Part shown: positions 1-46,783 of the stretch, piece after piece
How positions within the stretch are numbered: position 1 is the first letter of the stretch
How the letters are laid out: each line of letters starts with the position of its first letter
Assembly: GCA_035289485.1 (NCBI GenBank)
Contig: DATDXA010000043.1
Coordinates: forward strand, 1-46,783
DNA length: 46,783 nt
DNA from: an archaeon
GTDB taxonomy: Archaea; Iainarchaeota; Iainarchaeia; Iainarchaeales; Iainarchaeaceae
Reading direction: 5' to 3'
Notes under the pieces: model-generated
Databases searched by the model: none
What the model was told of the DNA's origin: nothing
Seen by the model: the letters and a program-made list of their open reading frames with translations, nothing else
Position numbers and translations under genes: made by a program

Positions 1-1
1 G

Positions 2-139
2 CCTTACGACAAAATAACTTATAGTTATTACAAGGGGCTGCTCTCAGGACTTCTCACAGGCTTTAGCGGAAAAGTCTCAAAGCTCACAGAGCACGCAATC
101 GATGTTTCTGGCGGGCAGCTTAAGCTGAGTATTTGGTGA
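2..139 (+). CDS. 3' end of a hypothetical protein (truncated by window edge)
   Basis: Open frame from nt 2 (PYDKITYSYYKGLLSGLLTGFSG...LSIW) to TGA 137-139. Confidence 0.5.
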   Translation, partial: PYDKITYSYYKGLLSGLLTGFSGKVSKLTEHAIDVSGGQLKLSIW

Positions 140-192
140 AACTGGATAAGGTGTTGAAAATGACTTATGCATAGGAGGCGGCTGTTTCACGA

Positions 193-603
193 TTGCAAAA
201 CGTAAAAATACCGGAAAAAACAAAAGCCGTAATCATTAAAAAAATCTCCGAGATGGGGGAGAAGGATATTTTGAAAATGAATCGTCTGGTACGCGACGAA
301 GAGAGGTTGCAAAAATATAGGGGCCCTCGCATATGGAAGCTGCAAAGGCGCAATTATGATAAAATGAAGGCCGTAATGCTCAAACACGGACTTGGGCCAA
401 AGGAAACGGCAATAGTTCTAATATCTGGAGCCGCATTAGGTGCCGCAGCCGACCCCTTGCTACCGTTTGTAATAGCGCGCAAAAGTGAAATTTTGGCAAA
501 AGTTTGGATGGGGGCAAAAATTGTCTCGGCTGTTGCCCCGTGGACGTATCTTGGAGCGCGTGTTGCCTATAAGAAAATCAAGCGCAGGATGGCAAGGAAA
601 TGA
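193..603 (+). CDS. hypothetical basic protein with hydrophobic segments
   Basis: 136-aa ORF, stop overlaps next ATG (ATGA); start uncertain. Confidence 0.6.
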   Translation: MQNVKIPEKTKAVIIKKISEMGEKDILKMNRLVRDEERLQKYRGPRIWKLQRRNYDKMKAVMLKHGLGPKETAIVLISGAALGAAADPLLPFVIARKSEILAKVWMGAKIVSAVAPWTYLGARVAYKKIKRRMARK

Positions 604-1229
604 CACCGATTGGAAATAGGCGTGGAATATGGGTGAAGTTAAAGGACAGCCCTGCAAAAAATCCGGTCAGAAAATGGGTGAGCGAATCGGTTACTCCTTA
701 TTTTAGAATGGTTGTAAATACTGGAGAAAAACCCGTATTTACAAGGACTTCGGTCGGGAAAAAATCCGTGCTGCTCCGCTCTGGCGGGGCATTCTTGTTC
801 GCGGAAATGAAGCCCGTATTCAAGCCGGTTGTAGCACTTGATGGAACGGTTGTTCTGTCACGTGGCGGAAAAATGTTACGGCCGCACATACACGGGAAAA
901 ATAATCGCAGTATCCTTATCGCATTACAAGGGTTCAGCAAGTTCATAAACGAGCACATGGAGGAATTGAGGCGGGAGGGTGTGAAGGGGGTTTTGATAGA
1001 ATCTGCCGATGAAACGTTCAACCAGTTCGCAATCAAAAAACTAAGGGGTGAGGAAGTACGTGGTAATGTCAATACAAAATTCATGCTGCCAATTCTAATA
1101 AAAGTGGCACCGAGGGTATTTCCAAATGCAATCCCAAAGAGCAAAACAATGAAGGGAAGAAGAATATGGATTCCGATTGAAAATGCCGCACGCTATCAAA
1201 AAAACGTTACATATGAGTTGGTGGATTAG
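600..1229 (+). CDS. hypothetical protein
   Basis: 209-aa ORF coupled to the upstream ORF; no recognised motif. Confidence 0.65.
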   Translation: MTPIGNRRGIWVKLKDSPAKNPVRKWVSESVTPYFRMVVNTGEKPVFTRTSVGKKSVLLRSGGAFLFAEMKPVFKPVVALDGTVVLSRGGKMLRPHIHGKNNRSILIALQGFSKFINEHMEELRREGVKGVLIESADETFNQFAIKKLRGEEVRGNVNTKFMLPILIKVAPRVFPNAIPKSKTMKGRRIWIPIENAARYQKNVTYELVD

Positions 1230-1271
1230 ACCACAGGAACAATTTTATTCCCAAATCCCGTATAACCTTGC

Positions 1272-3377
1272 ATGGGAAATGAAAGTGCCGCGGCACCTGA
1301 ACCAATTTGGAAGCCGTTTGTTGAAAAGTTCCGGCAGGAGCTTGTGATTGCGGGCTATAGCGAGCGCACAATCAAGATGTATCTTCTTTATGTGGAGGCA
1401 CTGCTCGCATCCGCTAATAAGGACCCGACAAAAATAGAAAGAAGCGATATTGTTTCGTTCCTTGCAAAAAAGAAGGAGAAAGGCTCTGCAAATACAACGC
1501 TTGGCCTTGTTCATGCGGCGCTCACTTTTTTCTTCAAAAACTACCTCAAAATGCCAATAATGGAAGAAATCACAACCCCGAAAAAAGCCAAGCACCTCCC
1601 CGTGGTCCTTACAAAAGATGAGGTGCGCGATCTTCTGAAGGCTACAAAACTTGGAAGAAACAGGCTCATTCTCCAGTTCATTTATTCGTCCGGCGTGCGC
1701 GTAAGTGAAGCCGTGAATATGAAAGCCGATGAAATCAATCTCAAAGAAAGGATGGGCAAAGTAAAATCCGGAAAAGGCGACAAGGACCGCATTATCATCC
1801 TTTCAAAAAACTGGTGCAGGCTTGCAAAAAAATACCTCGACCGCAAGAAAGTGAAAAGCCCCTTTCTCTTTTCAAAGAAAAACGGCAAGCAGCTAACACC
1901 TGACACAGTCCAGAGAATTGTAAGGGATGCGGCGGAGAAGGCAGGGATTCAAAAAGAGGTCACGCCGCACACGCTAAGGCATTGTGTTGAGGCTGGCACA
2001 AGAATTTTTACAGATAACACTATTTTGTCCGCAAAGCAGCTTTACAATAACCCAACCTCAAAAATACAGGGATTTGAATGGGGCACTAATGCACTTGTTA
2101 GCGCCCCTCTTCTTGGAAAAGAAGAGCAGGAGCGAAACGGGCTGCTTGAGATTTGGGCTGATGGGTATTGGATTACCAGTACGCCAGAGCACAGATTCTT
2201 TGTTTCTAGCGCGCACGGGCTTGCAGAAAGCTGCGCAAAAGACCTCAAAGTCGGGGATTATGTGCTTGGTGTAAAAAAAGCCGCCATTGAAAGCAAAGTT
2301 GTTGCGCCGGCTGGATGGTGGAGATTTATTGGTTATATTTTGGGTGATGGGACAGTAAGCCAGAGCCGCCGCGGAGTAATAATCAATGACAAAAACCCAT
2401 ATTTTGCAGAATTTTACCAGCAGTTGGCACAAAAAGAACTTGGCAAAGCGCCTTTTCTCAATCAATGCAAGGGCAGCAACAGTTTCGAACTGGTTTATTA
2501 TTCAAAAGCGTTTGTCGGGCAGCTTAAGGGAATGGGAATGATGGTTAGGGCCCCACAAAAGCGTGTTCCTGAGGAGCTGTTTGGGGCATCCACTGATGAA
2601 ATCTGCGCATTTCTTGCAGGCTACTACGATGCTGATGGAAATGAGGGCGAACCTAAAATGTTTTCCTCCAGCAAGGAACTGCTAAAGGATGTGCAAAGCC
2701 TTTTGCTAAGGCTTGGAATTGATGCCCATTTGTATAAGAGAATAAGGAATGTGAAACTTCCGCAGGGGAAAATAATAAGGCATATAATTTACTATCTTGA
2801 GATAATTCATATGCCGGATCAGTTGCTTTTCCAAAATTTAATTCCCACACAGAAAAAAATCAAGGTAATGCCAGATTTTGTCGGCGAAAAAATACCTGCC
2901 GGCAAAATCATTGCAAAGATGTACCCAAAGATGCTTGCAGTAAGAGGGCTTGTCTATAAATTGCAAACAAAGCACGGGATAAGGCACCTGAAAAGATACG
3001 CCGGCAAAATATTTCCTTCAAGAGAAACACTCCTTGCAATAAGTGAAGAAATTTCAAAAGTGCCGGGTTTTGAAGAGGAGAAAAAAGCGATTGATTCTCT
3101 CACCGACCAAAATTTTAAATGGCTCAGAGTTAAAAAAATCCTTAATGTAGAAGGGGAGAAAAAAGTTTATGATTTTACAGTCGCAGGTACTGAGAATTTC
3201 ATTGCGGATGGATTTGTTGTGCACAATTCCTACGCAACCCACCTCCTCGAAGCCGGCGTGAACATTCGAAACATCCAGGAATTGCTGGGCCATAGCAACC
3301 TAAACACCACCCAGATTTACACCCACGTTTCAACCGAGCAGCTAAAGAAAGTGGAAAGCCCACTGGATAATCTTTGA
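1272..3377 (+). CDS. xerA: XerA-like tyrosine recombinase/integrase interrupted by an intein (about 286-aa extein)
   Basis: [11 protein letters not shown]-terminal domain, SGVRVSEA (catalytic R), [34 protein letters not shown] (catalytic Y). Confidence 0.9.
1983..3227 (+). mobile_element. intein with LAGLIDADG (DOD) homing endonuclease, 415 aa
   Basis: Starts C-VEAGT, ends VYDFTV...[11 protein letters not shown] followed by Ser(+1); internal motifs FIGYILGDG and [10 protein letters not shown]. Confidence 0.95.
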
Positions 3378-3460
3378 ATCAATCCTCCGCCCCCGCAGTT
3401 CCGCTACTCCGTTGTTTTTGGGGAATTCGTGTTTTGAATGGTTTATGCGCAGCCAGATCA

Positions 3461-3541
3461 AACCAACATGAATTATGTATAAGTAACATCTTACTTCTTT
3501 GTTTAAGGTGGGGCACTTCAATAACCCACATGAGTTATGTA
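3461..3541. repeat. 19-bp imperfect direct repeat downstream of xerA
   Basis: AACCAACATGAATTATGTA (3461-3479) and AACCCACATGAGTTATGTA (3523-3541), 17/19 identical. Confidence 0.6.
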
Positions 3542-3651
3542 GATTATCTATTGCTAATGCTTGTGTGCGTTTTTTCCGCGCATCGGACAGAAGATTTATA
3601 TATCTGGGGGCATTTATTATTTTACAAATTATTTGTTCGGAGGAATAATAG

Positions 3652-3951
3652 ATGACTACAAGACTTTCAAAATTGTTCGGCATGGACATAGTTAACGTCA
3701 ATGGTGAGCACAAAGGCAAGGTTTTCGACCTTGTGATAAACCTAGAAAAGGGGAGAATAGAGACAATAACAACTGAGGCCCTGAAGGCTAGGACAAAGCA
3801 GGAAGCCAAGAAAATAATTAGCGAAAAAAGCATTCCTTACAATAGGGTGATTGCTGCTAAGGACTTCCTTGTTGTCGGAAATTCTTCAAGAGTTGAAGAA
3901 GAGCCAGAAGAGCAGGCTCCTGCGCCAAGGCACCCGATTCGCCGATACTAA
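3652..3951 (+). CDS. PRC-barrel domain protein
   Basis: LSKLFGMDIVNVNGEHKGKVFDLVINLEKGRI...IPYNRVIAAKDFLVV matches the PRC-barrel pattern. Confidence 0.85.
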   Translation: MTTRLSKLFGMDIVNVNGEHKGKVFDLVINLEKGRIETITTEALKARTKQEAKKIISEKSIPYNRVIAAKDFLVVGNSSRVEEEPEEQAPAPRHPIRRY

Positions 3952-4070
3952 AAACCCGTTTTTATTTTTTTAAAACGAAAAACAGCCGTAAGAATATTAT
4001 GTTTTAAATATATACATAAGAAAAGTTATTTTATATAATAAGGCATATTAGCGGAAGTGCGGGGTGTCAG

Positions 4071-4652
4071 ATGTACAAAGGGCATTTTATAAAATATAAT
4101 TTTATAATTCCTGAAACTACTAAGCATTCTTCATATACTTATCAGAAGCTCTTTCGCGCGCTCTACGGCTATACTCAGAATGTAACCAAATCAAACGGCA
4201 AAACATACAAATACCACCGCAAGGGAATCCTTTCTGATATTCCTTATATTCGCCCAGGCAAGAACTGTGTGATAATTCCTCCGAAATCTTTTGCTCCGCT
4301 TGATACTTTTTTCAAAACCGGAAAGAACCCAACCCATTTTTGGAAAACAAAGGGCAACTGGAAGGCTGTTTTTTACATGGATGAGAAAGTGCTCGAGGAG
4401 AGCCAGGTGATTGCCGCTCTTAAAGAGCTCATTTCGCGCTCTTTCCAGTCAGGGGTTGAGGATGTTCCAATTCCAGATTTAAATTTGCTGGCAGAGCGCG
4501 CGGCAGGCGGCACGCAGGTCTCTGCGGAGAAGGCAAAGCTCGCTGTTTCCGAAGCTGAAAAAATCGTGAACCAGCCCTGGTTCAAGGATGTTTATTCAAA
4601 GGACGCTGAGCTCAAGAAGTTTTATGAAAGTTACAAGGCGCTGAAGGGTTAA
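4071..4652 (+). CDS. hypothetical protein
   Basis: 193-aa ORF with GGGGTG SD-like site and AT-rich promoter region upstream. Confidence 0.75.
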   Translation: MYKGHFIKYNFIIPETTKHSSYTYQKLFRALYGYTQNVTKSNGKTYKYHRKGILSDIPYIRPGKNCVIIPPKSFAPLDTFFKTGKNPTHFWKTKGNWKAVFYMDEKVLEESQVIAALKELISRSFQSGVEDVPIPDLNLLAERAAGGTQVSAEKAKLAVSEAEKIVNQPWFKDVYSKDAELKKFYESYKALKG

Positions 4653-4698
4653 CGCCCAAATCGACTGCTTTTTTAATAAATTCCCTCCAGATTCTAGC

Positions 4699-5215
4699 AT
4701 GCCAAAAAAAGATTCAATCCACTTTTATTCTTACTGGTGGGACAATCGATTCATTCTACAACGGGCCGCTTGATACTGTTACTCCAAACAAAAAATCAAT
4801 GATTCCTGATTACATTAAAAATCTGAATCTTCATGAAAAAATTAAGTTCACAACTATTTGCATGAAAGATAGCCGGCACATCAATACCATCGACAGAAAG
4901 AAAATGATCCGGCTAATTGAAAAGTCTCCAGACTCCCTATTCATAATTACCCACGGAACTTATACAATGCCGGATTCCAGTCGTTTTCTCGAAGCTAATT
5001 TGAAAAGAAAAGGTGTTGTAATAATTTTTACCGGTTCAATGATTTCATTATCTTTCCCAGGTTCTGACGGGGGTTTCAATCTTGGTTACTCCTTAGCAAA
5101 TATTTCTCACGCGTCGCCCGGAGTTTATGTATCGATGAATGGCCGACTTTTCAAACCAAAAGAAGTTGAGAAGTTACTTAGTGAGGGAAGGTTTGCATCA
5201 ATATTCCAAACCTAA
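4699..5215 (+). pseudogene. short L-asparaginase (N-terminal domain) with one frameshift near 4723-4726
   Basis: MPKKDSIHF, then one extra T, then ILTGGTIDS...; second motif ITHGTYTM and FTGSM; could be a sequencing error. Confidence 0.75.
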
Positions 5216-5270
5216 TCCTTTTTCAGAGTTTAATTCTTCACTTGCGCCGCAGCCTGCAAGAAATTGAAAT

Positions 5271-6098
5271 TTATTTTAGTGCCGGGGATGCTGAAAATTT
5301 CAAGAGCTCCTGATTCAACTCCGGATTTGCGGCACGCAGTGCTAGTTGATATAACTCCAAACGCTCATTTTGGTTCTTTGTAATCTTTAGTATGTTATGA
5401 AACAAGTCATAGGCATTTTTTGCAGGGTTACTACTTTCAGGCAACTCTACAAAATCAAAAGGCACGCTTCCAGAACGCGGGTTTCGTAATACCCCAAACA
5501 TATCATCCCTAGGCGAAAATCCGAGGTTTGCAATTAATGTCATGCCGTGTATTGTGTCTCTGCGCGCCTTTTTGGAGCGCGCATGCATCAGGGCATAGCT
5601 GGAAAGCGAGTTAAGCTTAGATTGTGGGATACCTTTTATCGAGGCTTGAAATTGTTCGCGGTTACGTTCTATTTCCGACACTCTGTCAATTATTTTTGTC
5701 TGGCCCTTTGATGCATCATAAAAAAGCTGCTGCAACATTACCCACTCCCCTTGCTTTGCATTCACTATTCTATCCCCCTCACGGATTTTGTACATGGCTG
5801 TTTTTGGTATGGGGATTTTTGCCTCTACTAATTTGTTAATAAGTTCCTGAATCCTTTTTGCATATGCGTCATCAGAACCGCGGCGAAACCATTTTATCGC
5901 AACCCTCTGCCTTGTGGTTTTTCCGCCTTTTGAAAAAACAACCACTCCTTTGTAAACTGTGACGGAGCCTCCATGTCCGATACTATCTGGATGGCTCTTT
6001 GAACTTGCGACCCTGACAACATCTTGGGCGCCGAGCCATGCGGTTGGTTTCTTCTGTTCCCACCATCGCGGGCGTCTGGGGTTTCCCGGTTTCATCAT
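5271..6098 (-). CDS. hypothetical protein with protein-kinase-like N-lobe
   Basis: IGHGGSVTVYKG glycine loop and RVAIK motif; no clear HRD/DFG. Confidence 0.55.
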   Translation of the reverse strand: MMKPGNPRRPRWWEQKKPTAWLGAQDVVRVASSKSHPDSIGHGGSVTVYKGVVVFSKGGKTTRQRVAIKWFRRGSDDAYAKRIQELINKLVEAKIPIPKTAMYKIREGDRIVNAKQGEWVMLQQLFYDASKGQTKIIDRVSEIERNREQFQASIKGIPQSKLNSLSSYALMHARSKKARRDTIHGMTLIANLGFSPRDDMFGVLRNPRSGSVPFDFVELPESSNPAKNAYDLFHNILKITKNQNERLELYQLALRAANPELNQELLKFSASPALK

Positions 6099-6192
6099 AT
6101 ACTTTTAGCGGCGAATAGGTATTTATTGGTTCAGTGGCGGTGGCTCTGTAGACCTCAAAACCGCTTAGGCCAGCTACAAAGAAACACCTTTG

Positions 6193-6627
6193 TTAGCGCG
6201 CCTGTGCCGCAGCCTGCTCCGTTTCCTCTTCTTCCTCAATCTGCTTCTTTGCTTTAAGCTTGATTAGCACATCCCTCTTTCTCCACTTCTTCTTGCCGCC
6301 AACGCTGCTGGTTTCCACTAAGCCCACATCCACAAGTGTTTTGATGTATGGGTAGAGGCTGCGGTCATTCTTGTAATCCATCCCGAAGATTTCGCGGATC
6401 CTTCTTAGGATTTCTTCCATCGAAATCCACTCATCAAACCCGAGAACCGATGAAATATGCGCGGCCTGAGTGTGCTCATTCATCTTGATATAATCCCAGA
6501 TGCTGTGAATTTCCTCAATTTCCTCTTTTGCGCCGTAAATGCTGTTGTCAATCTTTGCAGTTGGCGATTTATCCTGTGCGCTTGCGCCTCCGGAAAGTAT
6601 TTTTTTGAGAAAATCAAGCAAAAACAT
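6193..6627 (-). CDS. putative winged-helix DNA-binding protein
   Basis: ISMEEILRRI...RSLYPYIKTLVDVGLVET...GGKKKWR resembles a wHTH recognition helix and wing. Confidence 0.65.
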   Translation of the reverse strand: MFLLDFLKKILSGGASAQDKSPTAKIDNSIYGAKEEIEEIHSIWDYIKMNEHTQAAHISSVLGFDEWISMEEILRRIREIFGMDYKNDRSLYPYIKTLVDVGLVETSSVGGKKKWRKRDVLIKLKAKKQIEEEEETEQAAAQAR

Positions 6628-6733
6628 GATAGTAATTACTCTAAAGAGCTTTAAATAATTATCGTGATGGTTGTATTTACCATTTATTGTTGTGGTAATG
6701 TAGTATATTGATAGTAATTACCAGTAATATTAC
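6627..6733. promoter_or_regulatory. repeated palindromic sites at the wHTH gene promoter
   Basis: TGATAGTAATTAC at 6627-6639 and 6709-6721 (core palindrome GTAATTAC); GTAATATTAC at 6724-6733. Confidence 0.5.
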
Positions 6734-6799
6734 GTCAATAGCCAAATATTTAGGTATATTTGAGTGATTTTGTGCGCTTTTTAGCGATATTTCAATTGA

Positions 6800-7096
6800 A
6801 AGTGAGCCTATTTTAGCGACTAAAAACGCCTAAGTTAGCAATGCGCGGAGCCAGGTGTTTGCAGTGAGTCCATTTTAGCCGACTGTAAATTATCGCATCA
6901 TTAAAGTGGGTGTATTTTAGGGGGCTTTTACGGGTCAAAATTTCGAATGCGTTTTTGTAAGTTGGTTTTAGCGGCCTTTTGGCTGTTTAAGCCAATTTGT
7001 GCATTGCTTTAACCGAATTGAAACAATAGGGCCAGAAAAATAGAGTTGTTTTATTTAGTTAATTACAAATTAACATTAATAAGTGAGCCTATTTTA
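6800..7096. repeat. iteron-like direct repeats in an AT-rich intergenic region
   Basis: AAGTGAGCCTATTTTA exact at 6800-6815 and 7081-7096; variants AGTGAGTCCATTTTAG at 6863 and AAGTGGGTGTATTTTAG at 6904. Confidence 0.65.
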
Positions 7097-7153
7097 CGAT
7101 AGGAAATAAGAAAAAAATAGCGGGGAAAGGATTTGAACCTTTGACCTCCGGGT

Positions 7154-7222
7154 CTCTCAAGCATTCGCCCTTTATTTGTTGTATTTTGCCTTTATTCGCT
7201 TATTTAGCCTGATGGCGGCCTT
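7154..7222 (-). other. canonical 37/38 intron of tRNA-iMet (69 nt)
   Basis: BHB: GGG-CTCA-TAA-AG paired with CT-TGAG-AGA-CCC. Confidence 0.9.
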
Positions 7223-7257
7223 TATGAGCCCGGCGGGCACTCCTGGCTGCCCTACCC

Positions 7258-7302
7258 TAATAGATAAACATCACCTAAAATATTGCCGATGATACGTTTA
7301 TT
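7258..7302 (-). other. non-canonical 4/5 acceptor-stem intron of tRNA-iMet (45 nt)
   Basis: Strict BHB: CC-ATAG-CGA-ATAAAC paired with GTTTAT-CTAT-TAG-GG; cutting CG|A and TA|G restores AGCGGGG. Confidence 0.85.
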
Positions 7303-7304
7303 CG

Positions 7305-7889
7305 CTATGGAGGGAGCGGAGAACCGCTGTAAATCCTATTTATCTTACATGAAATGTGCTTATAATGCTTTATATTGGTCAAAATCCGCAATCTCCAGAT
7401 TTCTCTGGGTGTTTTTGCGTTTTTGAAGCTCCACATTTTTCCGATTGGGATGTGCAAAAGCCCGCATATTTCGGCTATTTTAAGCAAAACACCCTTATCC
7501 TGCTGCGTAACCGTAATATCGCCTTTTACCACGTATCCTTCGGCATCAATAAAACCACTCAAAAAGCCCATTAAATAGTCTTGTGATTTTGAAGTTGCCG
7601 TTTCTAATTTTTGGCTTTTGCTTGCCATTTTTCCATAAAATTCCTTGGAATCGACCCTTAGCCGCAAAGAATCAAATCTTTTGTCCTTTCTTTCTCTTCC
7701 TTTTAACCCGGCTTTTTCTAGTATTTCCTGTAATTTAGCCCTTATATCCCCATCCCGGTCAGAGTTGAGGTAAAACTCAACCCTGTAATGCCTGTCATTT
7801 TTGTTATAATGGGAGTAGCCATCTCCTACAAAAAAACCATCTAGATAGCCTTGATTCAAATCAGATAATTCAAAAACTATTCTATTCAC
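7305..7889 (-). CDS. free-standing LAGLIDADG homing endonuclease (two motifs)
   Basis: YLDGFFVGDG and FLSGFIDAEG; no intein splicing motifs; GTG start; TAG overlaps tRNA nt 1-2. Confidence 0.88.
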   Translation of the reverse strand: MNRIVFELSDLNQGYLDGFFVGDGYSHYNKNDRHYRVEFYLNSDRDGDIRAKLQEILEKAGLKGRERKDKRFDSLRLRVDSKEFYGKMASKSQKLETATSKSQDYLMGFLSGFIDAEGYVVKGDITVTQQDKGVLLKIAEICGLLHIPIGKMWSFKNAKTPREIWRLRILTNIKHYKHISCKINRIYSGSPLPP

Positions 7890-7891
7890 CT

Positions 7892-7900
7892 CTACCCCGC
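7892..7900 (-). repeat. copy of spliced tRNA-iMet nt 2-10 (GCGGGGTAG) upstream of the endonuclease ORF
   Basis: Exact 9-nt match spanning the 4/5 junction, about 25 nt downstream of TATA-like TTTTAAGG (7933-7926). Confidence 0.6.
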
Positions 7901-7976
7901 AGCATGTGTAAACTGGTGGCTATAGCCTTAAAATACAATATTCGAAATTATTAGCTATGTCCAATATTTTGTGTTT

Positions 7977-8528
7977 TTAGAGCATTTTCCGGAGCTCTTC
8001 CATCTCTAATTTGAGGTTTTCTATCTTGTTTCCAAGATCTTTAAGCCTTCTCTTATTATCAACAGCCACAAGGGGCTTTCCCGATTCCGGATCCTTAAAG
8101 TTATACTCCGCGGCTATTTCAAAGGGGAATTCAGCCATTCCCTTGCCCGCGCTAAAGAACTCGTGCGTTCCTTCAAATTCCATGCCTTTTTCAAGCTTAG
8201 TTATGTCCTCGGTATGGGTTTCTATCAGTATTTCGGCAATGCGCGAATTCTTTATCTCCCAAGTATAGGAATACCATCCTGTCTTAGTATTTTTGGTTTT
8301 CTGGTAGCATGCAATCCCGCGGTAGTGGAGCCTATTTAGCACAGTCCTTATTTCAGTCACTTTAAGGGGCAGTTTCTTGCCTATTTCCTCATCAGTTACA
8401 GGCCTTTTTTTGTGCTCGCAGATTTTCATGAGTTCAATTGCATATTCCCCGCCCACGGATTTTAGAAAGTCCTGCACTATCTGCAGTTCATAGATTTTCT
8501 TGACGGGGGTTTTTGGCATACTAATCAT
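7977..8528 (-). CDS. tfe: archaeal transcription factor E (TFE alpha)
   Basis: TDEEIG..L.LKVTEIRTVLNRLH..GI...KTGWYSYTW motif. Confidence 0.9.
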   Translation of the reverse strand: MISMPKTPVKKIYELQIVQDFLKSVGGEYAIELMKICEHKKRPVTDEEIGKKLPLKVTEIRTVLNRLHYRGIACYQKTKNTKTGWYSYTWEIKNSRIAEILIETHTEDITKLEKGMEFEGTHEFFSAGKGMAEFPFEIAAEYNFKDPESGKPLVAVDNKRRLKDLGNKIENLKLEMEELRKML

Positions 8529-8554
8529 TTCCTTTGCGCGCTTGTTTTAAAGCC

Positions 8555-9088
8555 CTATTTTGCCTTCCTAATTTTCTTGCCCTTGTTTACAGGCTCAACC
8601 TCGATTTGGGCTTTTGGAAATTTCTTGGAAAGCTCCTTTCCTTCAAAAATCCTGTCTAGGAATACCGCAAGCGCCGCAATTTCAGAATGCGGCTGAAGCG
8701 TCACAGAGACGTTGTATTCAGATTTTTCATAAACTTCGCGCTCCACTTTTTGCGAGCCGATAATTACAAGAAGCTTCTCTTTTTTGCGCAGCTCCTTTTC
8801 AACGTTCTGCAGCGGCAGCCCATACATTGTAAGGTGAACGCTTGTATATCCATTCTTCGAGTAGTGCTCCAGCCTCTTTTTCCAGCTGTCCACAAACTCT
8901 ATTTCAGCTCCCCTGCCCCATCTCTCATTTATGCTCTCAAGCGTTTGGGGTATGCTCTTGTCTTCTTCCCCTTCAATTTCGATTTTGTCGGCGCCAAATG
9001 CCCTTGCAACAAGGCAGCAGTGGCTTGTGACCCGATAATCGCGAACATGCCGGTGCCCATAACGGAGCACGGCTATCTGTGGAGGCAT
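8555..9088 (-). CDS. trm56: tRNA (cytidine-56-2'-O)-methyltransferase aTrm56
   Basis: VLRYGHRHVRDYRVTSHCCLVARAFGA, VHLTMYG, GSQKV, QPHSEIAALAVFLDR. Confidence 0.92.
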   Translation of the reverse strand: MPPQIAVLRYGHRHVRDYRVTSHCCLVARAFGADKIEIEGEEDKSIPQTLESINERWGRGAEIEFVDSWKKRLEHYSKNGYTSVHLTMYGLPLQNVEKELRKKEKLLVIIGSQKVEREVYEKSEYNVSVTLQPHSEIAALAVFLDRIFEGKELSKKFPKAQIEVEPVNKGKKIRKAK

Positions 9089-9146
9089 AACTAGTAGAAA
9101 TCTTGCTTTGCACCATTTTTTATTCCTTGTTCAGCTACTCTACAGT

Positions 9147-10427
9147 ATGCTTGATATCAAATTTGTGCGCGAGAACGCCGATATTATAAAGAAAGATTTG
9201 AAAAAGCGCGGCGACTCTGAAAAAACAAAGTGGCTCTCAGAGCTTTTGGAAATGGATAAAGAGTACCGCTCCGTGCTGCAGGAAGCCGAAGCGCTGAGAA
9301 TGAAGCGCAACCAGATTACTGATGAAATAAATAAACTAATGGCGCAGAAGAAGGATTTCAAGCCGAAGATTGCGGAGGCAAAAAAGCTCCCTGAAAAAAT
9401 AAAAGAGCTCGAGAAAGAATCCGCGCCGCTCAAGGAAAAAATCGATTGGTACTTAATGCGCCTTCCAAATATCCTGCATGATTCCGTTCCTGTAGGAAAG
9501 GACGACTCTGATAATGTGGTTGTTCGAGAATTCGGAAATAAAGTTTCCAATACAAAGCTCGCTCCGCACGGTGAAATCCTTGAAAAGAACGGCTGGGCGG
9601 ATTTCACGCGCGCAACAAAGATTGCAGGTGCCGGGTTCTATTTTCTTAAGGGGCAGTTCGCGCTGCTTGAAATGGCGTTGCTCCGTTTCTCTTTAGATAA
9701 ATTAGTTGAGAAAGGTTACACTCCGATTTCTCCTCCGCTCATGATGAACCGTGCCGCATATGAAGGCGTTACTGACCTGTCTGATTTTGAGAATGTTATG
9801 TACAAAATCGATTCCGAAGACCTCTATTTGGTTGCAACTTCCGAGCACCCGATGGCTGCAATGTATAAGGATGATATTTTCCAGGAAGCGGAGCTTCCAC
9901 TTAAGCTTGCGGGAATTTCCCCCTGCTTTAGGCGCGAAATAGGAAAGCACGGCATAGATACGCGCGGTCTTTTCCGTGTCCACCAGTTCAACAAGGTTGA
10001 GCAGTTCATATACTGCAAACCTGAAGATTCATGGAAAATGCATGAAGAGCTCCTTGCAAACGCAGAAAGCATTTTCAAAGACCTCGGGCTTTCCTACCGC
10101 GTTGTAAATATTTGTACTGGCGATATCGGTACTGTTGCCGCAAAAAAGTATGATTTAGAAGTTTGGATGCCGCGCGAGGAAAAATACCGCGAGGCGGTTT
10201 CATGCAGCAACTGCACCTCATACCAATCAGTGCGCTCCAATATAAAATTCCGCAAAAAGGACGGCTCGAAAGAGTATGTGCACACGCTGAACAGCACAGC
10301 AGTTGCGGCATCAAGGGCGCTGCGCGCAATAGTTGAGACCCATTACGATGGGGAAGTTCTCAAGATTCCAAAGCCGCTGCAGCAGTACCTGAATGGGGCG
10401 AAGGAGATTTCCGCGGAAAAGAAATAA
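9147..10427 (+). CDS. serS: serine--tRNA ligase
   Basis: MLDIKFVREN start, LVATSEHP, CFRREIG...RGLFRVHQFNKVEQF, SCSNCTSYQ, HTLNST. Confidence 0.96.
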   Translation: MLDIKFVRENADIIKKDLKKRGDSEKTKWLSELLEMDKEYRSVLQEAEALRMKRNQITDEINKLMAQKKDFKPKIAEAKKLPEKIKELEKESAPLKEKIDWYLMRLPNILHDSVPVGKDDSDNVVVREFGNKVSNTKLAPHGEILEKNGWADFTRATKIAGAGFYFLKGQFALLEMALLRFSLDKLVEKGYTPISPPLMMNRAAYEGVTDLSDFENVMYKIDSEDLYLVATSEHPMAAMYKDDIFQEAELPLKLAGISPCFRREIGKHGIDTRGLFRVHQFNKVEQFIYCKPEDSWKMHEELLANAESIFKDLGLSYRVVNICTGDIGTVAAKKYDLEVWMPREEKYREAVSCSNCTSYQSVRSNIKFRKKDGSKEYVHTLNSTAVAASRALRAIVETHYDGEVLKIPKPLQQYLNGAKEISAEKK

Positions 10428-10431
10428 TTTA

Positions 10432-10788
10432 CTATTTTATTTCAAAAATTTTAACTTCGTTGCCAGAGTAAGTATACGCATATTTCCTCAACCCCGTTCT
10501 TGTCTTGCTCCACTCAAAAATTCCCCCGTGCAAATTCATGGCATTGTATCCCTGCCGCGCAAGAAAATCCGCTGCGGTCGAACTGCGAGAACCGGTTCTG
10601 CAAAGGCAAATTATCATCTTGTTTTTTGGCAGCTCCGCAAAGCGCCCGGGCAGCTCCGTTAGGTCAATCCATACCATTGGCTCTGCCTTGGTAAAATCCA
10701 CTTCTTCCCTGTGCCGCACATCCAGAAGTACCGCGTCCCCTTTAGAGAGGGCTTTTTCAGCTTCCTGAGAGCTTATCTCCTGCGCCAT
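10432..10788 (-). CDS. rhodanese-like domain protein
   Basis: LLDVR..EE, CRTGSRS active loop, LHGGIFEW; start moved to MAQEIS because the longer ORF overlaps a tRNA. Confidence 0.88.
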   Translation of the reverse strand: MAQEISSQEAEKALSKGDAVLLDVRHREEVDFTKAEPMVWIDLTELPGRFAELPKNKMIICLCRTGSRSSTAADFLARQGYNAMNLHGGIFEWSKTRTGLRKYAYTYSGNEVKIFEIK

Positions 10789-10865
10789 AACCAAGATGCC
10801 TGTTAGTAAGGTTAAAAAACGTGTTTTAGGCGTATTTCTTATTCTTCTAGCTTCTCTTTGTGAAG

Positions 10866-10930
10866 TCAGTTCTATCGAGCCCCCAAAGGGGGCGAAGATG
10901 GAACGCTCCCTTCCAAGGAGCAGCTCGGAG
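10866..10930 (+). repeat. structured dispersed element, copy 1 (abuts tRNA-Lys G1)
   Basis: TCAGTTCTATCGAG...ACGCTCCCTTCC...AGGAGCAGCTCGGAG; the same three blocks occur at 30975-30846 (minus). Confidence 0.8.
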
Positions 10931-11003
10931 GGCCCATAGCTCAGCCTGGTAGAGCAGCGGCCTTTTAAGCCGTGTGTCGAGGGTTCAAATCCCTCTGGGC
11001 TCG
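10930..11003 (+). tRNA. tRNA-Lys(UUU), intronless
   Basis: GGGCCCA/TGGGCTC acceptor stem, GCGGC-CTTTTAA-GCCGT anticodon arm, GGTTCAAATCC T arm. Confidence 0.97.
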
Positions 11004-11147
11004 CCTTTTTCTTTCTCTTAGAAAGAGAAAGAAAAACGCGACCGAAAAAGAAAGAGAAACGAGAAGCGTTCACTGAAAAGAAAAAGTGTGGTGCGAAATG
11101 CGCCTGCAAAGGCATAAATTCGTGAAAGTTTCATATATGGTGTTTTC

Positions 11148-13316
11148 ATGTCTGTTGGAATCGACGAGCTGATGAAGAGCAGGAAGGACAATCTCGAATA
11201 CTTGAGAAAGAAAGGCATTGAGCCGTTTCCATATTCATTTGCGCCCACACACTATTCCGCTGAACTCAAGGATAAATATGAAAGCAAGCTAAAAGCAGGC
11301 GATCACACAAAAGATAAGGCAATAGTCGCAGGCCGCGTGATGGCAAAGAGAAATTTTGGTAAGCTCTATTTTGTTTCCCTTCAAGACCCAAAAGGCAGGA
11401 TTCAGCTTGTTGTTTCAGAAAGTGATGCCGGTTCCGCAGGCGTTGATTTAGTGGACCACTTGGATGTCGGGGATTTTATTGGAGTTGATGGCTTTGTAAT
11501 GAAGACAAAAAAGGGCGAGCTCTCTGTTGGCGCTAAGAAAATAACATTCCTATCAAAAGCCCTAAATCCCTACCCTGAAAAGTTCCACGGCCTAACAGAT
11601 ATTGAAGTTCGTTACAGAAAAAGGCCGCTTGACCTGATAATGAACCCCGAGGTTAAGGAAGTTTTCCTCAAGAGGGCAAAAGTAGTTTCGCTTGTAAGGG
11701 AGTTTCTTGAAAAGAGCAATTTTCTAGAAGTAGAGATTCCTCTTCTCCAGCCAACTTATGGAGGGGCAAATGCAAGGCCATTCATTACAAAATCGCACGC
11801 GTGGAAATCGGATTTTTATCTTTCAATTTCCCCGGAGCTCTACCTGAAGCGGCTGATTATTGGCGGCTATGAGCGCGTATACACTATTTGCAAGAATTTC
11901 CGGAATGAAGATGTTGACAAAACCCACAACCCGGAATTCACGATGATGGAGTGCTACGCAGCGTATTGGGATTACAATGACATGATGAAGCTAACTGAAG
12001 ATTTATTCGCGTTCGTTGCAAAGAGTTTGAACGGCACAACAAAAATAACATACGAGGGCAAGCAGATTGATCTCAAAGCCCCGTGGAAGCGCATGACAAT
12101 GAAGCAGGCGCTCAGAGAATTTGCAAAGCTTGATGTCGACAAATTAACGGATGCCGATTTGAAAAAACTCCTAAAAGAACACGAGCTAGAGGCTGACCCG
12201 TTCAAGCGCGGCCTTGCAATTGCCGAGCTCTTCTCGCATTTATGCGAAGAAAAGCTAATCGCGCCAACTTTCATAATAGACCACCCAAAGGAAACAACTC
12301 CGCTATGCAAGCCAAAGCGCGGCGATCCAACACTCATAGAAAGGTTTGAGCCATTCATCAATGGCTGGGAAGTTGCAAACGCTTACTCTGAACTGAACGA
12401 TCCTGAGTTGCAGGAACAATTTTTCAAAGAGCAGGCAGATCAGGGCAGGGCAAAAGGGGAAACGCACCCGCCTGATGATGATTTCATTGATTCGCTGCGC
12501 TACGGAATGCCGCCAACCGGAGGGCTAGGAATTGGAATAGACCGGCTAGTGATGCTTCTCACGAATCAACCTACAATTAAAGATGTCATTTTCTTTCCAC
12601 AAATGAAGCCAGAGAGAAAGCAGCCATCTGGGACTGCAGATGCACTCAAGCCCGAGCTCGAAGCGATAAAGCCCAACAAGACAAAACTTCTTTTCCAAAA
12701 CGACCCTTACCTAAAAGAATCTTCGGCAACAGTTCGCAGTGTTGAAGGCAATGAAGTCTACCTTGACCAGACAATATTTTTCGCGTTCAGCGGCGGTCAG
12801 AAATCCGATAAAGGCGAAATCAACGGAACAAAACTCAAGGGTGTTTTGCTAAAGGGCGACGACATTGCGCATGTTTTCGATTTCGACCCGAAACTCAAGG
12901 CCGGAGATAAGGTCAGACTCAAACTTGACTGGGACAATCGCTTCAGGACAATGCGCCTGCATTCCGCTTCGCATATTGTCGACCATTTTTTGAACAAGGA
13001 AATTAAAACAGGCGGCACTTCGGGTTCTCTAGTTGACGCTGAAAAGGACAGGAGCACATATCTTGTGAGTGAGAAGATTTCACACGAAGCTTTGAAAAAA
13101 GTTGAAGACGCAACAAATAAATTCATGGCGCAAAAGCACGCAATCAATAGGTTTCCGGACAAGGCAAACCCAAATGTTTTGGTCTGGGAGTGCGAGGGGA
13201 TTGTCCAGCACTGTTCCGGAACGCATGTTCGCAACACTTCTGAAATAGGAAAAATCAAATTAAAGCGCGGGGGCAAGGGCGCCGGAAAAGAACTGGTCGA
13301 AACTTACCTTGTGTAA
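11148..13316 (+). CDS. lysS: class II lysine--tRNA ligase fused to a C-terminal AlaX-like editing domain
   Basis: OB fold, YLSISPELYLKRL, FRNEDVDKTHNPEFTMME, YGMPPTGGLGIGIDRL; then LDQTIFF..SGGQ.SD.G, MRLHSASH, CSGTHV. Confidence 0.95.
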   Translation: MSVGIDELMKSRKDNLEYLRKKGIEPFPYSFAPTHYSAELKDKYESKLKAGDHTKDKAIVAGRVMAKRNFGKLYFVSLQDPKGRIQLVVSESDAGSAGVDLVDHLDVGDFIGVDGFVMKTKKGELSVGAKKITFLSKALNPYPEKFHGLTDIEVRYRKRPLDLIMNPEVKEVFLKRAKVVSLVREFLEKSNFLEVEIPLLQPTYGGANARPFITKSHAWKSDFYLSISPELYLKRLIIGGYERVYTICKNFRNEDVDKTHNPEFTMMECYAAYWDYNDMMKLTEDLFAFVAKSLNGTTKITYEGKQIDLKAPWKRMTMKQALREFAKLDVDKLTDADLKKLLKEHELEADPFKRGLAIAELFSHLCEEKLIAPTFIIDHPKETTPLCKPKRGDPTLIERFEPFINGWEVANAYSELNDPELQEQFFKEQADQGRAKGETHPPDDDFIDSLRYGMPPTGGLGIGIDRLVMLLTNQPTIKDVIFFPQMKPERKQPSGTADALKPELEAIKPNKTKLLFQNDPYLKESSATVRSVEGNEVYLDQTIFFAFSGGQKSDKGEINGTKLKGVLLKGDDIAHVFDFDPKLKAGDKVRLKLDWDNRFRTMRLHSASHIVDHFLNKEIKTGGTSGSLVDAEKDRSTYLVSEKISHEALKKVEDATNKFMAQKHAINRFPDKANPNVLVWECEGIVQHCSGTHVRNTSEIGKIKLKRGGKGAGKELVETYLV

Positions 13317-13330
13317 TCGGGGTTTTTGTG

Positions 13331-13468
13331 ATGCCAGAATGCCTTGCACTAAACCCGTTAGAAGATTATGCTTCGTGTCCCGCCTGCGGCGGTGAGATGC
13401 GCGAGCAGCACGCGAAGTGGGTTTGCACAAAATGCAGCTACAAGCGCGGGTGCTGCGATTTGATGTGA
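13331..13468 (+). CDS. small CPxCG-type zinc-finger protein (45 aa)
   Basis: MPECLALNPLEDYASCPACGGEMREQHAKWVCTKCSYKRGCCDLM; below the ORF-track cutoff. Confidence 0.75.
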   Translation: MPECLALNPLEDYASCPACGGEMREQHAKWVCTKCSYKRGCCDLM

Positions 13469-13474
13469 AGTTCG

Positions 13475-13509
13475 CACCGGCACTGACGTCTCCTTGCAAA
13501 GTTTAATTG
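13475..13509 (+). promoter_or_regulatory. CACCGGCACTGA motif plus TATA-like box upstream of LAGLIDADG gene
   Basis: Motif at 13475-13486, TTTAATTG at 13502; similar arrangement at 14403 and upstream of radA. Confidence 0.55.
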
Positions 13510-13531
13510 ACTCTATTTTTCTTTTTTTAGT

Positions 13532-14182
13532 ATGAAATTGACGCCCGAACTTGCCGAGCTTACTGGAATCTTAATTGGAGACGGTTGTCTTTCAAAGTAT
13601 TTTGCCAATTTCGATAAACGTTGGAGATATGAACTAGCCTTTACAGGGAACAACGACGAATATGATTATTATCGCGATTTTATCCAGCCAGTTTTTAAAA
13701 ATTATTTTAACACAAAAGGAAGGCTTTTCATCCGCAAGGATAATTCAACCAGGTTCCATGTATTGAGTAAGGTTGCTTTTGATTTCTTTGCAGGCATCGG
13801 AATTCCTATTGGCGAAAAAAGTCATTCTGTTTCCATTCCCAGAGAAATAATGTCAACTACTAATTTGCTTGCTCCATGCCTGCGGGGAATTTGGGATACC
13901 GATGGGTCAATTTACCAGCGTTACCCAAAGCAGTACAAAAATCATCCAAAGCACTATTCCCACTTGAAATCAATGCATCTTGCCATGGTGTCAAAATCTG
14001 TTATAGAAGATGTCAAAGAATGCCTAACTAGACTATCTATACAATCTAGTGAAATTACAACAGACGACAGGGGCGCATTCAGGCTCTATATTACCGACCA
14101 ACTAGAAATCGCAAAATATATGGAAAAGGTCGGTTTTAGAAATGTGCATCATTTAAAGCGCATCTTTAGCATGTCGGCGTAA
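13532..14182 (+). CDS. free-standing LAGLIDADG homing endonuclease (two motifs)
   Basis: LAELTGILIGDG and CLRGIWDTDG; ends 38 nt before tRNA-Lys(CUU). Confidence 0.9.
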   Translation: MKLTPELAELTGILIGDGCLSKYFANFDKRWRYELAFTGNNDEYDYYRDFIQPVFKNYFNTKGRLFIRKDNSTRFHVLSKVAFDFFAGIGIPIGEKSHSVSIPREIMSTTNLLAPCLRGIWDTDGSIYQRYPKQYKNHPKHYSHLKSMHLAMVSKSVIEDVKECLTRLSIQSSEITTDDRGAFRLYITDQLEIAKYMEKVGFRNVHHLKRIFSMSA

Positions 14183-14186
14183 GGTA

Positions 14187-14209
14187 TTTAAAGTTCTCCC
14201 GCGGGAGAA
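14187..14209 (+). promoter_or_regulatory. tRNA TATA box followed by a perfect 16-bp palindrome
   Basis: TTTAAAG 14187-14193; TTCTCCCGCGGGAGAA 14194-14209. Confidence 0.6.
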
Positions 14210-14220
14210 TTAGTCATAGC

Positions 14221-14370
14221 GGGCCCATAGCTCAGGCTGGTAGAGCACTTGATTCTTTTAAGTTATTTTGCTTAGGGAAGGTGCGGCTCTTAAGGTTGTT
14301 TACCGGCTTGAAAGCTTAGGTAGTGATCGGACAGACCAAGGTGTCGTGGGTTCAAATCCCACTGGGCTCG
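14221..14370 (+). tRNA. tRNA-Lys(CUU) with introns at 30/31 (14252-14285) and 37/38 (14293-14334)
   Basis: Spliced anticodon arm CTTG|G-CTCTTA|A-CCAAG; BHB1 AGAG-CACT-TGA-TTCTT / GGGAA-GGTG-CGG-CTCT; relaxed BHB2; T-rich tail. Confidence 0.9.
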
Positions 14371-14402
14371 CTTTTTTTCTTGTATGATTTTTGCATACTT
14401 GA

Positions 14403-14436
14403 CACCGGCAGTGAAGTGTCCCCAATTCTTTAAAAA
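14403..14436 (+). promoter_or_regulatory. CACCGGCAGTGA motif plus TATA box upstream of LAGLIDADG gene
   Basis: CACCGGCAGTGAAGTGTCC is 16/19 identical to 13475-13493; TTTAAAAA at 14429. Confidence 0.55.
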
Positions 14437-14457
14437 TAAAAAATCAGTTTCTTTTGC

Positions 14458-15090
14458 ATGTATTCTGATTCTGAATTAGAATTAGTCGGCGCTATTATTG
14501 GTGATGGCCACATACACAAATCCTCAAAATATTATTTCGGGCTGACTGGAAATAAAATAACTGACCGAGAATATTACTCAAAACTTTCTGTTCTGATTGG
14601 AAAAGTTTGGAATAAACATCCGCGGGTATTTGAGAGTGGCAGGGGTCTACGGATAAGAGTTTATTCAAAGAACATTGTAACTAAATTGACAATGGATTTT
14701 GGGCTTGCCTACAATTCAGATAAGTGTTATAGTGTTGAAATTCCTGAATTTCTTTTAGACGATTATTCAAAAGTAAAACATGTAATCCGAGGAATAGCTG
14801 ATACTGATGGCTCTGTATTCGTTTCAGATAAGAAAGGTTCACCCAATTACCCTTCCTTGGAAATCACCACCGTTTGCAGGCCTCTTGCCGATCAATTAAG
14901 GGAAATTCTATTATGTGCGGGTTTTAGGGTAACAAATATCCGGAAGTATTGGTCTAAGCGTTCAACCACGGATTGCTATAAGGTTTGTTTATATGGCAGA
15001 GATAATCTTAGAAAGTGGGTTTCTGAAATAGGCTTCACTAATCCATATAAAGAGCAAATTGCCAAGCAGGCATTGACAGAGCGCTTTTAA
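14458..15090 (+). CDS. free-standing LAGLIDADG homing endonuclease (two motifs)
   Basis: LELVGAIIGDG and VIRGIADTDG; the TAA stop lies within the TATA-like TTTTAAAC of the downstream tRNA. Confidence 0.9.
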   Translation: MYSDSELELVGAIIGDGHIHKSSKYYFGLTGNKITDREYYSKLSVLIGKVWNKHPRVFESGRGLRIRVYSKNIVTKLTMDFGLAYNSDKCYSVEIPEFLLDDYSKVKHVIRGIADTDGSVFVSDKKGSPNYPSLEITTVCRPLADQLREILLCAGFRVTNIRKYWSKRSTTDCYKVCLYGRDNLRKWVSEIGFTNPYKEQIAKQALTERF

Positions 15091-15117
15091 ACCTTATTTC
15101 AATTAGTTCTTCTTAAT

Positions 15118-15283
15118 GGGGCCGTAGCTCAGCCTGGGAGAGCATCCGACGGATACAAGCGTGCCTTAATGGCTTGTTTTGTCCGGGTGAAGCTGAAGAT
15201 AGAGGCAATGGAGTATCATTGTTTAATCTTCCTTGCTCTCAGCAGTGACCGGTATGTCGCGTGTTCAAATCACGCCGGCCCCA
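15118..15283 (+). tRNA. tRNA-Phe(GAA) with introns at 30/31 (15149-15191) and 37/38 (15199-15247)
   Basis: GGGGCCG/CGGCCCC acceptor stem; spliced arm TCCG|G-CTGAAG|A-CCGGT; BHB1 AG-CATC-CGA-CGGATA / TGTCCG-GGTG-AAG-CT. Confidence 0.9.
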
Positions 15284-15413
15284 CATTTTTCATTTCTTTT
15301 GAAAACTTATGTCCCGCTGTAAGCGGGACGGCCGTATGCGCACCCAACAGACGCAACTGTTGTTTTGCACCCTTTTATATTCATTTTCTTCAAGTATATC
15401 TCTGGTGTTCTTT

Positions 15414-17582
15414 TTGCCTGCGAGAAACTTGTTTGTGATTTTTTTTGCCTTTCTTATTGCCAGCGCAGCATTTGCCGCGCTGCCTGCAATAACTAGTGTC
15501 ACAAATCCAGAGGGCAAGTGGAGTAGTGACTCTTCGCCTTCTTTCAAGGCATCTTATTCTGGAGTGGATGGCTATAGTTATGAGTTTGACGCTTCAGAAG
15601 ACACAATTCCGGACACCACCATTGATTCTACAAGCAGCACCATATTGCCAGGGTCAAAGCAGGACGGCATTTATTGGTTCCATTTGAGGGCACATTCAGC
15701 TGACGGCTGGTCAGAAACCAGGCATTACAAGGTCATGATAGACAGTTCGCGCCCGACAAGGCCAGGTTCCCAGTTGGCGATTCCACAGCCTGACGGAAGC
15801 GTTTTGGTTTCTTGGGTGGCCTCTGAGGACACGCTTTCCGGAATGTCGCACTACAACGTTTACAGGAGCACGCTGCGGTTTGTGAGTGATGGCCAGATAT
15901 CCAGGGAATTTGCAATTACAGATCCGGTAGCCAAGCTTGTTGGCTTGCGTGTCACAGGCACGAGTTTTACTGACACTAATTTTGTCATTGGGGAGGGCTA
16001 CCGCTTCCACTACAAAATAGAGCCTGTCGACGCCGCGGGAAATTCCGGCACAATAAGTTCCGTAGCATCTGTAAAGACCCTTTCTTTCTGCGACCTGGGC
16101 CTTCTTGTTGAGGCTTCACTAGCCGATAGCAACCTTCTTGTCACTGTCAATTCCGACGGCGAATTCAAGAAGGGGCATATTGTAGTGACTGCGCCTGACA
16201 GTTCCAAGGCCGTAATTCTGGAAAGCGCCTCCAACATAAAAGAAGTTTCCGTAGGCTATTATCTTGGCGGAAAGCCAAATGGTGACTACAATGTCTCGTT
16301 TTCCTCATTCGATGCGGATGGCGATGCCTGTTCTGCGGAAAAGATTTTTGTCTATGACACCCTCTCTCCAGAGGTCTCCATTCTGAATCCGCCTTCGTCA
16401 CAGGTGCTTGAAAATGAGGTCAAGTTCACAATTCGGGCCATTGACAATGGTGAAGGTGCGTCCGGAATTTCAAAGGTCTCGCTTTTCATTGTTGATAATT
16501 CCAGTGAAAAGCTCATTGGCGATGCCAAACTTGAGGGTGATGTATATGCCATGGACTGGAACACGCTCAATTATGAAAATGGGCGCTTCAAGGTTATTGC
16601 AAGGGCAACCGACAGGGGCGGGAAGTCCAACGAAGTCTTTGCACTCTACAACATAAGCAACACTTTTTTTGCAAGGGCAGCGGCAGAACAGAATATTTCT
16701 GCTGCCGAGGAGGAGATGAAGTCGGCTGTCGATTATATGGAGAGTCTTCGTGCCAAGAACATCAACGTTGATTCGCTTGTGCGCCTTGCAGCGCAGGCGG
16801 ACTCCAACCTCAACGCCGCAAAGGACCTGTTCTCCAAGAACATTAATTTCGAGCTTGCCGGCCAAAATGCGCAGGCTGCAAAGTCCATGTATTCTTCATT
16901 AAAGTCCAAGTACACAATGAGTTCGTATTCCACTGGGCAGTATTCTTACAACGAGAGCCAGCTTGATGTTTTCTACGCCGCCGCAGGATTGCCGCAAAAT
17001 CTTGTGGCTGATGCAAAGTCGAAAAAAGGGAGCCTGTTCCCGTCGAGAAAACTGGAGATTCTTCAGGTGAAGGCAGACAGCAACACTTTTTACGTTGCGA
17101 ATGTAATCTTGGGTATTTCTAACCGCGACAGGAATTCCGTTTCGTTTATTCTTATAGAGCCATTTCCAAAACAGTTTGCTGATGGCGCTTCCGGTGTCTC
17201 TTCTATAACTCCGTTTGAGGTGCTTCGCAAAGACCCTGTAATCTCTTTTGGGCCGTTTGACATGAATTCGGGCTCCAAGAAGGAAATAATTTACGGGATT
17301 TCAAAGCAACTTACAAAGTCACAGGCAGACAGGCTGATTTCAGGCAAAATCCTAGATTATTATGTCTCGCCGCCCATAGTCCTGAGCCCGAACTCTGATG
17401 TTTCAGGCATAAAGTCAGAGCCTCTTTTCGGTGGGGTTGATTTGCCGCAGATAAATATCAGCAAAGACAATCTCCTCATTGTTGCCATTGCGGGAATATT
17501 AATATTTGGCATACTTTTCGTTCTGCTGCTGCTTGTCATTGCGGCTGTGTACTATTTCGTGATAAGGAAAAGGAAGAAGTGA
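15414..17582 (+). CDS. large secreted, membrane-anchored protein with FN3/Ig-like domains
   Basis: Signal peptide (start probably TTG 15414 after GGTG), DGIYWFHLRA, YKIEPVDAAGNS, NGRFKVIARATD, C-terminal TM helix plus RKRKK. Confidence 0.8.
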   Translation: MPARNLFVIFFAFLIASAAFAALPAITSVTNPEGKWSSDSSPSFKASYSGVDGYSYEFDASEDTIPDTTIDSTSSTILPGSKQDGIYWFHLRAHSADGWSETRHYKVMIDSSRPTRPGSQLAIPQPDGSVLVSWVASEDTLSGMSHYNVYRSTLRFVSDGQISREFAITDPVAKLVGLRVTGTSFTDTNFVIGEGYRFHYKIEPVDAAGNSGTISSVASVKTLSFCDLGLLVEASLADSNLLVTVNSDGEFKKGHIVVTAPDSSKAVILESASNIKEVSVGYYLGGKPNGDYNVSFSSFDADGDACSAEKIFVYDTLSPEVSILNPPSSQVLENEVKFTIRAIDNGEGASGISKVSLFIVDNSSEKLIGDAKLEGDVYAMDWNTLNYENGRFKVIARATDRGGKSNEVFALYNISNTFFARAAAEQNISAAEEEMKSAVDYMESLRAKNINVDSLVRLAAQADSNLNAAKDLFSKNINFELAGQNAQAAKSMYSSLKSKYTMSSYSTGQYSYNESQLDVFYAAAGLPQNLVADAKSKKGSLFPSRKLEILQVKADSNTFYVANVILGISNRDRNSVSFILIEPFPKQFADGASGVSSITPFEVLRKDPVISFGPFDMNSGSKKEIIYGISKQLTKSQADRLISGKILDYYVSPPIVLSPNSDVSGIKSEPLFGGVDLPQINISKDNLLIVAIAGILIFGILFVLLLLVIAAVYYFVIRKRKK

Positions 17583-18643
17583 GCAAATTGCACCTGCAGG
17601 ATTTCTTGAAGGCAACTGCAAAGGAAGTGAACGCAGAGCTTTCGGCATTTTTCCCAAAGAAAATAACTGAAAAATGGGTCTCCAGCTCTTTAGGAAAGCC
17701 AGAGTTCGGCTACGATTTAAATGCCTCGCAAAAGGCGATTGCTGAGCCCATTTGGGATTTCCTCTCAAGGGGCGGAAAGAGATGGCGCCCGGCGCTTCTA
17801 CTTCTTGCATGTGAGGCTGCGGGGGGCTCGCGCAAAAAAGCCATGCCTTTTACAGTAATCCCTGAATTGGTCCACAACGGGACAATAATGGTTGATGATA
17901 TCGAGGACAATTCAACAGTTAGGCGAGGCAAGCCATCCACCCATCTGCTTTTTGGCGTTGATGTCGCGGTGAATGCGGGAAATGCCATGTACTACATTCC
18001 CCTAAAGGTTCTGATAAATGACCGCAAGCTTTCTGCGCAAGTGAAGGCGCAGATTTATGACATTTATTCGGTTTCCCTGCTGCGGCTCTCTTTTGGCCAG
18101 GCAATGGACATACACTGGCACAAGGGAGGCTCGAATGTGAGTGAGGCTCAGTACCTGCAGATGTGCTGCTACAAGACAGGTTCGCTAGCAAGGCTTTCAG
18201 CAGAGCTTGGCGCGGTCCTTGGCGGTGCAAATCCGGAGCACGTTTCGCGTTTTGGGGATTTTGCCGAGAGTATCGGGGTCGCGTTTCAGATTCAGGACGA
18301 TATACTAAATCTCAAGCCGGAGCATGTTGAGTGGGGAAAGGAAATCGGCGAGGACATAAAGGAGGGGAAGAGAAGCCTTATTGTGATACATGCGCTTTCC
18401 ACGGTTGCCGCGCAAAAGAAGAACCGCCTGCTTGGAATACTGAATTCAAAGGAAAAATCTGATGACGATGTCAAGGAAGCCATTTCAATTATTGATTCTG
18501 CAGGCTCAATTGAATACGCCAAAAAGGTCGCGCGCCGCCTTGTTCTTAGCAGCTGGAACAAGCTTGAAAAAAAGCTCAAGGATTCGGAGGCAAAATCGCT
18601 CCTGAAAGAATTTGCGGATTATATGGTTGAGAGAAGCCAGTGA
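17579..18643 (+). CDS. geranylgeranyl diphosphate synthase (polyprenyl synthetase)
   Basis: GGKRWRP, VDDIEDNSTVRRG, FQIQDDILN. Confidence 0.92.
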   Translation: MSKLHLQDFLKATAKEVNAELSAFFPKKITEKWVSSSLGKPEFGYDLNASQKAIAEPIWDFLSRGGKRWRPALLLLACEAAGGSRKKAMPFTVIPELVHNGTIMVDDIEDNSTVRRGKPSTHLLFGVDVAVNAGNAMYYIPLKVLINDRKLSAQVKAQIYDIYSVSLLRLSFGQAMDIHWHKGGSNVSEAQYLQMCCYKTGSLARLSAELGAVLGGANPEHVSRFGDFAESIGVAFQIQDDILNLKPEHVEWGKEIGEDIKEGKRSLIVIHALSTVAAQKKNRLLGILNSKEKSDDDVKEAISIIDSAGSIEYAKKVARRLVLSSWNKLEKKLKDSEAKSLLKEFADYMVERSQ

Positions 18644-18662
18644 CTATTGCAATTTTTTGAAT

Positions 18663-19403
18663 TTAAACTTCCTCGTATTCCTTGCTGACCTTGTGCACGG
18701 TAATCCCTTTTTCATCTATTGCCATCGGGTGCAGCTCTTCTGAGTGCTTAGTTGCCCTCATTTTGCGGATGTGAAGTGTCCTGTTGCTGCGTGTGCCGAT
18801 TCCCATGTAATGAAGCGCAATAACCCCGTCAACAACATACTCCTCTATCCCAAATTTCCCAAAACTGTTTTCCTGATTGCCCATTTCGGTTGTCATTATT
18901 GTCGTGACCCCGATTCTCATGAGCAAATATGAAAGTTTTCTGATTGCATTTCTCACTTCGTTCTCGTTTTCGAAGTTGAATCCGAGTGCCGGTATGGAAT
19001 CTATAACGAGCCTTTTCGCGCCGCTCCTTTTTGCAACGCGCATGATCTCCAAAAGCAACTTGTCAATGTCAAAGCCGCTTGCAGGCATTGAGAACTGCTC
19101 CTCGCTTGGCATTCCAAGCTTTGCAAGGCTGCCATCGATTATGTGCACCTTATCCATTTCCTCAAGTTTTCTTATGTCCCAGCCGAACCTTGTCATGTCC
19201 TGGCGTATGAGTTCCGGCCTCTCATCTAAAGTGACATAAATCCCGGGGTCGTTGTATTTTTTTGCGCCGTTGTATATGAACTGCGTGCAAAAAATTGTTT
19301 TCCCAGTGCCGCACCCGCCCGAGAGCAGCATTGTCCTGCCCTCTGGTATGCCCCCTTCCATCAGCTCATCTAGGCCATTTATGCCTGAAGGTACCCTGTT
19401 CAT
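18663..19403 (-). CDS. KaiC-like RecA-superfamily ATPase
   Basis: RVPSGINGLDELMEGG, GGCGTGKT Walker A, RLVIDS, IRKMRATKH. Confidence 0.9.
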   Translation of the reverse strand: MNRVPSGINGLDELMEGGIPEGRTMLLSGGCGTGKTIFCTQFIYNGAKKYNDPGIYVTLDERPELIRQDMTRFGWDIRKLEEMDKVHIIDGSLAKLGMPSEEQFSMPASGFDIDKLLLEIMRVAKRSGAKRLVIDSIPALGFNFENENEVRNAIRKLSYLLMRIGVTTIMTTEMGNQENSFGKFGIEEYVVDGVIALHYMGIGTRSNRTLHIRKMRATKHSEELHPMAIDEKGITVHKVSKEYEEV

Positions 19404-19508
19404 GCAATCAGTATTAGTTTGAATTGAACTTGTATTTATAGCAACCGCTGCGCAAAAGTCCGGGCGCAACATTAGGTTTAAGTTAGTTTCCGGATTTGAT
19501 TGAATAGT

Positions 19509-20753
19509 ATGACATTCCGATTTATCGTTTTCTTTGCCCTTGCGGCCTTGATATTCACTTCATATGTTTCCGCTGGCCAAAGTGACATCATCGCGCTGAC
19601 AAATGTCGGCACCACGCCTTCAAGCATTTATCCTGGCGATATAGTGACAATCAACTTCACTGTCCAGAACGCCAGTGCAACCGGGCAGATTGCCGAGGAA
19701 ACAGTGGTTTCTTTTGGCGAGCTAAACTCAAATTATTTTGAAGTTGTGAAAGGCTCGGAGAATCTCGGGTCAATAAGCGGCAGGGATTCAAAACCGGTTT
19801 CACTGCGCCTTAATGTGTTGGCCAATGTCCTTCCAGGGAACTACCAGGTTCCCATAAAGGTCACTTATATGAACGGCACAACACAGTTGACCCACACAGA
19901 TGAAATAAATCTAGACCTTTCCTCTTGTAGAATTCTCAAGGTTGAAGACATTGCCCTTAGCAGCAGCACGCCGCACATTGGCGACACTCTCGGGATTTCC
20001 GCGACCATAAAGAATGTGTGCGCGACATCGGCAAGAAATGTCGGGGTTGAGCTGCGGCCTGTTTCAAAATCCACGATTGCGCCATTCGTTGTTCCAGAAG
20101 GCACCACAAAAAAAATCGGCGACATGCCTCCTATGGGTTCAGCAGAAGTTTCCTTTTCGGTGCTTCTTGGCGACAGGGTAGCTGCCGACACTTATGTGTT
20201 CTCAATTGATGCGAACTGCGATGACTGCACTAAAACTTTTACAAATCAGTTCTCTTTTCTCGCGCTCGGAAAGCCAGAGCTTGTTTTCTCAAGCATTGAT
20301 TACTCCGTTGAAGGCGCGCTTGGCAATGACAAGCAGATAATGCAGGGCAGCCCATTTACGCTTTCAATCCAGCTCGATAATATTGGCAAGGAAAAGGCAA
20401 AAGCTGTCGAGGTTGTAATAGACTTTGGAAGCGGCATCAAGGGCGCTGGCAAATCATTCTTAGGGAACATTGACCCGGACGATTCCGGTGCCGCGGTATT
20501 CTCTCTTTCTGCAGGGTACGATGCAAAACCGGGAGCGCAGCCCGGAACAATAACTGTGCGCTATATAGATGAAACAGCCAAAACACAGGAATTTTCACAG
20601 ACTTATTCGCTGTATGTAAATGAAGTCCCCCCAACAAGCCCAGTGGTTTACATTTTCATTCTTGTCCTGCTCATTGCAGTGCTAGGCTTGATTTATTTCA
20701 TAGTGCGTTTCGTGTTTCGGCAGCTAGCCATACGGAAGGCACAGTCACGATGA
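19509..20753 (+). CDS. S-layer-domain (COG1361-like) exported protein
   Basis: Signal peptide, repeated Ig-like segments (PGDIVTINFTVQN), C-terminal TM; upstream of ABC genes. Confidence 0.75.
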   Translation: MTFRFIVFFALAALIFTSYVSAGQSDIIALTNVGTTPSSIYPGDIVTINFTVQNASATGQIAEETVVSFGELNSNYFEVVKGSENLGSISGRDSKPVSLRLNVLANVLPGNYQVPIKVTYMNGTTQLTHTDEINLDLSSCRILKVEDIALSSSTPHIGDTLGISATIKNVCATSARNVGVELRPVSKSTIAPFVVPEGTTKKIGDMPPMGSAEVSFSVLLGDRVAADTYVFSIDANCDDCTKTFTNQFSFLALGKPELVFSSIDYSVEGALGNDKQIMQGSPFTLSIQLDNIGKEKAKAVEVVIDFGSGIKGAGKSFLGNIDPDDSGAAVFSLSAGYDAKPGAQPGTITVRYIDETAKTQEFSQTYSLYVNEVPPTSPVVYIFILVLLIAVLGLIYFIVRFVFRQLAIRKAQSR

Positions 20754-21886
20754 TAAAATTATCTTTTTCAAACCTGTTCCGGCGCAAGACCAGAACAGCG
20801 CTCTCAGTCTCAAGTATAGCGATAGGCGTTGCAGCAATCATAGTCCTTGTTTCCCTAGTCGATGGCTTTACCGGCCAATTCGACGAAGTGATAAGCCAAT
20901 TCAAGGGCATAATGGTGATTGAAAAAGGCGCGGGTGATAGCACACTCTCAAGGCTCGATGAATCATATAAACAAAAAATAGAATCTATTGCAGGAGTTCG
21001 CACCGCAATCCCTGAAATATGGGTGCTTCCTGATAAGGTCGATGGCAAGGCAATTTCCGCAAATTCCTTTACCCCGCCTGTCATCTATGGCCTTGACATA
21101 CAAGAATATTTTTCCACCAATGCGAAAGGCTGGATTACGGAAATCGACAAGGGCACTTCGATAAAATCTTCCGACACAGGATGGGTTCTTATAGGGAAAA
21201 AAGTCGCGGAGGATTACGGCAAATTCGTTGGCTCCACAATAAAAGTGAATGAAAAGACCTTTAGGGTGAAAGGCATTCTAAAGGGCGATAGCGATGCGGT
21301 TTCAACTATAATTGCAATGAATTTAGCCGATGCAAGGGATGCCGCAGGGTTTGACGCCCAAAAAGTGAGCACGTTTCTTGTAATCCTCACGGACTCTTCT
21401 CTTGACAAGCAGGTTTCCTCCCTAATTGAGCTAAAGTACCCTGATGATTTGCAGACCTTTACGCAAGCCGACCTCTCAGAGCAGTTCAACAGCATCATAG
21501 GGAATCTGCGATTGCTCGCAATCGTAATAGCGCTCATATCAAGTGTGGTTGCAGGCATCGGCATTGCAAACACAATCCTTATGAGTGTTCTTGAGCGGTT
21601 CAAGGAAATCGGCGCGCTCAAAGCTGTTGGATGGGCAAATTCAAACATTGTGAAAATGATTCTCTACGAAGCTGCTTTCCTCGGAATAATCGGCGGACTT
21701 TCCGGCATCGCAATCGGATATGGCGTTGACATGCTGCTTGCTTCTGTTGTAGGGGTGCGATACTCAATATCTCCAGGGCTTCTTGCATGGAGCTTTGGCT
21801 TTGCAATCCTGCTTGGGCTGATTGCAGGAATATACCCCGCATTTTACGCCTCGCGCCTGAGCCCGATAGACGCGCTGAGGTCTTAA
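20750..21886 (+). CDS. MacB/FtsX-type ABC transporter permease
   Basis: NLFRRKTRTALS, SVLERFKEIGALKAVG, YPAFYASRLSPIDALR. Confidence 0.92.
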   Translation: MIKLSFSNLFRRKTRTALSVSSIAIGVAAIIVLVSLVDGFTGQFDEVISQFKGIMVIEKGAGDSTLSRLDESYKQKIESIAGVRTAIPEIWVLPDKVDGKAISANSFTPPVIYGLDIQEYFSTNAKGWITEIDKGTSIKSSDTGWVLIGKKVAEDYGKFVGSTIKVNEKTFRVKGILKGDSDAVSTIIAMNLADARDAAGFDAQKVSTFLVILTDSSLDKQVSSLIELKYPDDLQTFTQADLSEQFNSIIGNLRLLAIVIALISSVVAGIGIANTILMSVLERFKEIGALKAVGWANSNIVKMILYEAAFLGIIGGLSGIAIGYGVDMLLASVVGVRYSISPGLLAWSFGFAILLGLIAGIYPAFYASRLSPIDALRS

Positions 21887-21898
21887 GGAGTTGCAAAA

Positions 21899-22642
21899 AT
21901 GGCTGCTGCACACGAAGATGACATTGTAATAGAGTTAAAAGATGTCAAAAAAATTTACAAGATGGGCGAAACAGAGGTGCGCGCCTTAAATGGCGTTTCA
22001 CTAAAAATCTCCCGCGGGGATTTTGTTGTGATAGTAGGACCCAGCGGCTCTGGTAAAAGCACACTGATGCACATAATGGGAACGCTCGACCATCCAAGCG
22101 AGGGGGAAGTTTTCTACGATGGCGGCGCAATAAAGGTTCTTGATGACTGGCACCTTGCAATGCTGCGGCGCAAAAAAATCGGCTTCATTTTCCAAAACTT
22201 CAACCTGATTCCAACGCTCAATGCTTATGAAAATGTGATGATTCCAACCGAGCCGCTTTCCGGAAACAAGGAGTCTCTTGAGGAGAGGGGCATCGAGCTT
22301 CTAAAAAAAGTGGGCCTTGGAAACAGGATGCTTCATAGGCCAGATGAACTAAGCGGGGGCCAGAGGCAGAGGGTTTCAATTGCGCGCGCGCTCATAAATG
22401 ACCCGGAGATTATTTTCGCAGATGAGCCTACCGGAAATCTCGACTCCGCAACAGGCAAGCAGGTAATTGAATTAATGTACGAGCTAAACCAGCGCGAGAA
22501 AAAGACGTTCGTTCTCGTAACCCACGACCCCTCACTTCTAGATTATGCCTCAAGGAAGGTTTTCATCCTGGACGGGATTATAACCAAAATCGAGGAGAAT
22601 GGCTCTCGCAAGGCCGTTGCAAAGCGTAACAAGGAAAAATAA
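21899..22642 (+). CDS. ABC transporter ATP-binding protein (LolD/MacB type)
   Basis: GPSGSGKST, LSGGQRQR, ADEPTGNLD. Confidence 0.95.
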   Translation: MAAAHEDDIVIELKDVKKIYKMGETEVRALNGVSLKISRGDFVVIVGPSGSGKSTLMHIMGTLDHPSEGEVFYDGGAIKVLDDWHLAMLRRKKIGFIFQNFNLIPTLNAYENVMIPTEPLSGNKESLEERGIELLKKVGLGNRMLHRPDELSGGQRQRVSIARALINDPEIIFADEPTGNLDSATGKQVIELMYELNQREKKTFVLVTHDPSLLDYASRKVFILDGIITKIEENGSRKAVAKRNKEK

Positions 22643-22654
22643 TTTTTTTGGTGT

Positions 22655-23791
22655 GTGCAAATGCTAAAACAAAGCTTCATGAACCTCTCACGCCATAAGT
22701 TGCGCACAGCGCTCTCCGTTCTCGGAATAATCCTTGGTGTATCCTCCCTAATACTTCTCGTTTCAGTTGTTGATGGCATAAGGCTTGATATTGAAAATGC
22801 GTTCAGCAAGGCGCAGGGGGCAAGGGTTTCATCCCTGCACGGTGGCGACCCGGTGCTAAGCCAGCTCGATGAGAGCTGGATACCAAAGCTTGAGAAAATC
22901 GCCGGGGTTAAGATCGCCGTCGGAAACATTATCCAGAGCACGCGCTTTGTTGATGGCAAGCAGCAGGATCTCTTTAGCGGGCCGCGGGTGCTTGGAATTG
23001 ATGTTGACCGCTCTCTTAAGGCCACATCCACTGGGTTTTCCGGTGAACTTTTGGAAGGCCGAGATTTCAAATCAGCAGACCGCGGAGTTGCGCTTATTGG
23101 CAAGGCAGTCCAAGACAATTTCGACAAGTTTGTCGGGACAAAAATAAAAGTGAATGATAAGAGCTTTACAATTGTTGGCGTTTACACAACCGGGTCTGAT
23201 TTAATCGACAATTCGATTCTTGTGCCGATTGATGATGCGCGGGAGGCAACCGGCTTTCCAAAAGGGAAAGTAAGTTATTTTAATGTCCAGCTAGTAAACC
23301 CAAAAGATGACCAGGTCGTGGTTGACCGAATAAACCTGATTTATGGCGACAAGATAATGGCACAGAGCCTTAGCGATTTTTCCTCACAGTTTGGCCAGCT
23401 ATTTGACAGCATCACAGCACTTGTCGTGATACTCGCCTCCATTGCATCGGTTGTTGCCGCAGTTGGCGTAATCAACACAATGCTCATGAGTGTACTTGAA
23501 AGGTTCAAGGAAATCGGCGCTCTCAAGGCCGTTGGGTGGACAAGCGAAAACATAATGGCTCTTGTTGTCTTCGAATCCGTATTAGTCGGGATTATTGGCG
23601 GCCTTGCAGGGGTGCTGCTGGGGGTTGCTCTTGCAGGTTTTACCAACTCCTTTCTCTTGGCAACGCATGTGTCAACGCCGCTAATACTCGGTTCATTTAT
23701 TGGCGCGGTCTTTGTGGGGCTTCTCGCCGGAGTATATCCTGCATTCGTGGCCTCGCGAATGGACCCTGTTGAAGCCCTAAGATTTGAATGA
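22655..23791 (+). CDS. MacB/FtsX-type ABC transporter permease
   Basis: NLSRHKLRTALS, SVLERFKEIGALKAVG, SRMDPVEALRFE. Confidence 0.92.
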   Translation: MQMLKQSFMNLSRHKLRTALSVLGIILGVSSLILLVSVVDGIRLDIENAFSKAQGARVSSLHGGDPVLSQLDESWIPKLEKIAGVKIAVGNIIQSTRFVDGKQQDLFSGPRVLGIDVDRSLKATSTGFSGELLEGRDFKSADRGVALIGKAVQDNFDKFVGTKIKVNDKSFTIVGVYTTGSDLIDNSILVPIDDAREATGFPKGKVSYFNVQLVNPKDDQVVVDRINLIYGDKIMAQSLSDFSSQFGQLFDSITALVVILASIASVVAAVGVINTMLMSVLERFKEIGALKAVGWTSENIMALVVFESVLVGIIGGLAGVLLGVALAGFTNSFLLATHVSTPLILGSFIGAVFVGLLAGVYPAFVASRMDPVEALRFE

Positions 23792-23831
23792 AAAAATCAG
23801 GTGCGGGATTTTGCGAATTCCCCTGTTCAGT

Positions 23832-25691
23832 TCATTCCCTGTAAACTTCATTAACCCCGTTTATTTGTATAATTTTTTTTCTTGTCTCCTCATATTGCCC
23901 GAGGTTTTTGAGCCTTATTATGAAAACGCATGTTACCTTGCCTGAGGCTGATGCCTTTGCATTTGCTGATTTTAAATAAATCTTGTTGTGCGAGAAAACG
24001 TGCAGGATGTCCCGTAATATTCCGAGCCTGTCATTTGCCTGCACAATAATGTTTGTTTCGTATGCCGCTGATTTTTCATCCCAGAACACTTCCGTTTTTT
24101 TAGCTCCGTCCTTTAGTGCTTCGCTGCAATCTGCCCTGTGAACTGAAATTTTTCTTTTTGTGGTCCTTATTCCGATTATTTCATCTCCCGGAAGCGGGCT
24201 GCAGCACTTTGCAAGCCTAACCCTGTTATCGTCAGTTTTTATTGCGCCGGCAGAGATTTGTCGCAGCGCGCTTCCGCTGCTGCCTGCCTTGCCAATGTTT
24301 AGCTTGGCCCTTATTTTTTGCTGAGCCTTGCCGCTTTTTGAAAATGATAGCCAGCTCATTTTCGGTTTTTGCTTTGATGATGTGAGTATTTCCACAACAT
24401 CGCCATTCCTTATGGTGGTGTTTAGCGAAACCATGTTGCCATTTATCTTTCCGCCAACGCACTTATCGCCAATGTCAGAGTGCACAGCATAGGCAAAATC
24501 AATTATTGATGCCCCTTCCGGAAGTTCAATTACCTGTCCCTTGGGTGTCATTGCAAACACCTCCTTTCCGAAAATATCCATTTCAGTTTTTCCTCCAGCG
24601 CCCCTTTGCCAGTCCAGAACCTGCTTTATCCACTCAATTTTGCGGTCGTGCTTGCTGTCCTTTTTTTCGCCCTTGTATGCCCAATGTGAGGCGATTCCGA
24701 ATTCCGCAAAGTCGTGCATTTCCTTTGTGCGTATCTGTATCTCTATCGGGGTTCCATTTTGCGTGAACACGCTTGTGTGCAGCGATTTGTAACCATTTTC
24801 CTTTGGCTTTGCGATGTAGTCATCAAATTCCCCGGGAACCGGTTTCCACATGCTGTGCACAATTCCAAGAACCTCATAGCAGTCCTTGATTGAATCCGTT
24901 ATCACCCTAAGCGCCATTAAATCGTATATTCCCCTAATCCCGACATTTTTCCTCTTCATCTTTTCGTGGGTCGAGTATGCGGTTTTCACCCTTCCGAAAA
25001 TGGATGCGTGTATCTTTGCGGCTTTGAGTGAATATTCTAGCCCGGATTTCGCATTTTCTATTTCCGCACTTGTCCTGCTCGTGATTGAGCGTATTTCATT
25101 TTCTATTTCATTGTACGTTTTTGGCTCCTCATATCTGAACGCGAGCTCTTTCATTTCCGTGCTTATGGAATAGATATTCAGCTTGTGTGCTAGCGGCGCG
25201 AAAACTTCCTTTGCCTGCCACAAAAACTGCCTGCGCTCCCCTTCAGGGATATTTTCTATTTTTCGCAGCTTGTCAAGCGCTTCCCCTAGCTGGAGTATCA
25301 CGACATTTGGGTTTGTTGTCAGTACCACCATCATTTTTTTTGTGGAGCTTTCCTTTTCAAGCGGGTTGACTTCAAGCGCTTTTTCAAATCTTGCTTTCGA
25401 ATCCACAAGCTCAGCTATTTCCTTGCCGAATTCCGCTTCTAGCTCCGCAATTGACATGCCGTGGTCAAGCGTATTGTGAAGGATTGCTGCAACCACGGTA
25501 TTCATGTCCATGCCGAGTTTAAGCATAATCCTTGCAACGCCAATATTATGGCTTTTGTAAATGCCCTCATTAAGGTTTGCAAGCCTGAATACGTTTGAAA
25601 TTGTCCTGAATGCCTTTGCGGCGTCCTCGTTTTCGCCGAAATGCTCCCTGAACTCTTTCCAGAATTCGGCTATTTCCTCCTGATTGTCCAT
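23832..25691 (-). CDS. long RelA/SpoT homolog (degenerate HD, synthetase, TGS, ZFD, ACT)
   Basis: FAPLAHKL, GRVK, DLMALRV, EFDDYIAKPKENGYKSLHT, EIQIRT, DFAYAVHS, LAKCCSPLPGD, DRLGILRDI. Confidence 0.92.
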   Translation of the reverse strand: MDNQEEIAEFWKEFREHFGENEDAAKAFRTISNVFRLANLNEGIYKSHNIGVARIMLKLGMDMNTVVAAILHNTLDHGMSIAELEAEFGKEIAELVDSKARFEKALEVNPLEKESSTKKMMVVLTTNPNVVILQLGEALDKLRKIENIPEGERRQFLWQAKEVFAPLAHKLNIYSISTEMKELAFRYEEPKTYNEIENEIRSITSRTSAEIENAKSGLEYSLKAAKIHASIFGRVKTAYSTHEKMKRKNVGIRGIYDLMALRVITDSIKDCYEVLGIVHSMWKPVPGEFDDYIAKPKENGYKSLHTSVFTQNGTPIEIQIRTKEMHDFAEFGIASHWAYKGEKKDSKHDRKIEWIKQVLDWQRGAGGKTEMDIFGKEVFAMTPKGQVIELPEGASIIDFAYAVHSDIGDKCVGGKINGNMVSLNTTIRNGDVVEILTSSKQKPKMSWLSFSKSGKAQQKIRAKLNIGKAGSSGSALRQISAGAIKTDDNRVRLAKCCSPLPGDEIIGIRTTKRKISVHRADCSEALKDGAKKTEVFWDEKSAAYETNIIVQANDRLGILRDILHVFSHNKIYLKSANAKASASGKVTCVFIIRLKNLGQYEETRKKIIQINGVNEVYRE

Positions 25692-25809
25692 AAAATTAAT
25701 TGCCCCAAATATCCTTTTATAGCAAACCAAAGGGTGCGTAAGCTTTCAATTTGCAAGGCACTACCTTTTTATTAGTTTCAAGCCATTTCTGCTATAGGAG
25801 TTTTTCGCT

Positions 25810-26502
25810 TTGCCACTCTATCTTTTTGTGAATTTCAAGACGTATGAACAGGGAACCGGGCAAAATGCCGTTTCACTTTCAAAACTTCTCTCAAGCTTTT
25901 ACACAGGGGAAGTTGAAATAATTCCTGTTGTGCAGGCTTCAGATTTGCACCCGGTTGCTCTTGCATGCCAGCTAAAGCTTTTTGCGCAGCACATAGATCC
26001 CGTTAAATACGGCTCTAATACTGGCAAAATACTTCCAGAGGGCGTGAAAGCCGCAGGCGCATTTGGGACAATTCTAAATCACGCAGAGCACAAGCTCACC
26101 GATTCCATAATCGAAGCATCAATGAAGCGCTGCAGGGAAGCGGGGCTTAAAGTCATGCTCTGCGCAGAAACTCTTGAGCGCGCAAAAATACTTGCAAAAT
26201 TCTCACCGGATTTTATTGCAGTCGAGCCTCCCGAACTGATTGGTGGGGCTGTGAGTGTTAGTAGCGCAAAGCCGGAATTGATTTCAGATTCGGTGAAAGC
26301 AATTGCAAAAATAAATCCAAAAATCATTCCAATCACGGGCGCGGGGATTAAGAATTCGGATGACGTTTCAAAGGCAATCGAGCTTGGAACAAAAGGCGTT
26401 TTTGTGGCTTCAGGAATTGTAAGCGCGCAGGATCAGGAGCATGCGATAAGGCAGATGTTACTTGGGTTTCCAAGCGGCAGAGACGCTGGGAAAATGCCGT
26501 AA
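25810..26502 (+). CDS. tpiA: triosephosphate isomerase (archaeal type)
   Basis: VNFKTY, LNHAEH, AVEPPELIG, GAGI, VASG. Confidence 0.95.
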   Translation: MPLYLFVNFKTYEQGTGQNAVSLSKLLSSFYTGEVEIIPVVQASDLHPVALACQLKLFAQHIDPVKYGSNTGKILPEGVKAAGAFGTILNHAEHKLTDSIIEASMKRCREAGLKVMLCAETLERAKILAKFSPDFIAVEPPELIGGAVSVSSAKPELISDSVKAIAKINPKIIPITGAGIKNSDDVSKAIELGTKGVFVASGIVSAQDQEHAIRQMLLGFPSGRDAGKMP

Positions 26503-26524
26503 ATTTTATTCAACTTACTAGCCG

Positions 26525-26935
26525 CTAAACCACAATTCCCTTAACCGAAACCTTCTCCGCAGGGCGCTTTTTGTACTCTGCAATCCCACGCTTCATCACT
26601 TCAAGCCCGAGTAGCGCGCACTTGATTCGCGTCTGGATAATGTTCCCAAGCTCTGCAAACAGTTCCTTCTGCGTTATTTTCTCAGCCTCAGATACCTTCT
26701 TTCCCTTAACCATTTCAGAGAGCAATGATTCGGATGCGGTGCTTATTGCGCAGCCGCTTCCGTAGAATTTTATGTCCTCAATAACTCCAGAATTGATTTT
26801 CATTGTAAAAGTGACCTGATCGCCACATGTGGGGTTTCCGCCTCCCGCTTCAAGGTCAAAATCCTCAATCCTTCCCCTGTTGCGGGGATTTTTGTATAAA
26901 TCGAGTATGATTTCAGTGTAAAGTTCTTGGTTCAT
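26525..26935 (-). CDS. sufU: SufU/IscU-like Fe-S assembly protein
   Basis: LYTEIILDLYKNPRN, NPTCGD, GCAISTAS, RIKCALL. Confidence 0.9.
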   Translation of the reverse strand: MNQELYTEIILDLYKNPRNRGRIEDFDLEAGGGNPTCGDQVTFTMKINSGVIEDIKFYGSGCAISTASESLLSEMVKGKKVSEAEKITQKELFAELGNIIQTRIKCALLGLEVMKRGIAEYKKRPAEKVSVKGIVV

Positions 26936-26954
26936 ATTTTTCACAAACCCCAAT

Positions 26955-28172
26955 TCAGGCATCAAACATCTTTTTCGCCCGCATAACTCCGCGCGCGAGC
27001 TCTTCAATTTCCTCATCAGTATTGTAAATGTAAAAAGACGCCCTCACAACCCCTTCAATTCCCATCTCTCTCATGAGCGGCTGCGCACAATGGTTTCCTG
27101 CGCGAACTATCACTCCGTTACGCCCAAGCATTTCTGAAACATCATGCGGGTGAACTCCTTTGAGGTTGAATGGCACTATTCCAGTCCTAGGGCCTTTTTG
27201 CGGGCCGTAAACCTCAACCCCTTTAATATTTACAAGTATTTTGAGTGCTTTTGCAAGCAGCTTGCGCTCATGCGCCTCTACATTTTCAAGGCCAATTTTA
27301 GAAATATAATCAATCGCAGTGCTGAATGCAATTCCTCCGGCAATATTAGGCGTCCCCGCTTCAAATTTCCATGGCAGCTTGTTCCACTGCGCTCCCTTCA
27401 GCGTCACTTCCGATATCATGTCCCCTCCTGTAAGAAAGGGCGGCATTTTCTCAAGCAATTCCTCGTTCCCATAAAGCACGCCAACCCCCGTAGGGCCGAG
27501 CATTTTGTGCGCCGAGAACGCCAAAAAGTCGGCATTTATTTTTTTCACATCAACTTCCATGTGCGGAACTGCCTGCGCCGCATCAAGAATAACTACTGCT
27601 CCGTTCTCGTGCCCGATTTTTGCAATTTCTTTTGCAGGGTTCACAGTTCCAAGTATATTTGACGCCATTGTTGCGGAAACTATTTTTGTTTTTTTGCCCA
27701 TGAGCCCCGCGAGGCTATCCATATCCAATCTGCCGTCAGGAGTAATGTCCGCATACTTGATTTTGATTTTTTTCCTTTTCGCAAGTTCTTGCCACGGAAC
27801 AATATTTGCATGGTGCTCCATTTTTGTGAGAAGAACTTCGTCTCCTGCTTCAAGACATTCTCCAAGCGAGTAGGCGAGCAGATTAAGGCTCTCCGTGGCG
27901 TTTTTTGTGAATACAATTTCTTCCATCGAATCCGCGTTTATGAACTGCGCGGTTTTGCGGTGCGCCTCTTCATACTGCTCCGTAGCTTCCATGCTAAGCG
28001 GATTTAGCCCGCGGTGAATATTTGCATTCGAATTCTCGTAAAATTTTTCCCCCGCTTCAATTACCGATTTTGGCTTCTGTGTTGTCGCCGCATTATCAAG
28101 ATAAGCCATTGGGCGGCCATTAATTTTCCTTTTAAGAATCGGGAAATCTTTTCGTATGTTTTTTAGGTTCAT
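26955..28172 (-). CDS. sufS: cysteine desulfurase (SufS family)
   Basis: YLDNAATTQKP, MEHHAN, FSAHKMLGPTG, RAGNHCAQP. Confidence 0.95.
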   Translation of the reverse strand: MNLKNIRKDFPILKRKINGRPMAYLDNAATTQKPKSVIEAGEKFYENSNANIHRGLNPLSMEATEQYEEAHRKTAQFINADSMEEIVFTKNATESLNLLAYSLGECLEAGDEVLLTKMEHHANIVPWQELAKRKKIKIKYADITPDGRLDMDSLAGLMGKKTKIVSATMASNILGTVNPAKEIAKIGHENGAVVILDAAQAVPHMEVDVKKINADFLAFSAHKMLGPTGVGVLYGNEELLEKMPPFLTGGDMISEVTLKGAQWNKLPWKFEAGTPNIAGGIAFSTAIDYISKIGLENVEAHERKLLAKALKILVNIKGVEVYGPQKGPRTGIVPFNLKGVHPHDVSEMLGRNGVIVRAGNHCAQPLMREMGIEGVVRASFYIYNTDEEIEELARGVMRAKKMFDA

Positions 28173-28222
28173 TGCAAATTCCTTTTTTAAAAATGCCGCC
28201 ATGCTTTTTTTGTTCTGTGCTT

Positions 28223-29332
28223 TCAGACCCTGTATTCTATTTCTTCCAGAAGAGGCGGCCTTAGAGCCTCCGGCAGCAGGTATATTATGCTCTCAAGAAA
28301 GCTTTTTACGACCATTTTTCTCGCGCTTTCCTTTTCAATGCCGCGCGATTGCAAATAGAACATCTCTTCCTCATCAATTTTTGCAACTGTTGCGGAGTGC
28401 GTAGCTTTCACATCATCGGTTTTTATCTCAAGGCTTGGTATCTGGTTGCTGCTTGCTTTCTCGCCCATAATCATGCTGTGGCACTCAAGAAGCGCGTTGG
28501 TTTTAGAGCCGCTTTCCTCTATTCTTATCATCCCGTCAAATACCATCTTGCTCTCATCGCGCAGCGCGGATTTGAATACGCAGTGGCTTTCTGTTCCAGC
28601 CGCGCGATGAATTGATGAATATTGCAAATCAAAGTGCTGTTTTCCTTTCGAGAGCAGAAGGCTGAATTCATTGGCCTTTGCGCCGTCCCCGTCGAGAATG
28701 TTTACAGTGTTTCCCCGTACAAGCGTCCCCTCAAACCACGCGTTGCAGTTGTTCAATTCCGAATCCTTTTCAACGATGCTCTGCTGGCACATTACTGCGC
28801 CGGAGTTTTCATTGTGGATTTTTGCAATTGAAAGCGTTGAGTTTTCCTCCACAAGAACGGTTTGCGCGGCAAGCGCGTTTCCTTTTGCATTTATTTTTTC
28901 AAAAAGTGTCGCATTAGAGCCTTTTTCTGCAATAATAAAGTATTTTGCGCAAGCGCCTTGTGGAACTTCCAGTTCAAACACCACATTACCGGAATTTTTC
29001 CCAAGAACCATTGCAAATGAGCAGTTGAAGTTAGAATTGATGAATGCATCGAACTGGTCGCGCGGCTTTTCTTCTTTTGCAAGCATTTTCGCCATTTTTT
29101 CGGGCATTTGTGCAAAGGCATCATCAAGCGTTAGGAGTTTTGCGCTGCCCGAAATTATTTTAGGCACTATGCTCATTTGTTCTTTTTTTGCAAAGAGCAT
29201 TTCCTCAAGCTTTGCAATGCTTGTGTACTTGCTCTTTTTCACGGGCTTTTCTGAGAATACGCGAAGGTTTTTTTCCCGGAAAGGCGCGAGCATTTGAGTC
29301 GCACTCTGCGCTTTTGCATTTTGCTGCGCCAT
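28223..29332 (-). CDS. sufD: SufD-like Fe-S assembly protein
   Basis: PSLEIKTDDVKATHSATV, FYLQSRGI; operon position. Confidence 0.88.
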   Translation of the reverse strand: MAQQNAKAQSATQMLAPFREKNLRVFSEKPVKKSKYTSIAKLEEMLFAKKEQMSIVPKIISGSAKLLTLDDAFAQMPEKMAKMLAKEEKPRDQFDAFINSNFNCSFAMVLGKNSGNVVFELEVPQGACAKYFIIAEKGSNATLFEKINAKGNALAAQTVLVEENSTLSIAKIHNENSGAVMCQQSIVEKDSELNNCNAWFEGTLVRGNTVNILDGDGAKANEFSLLLSKGKQHFDLQYSSIHRAAGTESHCVFKSALRDESKMVFDGMIRIEESGSKTNALLECHSMIMGEKASSNQIPSLEIKTDDVKATHSATVAKIDEEEMFYLQSRGIEKESARKMVVKSFLESIIYLLPEALRPPLLEEIEYRV

Positions 29333-29334
29333 TT

Positions 29335-30834
29335 TTACCCCACCGAGTTTTCCATTTCCATTTCAATTAGCCTGTTTAGCTCAACTGCGTATTCAAGCGG
29401 GAGGGTTTTGGTGAAAGGCTGCATGAACCCAAGAACAATCATTGTAAGAGCCTCGGCTTCGGTGAGCCCTTTTGAAGTAAGATAAAAGATTTGGTCATCG
29501 CCTATTTTTCCAACGCGCGCCTCGTGCGCGATTGTCGCCGTGGGCTCATCTATCTCAACTGACGGGTAAGTATCGGTGCGCGATTCCTTGTCAAGTATTA
29601 AAGCGTCGCACATCACATTGCTCTTTACATTTTTGCACCCCTTCACAACCTTAATGAGGCCGCGATATGAGCTGCGCCCGCCGTCCTTACTAATGCTCTT
29701 TGCTGTAATTGTGCTTGTTGTGTTTGATGCGAGATGTATTATTTTCGCTCCCGCATCCTGATGTTGGCCCTTTCCCGCAAGTGCAACGCTCATAACTTCG
29801 CCTTTTGCGCCCTCTCCCATAAGGTAAATTGCCGGATATTTCATGGTCACTTTGCTACCCAAATTCCCGTCAACCCATTCAACTGTCGCGTTCCTGTATG
29901 CGAAAGCCCTTTTCGTTACAAGGTTGTAAATGTTATTTGCCCAGTTCTGTATTGTTGTGTAGCGCACATTGGCATTGTCCTTTGCAACAACTTCAACAAC
30001 TGCAGAGTGCAGTGATTGTGTTGAGAAGCGTGGCGCCGTGCAACCTTCTACGTAGTGAACCTGCGAGCCCTCATCGGCAATGATTAGCGTGCGCTCAAAC
30101 TGCCCAAAGCTCTCGGCATTTATTCTGAAGTATGCCTGCAGCGGTATTTCAACCTTCACATTCTTTGGGATATAAACAAACGACCCGCCCGACCATACGG
30201 CGCTGTTTAGCGAGGCGAACTTGTTGTCATTTAGCGGAATCACTTTCCCAAAATGCTCCTTTACAATCTCCGGGTATTTTTTGAGCCCCTCATCCATTGA
30301 GAGGAACACAACCCCTTTCTCCTGCAAATCTTTGCGGATGTTGCTATACATCACTTCAGAATCATACTGCGCCTCGACTCCTGCGAGGAATTTTCTTTCG
30401 GCTTCAGGAATGCCAAGCCGCTCAAATGTTTTTTTCACTTCAGCGGGCACTTCTTCCCAGCTTTTCCTGTTTTCCTGCGATGCTTTCATGTAATAAATTA
30501 TTTCGTCAAATTTTATAGGGCTAAGATCCGCGCCCCACTGCGGCATTGGCTTTTCCATGAATGCCTTAAGCGCCTTTAGCCTGAATTCAAGCATCCATTT
30601 GGGCTCATTTTTCATTTCTGAAATTCTGCGCACCGTTTCCTCGCTAAGCCCCTTGTCAAAAATCACTTCGTAGTTTTTGGTGCTGTAGTTGAAATCATAT
30701 TTTTCATAATCCACATTTGAAGCGGCGCGATCCCTTGCCCTGCTCTCATAGGCGCTCGCCGCGTGTGTGCCTGCCGCCTTTTTGTTAACAAGCGTTGCCT
30801 TGGCATGTTCCTGCTTTGCCATTTGCTTACTCAT
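29335..30834 (-). CDS. sufB: Fe-S cluster assembly protein SufB
   Basis: [48 protein letters not shown]. Confidence 0.96.
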
Positions 30835-30845
30835 GCAGTTTCACT

Positions 30846-30975
30846 CTCCGAGCTGCTCCTCCCCAGAGGGGACCTGTCGGTCGGAAGGGAGCGTACTGTC
30901 TCCTTCCAAAGCTGTTGCTTTGGGAGGCCTCCCAGAACTCCGTTCTGGAAGGTCGTTTGGACTCGACAGAACTGA
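30846..30975 (-). repeat. structured dispersed element, copy 2, at the sufC/sufB junction
   Basis: TCAGTTCTGTCGAG...ACGCTCCCTTCC...AGGAGCAGCTCGGAG; flanked by GTGAAACTGCA(A)TGA direct repeats (30979-30993 and 30831-30844). Confidence 0.8.
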
Positions 30976-30978
30976 TTG

Positions 30979-31752
30979 TCATTGCAGTTTCACGCCCGCA
31001 ACCTTCACTCCGGCTTCCTTGAGAATGTCGGCGTATCCTTTCTTTTCGAGCTCTTCAGCTATCTCGATTCCGCCTGATTTGATTATTTTTCCATCATGCA
31101 TTATGTGCACAAAATCTGGCTTTAGGTAGTTTAGTATGCGCTGGTAGTGCGTTATCACAACCGCTCCGAAATCTTTTGAGCGCATCCTGTCCACCGCATT
31201 TGCAACAAGCTTTAGCGAATCAATGTCAAGGCCCGAATCGGTTTCATCAAGTATCGCGATTTTTGGCTTTAGAAGCATCATTTGAAGTATTTCCGCGCGC
31301 TTTTTTTCCCCTCCGGAAAAGCCAACATTTAGTTCGCGCTCTATAAAATCCTCGCCCATGTGCAGCTCCTTTGCCGCCTCCTTAATTTTTTCGCGAAACT
31401 TTACAATGCTCATGGTATCAAGTGGGTAGTGCGCCTTGTATGCCGCGTGCAGGAATTTAACAAAAGGCATTCCGGCTATCTCGAATGGGTACTGGAATGA
31501 GAGAAAGAGCCCCTTTTTGGCGCGCTCATCTGGCGAAGCTGCCATGATGCTCTTGCCATTGAACTTTATATCGCCGCTTTCCACACTGTACTTTGGGTGC
31601 CCCATGATTACGCTTGAGAGCGTGCTTTTTCCCGAGCCATTTGGACCCATTATGGCGTGCACTTCCCCTGTGCGGGCCCTAAAGTTCACACCTTTCAGTA
31701 TCTTCTTGCCTTCTATTCCTGCATGCAGGTTCTCAACTGTGAGTTCGTCCAT
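30979..31752 (-). CDS. sufC: Fe-S cluster assembly ATPase SufC
   Basis: GPNGSGKST, FSGGEKKRAEILQ, LDETDSGLDID. Confidence 0.96.
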   Translation of the reverse strand: MDELTVENLHAGIEGKKILKGVNFRARTGEVHAIMGPNGSGKSTLSSVIMGHPKYSVESGDIKFNGKSIMAASPDERAKKGLFLSFQYPFEIAGMPFVKFLHAAYKAHYPLDTMSIVKFREKIKEAAKELHMGEDFIERELNVGFSGGEKKRAEILQMMLLKPKIAILDETDSGLDIDSLKLVANAVDRMRSKDFGAVVITHYQRILNYLKPDFVHIMHDGKIIKSGGIEIAEELEKKGYADILKEAGVKVAGVKLQ

Positions 31753-31781
31753 AAGCAAAACCCCTTTTTGAAAAGGGAAAA

Positions 31782-32111
31782 TTATATGCGCGCCACATTG
31801 GCGTTATTGAGTATTTGTTCGGATGCGTCGAATTCCTTGCACACAACGCACATCTTGTCAAATCCCTTTTCGGATACTATAAGAAGATCTGCCATTTCCT
31901 TGATTTTCTTTATGTCGTGCTCATTAAACTTGTGCGTTCCGCCCCTCTTGTGCTTTAGGTACTGGCAGATTGCGGCCTCCGTAAGCCCGAGCTTTTGCGA
32001 GACAATTTTCCTTGAAACATGCTTTTCGTTTATGAGATATGTGGCAATTTCCCTTCTAACCGCGGGGAGCACATGCCAGCTTATTATTTCACATGGGAAT
32101 GTGAGAGTCAA
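31782..32111 (-). CDS. HTH transcriptional regulator heading the suf operon
   Basis: PCE....VLPAVRREIA..L, SQKLGLTEAAICQYLK.KRG HTH, C-terminal CVVC. Confidence 0.8.
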   Translation of the reverse strand: MTLTFPCEIISWHVLPAVRREIATYLINEKHVSRKIVSQKLGLTEAAICQYLKHKRGGTHKFNEHDIKKIKEMADLLIVSEKGFDKMCVVCKEFDASEQILNNANVARI

Positions 32112-32236
32112 ATAACCACCATAATTAACAATCGTTAACTATTGCTTTTAAACGTATTGGTGCGCTCCAAATTCCGTAAAAATCCTGTTTTCTGTTGCGA
32201 CCACTTTTAAAGGATTTGCAAGCGCAATTCTGCCTT

Positions 32237-32881
32237 ATGTCAAAACTAAAGGAGATTAAAACCGAGCCGAAAAAGGAATCAGGAAGCCTTCTTTTCACTG
32301 CAATTGCCGCCATCATGATTCTTGGCATACTTGCAATCGTTTATTTCGCGCTTTTCTCCCCCGCACCTTCCCTTGATGTTTCGGCTCTCGAAAAGGGCGG
32401 GCATGTTGCGGGAAACCCCGATGCAAAAATAAGCATTGTCGAGTTTTCTGACTTTCAATGCCCTGCATGCGGCGCATTTTTCTTAACGGAGAAAAGAATC
32501 CTCTCAGAATTCGGGGACAAGGTAAAATTTATTTACAGGCATTTCCCCCTTCCTCAGCACACCTACGCCCCCAAATCCGCGGAGGCTTCCGAATGCGCCT
32601 CGGAGCAGGGCAAGTTCTGGGAAATGCACGACAAGCTCTTTGAAAATCAGGAAAACCTCGCGCTTTCTGACCTTAGAGCGTATGCTTCGGAAATAGGGCT
32701 TGAGAGCGCAAAGTTCAACCAGTGCCTTGAAACCGGAAAGTACGCGCCAAAAGTCGCATCTGACCTTGCGCTTGGAAACTCGGTCGGGGTAAATGCAACC
32801 CCCACGATTTTCATTAACGGCGCAAAGCAGCAGGACACTTCCTATGAAGGCATAAAGGCGGCAATTGAGCGCGCCTCATGA
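32237..32881 (+). CDS. DsbA-family thiol-disulfide oxidoreductase
   Basis: TM anchor, EFSDFQCPAC, RHFPL, GVNATPT. Confidence 0.92.
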   Translation: MSKLKEIKTEPKKESGSLLFTAIAAIMILGILAIVYFALFSPAPSLDVSALEKGGHVAGNPDAKISIVEFSDFQCPACGAFFLTEKRILSEFGDKVKFIYRHFPLPQHTYAPKSAEASECASEQGKFWEMHDKLFENQENLALSDLRAYASEIGLESAKFNQCLETGKYAPKVASDLALGNSVGVNATPTIFINGAKQQDTSYEGIKAAIERAS

Positions 32882-32949
32882 TTATCCTTTTGCCTTGCAT
32901 TTTGCATCCGCCTTAAAATACTTTCCCAATTCTAATAATTCACCTTTAA

Positions 32950-33747
32950 ATGGAGGGGTCAAATTTGTCCGAACATAGTTCTTCTATTCCAGCAGGCGAT
33001 TCCAATTCAGCGATTTTCCTGCCAGTAAGCGTAATAATAGCGGCACTCATAGTTTCAGCCACTGTATTTGTTGTTGGCGCAGATCTTGGGGGCAAAGTCT
33101 CAGGCCTCGAAACCGCAATAACAACTCTTGGTTCAGGCTCCGGCCAGGGCAACACCGCGGAAAACGGCGACACAACCGGCAATACCGGCGGCACAGCCGA
33201 GCCAACTCCCGCCCCTGTAATTGATATGCAGGCTCTTTTGGATGATGACGCCGTTGAAGGCTCTGCAAACGCACCGGTCACAATAATAGAATTTTCGGAT
33301 TTCCAGTGCCCGTTCTGCGCGAGCTTTTACAATAGCGCTCTTACGCAGATAAGGAAAGATTACGTTGAAACGGGAAAAGTAAAGATAATTTACCGCGACT
33401 TTCCCCTAAGCTTCCATCCTGAAGCGCAGAAAGCGGCGGAAGCCGCAGAGTGCGCAAAGGACCAAGGAAAGTTCTGGGAGATGCATGACAAGCTCTTTGA
33501 AAACCAGCAAACACTGAGCCTTTCAAACTACAAGGCATGGGCAAAAGAGCTTGGGCTTGACAGCGCAAAGTTCAACCAGTGCCTTGACAGCGGGTCCAAA
33601 GCAGCAGAAGTTGCAAATGACCAGCAGGATGGCGCGGCTGCAGGAGTTGGAGGGACACCGAGCTTTTTCATCAACGGAAAGCTTGTTGTCGGAGCGCAGC
33701 CATACAGTGTTTTCAAGCAGGCAATTGATGCGGCACTCGCCGAGTAA
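32950..33747 (+). CDS. DsbA-family thiol-disulfide oxidoreductase
   Basis: TM anchor, EFSDFQCPFC, RDFPL, GVGGTPSFFING, GAQP. Confidence 0.92.
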   Translation: MEGSNLSEHSSSIPAGDSNSAIFLPVSVIIAALIVSATVFVVGADLGGKVSGLETAITTLGSGSGQGNTAENGDTTGNTGGTAEPTPAPVIDMQALLDDDAVEGSANAPVTIIEFSDFQCPFCASFYNSALTQIRKDYVETGKVKIIYRDFPLSFHPEAQKAAEAAECAKDQGKFWEMHDKLFENQQTLSLSNYKAWAKELGLDSAKFNQCLDSGSKAAEVANDQQDGAAAGVGGTPSFFINGKLVVGAQPYSVFKQAIDAALAE

Positions 33748-33871
33748 ACTCAGTGAGCCCGCCATTTTTTTTTATTTTCATGGGGCGTTCCTTAACTCAT
33801 GTTAATCCGCCTTATGCTTCTTTTTTAAACTCATTTCTGCAATAATCTATAATATTTTAGGGGGTTCCAAA

Positions 33872-34654
33872 ATGGCTTTGCTTGAAATCTTTGCAGTTCT
33901 TTTTTTCCCATTTCTAATATTCGCATTCGTATTTCTTGCCCTTAGCATAAGGATAATCAACCAATGGGAAACGGGAGTTCGCTTCAGGCTTGGGCGTTAC
34001 ATTGACACCATGAGCCCAGGGCTTCGCTTCATCATTCCGATAATCGACGGGGTTAAGAAAATCGATATGAGAATTCTGACAATCGATATTCCCCGCCAGC
34101 AGGTAATCACAAAGGACAATGTTCCGATTAATGTGAACGGTGTCGTTTACTTCAAGGTCGCGGATGCCGCCACTGCAATCATAAAGGTGCAGGATTACCT
34201 TTACGCCGTTTCGCAGTACGCGCAGACCGCGCTTCGAGATGTCGTGGGCGCCATGTCACTTGACCAGGTGCTGGGCGAACGCGAGCAGATTGGGAAGGAT
34301 ATTGAGAGGATTGTCGAGGCCGCCTCAAAGCAATGGGGAATTGAAGTAACTGACATAAAGCTTCAGGATATTGACATGGCAGAGGATTTGAAAAGGCTCA
34401 TGTCAAGGCAGGCATCGAGCGAACGTGAAAAGAGGGCGACAATCATTAAAGCGGAAGGAGATCGCATGGCCGCGGATAATCTTTCAAAGGCCGCAGCGGT
34501 GATGATGAAAAGCCCTGGCGCAATGCAGCTTCGTACGCTCCAGACAATTGATGGCCTTGGCCCCACTGCCAGCAACACAGTAATATTGGCAGTTCCTGTA
34601 GATATTTTGGATTTGGTGAAAAACATCAACTCCGCTGTCAGCAAAAAGAAGTAA
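33872..34654 (+). CDS. SPFH/stomatin-family membrane protein
   Basis: VITKDNV, AQTALRDVVG, QA..EREKRA.II.AEG, AMQLRTLQT. Confidence 0.93.
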   Translation: MALLEIFAVLFFPFLIFAFVFLALSIRIINQWETGVRFRLGRYIDTMSPGLRFIIPIIDGVKKIDMRILTIDIPRQQVITKDNVPINVNGVVYFKVADAATAIIKVQDYLYAVSQYAQTALRDVVGAMSLDQVLGEREQIGKDIERIVEAASKQWGIEVTDIKLQDIDMAEDLKRLMSRQASSEREKRATIIKAEGDRMAADNLSKAAAVMMKSPGAMQLRTLQTIDGLGPTASNTVILAVPVDILDLVKNINSAVSKKK

Positions 34655-34685
34655 CGCCGCATTTCCCGGGGCGGCAAGTGTTTTT

Positions 34686-34922
34686 ATGCCAGAAGTCAAA
34701 ATCTATTCAACGCCCACGTGCGTTTACTGCCGCCATGCCAAAAAGTTCTTCGAGGAGAACGGCGTGAAATACTCTGAATTTGATGTTTCAGCCGATGAGA
34801 AGCGTGCGGAGGAGATGTTTGCAAAAAGCGGCCAGATTGGTGTTCCCGTGCTTGATATCGGCGGCAAGATAATTGTCGGTTACGACAGGCGCGCGATTAA
34901 GGAAGCTCTAGGGCTTGAGTAA
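34686..34922 (+). CDS. glutaredoxin-like protein
   Basis: YSTPTCVYC, SGQIGVPV. Confidence 0.9.
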   Translation: MPEVKIYSTPTCVYCRHAKKFFEENGVKYSEFDVSADEKRAEEMFAKSGQIGVPVLDIGGKIIVGYDRRAIKEALGLE

Positions 34923-35011
34923 TATGCGCCTAGCAACTCGCGATTTTCACTTCAGGGATTAATTATAATTACCTTCCGCAACCCTCTTTTAGTATACTTT
35001 TTGGTGAAAAA

Positions 35012-35953
35012 ATGGCTCACGAACTTTCCCCAATGGATTCATACGATTTTGTAATAATTGGCGCAGGTTCAGCTGGCCTTCCTGCCGCGGTTTATGCCGC
35101 GCGCTTTCGCATGCACACCCTTGTAATAGGCGAACTTGTGGGCGGCACAATCACCACAACCCATGTAGTTGAGAACTGGCCGGGTGTTATTTCAATCACC
35201 GGCTGGGATTTAATGGACGAACTAAAGCGCCATGTTGATGTGAATAATGTTCCTGTTCTTGAGGACCGCGTAACTGATGTTAAGAAACGCGGCGAACTGG
35301 ATTTTGTTGTAAAAACACTTGATGGAAAGGAAATAAATGCAAAATCAGTTTTGTTCGGAACAGGAACCACAAGAAAAAAACTCGGGGCTCCCGGAGAAAA
35401 GGAATTCGAGAATAAGGGCGTATCTTACTGCGCAGTATGTGATGGTGCCTTATTCAAGAATAAGGTTGTTGCGGTTGTCGGCGGCTCTGATAGTGCGGCA
35501 AAGGAAGCGCTTTTCCTCTCAGAGCACGCCTCAAAAGTTTACATCATACACCGCGGGGATAAAATTAGGCCAGAGCCAATAAATGGCGAGCGCGTGGAGC
35601 AGAACAAAAAAATAGAATTGGTGCTTGGAAAGAACATAAAGGAAATTTTCGGCGAAAAGGTCGTGAAGGGTGTGCGCTTCAAGGAAGGCGGGGAGCTAAA
35701 GCTTGACGGTGTATTTATAGAAATCGGTGCAACTCCGAATTCCGCGCTTGCAGAAAAGCTTGGCGTGAAGCTAAATGAGAAGAGAGAAATAATTATTGAT
35801 GTCGAGAGCAGGACAAATATTTCAGGCGTTTTCGCCGCAGGAGATGTTGCAAACCGGCACTTCAAGCAGGCAATTACGGGAGCCGCGGAAGGTGTTGTGG
35901 CCTCGTTCTCGGCGTACGAATACATCAACAACCCAAAAGCCCCTAAAAAATAA
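35012..35953 (+). CDS. trxB: thioredoxin reductase
   Basis: IIGAGSAG, GVSYCAVCDG, VVGGSDSA, FAAGD. Confidence 0.93.
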   Translation: MAHELSPMDSYDFVIIGAGSAGLPAAVYAARFRMHTLVIGELVGGTITTTHVVENWPGVISITGWDLMDELKRHVDVNNVPVLEDRVTDVKKRGELDFVVKTLDGKEINAKSVLFGTGTTRKKLGAPGEKEFENKGVSYCAVCDGALFKNKVVAVVGGSDSAAKEALFLSEHASKVYIIHRGDKIRPEPINGERVEQNKKIELVLGKNIKEIFGEKVVKGVRFKEGGELKLDGVFIEIGATPNSALAEKLGVKLNEKREIIIDVESRTNISGVFAAGDVANRHFKQAITGAAEGVVASFSAYEYINNPKAPKK

Positions 35954-35968
35954 CCATCGTTTTTCCTT

Positions 35969-36343
35969 ATGCCTTCAATTGCAATAATAGGCGCTTCTGC
36001 AAACCGTGACAAGTTCGGAAACAAGTGCGTGCGTGCCTATCAAAAGCTTGGGTGGGCCATTTTTCCGATTAATCCAAAGGAGAAATCTATAGAGGGGCTT
36101 GAGTGCTACCCTTCCCTTTCAGAAATCCCTCAAAAGCCTGACCGGGTTTCGATTTATCTTCCTGCGCAGGTTACTGTTTCAATTATTCCGGATTTGCTGG
36201 GCGCTAGCGTCAAAAGCGTCATACTAAACCCCGGCGCGGAATCGGATGAACTGGTAAAGGCCCTTCGTGACAACGGGATAAACCCAAAGCTTGTGTGCAG
36301 CATCCGCATGATGGGGCTTTCCCCGGAAGATTTTCACGCCTAA
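35969..36343 (+). CDS. CoA-binding domain protein
   Basis: IAIIGAS.NRDKFG, PINP, ILNPGAES. Confidence 0.88.
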   Translation: MPSIAIIGASANRDKFGNKCVRAYQKLGWAIFPINPKEKSIEGLECYPSLSEIPQKPDRVSIYLPAQVTVSIIPDLLGASVKSVILNPGAESDELVKALRDNGINPKLVCSIRMMGLSPEDFHA

Positions 36344-36368
36344 TAAGGCTTTTTGTACAAATCTACTT

Positions 36369-37355
36369 ATGCCAAAAATTGGTTTGAAAAATCTCTCAGA
36401 TGAGGATATTCTCGCGGCTGCCCTTTTAGCAGTTGAGGGATTGGAATTTTCCACTGTTGAAATCGGGGTTTCATGCGCAAATGAGAAAGAAAAGCCGCGC
36501 ATAAGAAAGCTTCTTGAAAATTATTTTTCAGCTTCCCTTGGGAAAAAAATATCCAAAATTGGTTTTGACCTGTATTTTATTATAAATATGGACCGCGGCA
36601 TTGCAGAGGCGGTTCCCTCAAGTGTTTGCATTGAAGGCAGATACAATAAGTTTTCCCGCGAGATTGCGCAAACCTTCCATTACTGCTACAAGTGCAAGGG
36701 GCGGGGCTGCAGTTTCTGCGGCTACAAAGGCAAGCTCTCAGAGATTTCGGTGCAGGAACTTCTCGGTTCGGGGCTTCTTGCGGCTTTCGCTTCTACAGAA
36801 TCAAAATTCCACGGGTGCGGGCGCGAGGATGTGGATGTTCGAATGCTTGGAAAGGGAAGGCCGTTTGTATTCGAGGCGCTTTTTCCTGCAAAGCGCTTAG
36901 CAGATTTGAAACAACTTGAAAAGGAAATCAATTCAGCGTATGAGGGAAAAATCGCAGTCCACGATCTTACATTTTGCAGTTCGGACAGGATTGTGCAAAT
37001 AAAAAATACGGGATTTCGCAAAATCTATTCCGCAAAATGCTCCTGTGAAGAGGGCATTTCAGATAAAGAGCTCCAAAACCTTCCGCAAGATGAATTCAAG
37101 ATAGTGCAGCGCACCCCGGAGCGAGTTGAGAAGCGCAGGGCAGATAAGGAGAGGGAAAAAAGCGCAAAAATTCTCAAGGCAAATGCAGCCACAAAAACCG
37201 AATTCACTATTGAGATGCTCGCCTCGCACGGGCTCTACATCAAGGAGTTGATTTCCAGTGACGGCGGCCGCACGCTCCCGAGCATTTCCTCAATGCTCGG
37301 CAAAAAGTGCGTGTGCACACAGCTTGATGTTTTAGAAATTGTTATTGAAAAATAG
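36369..37355 (+). CDS. pus10: tRNA pseudouridine(54/55) synthase Pus10
   Basis: GRYNKFSREIAQT, FHGCGREDVDVRMLGKGRPF, QRTPERV, GLYIKELISSDGGRT. Confidence 0.92.
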   Translation: MPKIGLKNLSDEDILAAALLAVEGLEFSTVEIGVSCANEKEKPRIRKLLENYFSASLGKKISKIGFDLYFIINMDRGIAEAVPSSVCIEGRYNKFSREIAQTFHYCYKCKGRGCSFCGYKGKLSEISVQELLGSGLLAAFASTESKFHGCGREDVDVRMLGKGRPFVFEALFPAKRLADLKQLEKEINSAYEGKIAVHDLTFCSSDRIVQIKNTGFRKIYSAKCSCEEGISDKELQNLPQDEFKIVQRTPERVEKRRADKEREKSAKILKANAATKTEFTIEMLASHGLYIKELISSDGGRTLPSISSMLGKKCVCTQLDVLEIVIEK

Positions 37356-37398
37356 TTTACCCAGCGGGTGCTTCCCGCCGGGAAATAATTGTATCTGA

Positions 37399-38355
37399 CT
37401 ACTCATCGACGTCAATGATTCCATTTTCCGTGACCCTATAAATCGCCTCTCCGTCAGGAAGTGAAGGGCTGTCAACGAGCTTTGCAACGCGCTTGTCATC
37501 CTTGCTCTTGCGCAGATACAGCCTTGTTTTGCTGTTATGCCCTACAATGTTTCCTCCTATTGGGGCTGTTGGGTCGCCAAACATAATGTCTGGCCTTTCC
37601 ATCACCTGGTTTGTCACAAGCACTACAATGTTACTGGCTTCAGCGAGCTTCATTAATGTTCTCATGTGCCCGTTGAGCTTTTGCTGCCTATCCGCTAGTG
37701 TTCCTCTTCCTATGAACTCCGCCCTGAATTGTGATGTGAGCGAATCAACTATTAGCAGCTTGATATTTTTTTCCTTTATCATTTCAGCCGCTTTCTCCGC
37801 CAAAATTATCTGGTGCTCAGAATTATATGCGCGCGCCACATGGATATTTTTCATTACCTCTTCAGGGTTAAGCCCCTGCGCCTCTGCAATTGCATGCACT
37901 CTCTCCGGCCTGAAGCTGTTTTCAGAGTCAATGTAGAGGCAGTTGCCCTCAAGCCCGCCTTTTTCTTTTGGCAATTGCACCATTACTGCGGTTTGGAAGC
38001 ACCACTGTGTTTTGCCGCTTGCATACTTGCCGTAAATTTCGGTTATGCTCTGAGTTTCTATTCCGCCGCCAATAAGGCTGTCAATTTCCTTGCTCCCTGT
38101 TGTGAGCTTTCCAACAAGTTTTCTTTTTTCAGCAAGGTCTGCCGCTGTTTCATACCCAATGTCAAGTGTCTCGCGTGCTGCCTTGATTGCTTTTTCAGCA
38201 GTTCCTTCCCCAAGCCCTGCGGCTTCCTGGAGCTCTGCAGCGGATGCAGTTGCGATATTTTCCAGGGTTTTGTAGCCTGCGTTGGTTAATTTTTCTGCTG
38301 CCAAAGGCCCTATGCCAGGCAAATCTTCAACACTTTGTATTTTTCCTTTCGCCAT
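37399..38355 (-). CDS. radA: DNA repair and recombination protein RadA
   Basis: EDLPGIG HhH, GGGIETQSITE, GKYASGKTQ, FRAEFIGRG.LADRQQKL, DSPSLP. Confidence 0.96.
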   Translation of the reverse strand: MAKGKIQSVEDLPGIGPLAAEKLTNAGYKTLENIATASAAELQEAAGLGEGTAEKAIKAARETLDIGYETAADLAEKRKLVGKLTTGSKEIDSLIGGGIETQSITEIYGKYASGKTQWCFQTAVMVQLPKEKGGLEGNCLYIDSENSFRPERVHAIAEAQGLNPEEVMKNIHVARAYNSEHQIILAEKAAEMIKEKNIKLLIVDSLTSQFRAEFIGRGTLADRQQKLNGHMRTLMKLAEASNIVVLVTNQVMERPDIMFGDPTAPIGGNIVGHNSKTRLYLRKSKDDKRVAKLVDSPSLPDGEAIYRVTENGIIDVDE

Positions 38356-38454
38356 AATGATTCCTCCCTGCATAAAAAGGCTTTCCAGGCGGTTTGTTCA
38401 TTTGGCAATGAACTGCCCAATGCCTCAATGCTATAAAATATTAGTATCCCTTGG

Positions 38455-38486
38455 TTTATAAATAATCTTAGGGTTCGGTGCCGGTG
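38455..38486 (-). promoter_or_regulatory. radA promoter: CACCGGCACCGA motif plus TTTATAAA TATA box
   Basis: Minus strand CACCGGCACCGA (38486-38475), 12 nt upstream of TTTATAAA (38462-38455). Confidence 0.55.
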
Positions 38487-38582
38487 CGGGAACTCAGGAA
38501 AAGCACTCCACCTCTCTTTGGCAGGGCCAAAAGCCACCACTTGTCTATATGCATAATAGGCTGTAGTGGATATGAGTTTGCC

Positions 38583-39401
38583 TCAGGTTTTTTTCCCGCC
38601 ATTACTTAAACTATGTAAAAAATTCAGGAGCCTATCCCTTTCCGCAGGCGCCGATTCCTCCAACTGCTGCCTTATGCGTCTCTGCAAGCCCGCTGCATTT
38701 GTCCCGCCCCAGAATCTTGCCTGTACCGCTTTGCTGATTGCACGCCTTATTAACTCCTCCGCCTTTGCCGTCGTATAAACTGGCAGGCCATCCTCTGAGC
38801 GCAATTCTAGCAGTATCATCTCATTTGTTTCTTTGCTGGCTAATTTCCTCAATTCCACTAAATGTTCTGCCGCAGCCCGCAGGCTTTCAGGGGTTTTGCG
38901 TGTTTCACCGGGAATGGCATAGGCCAGCGCAAATAATACCCTGCTTTCTATATCAAACATCCTGCTCCTCTTGGCGCCTTCCTTGCTTGCCTGCTCTTCA
39001 GACATGCCCGCAATCTCACCTAACACCAGCAGCCGTTCAGGCAGCGCCATCTTCCTGTCTGCTCTGGCAATTGTGCCAAGCCATTCTATTTGCCGGTTAT
39101 TCAGCGCAAGCAGGTTTTCCATTTGCCTTTCCGTGAAGTTTGCATTTGTGAAATATCCTGCATTTGCAATTCCCCTTGCACGGAGGCTTTGCAGGAGTTC
39201 TCCATTCCTTTTCCTCAGAATTTCCTCTGTGGCCAGCTTTTGGGTCTTAAGGGCTCTTTCGGCATGCGCTGCATTTATTGTTCTTTCGAGGTTACTCCCT
39301 GTTCTCCAGACCGCAACCTGGCTTGCCGCAGCACTGAGAAGCGCAGCAAGTCCCACGGCCTTGAAGAGGCCCCTCCTATGGGGTTTTGGCTTATTGAGCA
39401 T
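38583..39401 (-). CDS. hypothetical exported protein with Tat-like signal
   Basis: MLNKPKPHRRGLFKAVGLAALLSAAA; alternative start at 39440. Confidence 0.6.
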   Translation of the reverse strand: MLNKPKPHRRGLFKAVGLAALLSAAASQVAVWRTGSNLERTINAAHAERALKTQKLATEEILRKRNGELLQSLRARGIANAGYFTNANFTERQMENLLALNNRQIEWLGTIARADRKMALPERLLVLGEIAGMSEEQASKEGAKRSRMFDIESRVLFALAYAIPGETRKTPESLRAAAEHLVELRKLASKETNEMILLELRSEDGLPVYTTAKAEELIRRAISKAVQARFWGGTNAAGLQRRIRQQLEESAPAERDRLLNFLHSLSNGGKKT

Positions 39402-39460
39402 TATAAAACTTTCATCTCCGAACCTTTTAAAATTTCCCATGCCTCGATTTAGGCGCTAAA

Positions 39461-40294
39461 TCAGCGCATTTCACCATTTTCCAATTTTCTTATGCTTGCT
39501 CCCCTTCCAAGGTGCAGCTCAATGTTCCCGTGGTTTTCCTTAACATAAGCGCCCTCTATGCGCACCTTTTCATCCTCACCTATTTCCTCGATTTTCTCGC
39601 ACGCTTCATTCCACGCTGTTGCGCGCATCTCTTCCATTCCCTTTGCAATTATAAAATTCATGACTTTTCCTTTTCCGCGGTCGTTTTCCCAATCCTTTGC
39701 GGGAAAAATGGTTTTTATCATTGCTTCAACATTCACCTCATTCATCCCGTGCTCCAACTCCGAAATCGGAGTGAGTTTCTTTTCAGGCTCTGGTATTGCA
39801 ATTCCCTGCGCCGCGGAAATTTCGCTGTTATAATTCAAGTTGAGTTGCAGAACTCCGTTATATGAAGACACGGAGCAGTTCGCAAGCTTTATTGCAGATA
39901 TTTTTTCCCCTCCGAGCTCGGAAAATTTCTTGATGTCCTTGTTCCAGAGCGTTGCGCGTATTTCCCCTGTCCCGTCTATGAGTATAATATTTTGCAGCTC
40001 CCCGCTCTTCCCATTTTTCTCATAGCTTTTTGATGGGAACGCCCTTTTCACGCGCGCAACAATATCAATGTTATTCATCCCTTCCTTAAGTGAAATTATC
40101 CGCGTCTCCTCGCGTATTGCGCCTTCTGTTTGAACCCCGAGCTCTTTTGCAATCATGAATGCAGCGCCCTCTTCTGTTAGAAGCCCCGAGAATTTTTCCT
40201 TTTTATCATCAATTAGCTTTTGCACTTCCTCTGTGCTCTTGCCGCTTCGCGACATTATGTATTCCCTTAGCTTTTCAGTTCCACCAGCAAACAT
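39461..40294 (-). CDS. rpa: replication protein A (two OB folds)
   Basis: GLLTEEGAAFMIAKELGV N-domain, DGTGEIRATLWN, MRATAWNE; start uncertain. Confidence 0.88.
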   Translation of the reverse strand: MFAGGTEKLREYIMSRSGKSTEEVQKLIDDKKEKFSGLLTEEGAAFMIAKELGVQTEGAIREETRIISLKEGMNNIDIVARVKRAFPSKSYEKNGKSGELQNIILIDGTGEIRATLWNKDIKKFSELGGEKISAIKLANCSVSSYNGVLQLNLNYNSEISAAQGIAIPEPEKKLTPISELEHGMNEVNVEAMIKTIFPAKDWENDRGKGKVMNFIIAKGMEEMRATAWNEACEKIEEIGEDEKVRIEGAYVKENHGNIELHLGRGASIRKLENGEMR

Positions 40295-40383
40295 TCCAAT
40301 CCAAAGAGAAAAGCTCTTGCTTAATTTAACACTTTCCACAATGCGACGCAATAGATAAAAATAGCTGGCTTCCTTACATTTTC

Positions 40384-40881
40384 ATGGCATTTTTTGGCAA
40401 GCGCAGGAAGCTTAGCAAAGAGAGCACTCCCCAGAGAGTTCATGATGCCGCGCACAAATATGCGCTGTCGCGTGAAGGCGGAGTTTACCGCCTGGGTTTT
40501 GGGGCACTGGCAGGTACGCTAGGGGGTCTTGCCAGTACCTGGGCGACCCATTCACCGGACAAAAAAATATCAATAACGCTGGCTTCCATTTTAGGCGGCG
40601 CTCTTGCGGGGGCAACAATCAACAGATTTTTCCGAAAGAGCTTGGAGTGGCAAATACACTATCTGGGCGAAACCTTGCACGAAGAATACTATTCGGGAAA
40701 GTCAGATCGTTCCGAGCAGGTGCGGGCGCTCTTGAATGAGTTCAAAGATGGCTGGATAATTGTCGATAAGGATCACAATTTAGTGGGGAAATCCAGCCGC
40801 TTGGGGATAAGGCGTGCGATAAAAGTGAGCGACGTTTTGGAAGGTAAATTCTCAAAACCTTTTTATAGCCTTCATGGGTAG
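40384..40881 (+). CDS. hypothetical membrane protein
   Basis: 165-aa ORF, two glycine-rich hydrophobic helices. Confidence 0.6.
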   Translation: MAFFGKRRKLSKESTPQRVHDAAHKYALSREGGVYRLGFGALAGTLGGLASTWATHSPDKKISITLASILGGALAGATINRFFRKSLEWQIHYLGETLHEEYYSGKSDRSEQVRALLNEFKDGWIIVDKDHNLVGKSSRLGIRRAIKVSDVLEGKFSKPFYSLHG

Positions 40882-40897
40882 TCTATTAGTTGATTTC

Positions 40898-41689
40898 ATG
40901 CAGGCTGGAAAAGTATACAAGCAGCTTCTAAAGCTAATTGAGGAGAAGGGCGGGCTTTCATTTGTCGTAATAGACCCTCCAAACCAGGCTCCTGAGCTTG
41001 CAGGCAAGCTTGCAAAAATCGCACAGAGCGCAGGGATTGATGCAATTGCTGTCGGAGGGAGTGTTGGGGCGCAAGGGGAGCTTCTCGATTCAACAATATT
41101 GCAGATAAAATCTAATTCAGCGCTCCCAGTGATTTTGTTTCCCGGAAACATCGCAAGCATCAGTAAGCACGCGGATGCGATTTATTTTCTCTCAATGCTA
41201 AACAGCAACGACCCATATTACATCACAGGCGCGCAGATAGCTTCCGCAGCCCCCCTAAAAAAAACCGGCCTTGAAGTTATGCCAACTTCCTACATCATAA
41301 TTGAACCAGGTAGGGCTGTTGGCTGGGTTGGAAGGGCGCATCCGGTTCCGCGCGATTTGCCATATCTTGCAGGAATCACGGCGCTTGCAGGCCAGTACAT
41401 GGGCGCAAAGCTTGTGATTTTGGAATCTGGCGGAGGCGCAGAATCCCCAGCTCCTGCAGAAATGATAGCTTATACAAAGAAAATGATTGATGTTCCGCTC
41501 GTTGTCGCTGGCGGAGTTAGAAATGAAAAATATGCATATGAGTGCATAAAGGCGGGCGCGGATATTGTGCATGTTGGCACAGCGCTTGAAAACCAGTCAA
41601 ATGACCTCTCAAAGGCCGAAGCCGTGCTCAAAAAAATCGCGGAAGCCGTGAGAAGAGGCGGAAAGGAAAAACTCGCGCAGAAAAAGTAG
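40898..41689 (+). CDS. geranylgeranylglyceryl phosphate synthase
   Basis: VIDP, AVGGS, LPVILFPG, FLSMLNS.DPYYI, LESGGGA, AGGVR, GADIVHVG. Confidence 0.92.
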   Translation: MQAGKVYKQLLKLIEEKGGLSFVVIDPPNQAPELAGKLAKIAQSAGIDAIAVGGSVGAQGELLDSTILQIKSNSALPVILFPGNIASISKHADAIYFLSMLNSNDPYYITGAQIASAAPLKKTGLEVMPTSYIIIEPGRAVGWVGRAHPVPRDLPYLAGITALAGQYMGAKLVILESGGGAESPAPAEMIAYTKKMIDVPLVVAGGVRNEKYAYECIKAGADIVHVGTALENQSNDLSKAEAVLKKIAEAVRRGGKEKLAQKK

Positions 41690-41690
41690 C

Positions 41691-42575
41691 TCACCTATGG
41701 TCGGCTTTTTTCCAGTCCACAAACTTTGTCAGAATTAACCTAACCCAAGCTTCTTTCCTAAATGGGTCTATTTTAAATCCAAGTGGCGAATCATTCGGGG
41801 ACCTAACTATATCATATTCAAATCCTGCCCGCCTTGCAAACTGTGCAATCTGACCGATGCTTTCAAAAGGCCCAAGTGCGCCATAGTTCTCAAGCGCAAT
41901 TTCTGCTCTTGTGTATTCAGTTAATTCCCTGCTCGCGCTTTCACTTGAATAACCCCATGCTCTTCTTTTTTCTAAATTATACTTCCCTTTAAGTTCAGCT
42001 AATTGTTCAGGAGTAAGCGCTGTGGGCGGCAACTTATATGCAACTGTTGTAATTACTTTTCCGCCGGGTATAAGGCTTCTGTTCCACTCTTTCATGACAA
42101 TTGCCTTGTCATTTTGGCTAAAAAAAGTTAGGAACGCATCTGTAACAACCGCGTCGTATCTTTTTTCCAAAACTCTTCTGTTCAATTGCCTTGCATCGCA
42201 TTTAATGAATCTTAGCCTGAATGGTTTGTCGCCCCAGCTATGCCAGTCAGTATTAATTTTCAGTGGCTGGTCGTGCACATCGATAAGAGTTATTGCCGCA
42301 TTCTTTGAACAATTCGCTCTTTGAAACGATTCCACTACCGTTTCAAGCATTTTGCCATCTGCAGCCCCCGTAATCAAAACTGACGGTTGTTTGCGGCTCT
42401 TTAGAGAGGAATCCGCAATGCCTGCAAGCGTTGAAACGAAAAATGAGTGATTATCACTTTTTGGGTTCACTAGTAATGGAGTCCGCCTAATGGTTGTATG
42501 GTACCTTTCCATAAAGTATCCATAGTCTGCGGCACTGGTAGGCAGCTTTTTTCGCCTTGGAATTCTTTCACGCAT
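41691..42575 (-). CDS. putative class I SAM-dependent methyltransferase
   Basis: VLITGAADG, ITLIDV, KCDARQL, YDAVVTD, LIPGGKV. Confidence 0.7.
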   Translation of the reverse strand: MRERIPRRKKLPTSAADYGYFMERYHTTIRRTPLLVNPKSDNHSFFVSTLAGIADSSLKSRKQPSVLITGAADGKMLETVVESFQRANCSKNAAITLIDVHDQPLKINTDWHSWGDKPFRLRFIKCDARQLNRRVLEKRYDAVVTDAFLTFFSQNDKAIVMKEWNRSLIPGGKVITTVAYKLPPTALTPEQLAELKGKYNLEKRRAWGYSSESASRELTEYTRAEIALENYGALGPFESIGQIAQFARRAGFEYDIVRSPNDSPLGFKIDPFRKEAWVRLILTKFVDWKKADHR

Positions 42576-42624
42576 ATTTTAATTTGTTTTTTGTAGTTTA
42601 AATAACCTGCTACTAGATTATTGG

Positions 42625-43521
42625 CTAATTGTCAGATTTTTCGCTAATTATTTTCCTGATACAATCTTTTGCTGAGTGTTTTGCCATCCAACCAAGCGCC
42701 TCTATTTTTTTTGTAGAATAAATCCTGTCCGCCTGCAGCCTTTTCACATACGCCGGCTTTAGGATTGGGTTGAAATTGAGCAATGAATTTAGTGCAACAA
42801 TTATGTTTCCGAGCCAGAGAGGTATCTTTCCCGTAGCTCCTTCAAGCCCGAGCTCTTTTCTCATGACGTTGATGATTTCTTCGAGCGTGAGCGCTTCCTT
42901 TTCAGCAACTATAAATATTTCCCCGTAGCACTCCTCGCGCCCGATGCAAAAAATCACCGCGCTCACTAAATCCATGGGCGAAACAACCTGCCAGTGGTTT
43001 TTGCCCTCCCCAATTAGAGGGAAACCTTTTTTCACTGTTTTTACTATCTGCTGCCAGTATTTGTTGTTTCCCATTACAATTGCCCCGCGCAGAATCGTCA
43101 CATGGAAAACTTCCTGAAACGAGAGGACTTTTTTCTCGGCCTCAAGCTTGCTTCTCTCATAAAGCGTTTCAGGGCGCGGCTCTGTGTTCTCATCCTTTAT
43201 TCCCGCACTGCCACCGAAAACACCGACAGTACTAAGGAATATGAATTGCGAAACATTGTTTGCGGCGCATGCTTCAAGCACATTGTCAGTTCCCGTAACA
43301 TTCACTTCGTGCAGGTCTTTTGCCTCCTCATCTAGCTGCGCTGCGCAGTGCACCACAACTTCAGCGCCCTTGAAAGCCCTTTTTACTGATTCGATGTCAA
43401 GTATGTCGCAGCTGTTTTTTGTGCACTCAATCACTTTGTGCCCCTTGGCCTTTAATTCTTGCACAAGAAGCGAGCCTATCATTCCCTCAGAGCCTGTAAC
43501 CGCAATTTTCACACAAATCAC
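42625..43521 (-). CDS. NAD-dependent epimerase/dehydratase
   Basis: AVTGSEGMIG, VVHCAA, NVTGT, YERSK. Confidence 0.9.
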   Translation of the reverse strand: MICVKIAVTGSEGMIGSLLVQELKAKGHKVIECTKNSCDILDIESVKRAFKGAEVVVHCAAQLDEEAKDLHEVNVTGTDNVLEACAANNVSQFIFLSTVGVFGGSAGIKDENTEPRPETLYERSKLEAEKKVLSFQEVFHVTILRGAIVMGNNKYWQQIVKTVKKGFPLIGEGKNHWQVVSPMDLVSAVIFCIGREECYGEIFIVAEKEALTLEEIINVMRKELGLEGATGKIPLWLGNIIVALNSLLNFNPILKPAYVKRLQADRIYSTKKIEALGWMAKHSAKDCIRKIISEKSDN

Positions 43522-44561
43522 TTTTCCAGAATAATCATCGTATCATTGCCAACAGGCCTTTTTTCAATCACTCGCGCCCTTATTTTCTTTCCAAGCCTGA
43601 ATGCTTCCAATCCGCCCTTAATCTTTCTGCGTGCAACTATAATAATTATCCTGTCAAATAGCCCCCCGCTCAAGAAGCTTGTGGCTGTCATGTTTCCCGG
43701 TTCAACAAGAACAGATTGAATTCCAAGTGCATTCAGTTTCTTCAGAAGCTGCCGCAAATCCACCCTGCCTTTTTTCCCGGCAACAACGATTTGCGCACCT
43801 TTTTTTCTTAGGGCAAGAATTCTTTTGCGCGGCGCTGCGTGCGTGCATGCAATTATGGTTTCCCCGCTTTCCCTCAAAATCCGTGCACTAAGCGGAGTGC
43901 GCGCCTCTGAATCAAGTACAATCCGCACAGGATTAAGGGCGGGATTTTTGCGCACAGTAAGGCGCGGGTTATCCTTAATTATTGTATTAAGCCCGACAAG
44001 TATTGAATCATGCCGCTCTCTTAGGTTTTGAACAAAAGCGGATTCTTTCTTTCCGGCAATTCTTTTTGCTTTTCCATCGCCGTATGTGATGAATCCGTCC
44101 GCGGTCATTGCGATTTTTACCGTAACAAAGGGCATGCCATAACGCACACTAGTTATGTAGAATTCATTGAGCTTTTCAGCCTCATTTTTGCACATCCCAA
44201 TGTGCACAGGAATCCCATTTTTCCGTAAATACTGCTCCCCCTTATTCGAAACGTGGTGCGGGTCTTTCATTGCGGCAAATACCCTTCCAATTCCGGCTTT
44301 GAGTATTGCTTTTGTGCATGGCGGCTGCTTTCCGAAGTGATTGCACGGCTCAAGCGTCACATAAAGGTCAGCTCCGCGCGCTTTTTTTCCCGCATCAATG
44401 ATTGCATTGGCTTCCGCGTGCTCTGAGCCGTACTTTTTGTGCCAGCCCCTTCCAACAACCCTTTTTCCCTTTACAATAACCGCTCCGACCATTGGATTTT
44501 GGGAGACCATTCCGCTTCCTTTTTTGGCCAGTTTAAGGGCCATTTCCATGTATTTTTTCAT
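43518..44561 (-). CDS. ribD: bifunctional riboflavin deaminase/reductase RibD
   Basis: NPMVGAVIV, HAE, VTLEPCNH...PPC, DNPRLTVR. Confidence 0.93.
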   Translation of the reverse strand: MKKYMEMALKLAKKGSGMVSQNPMVGAVIVKGKRVVGRGWHKKYGSEHAEANAIIDAGKKARGADLYVTLEPCNHFGKQPPCTKAILKAGIGRVFAAMKDPHHVSNKGEQYLRKNGIPVHIGMCKNEAEKLNEFYITSVRYGMPFVTVKIAMTADGFITYGDGKAKRIAGKKESAFVQNLRERHDSILVGLNTIIKDNPRLTVRKNPALNPVRIVLDSEARTPLSARILRESGETIIACTHAAPRKRILALRKKGAQIVVAGKKGRVDLRQLLKKLNALGIQSVLVEPGNMTATSFLSGGLFDRIIIIVARRKIKGGLEAFRLGKKIRARVIEKRPVGNDTMIILEK

Positions 44562-45383
44562 TCACAATCCGCCCGTTAGCATTGCCCCAATTCCTGGAAC
44601 AAGCAGCGCGAGTGCAACCCCTATGAAAATAAAAGGGCCAAACCTTGGAAGATTTCTATAAACTACAAGTTCGCGCACTCCCTTATCCATTAGCTCTTTT
44701 TTTTCTTTTTCCCCAAATACCCATTTCATTTTCGTTCCAATCTGCTGCTTTTCTTTTTCATCCATAAAATCAACAGCGACAATTTCATCCTCTTCCATTT
44801 CAGATATTTTTATTTTCTTCACGAAAAATTCTTTCCTAATGCCTTTCTCAAGGGCAACAAACAAGAGGCCAAAAAGCATTGGAATTCCAAGCACCAGCAC
44901 ATAATTTTGCGAAACAATCCCAGTTTTCAAAATCACCGTGAAATACACAAGCAGCAGCGCAAGAAGCATTGCAGCGCGCCGCAGCCCGTCAGCATTGTAT
45001 TTCCAGTCAATCCCTTTCCTGTAATATTTAAGTGCAAAATATGCGCCAAAGAAAACCACCGCGCTGATTGCGGCAAGAAGCGCTGCAGAAACCACGAACA
45101 CTCCGGAGCCAAAGAATGGGAGCGCGAGGGCTATTCCTGAATAGAGCTTCACGTCCCCTCCGCCAATTTTTCCGGTGTAATAAAGCACATAACCAAGCGC
45201 AAACACCCCGATTCCAAGCAGAATTCCGTTCCACTCAAGTTCAAATAGGTTTGCGGCAATTCCAAATACTATAAGCGGTATTGTAATTGAGTCATTGATG
45301 AACCCTGTTTTGTAATCAGTGTACGCTCCCGCGCCCGCCGCCACAAGCACTGCGGCCTCTCTTAGTAACAATAGTTCCTGCAT
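44562..45383 (-). CDS. prepilin peptidase (family A24)
   Basis: AYTDYK, IGGGDVKL, multiple TM helices, PRFGPFI. Confidence 0.88.
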   Translation of the reverse strand: MQELLLLREAAVLVAAGAGAYTDYKTGFINDSITIPLIVFGIAANLFELEWNGILLGIGVFALGYVLYYTGKIGGGDVKLYSGIALALPFFGSGVFVVSAALLAAISAVVFFGAYFALKYYRKGIDWKYNADGLRRAAMLLALLLVYFTVILKTGIVSQNYVLVLGIPMLFGLLFVALEKGIRKEFFVKKIKISEMEEDEIVAVDFMDEKEKQQIGTKMKWVFGEKEKKELMDKGVRELVVYRNLPRFGPFIFIGVALALLVPGIGAMLTGGL

Positions 45384-45391
45384 TCATTCAC

Positions 45392-46738
45392 CTAGCGTAG
45401 CTTGAATTTTTTCTTTTTCGCAAACATCTTCTGCAGCTTTTGCATGCTAACTCCCTTGCCTTCCTCAAATTTCTTTGGGTCCATTTTTCCAAATTGCCTG
45501 AAAACCTTTTTCATTTTCTTGAAGTTCTTTAAAAGCTCGCGCACCTGCTCTTGGGTTGTTCCAGAGCCGCGCGCGATCCTTGCAATCCTGCTCTTATTCA
45601 AAGTATCCGGGTCTTTTCTTTCCGTGCGCGTCATCGAATCTATAATAAAACCAAATTTGTTTAGTTTCTGCTCTCCCATTTCGGAAATTTCCTTTGGCAC
45701 CTGCTTGCCCATGCCCATCATGTCAAGAACTTTTCCAAGAGGGCCCATCTTGCGCGCGGCTTTCATCTGCTGATAGAACATTTCCAGATCAAAGTTGCTA
45801 TCAAGCATTTCCTCAGGATCCACCCCTTCCTCTTCCTGCACTTCTGCCGCCTTTTCCAAAAGCGCCTGCAAATCCCCATAGCCCATTACCCTGCTAAGAT
45901 ATCTTGTCGCATCAAATTCTTGCAAATCATCGACGCGCTCTCCAGTTCCAATAAAATATACTTTCGCGCCCGTGCTGTGGCAAGCCGCAAGCGCTCCTCC
46001 GCCTTTAGCGGAGCCATCCATTCTTGTAATTATTACTCCATTCACTCCGGAGATTTCATGAAATGCTATGCTCTGCTTTTTTGCAACCTGCCCAACATCC
46101 GCTCCCATTACAAGCCATTTCTCTTCCGCGCCAAATGCGGCGCTTATTGCCTTTAGTTCTTTTGTGAGTTCCTCGTCAAGCGCGCTTCTTCCTGCGGAGT
46201 CGCAAATGATTAGGTCGCAGCCCTTAAGTTTCTCAAGTCCGGCCTTCACTATTTTTGCGGCGTTCTTTTCCTTTTCATCCCCGTAGAATTCCGCTTTCGC
46301 TTTTTCCGCAAGCGTTCGCAGCTGCTCGGCCGCAGCCGGCCTGAATACATCGGCTGCAAGCAATCCGGCCTTTAGCCCGCGCTTTGAATACCACTTCGCG
46401 AGTTTTCCGGCTGTTGTTGTTTTTCCGTTTCCATTTAATCCAATAAGTAGAATTTTTTTTGGCTTCTCAGGAGGCTTTGCGCTCCCTCCAAGAAGCTGTG
46501 CAAGATGGTCATGCATTGTTTTGATTACGTGCTCTTTTCTGCTAATCCCTTCGGCAAGGTCCTTGAATGCCTCTTCCTCTATTTGCTTGCTAAGCTTTAG
46601 AACAAGTGCGATTTCAACATCGGATGAAATGAGCGCGCGCTGCATCTGCTTTACAGCTTCTTTTACCGCTTCTTTGTCAAGCGTTCCGCTGTTTCGCAGC
46701 TTTTCAATTGCGCTTCGCAGGTTTTCCCCAAAATCCAT
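45392..46738 (-). CDS. srp54: signal recognition particle protein SRP54
   Basis: GLNGNGKTTT, DVFRPAA, DSAGR, DGSAKGGGAL, IIDSMT..ER, SRIARIARGSG. Confidence 0.95.
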   Translation of the reverse strand: MDFGENLRSAIEKLRNSGTLDKEAVKEAVKQMQRALISSDVEIALVLKLSKQIEEEAFKDLAEGISRKEHVIKTMHDHLAQLLGGSAKPPEKPKKILLIGLNGNGKTTTAGKLAKWYSKRGLKAGLLAADVFRPAAAEQLRTLAEKAKAEFYGDEKEKNAAKIVKAGLEKLKGCDLIICDSAGRSALDEELTKELKAISAAFGAEEKWLVMGADVGQVAKKQSIAFHEISGVNGVIITRMDGSAKGGGALAACHSTGAKVYFIGTGERVDDLQEFDATRYLSRVMGYGDLQALLEKAAEVQEEEGVDPEEMLDSNFDLEMFYQQMKAARKMGPLGKVLDMMGMGKQVPKEISEMGEQKLNKFGFIIDSMTRTERKDPDTLNKSRIARIARGSGTTQEQVRELLKNFKKMKKVFRQFGKMDPKKFEEGKGVSMQKLQKMFAKKKKFKLR

Positions 46739-46783
46739 TTTCTCCACTCAAAACAAAATAGTGTAAAAAGGATTAAAATAGTG

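Follow-up and report, generated by a model that had tools for sequence, protein, structure and literature searches.

Free-standing LAGLIDADG endonuclease genes beside intron-split tRNA genes in DPANN archaea: a candidate case of collaborative homing

Introduction

Why should genes for LAGLIDADG endonucleases stand, three times in one archaeal contig, immediately upstream of tRNA genes that carry introns at unusual positions? The window considered here, that is, the whole 46,783-nucleotide stretch of DNA analyzed, belongs to an Iainarchaeota-type (DPANN) genome and holds three such genes, which we call HEG1, HEG2, and HEG3 (Table 1). The original prediction was that each enzyme and the introns of its tRNA form a collaborative homing system.

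Three endonuclease-tRNA modules

All three products lie well above the Pfam LAGLIDADG_3 cut-off of 22.5 bits (46 for HEG1, 43 for HEG2, and 45.3 for HEG3), and none matches a Hint/intein family in the Pfam profile search. In the alignment, each of their two motifs retains its acidic residue (the motif ends are ..VGDGY and ..IDAEGY in HEG1, ..IGDGCL and ..WDTDGS in HEG2, and ..IGDGHI and ..ADTDGS in HEG3), which bears out the reading of these frames as two-motif LAGLIDADG genes free of intein motifs. The HEG3 fold is predicted to be intact: its structural model (pLDDT 89.7) resembles I-Tsp061I (2dch; Foldseek TM 0.72/0.74) and I-DmoI (Foldseek TM about 0.6/0.7), and profile matches agree.

Each gene is co-oriented with, and directly upstream of, its tRNA gene, and the spacings first reported were reproduced. 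The TAG stop of HEG1 shares 2 nt with the start of the initiator tRNA-Met gene, the HEG2 stop lies 38 nt from tRNA-Lys(CUU), and the end of HEG3 lies 27 nt from tRNA-Phe(GAA). Between the HEG2 stop and the tRNA, about 30 nt 5' of the latter, lies the TATA-box-like element TATTTAAA, which may serve as the promoter of tRNA-Lys(CUU). Contigs from other public runs (n = 2) span HEG2 to tRNA-Lys and tRNA-Lys through HEG3 to tRNA-Phe with 0 differing bases, and the reads showed no allele of this strain that is free of the nuclease gene.

ARAGORN and Rfam miss or mis-model all three intron-bearing tRNAs of the window. The genes were read with a custom solver that places BHB introns first and then scores the cloverleaf, the top-ranked solution being taken. 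For the initiator tRNA-Met there was a single solution, and the BHB of its 4/5 intron has a central helix of 4 bp with outer and inner helices of 2 and 8 bp; for tRNA-Lys(CUU) and tRNA-Phe(GAA), other readings tied or fell within one point, and those adopted were picked by BHB quality, a Lys-type acceptor stem, and homology to the genes of relatives. The top solutions agree with the introns originally proposed, at 4/5, 30/31, and 30/31, each with a further intron at 37/38. ARAGORN calls the third tRNA Ala(tgc), a call that we reject as wrong because the gene has G3-C70. The 30/31 intron of tRNA-Phe is similar in sequence to that of G017, the whole gene showing 80% identity. The window also offers an internal contrast in tRNA-Lys(UUU), which is indeed, as claimed, without introns and without a LAGLIDADG neighbor.

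Table 1. Endonuclease genes, tRNA genes, and introns of the window
Feature	Position	Strand	Basis
HEG1, free-standing double-motif LAGLIDADG endonuclease gene, 194 aa	7305..7889	-	LAGLIDADG_3 match
Initiator tRNA-Met, anticodon CAU, A1-U72	7118..7306	-	BHB scan, solver
Exons of initiator tRNA-Met	7306-7303, 7257-7223, 7153-7118	-	Solver
BHB intron 4/5 of initiator tRNA-Met, 45 nt	7258..7302	-	BHB scan, solver
Canonical intron 37/38 of initiator tRNA-Met, 69 nt	7154..7222	-	BHB scan, solver
tRNA-Lys(UUU), intronless	10930..11003	+	
HEG2, free-standing LAGLIDADG endonuclease gene, 216 aa, Lys(CUU)-linked clade	13532..14182	+	Pfam, tree, alignment
TATTTAAA, TATA-box-like element, putative tRNA promoter	14185..14192	+	Read from sequence
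tRNA-Lys(CUU)	14221..14370	+	Solver
Exons of tRNA-Lys(CUU)	14221-14251, 14286-14292 (7-nt anticodon micro-exon), 14335-14370	+	Solver
BHB intron 30/31 of tRNA-Lys(CUU), 34 nt	14252..14285	+	BHB scan, solver
Intron 37/38 of tRNA-Lys(CUU), 42 nt	14293..14334	+	Solver
HEG3, free-standing LAGLIDADG endonuclease gene, 210 aa, Phe(GAA)-linked clade	14458..15090	+	Pfam, tree, alignment, fold
tRNA-Phe(GAA), sole Phe tRNA found in the genome	15118..15283	+	Solver
Exons of tRNA-Phe(GAA)	15118-15148, 15192-15198 (7-nt micro-exon), 15248-15283	+	Solver
BHB intron 30/31 of tRNA-Phe(GAA), 43 nt	15149..15191	+	BHB scan, solver
Intron 37/38 of tRNA-Phe(GAA), 49 nt; relaxed BHB, 3/4 central pairs	15199..15247	+	Solver

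Recurrence and distribution

Is the arrangement peculiar to these three loci? Seven of the nine free-standing LAGLIDADG frames in this genome adjoin a tRNA by their 3' end, with P about 1.6e-13 in a simple model with a margin of ±60 nt at the ends of each of 43 tRNA genes. The same is true of 23 of the 30 such frames taken from 20 relatives (15 upstream and co-oriented, 8 convergent). All four tRNAs of this genome that have a non-canonical intron are preceded by a nuclease gene or a remnant, and the other 11 intron-bearing tRNAs have a single 37/38 intron each (that of tRNA-Tyr read from ARAGORN plus inspection by eye). The remnant, upstream of tRNA-Gln(CUG), is a decayed C-terminal piece of 39 aa (C29:29341-29457; 54% identity, E 9e-9), and the tRNA beside it is still intron bearing. 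In a tree of 41 endonuclease cores, the starred, well-supported clades follow the cognate tRNA: Phe (x5, from 4 families), Lys-CUU (x4), Glu-CUC (x3), Gln-CUG (x3), Ala, Arg-CCU, and Asp (x2 each), and Thr-GGU, which forms two separate starred clades. The motif acids are kept in 41 of 44 frames, the other three being truncated, with one motif region missing. The nuclease-tRNA module is recurrent and lineage specific.

The survey of related genomes that the original prediction called for found nuclease gene and intron together at orthologous loci. At the locus orthologous to that of HEG1 in G002, TFE is followed by an intronless iMet with no nuclease gene between them; in G003, LysRS is followed, without a nuclease gene, by an intronless Lys-CUU and then by a Phe gene with a 37/38 intron only. 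Within the family to which the window belongs, 22 genomes are without HEG1, and its one homologue among 195 other genomes of the order (48% identity) is found in another family, in G064, where the ccaTAGcg junction is the same and iMet likewise has introns at 4/5 and 37/38. In an order sample (60 genomes searched, 30 loci returned), the 30/31 intron is found in 3/3 nuclease-linked versus 2/16 unlinked Lys-CUU genes (Fisher p = 0.01) and in 6/6 versus 2/13 Phe-GAA genes (Fisher p = 0.001), significance that is overstated because the genomes are related and not independent.

Phe genes that have both a linked nuclease and the 30/31 intron span five families of the order, and intronless, nuclease-free Phe genes span seven others. 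Family f1 holds several states: linked with 30/31, nuclease free with 30/31, and nuclease free with 37/38 only. Positions 1 to 48 of the mature tRNA are identical between G028 (nuclease linked) and G040 (nuclease free and intronless), the introns being the sole difference inside the tRNA. Among 25 solved Phe genes next to Phe-clade nucleases across DPANN MAGs, the predicted pairing with a non-canonical intron holds in 20, with several distinct sites within positions 22 to 31 (30/31, 27-29, and 22/23), and fails in 5, where an intact nuclease gene adjoins an intronless gene (L093, L102, L105, L109, and L113).

Proposed mechanism

How might such pairs arise and spread? We posit, in what we regard as an evenly balanced judgment, that the three ORFs represent tRNA-gene-specific, free-standing, single-chain LAGLIDADG homing endonuclease lineages that practice trans or collaborative homing with intron immunity. 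Such lineages are widespread in DPANN archaea, with the 3' end set against one particular tRNA gene, and each would be inherited or transferred together with the characteristic short BHB introns of its tRNA. In this model, the enzyme would cut cognate tRNA alleles that have neither the nuclease gene nor the intron, within conserved DNA that surrounds the site of the non-canonical intron (in iMet the 5' acceptor region, in Phe and Lys the D-stem/anticodon-stem region around positions 22 to 31). Repair from the carrier allele would copy the nuclease gene along with the introns, 4 to about 100 nt downstream of it, and the non-canonical intron would protect the carrier by splitting its recognition site. 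Once fixed, the nuclease gene may decay or go, leaving orphan introns. We find linkage and mobility, which bears out the original prediction in part, and we infer the position of the cut, intron-based immunity, and which way gene conversion runs. The recurrent pairings suggest a testable route for the spread of archaeal tRNA introns.

Alternative explanations

Must the introns confer immunity at all? It is possible, if somewhat doubtful, that they are passengers in a MobE-like trans-homing process, in which the enzyme targets the tRNA locus and cuts away from the intron site, for example, at a junction between tRNA end and flank that insertion of the nuclease gene itself disrupts, so that the introns are co-converted markers. 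The precedent is phage T4 MobE, which mobilizes an intron with no cutting at the intron insertion site (PMC2790892). Consistent with this idea, the nuclease gene always lies at a tRNA end, where a site that spans the junction could be broken up by insertion of the gene itself, and both introns, that at 37/38 included, are jointly absent from nuclease-free iMet and Lys-CUU, as simple co-conversion predicts. Intact nuclease genes next to intronless tRNAs also favor it and speak against the mechanism proposed above: besides the five Phe cases, they adjoin Arg-GCG in this genome and, in relatives, Ala-GGC (L030) and Gly-CCC (L046). That mechanism is further limited by 4 of the 15 upstream modules in relatives, which have an ordinary 37/38 intron only. 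Further support comes from a second arrangement, in which the nuclease gene is convergent at the tRNA 3' end: none of 11 such cases in this genome and the 20 relatives has a non-canonical intron, and the intron therefore cannot be a general immunity device. The passenger idea sits less easily with the flanks of tRNA genes, which are not conserved and would make a junction site a poor target across genera, or with nuclease-linked alleles whose exons vary between genomes while their introns are kept. Moreover, the clustering of several Phe intron positions looks like repeated selection to disrupt one stretch, not like one inherited passenger.

Could the association itself lack a cause? Nuclease genes might settle by any highly conserved gene, with introns independent of them and shared old alleles producing the pattern. 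Genes of the same kind do adjoin dnaK and MetRS in this genome and SOD, archease (x2), NTP transferase, and a PIN gene in relatives, and the kinship of the genomes noted above counts in favor of this explanation. Introns also exist without nuclease genes, at Phe in G010 and G068 and at Lys-CUU in G010 and G028, and no nuclease remnants were detected at these loci, which also tells against the predicted dependence of intron on nuclease gene. We nonetheless consider independence unlikely given the contrast between the four preceded tRNAs and the 11 with a single 37/38 intron, the family-wide split and the several states within f1 at Phe, and an iMet module whose junction recurs unchanged in a distant family, HEG1 being missing from 22 genomes of the family that includes the window.

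Very improbable, finally, is a domesticated protein, no longer mobile, that serves the neighboring tRNA as a maturase-like splicing helper or gene regulator: certain LAGLIDADG proteins of organelles also act in splicing, the solved structure 1p8k of such a protein is among the HEG3 fold matches, the genes associate with intron-bearing tRNAs, and only one EndA homologue was detected, but the catalytic acids are conserved, the distribution is patchy even at orthologous loci, the tRNA-Gln remnant has decayed beside an intron, G010 has intron-bearing tRNAs and a single LAGLIDADG match, in a long frame, and EndA cuts BHB introns with no helper needed.

Comparison with known systems

In the literature, we found no published description of a LAGLIDADG gene paired with an intron-split tRNA gene. 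The closest parallel to the collaborative homing proposed here is that of phages, where a free-standing endonuclease gene adjoins a gene with an ORF-less intron, the two co-occur, and alleles without both exist; as we propose here, the intronless allele is cut and nuclease gene and intron are co-converted. The phage systems, however, use Endo VII-like or HNH enzymes and self-splicing group I introns, whereas here LAGLIDADG genes accompany protein-spliced BHB introns of 17 to 69 nt in tRNA genes of an archaeal chromosome, in many parallel lineages, one per tRNA, and cleavage at the insertion site is what we would expect of them. Phage T4 SegB is likewise a free-standing homing endonuclease, encoded in a tRNA gene cluster, and promotes inheritance of the tRNA region, but it is of the GIY-YIG family and involves no introns. 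I-DmoI and I-Tsp061I share the fold, the double-motif architecture, the archaeal host, and the association with BHB introns; they are encoded within introns of rRNA, whereas the ORFs described here lie outside both intron and RNA gene, the tRNA introns being much too small to hold its coding sequence.

Transposition of introns between tRNA genes of Thermoproteales was reportedly described by Fujishima et al. in 2010. For Caldiarchaeum, a mobile-element model for tRNA introns has been put forward (PMC3293823). As far as the cited excerpts go, these models also concern late-gained non-canonical BHB introns common to several tRNA genes but name no spreading enzyme, whereas here a nuclease lineage accompanies each intron-bearing tRNA. 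Lys-CUU and Phe-GAA are neighbors with similar 5' halves and introns at the same two positions. Randau and Soll, as summarized in PMC4390854, hypothesized that interruptions of tRNA genes persist because they guard against the integration of mobile elements. There, as here, the interruption would shield a conserved DNA target of a mobile element, but the attackers in that hypothesis are viral and plasmid integrases, whereas the candidate attacker here is a homing endonuclease encoded right beside the gene in question, and attacker and shield would spread as one.

Free-standing endonuclease genes beside interrupted tRNA genes

The three open reading frames that the original prediction took for free-standing LAGLIDADG endonuclease genes (HEG1 to HEG3) are real. 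All score above the Pfam LAGLIDADG_3 cut-off (PF14528; 46, 43, and 45.3 bits against 22.5), none matches an intein family, and the acidic residues claimed for both motifs are in place, with every translation keeping an acid at the end of each motif. In our endonuclease alignment (A1), two LAGLIDADG motifs share one polypeptide and D16 and D117 are invariant; among the relatives' frames, 41 of 44 keep both GDG and DTDG, and the other 3 are truncated, with one motif region missing. Profile searches of the PDB match intein endonuclease domains, I-DmoI, and I-Tsp061I. HEG3, the only one of the three to be folded, yields an AlphaFold2 model (pLDDT 89.7, pTM 0.88) for which Foldseek returns 1dq3 (E 1e-10), 2dch (TM 0.72/0.74), and I-DmoI (about 0.62/0.72); as modeled, HEG3 would have the pseudo-dimeric alpha-beta-beta-alpha-beta-beta-alpha fold and superposes on I-Tsp061I, I-DmoI, and intein endonuclease domains. 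By motif and profile, and in the case of HEG3 also by modeled fold, these are predicted single-chain, double-motif LAGLIDADG homing endonucleases. They are not intein associated, being ORFs of 194 to 216 aa with no Hint match, nor are they intron encoded: the BHB (bulge-helix-bulge) boundaries place all six introns of the window downstream of the ORFs. The nearest named relatives of the genome's endonucleases come from archaeon GW2011_AR10 and Candidatus Iainarchaeum andersonii, which places the organism among DPANN archaea of the Iainarchaeota/Diapherotrites type. In viral contigs, the LAGLIDADG relatives are all distant (31% identity or less) and include no member of the Phe or Lys clade.

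The tRNA genes were read with a solver that enumerates BHB introns, removes up to two, and then scores the cloverleaf. Its top-ranked readings bear out the predicted introns: 4/5 (45 nt) and 37/38 (69 nt) in initiator tRNA-Met (A1-U72), 30/31 (34 nt) and 37/38 (42 nt) in tRNA-Lys(CUU), and 30/31 (43 nt) and 37/38 (49 nt) in tRNA-Phe(GAA), where for Lys and Phe rival readings were tied or within one point and the choice rested on BHB quality, an acceptor stem of the Lys type, and homology with the genes of relatives. The spacing also stands, with a 2-nt overlap for HEG1 and gaps of 38 and 27 nt for HEG2 and HEG3. The TATTTAAA box is located in the gap between HEG2 and tRNA-Lys, and the 4-nt first exon of the initiator gene, directly after the HEG1 ORF, forms a BHB whose inner helix is 8 bp long. 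All the introns of the window are ORF-less and 34 to 69 nt long; the non-canonical ones are full BHB motifs (central helix of 4 bp, flanking helices of 2 to 4 bp and 6 to 8 bp) and start 2 to about 70 nt past the nuclease stop codon. Contigs from two other public runs have the identical arrangement with zero differing bases. Among the contigs of four DNA runs, no allele of the same strain lacked the nuclease gene; such joints as occur in them come from intronless tRNAs of other community members and have short sides and a likeness below 95%.

The standard tRNA finders (ARAGORN, Rfam) fail on all three of these genes. Cloverleaf/BHB solving led us to discard their "Phe(aaa)" and "Ala(tgc)" calls in the window, turned a "Phe(gaa)" call into a CAU tRNA with a 37/38 intron, and turned several "Gly/Glu/Ser" calls in relatives into Gln-CUG or Glu-CUC. 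A 10-nt string spanning the initiator first exon and the start of its 4/5 intron is repeated inside the 37/38 intron, which, judging from a BLAST E value of 0.86, may be chance. A single EndA homologue was detected in the genome, despite introns at 4/5, 30/31, and the D-loop.

Locations of the features discussed (G000, the genome of the window, which is the whole of its contig C43; other G, C, and L numbers, genomes of relatives, contigs, and fetched loci)
Feature	Location	Strand	Remark
HEG1, at initiator tRNA-Met	window 7305-7889	-	
HEG2, at tRNA-Lys(CUU)	window 13532-14182	+	
HEG3, at tRNA-Phe(GAA)	window 14458-15090	+	
10-nt string, initiator tRNA-Met	window 7297-7306		
Repeat of the 10-nt string	window 7191-7200		
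Frame with LAGLIDADG matches	window 1266-3377	+	703 aa; Pfam matches at 2325-2843
LysRS	window 11148-13316	+	722 aa
EndA homologue	G000:C20:6508-6768	+	185-aa frame
Gln-clade endonuclease remnant	G000:C29:29341-29457	-	C-terminal, 39 aa
dnaK-linked endonuclease frame	G000:C31:86529-87509	-	3' end adjoins protein gene
MetRS-like-linked endonuclease frame	G000:C21:28384-29493	-	3' end adjoins protein gene
tRNA-Arg(CCG)	G000:C63:7885-8102	-	142-nt intron, 15-bp helix
tRNA-Tyr	G000:C24:4765-4963	+	126-nt intron
tRNA-Pro(CGG)	G000:C50:2322-2490	-	92-nt intron
tRNA with anticodon UAU (Ile)	G000:C36:4669-4743	+	contig end
CAU tRNA called "Phe(gaa)"	G000:C3:45625		
tRNA 3' half, L035	G012:C46, locus positions ~1840-1885		T-arm and acceptor strand
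Permuted-looking tRNA-Lys(CUU), L059	G056:C31, locus positions ~1375-1460		

tRNA adjacency in the genome and its relatives

Does the arrangement extend beyond the window? The genome (1.16 Mb in 64 contigs, about 90% complete) has 15 open frames with Pfam LAGLIDADG_3 matches, namely 6 long ones (703 to 1179 aa) and 9 short, free-standing ones (204 to 426 aa). The long frames are of the intein type and, by reading of their translations, appear to lie in MCM, Cdc6, a recombinase, aCPSF1, an ATPase, and Top6A; the recombinase of the window has the look of a tyrosine recombinase split by a LAGLIDADG intein. Seven of the nine free-standing frames adjoin one of the 43 tRNA genes (P about 1.6e-13 under a simple model), always with the ORF 3' end facing the tRNA: four lie upstream and co-oriented (initiator Met, Lys-CUU, Phe-GAA, and Arg-GCG), and three converge on the tRNA 3' end (Arg-CCU, Ile-GAU, and a CAU tRNA). 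The remaining two have dnaK and a MetRS-like gene as their immediate downstream neighbors, as read by eye from translations. Non-canonical introns occur in four tRNAs of the genome, the three of the window and Gln-CUG on contig C29, which has a D-loop intron and a 37/38 intron; immediately upstream of the latter gene lies a C-terminal remnant of a Gln-clade endonuclease (54% identity, E 9e-9). Each of the other 11 tRNAs with introns has just one, at 37/38 (tRNA-Tyr via ARAGORN and by eye). Some of these canonical introns are long, in tRNA-Arg(CCG), tRNA-Tyr, and tRNA-Pro(CGG). A weak tblastn match upstream of the tRNA-Tyr gene, whose intron is long and canonical, was rejected as lying, on reading, inside an unrelated membrane-protein ORF. 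The anticodon UAU occurs in a tRNA of the genome and also in two loci of relatives (L069 and L072).

For the 20 relatives sampled, we took all 30 frames of at most 416 aa outside this genome among the 150 Pfam matches listed (87 more exist), setting aside frames of at least 535 aa as probable or truncated inteins. Among the matches listed, 23 of the 30 loci have a complete tRNA gene overlapping or within 55 nt of the ORF 3' end, 15 of them upstream co-oriented and 8 convergent; 1 locus has a tRNA 3' fragment only, 1 has a nuclease pseudogene with tRNA-Gln 161 nt downstream, and 5 (L026, L031, L032, L034, and L036) adjoin, with the ORF 3' end, a conserved protein gene (Fe/Mn SOD, archease twice, NTP transferase, and a PIN-domain gene). 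Within the same listed matches, the upstream class divides into 9 tRNAs with a non-canonical intron, 4 with only a 37/38 intron, and 2 with none, and the convergent class into 0, 3, and 5. The nine with a non-canonical intron comprise D-loop introns in Glu-CUC and Gln-CUG and 30/31 introns in Phe-GAA and Lys-type tRNAs. In a maximum-likelihood tree, 41 endonuclease cores fall into strongly supported groups by cognate tRNA, of which the Phe clade spans four families of the order.

Two of the relatives' loci are unusual. At L035, a tRNA 3' half starts right after the endonuclease ORF and the 3-kb contig yielded no 5' half to match it; the possibilities are a split gene, a remnant, or an intron of great length. 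At L059, the ORF is followed by the 3' half of tRNA-Lys(CUU) (positions 39 to 73), 4 nt, and the 5' half (1 to 38), which would make the gene either circularly permuted or rearranged; a two-intron tRNA-Phe comes next.

When all species genomes were scanned with the alignment of Phe/Lys endonucleases, 116 relatives came up, of which 80 were kept, from MAGs labeled Iain-, Woese-, Pace-, Nano-, Micr-, and Aenigmatarchaeota, among others. Our counts cover the first 44 of the 80 kept loci. tRNA-Phe(GAA) adjoins the ORF 3' end, in either orientation, in 25 of the 44, some of which share genomes with the sample of the order described below; at the other 19 the solver failed (as it also did on L059) or gave another anticodon. 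A non-canonical intron is present in 20 of the 25, two calls being uncertain, at 30/31, 27-29, or 22/23, and second introns lie at 37/38, 43/44, 4/5, or the D-loop. The remaining 5 are intronless Phe genes beside an endonuclease with intact motifs, so that uninterrupted tRNAs next to a nuclease gene do occur, though uncommonly. These five depart from the usual GG at positions 30-31, a departure that may or may not be relevant.

Co-occurrence at orthologous loci

The original prediction asked for a survey of related genomes for the joint occurrence of nuclease gene and intron at each tRNA locus, and such joint occurrence held in part. On the supporting side, nuclease-free loci of two genomes of the same genus lack the introns in question: in G002, TFE is followed by an intronless initiator tRNA-Met gene, with no nuclease gene between them, and in G003, LysRS is followed, again with no nuclease gene, by intronless Lys-CUU, Phe-GAA with a 37/38 intron only, and the same surface-protein gene as in the window. 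LysRS synteny was regained in 2 of 6 same-genus genomes (E <= 1e-50). A BLAST search of 60 genomes of the order with the window's Phe gene gave 30 loci and, with G009 and G013 added, Phe-GAA could be scored in 19 genomes. The 30/31 intron is present in 6 of 6 nuclease-linked Phe genes and 2 of 13 unlinked ones (Fisher p = 0.001), and in 3 of 3 linked and 2 of 16 unlinked Lys-CUU genes (p = 0.01), p values that overstate significance because related genomes are not independent; one linked Phe gene, in G056, has the nuclease gene two tRNA pieces upstream and its introns were read by homology alone. No nuclease-linked gene in this sample is intronless (Phe 0 of 6, Lys-CUU 0 of 3), and the other 11 unlinked Phe genes are intronless (10) or have 37/38 only (1, in G003).

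The joint occurrence is limited in two respects: introns occur without a nuclease gene, as in the unlinked Phe genes of G010 and G068, and nuclease genes occur beside intronless tRNAs. At two intron-bearing, nuclease-free loci (L056 and L057), no nuclease remnants were found; introns, it appears from these loci, outlive the nuclease gene with no remnants left behind. Among the 195 other genomes of the order, HEG1 has one homologue (G064, of a different family; 48% identity; none in 22 genomes of the window's own family), and at that locus the ccaTAGcg junction recurs and the initiator tRNA-Met has introns at 4/5 (22 nt) and 37/38 (33 nt). Mobility is thus indicated by the nuclease-free orthologous loci, the patchy HEG1 homologue, and the remnant on C29.

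In the LysRS of the window, the C-terminal ~220 aa have HxxxH and CxxxH motifs, which may resemble those of AlaX or second additional (editing) domains. Its orthologues in G002 and G003 are frames of 880 and 1044 aa, and the match to them breaks in two near residue 500, as if something such as an intein had been inserted.

A proposed mechanism

Established here are tRNA-specific endonuclease lineages whose ORF 3' ends face the tRNA, their tight linkage to characteristic introns, presence and absence at orthologous loci, and one decay remnant. We propose a mechanism in which the enzyme would cut naive alleles within conserved tRNA DNA close to the non-canonical intron site, repair would co-convert the nuclease gene and the introns, and the intron would shield the allele that carries it. 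Does the intron in fact act as a shield? Over mature positions 1 to 48 of Phe, one nuclease-linked allele is identical to a nuclease-free intronless allele, and within a single endonuclease clade (Phe) distinct intron sites cluster in a 9-bp stretch, positions 22 to 31; both observations favor the shield idea. The intronless carriers and the convergent class count against the shield as a general rule. The main rival is MobE-like homing in trans with the introns as passengers (PMC2790892). We regard the passenger reading as possible and rather unlikely. A cassette of the mORF type, with a displaced tRNA end beyond the endonuclease gene, is not supported by the remnant search: no displaced tRNA-end remnant of at least 14 nt was found at 7 loci of this genome, and across the far sides of 46 loci, 35 gave any match at all and 1 reached 26 bits (L092, 18 nt at 94%), versus 1 of 24 controls. 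A nuclease gene inside a long intron is excluded for the window by the BHB scan and the solver.

That the ORF always turns its 3' end to the tRNA may have to do with the strong tRNA promoter: the orientation would avoid read-through from it or interference with it. Beyond the shield mechanism itself, we speculate, with more doubt than conviction, that tRNA-specific LAGLIDADG lineages are the missing engine of tRNA-gene disruption in archaea. They would attack conserved tRNA DNA; BHB introns at odd positions, and perhaps permuted and split genes, would be selected as shields; nuclease and shield would be spread jointly by homing across DPANN and other archaea; and orphan introns would be left after nuclease decay.

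Significance and relation to known systems

At issue is the way in which short introns, ORF-less and spliced by proteins, come into archaeal tRNA genes and spread there, a route of arrival that an Asgard preprint of October 2026 states to be unknown. Several endonuclease lineages, each tied to one tRNA gene and a characteristic non-canonical intron, together with nuclease-free, intron-free alleles at the same loci in relatives, make this a matter that can be taken to the bench, with the enzymes and substrates defined. If the proposal is true, collaborative homing would extend beyond the group I introns of phages to BHB introns in cells, and the lineages would constitute a panel of natural meganucleases with tRNA-gene specificities. 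The original prediction knew of no earlier description, and our search of the full-text literature, subscription-only papers lying outside it, likewise found none of archaeal free-standing LAGLIDADG genes paired with tRNA genes or introns.

The closest comparison is collaborative homing in phages, in which, as here, a free-standing endonuclease gene lies within recombination distance of a neighbor's ORF-less intron. The two differ in host, enzyme family, the tRNA gene as target, and the BHB type of intron. The introns here are short BHB introns rather than self-splicing group I introns, and an EndA homologue is encoded in the genome; accordingly, the system may operate in the manner of collaborative homing without belonging to the phage systems described.

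Follow-up and report, generated by a model that had tools for sequence, protein, structure and literature searches.

An initiator tRNA gene probably interrupted by a composite insertion of a LAGLIDADG gene and an acceptor-stem intron in a Nanoarchaeota-type genome

How can a tRNA gene work when its first exon is only 4 nt long and shares bases with the stop codon of a homing-endonuclease gene, and how did the two come to be joined? This question is raised by a locus within the 46,783-nt stretch of DNA analysed here (the window; all coordinates are its own), which belongs to a small DPANN/Nanoarchaeota-type archaeon. At this locus a protein-coding frame, a stop codon, a candidate splice site and a predicted RNase P site overlap within about ten bases. 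Our main reading, to which we give a probability of roughly 0.7 from sequence comparison, is that the interrupted gene would be the working, and apparently the sole, initiator tRNA-Met (tRNA-iMet) gene of its host, carrying a composite insertion, and that this cassette is probably mobile.

Architecture of the tRNA gene and the gene in its leader

The tRNA-iMet gene lies on the minus strand, is divided by two introns into exons of 4, 35 and 36 nt, and is preceded by an overlapping LAGLIDADG gene:

7305..7889, minus strand: LAGLIDADG homing-endonuclease gene, 194 aa, GTG start, TAG stop at 7307-7305 (from the ORF list and Pfam)
7303..7306, minus strand: exon 1, AGCG (nt 1-4); A1 and G2 double as the last two bases of the TAG stop
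7258..7302, minus strand: intron 1, 45 nt, position 4/5, AATAAAC...CTATTA; third base of the 5' bulge, inner helix, loop, CTAT strand and two bases of the 3' bulge
7223..7257, minus strand: exon 2 (nt 5-37), beginning with GGGTAGGG at 7257; rest of the acceptor strand, D arm, 5' strand of the anticodon stem and CAT anticodon
7154..7222, minus strand: intron 2, 69 nt, canonical 37/38 position; central helix CTCA/TGAG, bulges TA/A and AG/A (ARAGORN i(41,69))
7118..7153, minus strand: exon 3 (nt 38-73); 3' strand of the anticodon stem, variable loop, T arm, CCCCGCT and discriminator A

Initiator tRNA-Met is characterised by a CAT anticodon, an A1:U72 pair and an anticodon stem whose bottom three pairs are G:C. 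Scripted joining of the exons by coordinate gave a 75-nt tRNA-Met(CAT) with a perfect cloverleaf (ARAGORN on the joined exons), in which all three hallmarks were found: the anticodon, A1:U72 in an acceptor stem of 7 bp (AGCGGGG/CCCCGCT), and an anticodon stem ending in GGG:CCC. The initial annotation had proposed the coordinates and letters of exon 1, the first intron and the start of exon 2, as well as the restoration by standard cleavage of AGCGGGG opposite CCCCGCT, and the joined molecule bore out both. Exon 2 shared 92-100% identity with the initiator genes of relatives, and a run of seven T (7117-7111), which reads as a T-run terminator, directly followed exon 3. The 37/38 intron was absent from 9/13 fetched relatives with an intronless 5' end; the other four carried unrelated introns at that position.

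Such a gene had been expected to escape tRNA finders, and it did: ARAGORN in default mode reported no tRNA at the locus, the Rfam tRNA model reported nothing there at its gathering score and at E<=10 (6800-8600 held only chance-level matches at E<=10), and ARAGORN with introns allowed returned a mis-bounded gene (7262-7117). It had also been suggested that the genome be checked for another iMet gene. None was detected in the 1.16-Mb, 90%-complete genome by ARAGORN with introns, the Rfam tRNA model, a scan for GGGCTCATA or a T-arm scan; a second initiator gene could still sit in the missing part. Disrupted tRNA genes were numerous elsewhere in this genome (ARAGORN with introns), which also encodes the relevant machinery, namely RNase P RNA (91.6 bits, cut-off 84), a single gene for the splicing endonuclease EndA (catalytic domain, 94.9 bits) and the ligase RtcB (569 bits).

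The gene in the leader matched Pfam LAGLIDADG_3 (E 6.4e-12) and encodes two LAGLIDADG motifs, LDGFFVGDG (D23) and LSGFIDAEG (E117), whose VGDG and DAEG segments were invariant in comparison with the G165 homolog (48% identity). Profile matches among solved structures were to I-AniI (2e-5) and I-DmoI (4e-4). Purifying selection on the protein was apparent in one lineage (pN/pS 0.107, L066 versus L057). The ORF ends in CCT CCA TAG, so the stop codon corresponds to T(-1), A1 and G2 of the tRNA. Reading the sequence against the ORF coordinates also upheld the suggestion that leader bases used by the splicing motif double as the last Pro codon and the stop. The ORF (7889-7305) thus lies outside, and adjacent to, an ORF-less intron (7302-7258), an arrangement shared with G165, L027, L035, L057, L066 and L067. 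The identical junction of endonuclease gene and intron was recovered on contigs of two other studies (DNA contig comparison). Other DNA contigs matching 6900-8100 mostly carried initiator genes of other organisms and matched in the exons only. No RNA run matched 7050-8000.

A bulge-helix-bulge built with leader bases and its homologs

Archaeal bulge-helix-bulge (BHB) motifs are cut after the second base of each bulge, with the geometry seen in the canonical 37/38 intron. Reading of the sequence around intron 1 gave the following elements:

7310-7309 with 7256-7255, minus strand: outer helix, CC with GG, drawing on the leader from base -3 upward
7308-7305 with 7263-7260, minus strand: central helix, ATAG with CTAT, using leader bases -2 and -1 together with A1 and G2
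7304-7302, minus strand: 5' bulge, CGA
7301-7294 with 7271-7264, minus strand: inner helix, ATAAACGT with ATGTTTAT, 8 pairs, one of them G-U
7259-7257, minus strand: 3' bulge, TAG
7309..7314, minus strand: outer helix, leader side; CC 7310-7309 opposite G6 and G7, then, past two mismatches, C 7313-7312 opposite G10 and G11; T7311 and C7314 unpaired in this register

These elements have the canonical hBHBh' core geometry, two 3-nt bulges on opposite strands split by a 4-bp helix, and applying the cleavage rule on each strand yielded exactly the 75-nt tRNA-Met(CAT). The outer helix comprised 2 pairs, 2 mismatches and then 3 pairs, compared to 3-7 outer pairs in homologs. RNase P cleavage at -1/+1 would remove 2/4 pairs of the central helix and the entire outer helix, and it is plausible on these grounds that splicing would precede 5' maturation.

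The motif alone does not exceed chance. A loose BHB scan of 7100-7960 returned 107 motifs versus 52 in shuffles, and requiring an inner helix of at least 6 pairs left 9 versus 2.6; because 93/100 shuffles held at least one motif of the latter kind, the BHB by itself is not beyond expectation. Folding energy gave no support either, as the 201-nt precursor was no more stable than its shuffles (z = -0.14), although both the central and the inner helix appeared in its minimum-energy fold. The finding rises above chance on two other grounds, namely that the tRNA is restored exactly and that homologous loci show conservation with covariation.

An intron of the form ATAG-CGN...CTAT-NN/R at position 4/5 occurred in 6/196 genomes of the order, spread patchily over five families. 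Scans of the order, of further genomes and of metagenomes gave 38 candidate loci (five not tRNAs), and 21 distinct loci, with homologous introns 14-45 nt long, passed a strict test for a matching 3' acceptor strand behind the T loop plus a CAT loop. The inner helix had at least 4 pairs in 16 of the 21, formed from 13 different sequences with compensatory changes; ATAG-CGN and CTAT-NN/R were invariant, but formed part of the search pattern for the 30 metagenome loci. The leaders of homologs made 5-7 pairs with tRNA nt 6-12 and covaried with nt 9 in three of them, CCCTATC occurring with GGTAGGG in G031 and CCCAC(C/T) with GGTGGG in G119 and G098. The same-position introns, the compensatory inner helices and this leader covariation support the claim that an acceptor-stem intron at 4/5 uses a BHB requiring leader bases -4 to -1.

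These observations also bear on whether the gene is simply decaying, the endonuclease insertion having killed this copy, with a working iMet gene in the unassembled ~10% and a fortuitous BHB. Incomplete assembly lends this some weight, since several other tRNAs (elongator tRNA-Met, Lys(CTT), Thr(CGT), Leu(TAG) and Ser(GCT)) were likewise not found in the 90%-complete genome by ARAGORN with introns, and so do the frequency of loose BHB motifs by chance and the weak outer helix. However, all exons are intact and form a perfect cloverleaf followed by a terminator, the interrupted architecture recurs in the 21 strict loci with compensatory inner-helix changes, and the uninterrupted initiator 5' end (AGCRRGGTRGRGCAGC), present in 91/196 genomes of the order, was found in 0/6 of the genomes carrying the 4/5 intron. 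Decay is thus quite unlikely, and a working interrupted gene is the reading pursued below.

One proposal of the initial annotation did not survive the comparison, namely that the endonuclease gene supplies sequence on which the tRNA depends and so locks the element in. Loci free of the gene keep the same leader (..CC ATAG CG) and the intron (4/6 genomes of the order; 20/31 distinct tRNA-like loci). Lock-in does not hold, for in most loci with the intron the endonuclease gene has been lost while the leader persists; the ORF extends into a leader that is required by the intron in any case. Constraint on the ORF covers no more than its last ~10 nt, and the complete gene is readily lost.

The endonuclease gene, copies of the tRNA 5' end and alternative origins

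Endonuclease homologs (35-55% identity) lay directly upstream in 11 distinct loci with the 4/5 intron, seven of them full length. Their 3' ends varied, the ORF ending in the same T(-1)AG in G165 and L035 and running through exon 1 into the intron in L057 and L066. A search with only the protein as query gave 11 loci, and 9 of these were immediately upstream of a same-strand CAT tRNA read from its flanks as initiator; the exceptions were L033, adjoining an opposite-strand CAT tRNA, and L036, adjoining none. Within the order, close homologs were confined to G000 and G165 (2/196), both at the initiator locus, and the other seven matches lay inside frames of 887-1623 aa. A small intron within nt 4-15 (at 4/5, 10/11 or about 14/15) was read in 11/13 endonuclease-bearing loci. 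L030 and L034 bear the gene without a 5'-proximal intron, so the intron is not strictly required for immunity.

Presence and absence at the orthologous site, and a patchy distribution of the endonuclease gene, were both observed. Five genomes of the same genus had the same flanking genes around an intronless, endonuclease-free initiator gene with about 520 nt less DNA. Locus L043 corresponded to L066 lacking about 555 nt, a segment flanked by a GCGAGG repeat, and both loci follow an identical promoter; this single pair, whose upstream flank is 78% identical overall, is the basis for repeat-mediated loss of the gene. Two further candidates were discarded. An apparent endonuclease-free allele of the same strain (a joint from 7256 to 7958, skipping 701, in two runs) had a 21-letter side too short and loose to accept, and in G058 a 135-aa ORF within the initiator gene's 37/38 intron, labelled LAGLIDADG by eye, matched neither a Pfam family at E<=0.1 nor, by tblastn, the endonuclease.

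Four elements in and around the leader bear on the origin and transcription of the locus:

7926..7936, minus strand: promoter-like A/T box GTATTTTAAGG, candidate promoter P1 for the endonuclease gene and the tRNA, 24 nt upstream of the orphan copy
7889..7901, minus strand: orphan far copy of the tRNA 5' end, T-GCGGGGTAG-AGG, directly followed by the GTG start of the endonuclease ORF
7335..7344, minus strand: second promoter-like box GATAAATAGG, candidate internal tRNA promoter P2, in the 3' end of the ORF and exactly 28 nt before A1
7316..7329, minus strand: near copy AGCGG with hairpin AGCGG-TTCT-CCGCT, within the last ORF codons (Y-S-G-S-P)

By eye, the P1 box resembles the TTAATAAAGG / TTTATTAAAG motif that stands 28-32 nt before A1 in 6/13 intronless relatives; the spacing of P2 fits this range, and similar boxes were seen by eye 28-29 nt before A1 in G165 and L066. 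A regular expression for the motif matched 9/13 relatives (six at 28-32 nt before A1) and nothing in 7100-8000, and both boxes are accordingly by-eye calls. The pattern WTTATAWA had no match near the locus, and the promoter consensus scanner is of the sigma-70 type and uninformative for an archaeon.

In the far copy, GCGGGGTAG (7900-7892) reproduces tRNA nt 2-10 exactly, and position 1 has T instead of A. Neither this copy nor the recurrence of the arrangement in other archaea figured in the initial annotation. An equivalent copy before the endonuclease gene was seen by eye in 8/11 gene-bearing loci (G000, G165, L028, L030, L031, L034, L057 and L066), spanning nt 1-14 in L066, and none was seen by eye in the other three (L027, L035 and L067). 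A near copy resembling GCG(G/A)GG occurred 10-25 nt before ATAGCG in most loci with the 4/5 intron, and in L066 it forms the right-hand member of the repeats that flank the endonuclease gene. The idea that this upstream GCGGGG copy is kept for pairing with the 3' acceptor strand was rejected: its positions 5-7 are often decayed and the L067 copy does not track the tRNA, and it is therefore taken as a relic rather than a functional element.

The far copy could itself be exon 1 (7901-7892), with a single BHB intron of ~640 nt holding the endonuclease ORF. Its identity to nt 2-10 and its ancestral distance from the promoter-like box suit such an arrangement, for which the ORF-containing BHB introns of archaeal rRNA genes (I-DmoI, I-PorI) are a precedent. 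However, a hand check of every tRNA-restoring junction (after nt 4 through nt 10) showed no complementarity between the four bases preceding the 5' site and the four preceding the 3' site, and no such pair was listed in the automated BHB scan. The T at position 1 of the orphan copy in G000, G165, L028 and L030, and the retention of the mini-intron with its own ATAGCG in endonuclease-free loci, also speak against it, rendering one large intron very improbable relative to the 45-nt intron at 4/5.

Alternatively, the LAGLIDADG protein might have been domesticated as a maturase-like RNA-binding helper for its own pre-tRNA, no longer acting as a DNA endonuclease. I-AniI, its best match among solved structures, is a bifunctional endonuclease/maturase; the gene would be translated from, or beside, an RNA needing an unusual leader-dependent fold, and the protein is under purifying selection. 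Yet most loci with the same intron are without the gene, so the 4/5 intron does not need it, and both catalytic acidic residues are conserved. BHB splicing is catalysed by EndA, and we know of no need for maturases in it. A role as helper rather than endonuclease is hardly probable.

A scar left at the tRNA 5' end by an integrase-type element, with the intron derived from an attachment site and the LAGLIDADG gene a passenger or later arrival, comes closer to the observed layout: an orphan 5' fragment, a same-strand mobile gene and a reconstituted tRNA with an extra intron, as described for a Caldiarchaeum tRNA gene in PMC3293823. The insert of about 640 nt, however, holds only the LAGLIDADG ORF, and with Pfam neither the span between the repeats nor the scanned neighbours (Trm56, TFIIE-alpha and two ORFs without a Pfam family) gave an integrase or recombinase. 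Moreover, members of the endonuclease family accompany initiator tRNA genes in distant lineages, as a site-specific homing enzyme would. We regard an integrase scar as unlikely and return to a homing cassette.

A possible homing cassette and comparison with known systems

The precursor would be transcribed from the upstream promoter, in which case the endonuclease mRNA would also be the 5' leader of the tRNA, or from the promoter-like box in the 3' end of the endonuclease gene. EndA would then cut both BHBs and RtcB would ligate the exons; only after ligation could the acceptor stem pair over its 7 bp and the leader be trimmed by RNase P, whose cut would fall inside the stop codon of the endonuclease gene. 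Two unrelated host activities would in this way remove the insertion at the RNA level, RNase P the endonuclease part and EndA/RtcB the intron.

With regard to history, the cassette may be a homing unit whose target is the 5' part of initiator tRNA genes, roughly nt 1-20. The orphan copy would be the remnant of the invaded gene, the cassette would supply its own replacement tRNA 5' end, and the mini-intron would shield that replacement from being a target; later the endonuclease gene would be lost and the intron would remain. In full, this describes a self-propagating cassette specialised on Nanoarchaeota initiator tRNA genes, with a LAGLIDADG gene in the leader, a replacement 5' end and a protective BHB mini-intron, and removed by RNase P together with EndA/RtcB. 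We hold this fuller version tentatively, at slightly less than even odds.

If correct, it would be the first case of an endonuclease mobilising an archaeal tRNA intron, amounting to collaborative homing in Archaea and a BHB counterpart of the phage version, and would also provide a concrete route for gaining non-canonical tRNA introns, which would be left behind as the endonuclease gene decays. The locus and its relatives bear on how archaeal tRNA genes acquire introns at odd positions and may show a tRNA intron spreading, with the stages side by side: uninterrupted genes, endonuclease gene plus mini-intron, and mini-intron alone. That an essential tRNA can escape standard annotation bears on calls of "missing tRNA" in DPANN genomes, of the kind made in PMC5829648. 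In the open full-text papers searched, we found no description of an endonuclease gene in a tRNA leader or of a 4/5 intron in an initiator tRNA. The system is testable with one small protein and one tRNA gene.

Enzymes of the I-DmoI type, encoded in rRNA introns, resemble the present protein in being double-motif monomeric LAGLIDADG proteins (~194 aa here) that accompany a BHB intron of an archaeal stable-RNA gene. Here, in contrast, the ORF lies in the 5' leader rather than the intron loop, the host gene is a tRNA gene, and the bulk of the insertion would leave via RNase P rather than by splicing.

The rarity claimed for acceptor-stem introns agrees with PMC4090602, which terms the 3/4 intron of Thermoproteales an extreme case and cites Sugahara 2008 for non-canonical BHB introns, including this acceptor-stem intron of some Thermoproteales tRNAs. 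As there described, those introns are likewise protein-spliced BHB introns of the acceptor stem in tRNAs that also have a canonical 37/38 intron. The present one differs in its position (4/5), its initiator tRNA, its Nanoarchaeota-type genomes and its link to an endonuclease gene. Compared by the description in PMC4090602 only, it also differs in that its BHB is built with 5' leader bases, and exon 1 is therefore only 4 nt.

In the logic proposed, the nearest relative is collaborative homing in cyanophage S-PM2, where the free-standing F-CphI lies beside an intron-containing psbA (Zeng, Bonocora and Shub 2009, as reported in PMC6083498). Both systems pair an ORF-less intron with a neighbouring endonuclease gene that lies outside it; in both, the intron would interrupt the target of the enzyme, and the enzyme would mobilise the intron. 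Relative to that account, a BHB replaces the self-splicing group I intron, the host gene encodes a tRNA on an archaeal chromosome, and the enzyme, a LAGLIDADG protein of predicted specificity only, is encoded in the tRNA 5' leader, with coding and RNA signals overlapping.

In layout, the closest counterpart is tRNA-Thr(GGU) of Caldiarchaeum subterraneum, for which PMC3293823 describes a 5' tRNA fragment, a 1.8-kb recombinase element and a tRNA with an extra 24/25 intron. On that description the two share an orphan 5' fragment as a direct repeat and a same-strand mobile gene directly upstream; in both, the reconstituted tRNA acquired an intron along with the insertion, and close relatives vary in whether the insertion is present. 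The present insert, however, is about 640 nt and encodes a homing endonuclease instead of a recombinase or integrase, it recurs in many lineages at the same tRNA, and the intron gained lies at 4/5 and is predicted to depend on the leader.

The initiator tRNA gene and its overlap with an endonuclease ORF

The initiator tRNA-Met gene on the minus strand of the window (genome G000) comprised three exons and two introns downstream of an ORF for a LAGLIDADG homing endonuclease. The features were as follows:

7936-7926, minus: promoter-like box GTATTTTAAGG, identified by eye
7901-7889, minus: orphan copy of the tRNA 5' end, T-GCGGGGTAG-AGG, 24 nt after the promoter-like box; equals tRNA nt 2-10 with T replacing A1
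7889-7305, minus: endonuclease ORF, GTG start, 194 aa
7306-7303, minus: exon 1, AGCG
7302-7258, minus: intron 1, 45 nt
7257-7223, minus: exon 2, GGGTAGGGCAGCC...CTCATA
7222-7154, minus: intron 2, 69 nt
7153-7118, minus: exon 3, ACCCGG...CCCCGCTA, followed by a run of seven T

Concatenated by coordinate, the three exons gave a 75-nt tRNA-Met(CAT) with a perfect cloverleaf, an A1:U72 pair and GGG:CCC in the anticodon stem. The ORF ends ...CCT CCA TAG, so that its stop codon consists of T(-1), A1 and G2 of the initiator tRNA. The initial annotation had placed an intron between tRNA nt 4 and 5 (4/5), with a bulge-helix-bulge (BHB) fold built partly from the ORF end; its coordinates, BHB and 4-nt exon 1 were all recovered on the minus-strand sequence. 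Two further ORFs lay downstream of the tRNA (5271-6098, minus, 275 aa; 6193-6627, minus, 144 aa), neither containing a Pfam family; the position of the 144-aa ORF was conserved in same-genus genomes.

By itself, the BHB is weak evidence. Its outer helix consisted only of CC/GG up to the first mismatch, permissive scanning of 861 nt returned 107 BHB-like motifs versus 52 in shuffles, and the 201-nt precursor folded no better than shuffles (z = -0.14). The minimum-energy fold of this precursor included the ATAG/CTAT helix, the CGA bulge and the inner helix. What carries the case for the predicted intron is that an essential tRNA is restored exactly, together with the comparisons across genomes.

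As the initial annotation had anticipated, standard finders overlooked the gene: neither default ARAGORN nor Rfam reported it. With introns allowed, ARAGORN called 43 tRNAs in the 1.16-Mb genome, two of them CAT, one being the studied locus with wrong bounds. The other (G000 C29:29213-29414, minus), called as tRNA-Met with a 114-nt intron, read by eye as tRNA-Gln(CTG) with the acceptor AGCCCCG/CGGGGCT and two introns, in the D arm and near the anticodon. The check for another initiator gene advised by the initial annotation, using ARAGORN with introns, a GGGCTCATA scan and a T-arm scan, found none in this 90%-complete assembly. An uninterrupted 5' end (AGCRRGGTRGRGCAGC) occurred in 91/196 genomes of the order, but the six 4/5-intron genomes all lacked it. 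The processing genes for RNase P RNA, EndA and RtcB were all encoded in the genome.

Elongator tRNA-Met, Lys(CTT), Thr(CGT), Leu(TAG) and Ser(GCT) were not found in the whole G000 genome (90% complete); tRNA-Ile(TAT) was located on contig C36. The missing tRNAs may be hidden as more heavily disrupted genes or lie within the missing 10%. Elsewhere in the window, an intron-containing tRNA at 14221-14371 (plus) scored only 44.5 bits with Rfam and received an implausible ARAGORN call (Phe(AAA), 56-nt intron), and an Ala(TGC) tRNA at 15118-15284 (plus) carried an unusually placed 82-nt intron.

Recurrence of the 4/5 intron

Of 14 loci from relatives that spanned the tRNA region, 13 started uninterrupted as AGCGGGGT..., and G031, another genome of the order, had a 24-nt insert exactly at 4/5. 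The pattern 'not G' before GGGTRGGGCAGCC matched in 10/196 genomes of the order: six had the 4/5 intron and belonged to five families, two were intronless A4 variants, and in two the match fell by chance in coding DNA. A metagenome scan with ATAGCG-gap-CTATNN-RGGTRGRGCAGC added 30 loci to the 8 previously found; five of these 38 candidates (L040, L045, L053, L059, L069) were not tRNAs. Under a strict test, requiring a CAT loop and, behind the T loop, a 3' acceptor strand that complements AGCG and the three bases following it, 21 distinct loci were retained, the remaining candidates ending at contig ends or holding further introns. An inner helix of at least 4 pairs abutted the bulge in 16/21 strict loci (13 different sequences), and in three loci the leader strand tracked tRNA nt 9 (CCCTATC with GGTAGGG; CCCAC(C/T) with GGTGGG). 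Invariance of ATAG/CTAT in the metagenome loci was partly set by the search pattern and was also true of the six genomes found without it.

Beyond the 4/5 intron, two metagenome loci appeared to carry another short insert, located within the anticodon stem in L066 and within the T loop in L043; such initiator genes seem able to hold three or more introns. In G058, a further genome of the order, the initiator tRNA gene (L017, contig C2, minus, about 605-1012) had a ~410-nt 37/38 intron holding a 135-aa ORF. Pfam gave no match for this ORF at E<=0.1, nor did tblastn link it to the studied endonuclease; its GLILYWCEGDK stretch was LAGLIDADG-like by eye only.

Endonuclease homologs and signs of insertion and loss

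The 194-aa protein matched Pfam LAGLIDADG_3 (E 6.4e-12), with two motifs ending at D23 and E117, and had weak profile matches among solved structures to I-AniI and I-DmoI. Using two endonuclease proteins as tblastn queries, homologs (35-55% identity) were found directly upstream in 11 distinct 4/5-intron loci; seven were full length, two were cut by contig ends and two were fragments, which looks like decay. The ORF stop was the same T(-1)AG in genome G165 and locus L035, and in L057 and L066 the ORF ran through exon 1 to a stop within the intron loop. The pN/pS between the L066 and L057 endonucleases was 0.107 (pS 0.44), indicating purifying selection, at least in that lineage.

A protein-only search, with one genome per species, also returned 11 loci. 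Nine were immediately upstream of a CAT tRNA reading as an initiator gene, judging by eye from printed flanks; another was beside an opposite-strand CAT tRNA and the last had no CAT tRNA in the flank covered. By eye, a small intron occurred elsewhere in the 5' part in several of these loci, in the D-arm region, at 10/11 in L028, L031 and L032 and at about 14/15 in L029. In L028, the by-eye parse GGGT-AG|A ... ACCC-AT|A gave a strict BHB, and the ORF read through the 10-nt exon 1. The intron was not always present beside the endonuclease gene, as L030 and L034 had no small 5' intron. Within the order, close homologs were confined to G000 and G165; the other seven matches (L072-L078; genomes G005, G031, G047, G125, G187, G188) were weaker, inside 887-1623-aa frames, and probably represent LAGLIDADG domains of inteins within large host proteins.

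Five same-genus genomes shared the flanking genes (Trm56 and TFIIE-alpha upstream, the same downstream gene); in each, the initiator gene was uninterrupted, the endonuclease gene was absent and the region was about 520 nt shorter. The orphan copy stood directly before the endonuclease start codon in 8/11 loci examined, extending to nt 14 in L066. L043 and L066 had the same promoter (last 60 nt identical), with about 555 nt absent from L043; copies of GCGAGG bounded this gap, one lying in the orphan copy and the other close to the ORF 3' end. These signs fit the usual life cycle of homing elements, in which the invading element loses its endonuclease gene to decay and the intron stays in place. 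This also explains the intron without an endonuclease gene in 4/6 genomes of the order and 20/31 distinct tRNA-like loci. The initial interpretation was supported in part: the predicted intron and its leader dependence stood, and the proposal that dependence on endonuclease-gene sequence locks the element in did not. The studied locus is one member of a recurring, apparently mobile cassette, which makes the finding more interesting than a single locus implied.

A contig joint in sequencing runs X3 and X6 (7256 to 7958) skipped 701 nt, from the tRNA body to a point immediately 5' of the promoter-like box. The joint might represent a relative from the same habitats that lacks the endonuclease gene, but only 21 letters matched on one side.

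Proposed processing, homing and known systems

Sequence analysis showed the overlapping layout, the conservation and the covariation, and that the genome encodes the processing enzymes. For the BHB, the precursor would need leader bases -4 to -1 at least, and better -9 to -1; EndA would cleave after G4 and before G5, and RtcB would ligate. Since the acceptor stem for RNase P can form only after splicing, RNase P probably acts last, and its cut would take the endonuclease gene's stop codon off any co-transcript. Given two by-eye promoter-like boxes, the endonuclease mRNA could serve as the tRNA leader, or the tRNA could have a start of its own inside the ORF. The endonuclease probably recognises initiator tRNA genes at their 5' part where this is uninterrupted; neither the orphan copy, which stops at nt 10-14, nor the rebuilt gene with its 4/5 split would be cleaved.

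In the openly readable main texts searched, neither a homing-endonuclease gene located in a tRNA leader nor an initiator tRNA with a 4/5 intron was described. Acceptor-stem BHB introns are known at 3/4 in Thermoproteales (PMC4090602) and undetected disrupted tRNAs are noted for DPANN genomes (PMC5829648). For a recombinase element in Caldiarchaeum, PMC3293823 describes an orphan 5' fragment, a mobile gene and a tRNA with a new intron, a layout like that of the studied locus. By analogy, the initiator tRNA cassette may follow the same logic as the collaborative homing of F-CphI and the psbA intron, as set out in PMC6083498.

Follow-up and report, generated by a model that had tools for sequence, protein, structure and literature searches.

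A dispersed repeat with a covarying pseudoknot before tRNA-Lys and at gene junctions of a DPANN archaeon: a candidate mobile element

We analysed a stretch of 46,783 nucleotides from an archaeal genome (GCA_035289485.1, DATDXA010000043.1:1-46783), referred to here as the window. It contains a gene for tRNA-Lys(UUU), with the lysine-tRNA ligase gene on its 3' side (11148-13316), and the tRNA gene is directly preceded by 65 bases at 10866-10930 that read TCAGTTCTATCGAG CCCCCAAAGGGGG CGAAGATGGAAC GCTCCCTTCCAAGGAGCAGCTCGGAG. Three blocks of this sequence (10866-10879, 10903-10914 and 10916-10930, plus strand) had been predicted to recur 20 kb away. Each was found exactly twice in the 46,783-base window, where shuffles lead to an expectation of 0-0.12, and the second occurrences are on the minus strand, at 30962-30975, 30883-30894 and 30846-30860, respectively. 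The recurrence of the three blocks is real and not a product of chance. Since the tRNA starts at 10930, the final G of the third block is also G1 of the tRNA, as had originally been read. The second copy is located between an ORF for SufC (30979-31758, minus strand, 333 bits with NCBIfam) and an ORF for SufB (29335-30834, minus strand, 706 bits) and is in the sense orientation of both, which agrees with the orientation predicted for it within the suf operon. The features of both copies are collected in Table 1.

Table 1. Features of the element and its surroundings in the window (A1 and A2 are the alignments described in the text)
Feature	Position	Strand	Basis or remark
TATA box TTAAAAAA of the tRNA-Lys promoter	10812-10819	+	Upstream regions compared: G000, G001, G002, G004, G005, G012
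5' leader of copy 1, TTTGTGAAGTCA; family consensus about nnTGnGAAGCCA	10857-10868	+	A1 alignment columns 1-12
Hairpin P1, copy 1	10869-10904	+	A1 and A2 pairing; minimum-free-energy fold
H-type pseudoknot, copy 1	10905-10931	+	A1 and A2 pairing; pseudoknot finder
tRNA-Lys(UUU)	10930-11005	+	ARAGORN; Rfam tRNA, 69 bits; its 5' end is the element's 3' boundary
Copy 2, long form	30846-30975	-	Folds; covariance-model match 30844-30983
Upstream copy of the duplicated sufC/sufB junction, GTGAAACTGCAATGA	30979-30993	-	Flank-repeat score
Downstream copy of the duplicated sufC/sufB junction, GTGAAACTGCATGA	30831-30844	-	Holds the sufB start codon (30834-30832)

The genome belongs to the DPANN archaea and comprises 1,156,387 bases in 64 contigs, with a completeness of 90%. 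The original prediction had treated the two copies as a homologous pair, and searches of the genome and its relatives enlarged this pair considerably. A search of the assembly with copy 1 gave further partial matches, and BLAST and nhmmer together led to approximately 30 loci. A covariance model (R1) was built from 19 short-form copies, with stem S1 of the fold described below left out of the model. In the same genome, R1 gave 41 matches at E<=1, 24 of these at E<1e-9. At E<=0.001, matches were present in 28 of 41 genomes, this one included, namely in 19 of 22 relatives from the same family and in 8 of 18 single representatives of the other families of the order, all genomes being metagenome or single-cell assemblies and the relatives not being independent of one another. 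The number of matches at this threshold ranges from 0 to 28 in the relatives (28 in G012, 18 in G001 and 16 in G013) and is 30 in the genome under study. In a sample of the phylum, 32 of 151 genomes had a match at E<=1e-5, and these were concentrated in few families (15/19 in f1 and 6/7 in f2, against 0/15 in f3 and 0/17 in f22). The element is therefore a dispersed family with multiple copies.

A degenerate pattern of the top of hairpin P1 was found in 34 stretches of a collection of named species, with 30 R1 matches within them. Full-length R1 matches (E below 1e-3) in these named records lie in archaeal metagenome-assembled genomes labelled Candidatus Iainarchaeum, Candidatus Diapherotrites, "uncultured archaeon" or "archaeon", with one labelled "Altiarchaeales" (30.8 bits). 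Most of the bacterial pattern matches gave no R1 match and two gave weak ones (E about 1e-3), while R1 had no match on the two viral contigs carrying the pattern. Searching Rfam 15 with the whole window at the gathering threshold returned just two tRNA matches, and at E up to 10 over 10780-11020 and 30780-31040 the element scored at most 18 bits, against gathering scores of 70-105. It had been said to belong to no assignable family, and the Rfam results bear this out. In literature searches, within the opening lines of abstracts, we found no published description of the pseudoknot repeat, and passages of a report on a Diapherotrite (PMC5905446) treat transposase-bearing transposons only. The element appears to be a previously undescribed small structured repeat, which behaves like a genomic parasite tolerated only in certain places.

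All copies share the same order of parts, which is a leader, the hairpin P1 and a pseudoknot. The leader is approximately 12 nt long and often reads TGCGAAGCA or TGTGAAG. P1 has approximately 8 bp and a near-invariant CGAG...CGAAG that forms a 2x3 internal loop, with GA opposite GAA, and above this loop stands an apical stem-loop of variable length. The pseudoknot directly follows P1 and consists of S1a (GCUC and variants), 0-3 nt, S2a, S1b, 2-3 nt and S2b, with an S1 of 4-5 bp and an S2 of 6-8 bp that can stack on one another; its loops, of 0-3 nt, are not conserved, and the sequence of S2 is hypervariable. Copies measure 60-130 nt. Long forms have a branched insert in the apex of P1 and a hairpin between S2a and S1b, and the folds thus place the length differences in inserted hairpins, where they had been predicted to fall.

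In copy 1, the P1 stem comprises 8 bp (10869-10876 with 10897-10904), followed by the conserved internal loop of GA (10877-10878) and GAA (10894-10896) and by the apical stem-loop (10879-10893). S1 pairs 10905-10908 with 10918-10921. S2, which contains a single A·C mismatch, pairs 10910-10917 with 10924-10931, and its final two positions are G1 and G2 of tRNA-Lys. The covariance model matches copy 1 at 10857-10932 with 75.7 bits, and the fold has an energy of -32 kcal/mol (z = -4.1). In copy 2, P1 pairs 30972-30965 with 30900-30893 and has the branched insert, S1 pairs 30892-30888 with 30859-30855, and S2 pairs 30886-30881 with 30851-30846 around a hairpin insert at 30880-30860. Its covariance-model score is low (18.8 bits, E 0.06) because of these inserts.

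The fold is maintained by compensatory changes. In alignment A1 (19 copies), the four helices are 87.1% paired, compared to 69.3% in shuffles (none of 500 as high) and 32-46% when the partners are slid, and 19 of 24 pairs show compensatory changes (6/8 in P1, 3/4 in S1 and 7/8 in S2), P1 being 88.7% and S1 98.7% paired. Alignment A2 (31 copies from relatives) is 86.5% paired against 63.2% in shuffles, with compensatory changes in 22 of 24 pairs (8/8 in P1, which is 91.9% paired, 3/4 in S1 and 8/8 in S2); S1 is still 92.2% paired here, even though A2 was aligned to a model without S1. Since the aligned copies are related to one another, these pairing figures are not probabilities, and the fold is convincing because of the controls with slid partners and the variety of pair types seen in single columns. 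For example, one S1 pair occurs as UA 13 times, as GC 9 times and as CG 4 times, and the six central pairs of S2 are rich in compensatory changes.

A conserved structured element had been proposed, and its fold was upheld by covariation over further copies, with the exception of the pseudoknot as it had been drawn. The helix GTTCTATC/GATGGAAC, reported to covary with GTTCTGTC/GACAGTAC in copy 2, corresponds to P1 of the family alignment, and the conserved GCTCC/GGAGC corresponds to stem S1. The proposed pairing of GAGY with the terminal GCTC, however, is 57.8% paired against 59.9% in shuffles and shows no compensatory pairs. The pseudoknot that the alignments support is formed instead by S1 (GCUC/GAGC) interleaved with S2 (CUUCCAAG/CUCGGAGG). 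These are two interleaved stems, each with compensatory changes, as in an H-type pseudoknot, and an independent pseudoknot finder returned this arrangement immediately 3' of P1 in most copies.

Known motifs and a coding role for the leader were also considered. A kink-turn (the site bound by L7Ae, in which tandem sheared G·A pairs come after a bulge of three nucleotides, in register with the flanking stems) seems unlikely on reading the alignments, as its register would move P1 by two positions and conflict with the covarying P1; the covarying register has a 2x3 GA/GAA loop without the bulge-plus-NC-stem geometry of a kink-turn. None of the C/D-box, H/ACA, hammerhead and HDV-like layouts fits when compared by eye with their consensus features. 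The leader was rejected as the start codon of a conserved peptide, since NTG was read in differing frames among the copies.

The kinds of mismatch within the helices are informative about selection on single copies. In an RNA kept by purifying selection at every locus, G·U would be expected to prevail over A·C, whereas the neutral decay of a helix that was once perfect yields equal numbers; the counts of the two among non-Watson-Crick cells are nearly equal (15 against 16 and 24 against 30). The individual copies therefore appear to be decaying neutrally. The equality is compatible with either RNA or single-stranded DNA as the selected form.

Four of the 43 predicted tRNAs (Lys-UUU, Trp-CCA, Ile-UAU and Leu-GAG) have a copy that ends at +1, by which we mean that the final pseudoknot pair lies within two bases of tRNA +1; the other 39 have no element. 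The link to tRNA-Ile(UAU) recurs in G004 and G009 and that to tRNA-Trp in G007, and both links are shared by different genera. Among 29 loci for tRNA-Lys(UUU) scanned in relatives, R1 matched two (G005 and G021), and in G017 a diverged relative of the element with the same leader was found by reading. The insert-free relatives G001, G002, G004 and G012 have a TATA box (GTTAAAAAAC) approximately 27 nt before tRNA-Lys +1, and their tRNA-Lys gene is therefore almost leaderless. In the window, this ancestral TATA box is retained 37 nt upstream of the element, and copy 1 sits between the box and the tRNA. The element had been thought to occupy the usual position of the promoter; it does lie directly before the tRNA, but it has not replaced the TATA box.

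At the usual archaeal spacing from TATA box to start, transcription should begin near 10840-10845 and read through copy 1. No AT-rich box was found inside the element, so the tRNA-Lys is probably transcribed with the element as a leader of approximately 90 nt. RNase P RNA is present in the genome (91.6 bits), and RNase P would take this leader off pre-tRNA-Lys; because of its presence, a dedicated role as a processing signal, one of the roles originally suggested, is not needed. Other, unrelated inserts of approximately 100 nt are found at the same place before tRNA-Lys in G003 and G006, and the tRNA leader therefore looks like a general safe harbour. Placement at +1 of several independent tRNAs nonetheless exceeds what a short native leader alone explains, and it may arise from targeting, from microhomology with the G-rich tRNA start or from selection for a defined 3' end of the RNA.

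At the sufC/sufB locus, sufC ends within the upstream copy of the duplicated junction, with its stop codon at 30981-30979. An ATG at 30982-30980 overlaps this stop and begins an ORF of 51 codons that runs through copy 2. The flank-repeat score is 23, which is no lower than the 99th percentile among 2000 random controls. The junction is present once in relatives, for example as GGGAGTGAAACTAGCATGACAG in L018, and was without the element in all 11 relatives read, including 6 of the same genus. In all 11, the stop codon of sufC either overlaps the start codon of sufB or is separated from it by a few bases. Because the junction is duplicated around copy 2, sufC retains its stop and sufB retains its start. 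The order of the genes is unaltered, and the duplicate of 14-15 nt is near-identical. Over 30400-31400, contigs from four DNA runs enter copy 2 from both sides and break there, and no element-free joint was seen among them. Twenty sequencing runs are listed (19 DNA and 1 RNA), and in the RNA run only 0.05 of the words are present.

Other orthologous sites likewise carry a copy in some genomes and none in others, and some copies are flanked by duplications of a gene junction. The flanks of 40 full-length matches were compared by their best local match against 2000 random controls; 9 copies reached the 95th percentile and 8 the 99th, and the remaining 31 showed no significant flank repeat. The duplications measure approximately 8-46 nt and restore stop, Shine-Dalgarno (SD) and start signals. 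Where the repeats are long and clearly significant, the downstream one begins 0-1 nt past the pseudoknot (in one case at +5), and the upstream one ends 7-34 nt ahead of P1. For example, the junction at C38:6551 is empty in G002, G004 and G011 and is occupied in G000 with an 18-nt duplication. In G001 and G003, other family members occupy this site without a duplication and with the pseudoknot abutting the ATG, so that three different members lie at one junction in G000, G001 and G003. Similarly, the C57 junction is empty in G001 and G004 and occupied in G000 and G005, with a duplication of approximately 46-50 nt, and the elements of G000 and G005 differ in sequence. Over 58 nt, the G000 copy at C57 and the copy at C38:6551 share 98% identity, which points to recent copying or to gene conversion between copies. 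The different members found at one site in different genomes could equally reflect gene conversion instead of repeated insertion. At several junctions there is a hint of microhomology between the G-rich 3' end of the element and the target, which is inseparable from an extension of stem S2.

Of the copies that lie between co-directional genes, 23 run in the sense and 7 in the antisense orientation; the gene calls behind these counts are crude (ORFs of at least 110 codons plus tRNAs), and by reading at least 2 of the 7 antisense copies depend on a spurious antisense ORF. At duplicated junctions, an ORF runs from the duplicated ATG at the upstream stop through the element to the downstream start or just beyond it, as in all four junction copies examined (sufC/sufB, C57, C38:6551 and C9). 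Across all copies, 91 of 120 sense frames are open (76%) and 98 of 120 antisense frames (82%), compared to 54% in shuffles. Selection for translatability gains no support from these counts, as antisense frames are open as often as sense frames. The 3' strands of the pseudoknot resemble SD sequences (GGAG, GGAGGTG), and several copies have a start codon within 0-10 nt; by reading, a start codon lies at most 15 nt after the pseudoknot in approximately 11 of 40 copies. An ATG directly follows the pseudoknot in G001, G003, C22:27375 and C64:1615. The genes downstream of the copies are unrelated to one another, and there are also copies opposite convergent genes and copies placed before promoters.

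We also searched for an enzyme that might mobilise the element. Reverse transcriptase (PF00078) was found in none of the 23 genomes of the family (this genome and 22 relatives, with completeness of 63-95%), and five more distant genomes had matches. The TnpB domain was not found in the genome under study. The Y1 transposase (PF01797) gave one partial match at a contig end in this genome and was present in 8 of 22 family relatives; it was not found in G012, G001 and G013, genomes that are incomplete and have 28, 18 and 16 copies. Its presence is unrelated to copy number, and only 1 of 18 Y1 loci had an element within the fetched stretch. DDE transposases and tyrosine recombinases are present, although not near copies, and the two DDE_Tnp_1 genes of this genome lie on contigs without R1 matches. 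Terminal inverted repeats were not found, as in A1 and A2 the 5' terminal nnTGCGAAGCA shows no complementarity to the 3' terminus, formed by the 3' strand of S2 (for example GTCGGAG). With neither terminal inverted repeats nor a target duplication of fixed length, the element is therefore not a classical MITE. Nor does it appear to be of the REP/REPIN or IS200/IS605 type, whose members are moved by a co-occurring Y1 transposase or RAYT and insert without duplicating the target, as no linked Y1 enzyme was found and duplications are present.

On balance, we favour the explanation that the 65 bases before tRNA-Lys are a copy of a dispersed, non-autonomous mobile element that is defined by its structure and belongs to the DPANN Iainarchaeum/Diapherotrites group. 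Of the roles offered in the original prediction (ribozyme, processing signal or small mobile element), it is mobility that the multiple copies, the polymorphism of sites and the flank duplications argue for, and the ribozyme found no support. Because the non-Watson-Crick cells resemble neutral decay, the fold would be needed for the copying of active lineages, as RNA or single-stranded DNA, and not for a host function at each site. Copies would then survive only in slots where they are harmless. One such slot would lie between the start site and tRNA +1, where the element would be transcribed as a 5' leader of approximately 90 nt and removed by RNase P, releasing an RNA with its 3' end at the pseudoknot terminus. 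The other would be the tight gene junction, where the duplicated segment with stop, SD and start may keep the downstream gene translatable, often by way of a short bridging ORF; alternatively, this may be done by the 3' strands of the pseudoknot, which are rich in purines and resemble SD sequences (GGAG, GGAGGTG). As for the mechanism, uncoordinated nicking or template switching would fit better than a classical transposase, since the duplications vary and the 3' boundary is sharp while the 5' boundary is fuzzy.

A more specific form of mobility, which we consider unlikely, is that the element is a SINE-like archaeal element without a recognisable reverse transcriptase. The tRNA-linked copies would in that case be the source genes, transcribed from the tRNA promoter, and the cut by RNase P at tRNA +1 would free an RNA that ends exactly at the pseudoknot. 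Template switching or some enzyme would next insert this folded RNA, or single-stranded DNA copied from it, into G-rich sites such as SD sequences and tRNA 5' ends, with duplications of variable length. If true, an RNA structure and a host RNA-processing enzyme would together define a new route of mobility.

Explanations other than mobility have to be weighed against these findings. The element may be a cis-acting RNA module that serves the host, with a GA/GAA loop that binds a protein. Hairpin and pseudoknot would then form a leader or intercistronic element that sets the stability, processing or translational coupling of transcripts and spreads by recombination because it is useful. The tRNA-Ile(UAU) and tRNA-Trp links common to several genera, together with a CGAG...CGAAG loop that is near-invariant while the helices vary, could reflect such a host function, and the same can be said of the SD-like 3' strands with a start codon within 15 nt in approximately 11 of 40 copies, of the ORFs that link the upstream stop to the downstream start in all four junction copies inspected and of the prevailing sense orientation (23 against 7). 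We nevertheless regard a host module as somewhat unlikely, given a patchy distribution of 0-28 copies among close relatives and the fact that the same essential junctions function without the element in most of them. The downstream genes are also unrelated, with some copies at convergent genes or upstream of promoters, G·U is no commoner than A·C, and antisense frames are open as often as sense frames (98/120 against 91/120). A riboswitch-like pseudoknot that hides the SD sequence in response to a ligand or to temperature is the least probable reading and seems scarcely credible: S1 or S2 does pair a CU-rich strand resembling an anti-SD with GGAG or GGAGGTG, and an ATG directly follows the pseudoknot in the four cases named above, but the downstream genes have no common function and include tRNAs, the loops of 0-3 nt are not conserved, S2 is hypervariable and Rfam gave no match.

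The duplicated gene ends raise the question of recombination. By reading, the duplicates at six loci differ by 17 synonymous and 7 non-synonymous codon changes, including a TCC-to-AGC switch of a serine codon in the tail of a pilin-like gene on contig C5. Since fewer synonymous differences would be expected if a target had simply been duplicated and one copy had then drifted as non-coding DNA, the second copy is either translated or derived from a diverged allele by recombination. The copies could thus be scars or hot spots at which DNA of diverged relatives was joined by one-sided homologous and illegitimate recombination, adding a differently coded gene end, and in addition the gene after the C57 duplicate differs between G000, G005 and G001/G004, and the copies are patchworks whose individual modules recur in various others. 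What such joining leaves unexplained is why one conserved, covarying fold lies at every junction, why 31 of 40 copies have no duplicate and why copies are placed at tRNA +1, and the unaltered sufC/sufB gene order with its near-identical duplicate of 14-15 nt also speaks against it. As a full account we consider recombination quite unlikely, although it may act together with mobility. It is very improbable that the element is a self-cleaving ribozyme, or a catalytic RNA of another kind, by which transcripts are trimmed at the end of the element, for example to make a tRNA 5' end. The compact pseudoknot fold with few invariant unpaired nucleotides and the coincidence of the 3' end with the 5' end of a mature RNA in all four tRNA-linked copies of this genome would suit a ribozyme; on the other hand, no Rfam ribozyme matched even at E up to 10, a substitute for RNase P is superfluous where RNase P RNA is present, 39 of 43 tRNAs have no element, the mismatches look neutral and most copies are not beside an RNA end.

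DPANN archaea have among the smallest and most tightly packed genomes known, and approximately 40 folded repeats are found here at tRNA starts and overlapping stop/start junctions despite such compactness. If our preferred reading as a mobile element holds, a covarying pseudoknot, and not inverted repeats, would be the unit of a mobile-element family, and a parasite would be able to live in a compact genome by means of slots cleaned by RNase P, duplicated junctions and possibly an SD-like strand. It would also account for the duplicated gene tail at the pilin locus on C5, which was checked. Model R1 can be used directly to annotate such genomes, avoiding calls of spurious small ORFs.

Several known systems resemble the element in part. 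SINEs and target-primed reverse transcription share with it the duplications of variable length, the sharp 3' and ragged 5' boundaries, the fixed orientation and the link to tRNA genes, and RNase P, an enzyme of RNA processing, could be what sets its 3' end. In contrast to SINEs, however, it lies before a tRNA and is not derived from one, it has no A-rich tail, and no reverse transcriptase was found in the 23 family genomes. The acceptor/T minihelix of a tRNA has 12 bp, and plant-virus tRNA-like structures have a pseudoknotted mimic of the acceptor arm. The stacked stems of the element's pseudoknot span approximately 9-13 bp, and the unit ends with the 3'-most strand. This is a structural analogy only; the element differs in having no CCA end or other tRNA-like arms and in standing 5' of a real tRNA. 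Like homing elements with a re-coded, displaced gene end, the element is inserted at a boundary where a second, differently coded coding end is kept, but homing elements (LAGLIDADG) encode their own endonuclease and the pseudoknot element encodes nothing recognisable.

MIRUs (mycobacterial interspersed repetitive units) are small non-coding intergenic units that lie within operons in sense orientation, with short ORFs through the unit that overlap the upstream stop and the downstream start; they typically form tandem arrays and have no defined pseudoknot fold. The element shows a possible likeness of features to them in its sense orientation and in the bridging ORFs at sufC/sufB, C57, C38:6551 and C9, though open frames are common on both strands of all copies. 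It differs in that its copies are nearly always single, have a covarying hairpin and an H-type pseudoknot, are found also at tRNA 5' ends and are archaeal. Other small repeats, such as REP/BIME-REPIN, BOX, ERIC, Correia, RUP, the Rickettsia palindromic elements (RPEs) and archaeal MITEs, are likewise short, multi-copy and non-coding with a stable fold, and as with the small bacterial repeats the copy number of the element varies between close relatives and copies are tolerated inside transcription units. Unlike the small bacterial repeats and MITEs, the element has no terminal inverted repeats, no fixed target duplication and no linked RAYT or IS partner, and unlike small palindromic repeats it has an asymmetric pseudoknot as its core and flank duplications of 8-46 nt that restore coding ends. 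It is nevertheless modular like BOX, and one copy (C22:7597) lies in frame within an ORF, as RPEs do.

In two relatives of the same genus (G003, tRNA-Lys locus L096, and G006, locus L102), inserts of about 100 nt lie between the conserved TATA box and the first nucleotide of tRNA-Lys. These are other inserts than the element, and their sequences are unrelated. More than one kind of insert is thus found at the tRNA-Lys leader, which is therefore a recurrent landing site. Downstream of tRNA-Lys, the next gene is that of a class II lysine-tRNA ligase whose C-terminus (residues 512-718) is an AlaXM-type alanyl-tRNA editing domain (143 bits), an unusual fusion. We also noted that this fusion gene adjoins its cognate tRNA.

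Elsewhere in the genome, a pilin-like gene ends in VQNRDSVISSLMG*, and a second version of this tail, VQNRDSVISSLIS*, is found 150 nt downstream with six codons changed synonymously, one of them from TCC to AGC. Between the two tails there is one member of the element family, and another comes after both; the entire stretch stays in the gene's frame. Another open reading frame has a copy of the element inside it: its first 12 codons come before 26 codons that the element supplies in frame, and after these codons 2-9 appear once more. The arrangement is similar to that of the palindromic elements of Rickettsia, which are likewise in frame. The contig with the tRNA-Leu-linked copy also carries, at its end and 6 kb from that copy, a partial Y1 transposase of the IS200 type; the Y1 genes of relatives, too, are mostly located at contig ends. 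Within the window, 19 nt at 39502-39520 (+) match the pseudoknot part of the tRNA-Lys copy at 18 of 19 positions (E 0.05), a likeness that is probably due to chance or to a decayed fragment.

Features in the window and on other contigs of the same genome
Feature	Location	Strand	Remark
Tyrosine-recombinase domain, split, in one 703-codon open frame	1605-3335	+	profile match
tRNA-Met(cat), long intron	7117-7262	-	ARAGORN with introns
Class II lysine-tRNA ligase	11148-13316	+	648 bits; next after tRNA-Lys
Motif close to GCACCGGCACCGAACCCTG	~13475-13495	+	upstream of TATA-like box
tRNA-Phe(aaa)?, long intron	14221-14371	+	ARAGORN with introns; anticodon doubtful
Motif close to GCACCGGCACCGAACCCTG	14403-14423	+	upstream of TATA-like box
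tRNA-Ala(tgc), long intron	15118-15284	+	ARAGORN with introns
Motif close to GCACCGGCACCGAACCCTG	~38466-38486	-	upstream of TATA-like box
Pilin-like gene, two tails	C5:26328-26370 and 26478-26520		outside window
Open reading frame with element copy inside	C22:7573-8064		outside window
Y1 transposase, IS200-type, partial	C40:8017-8184		outside window; contig end

Besides its three places in the window, the GCACCGGCACCGAACCCTG-like motif occurs at more than 30 others in the genome and lies about 8-12 nt 5' of the TATA-like boxes of many genes. Some occurrences of the motif have the palindrome GTATGGnTTTnCCATAC in front of them, and four copies of the element lie directly 5' of the motif. The motif looks like a genome-wide promoter-proximal site.

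The tyrosine-recombinase domain is in two pieces, which match positions 2-135 and positions 135-170 of the profile and are separated by about 1.2 kb, an arrangement that suggests an intein or another in-frame insert. Among the intron-containing tRNAs, the putative tRNA-Phe is also matched by the Rfam tRNA family, at 14221-14370 (44.5 bits).
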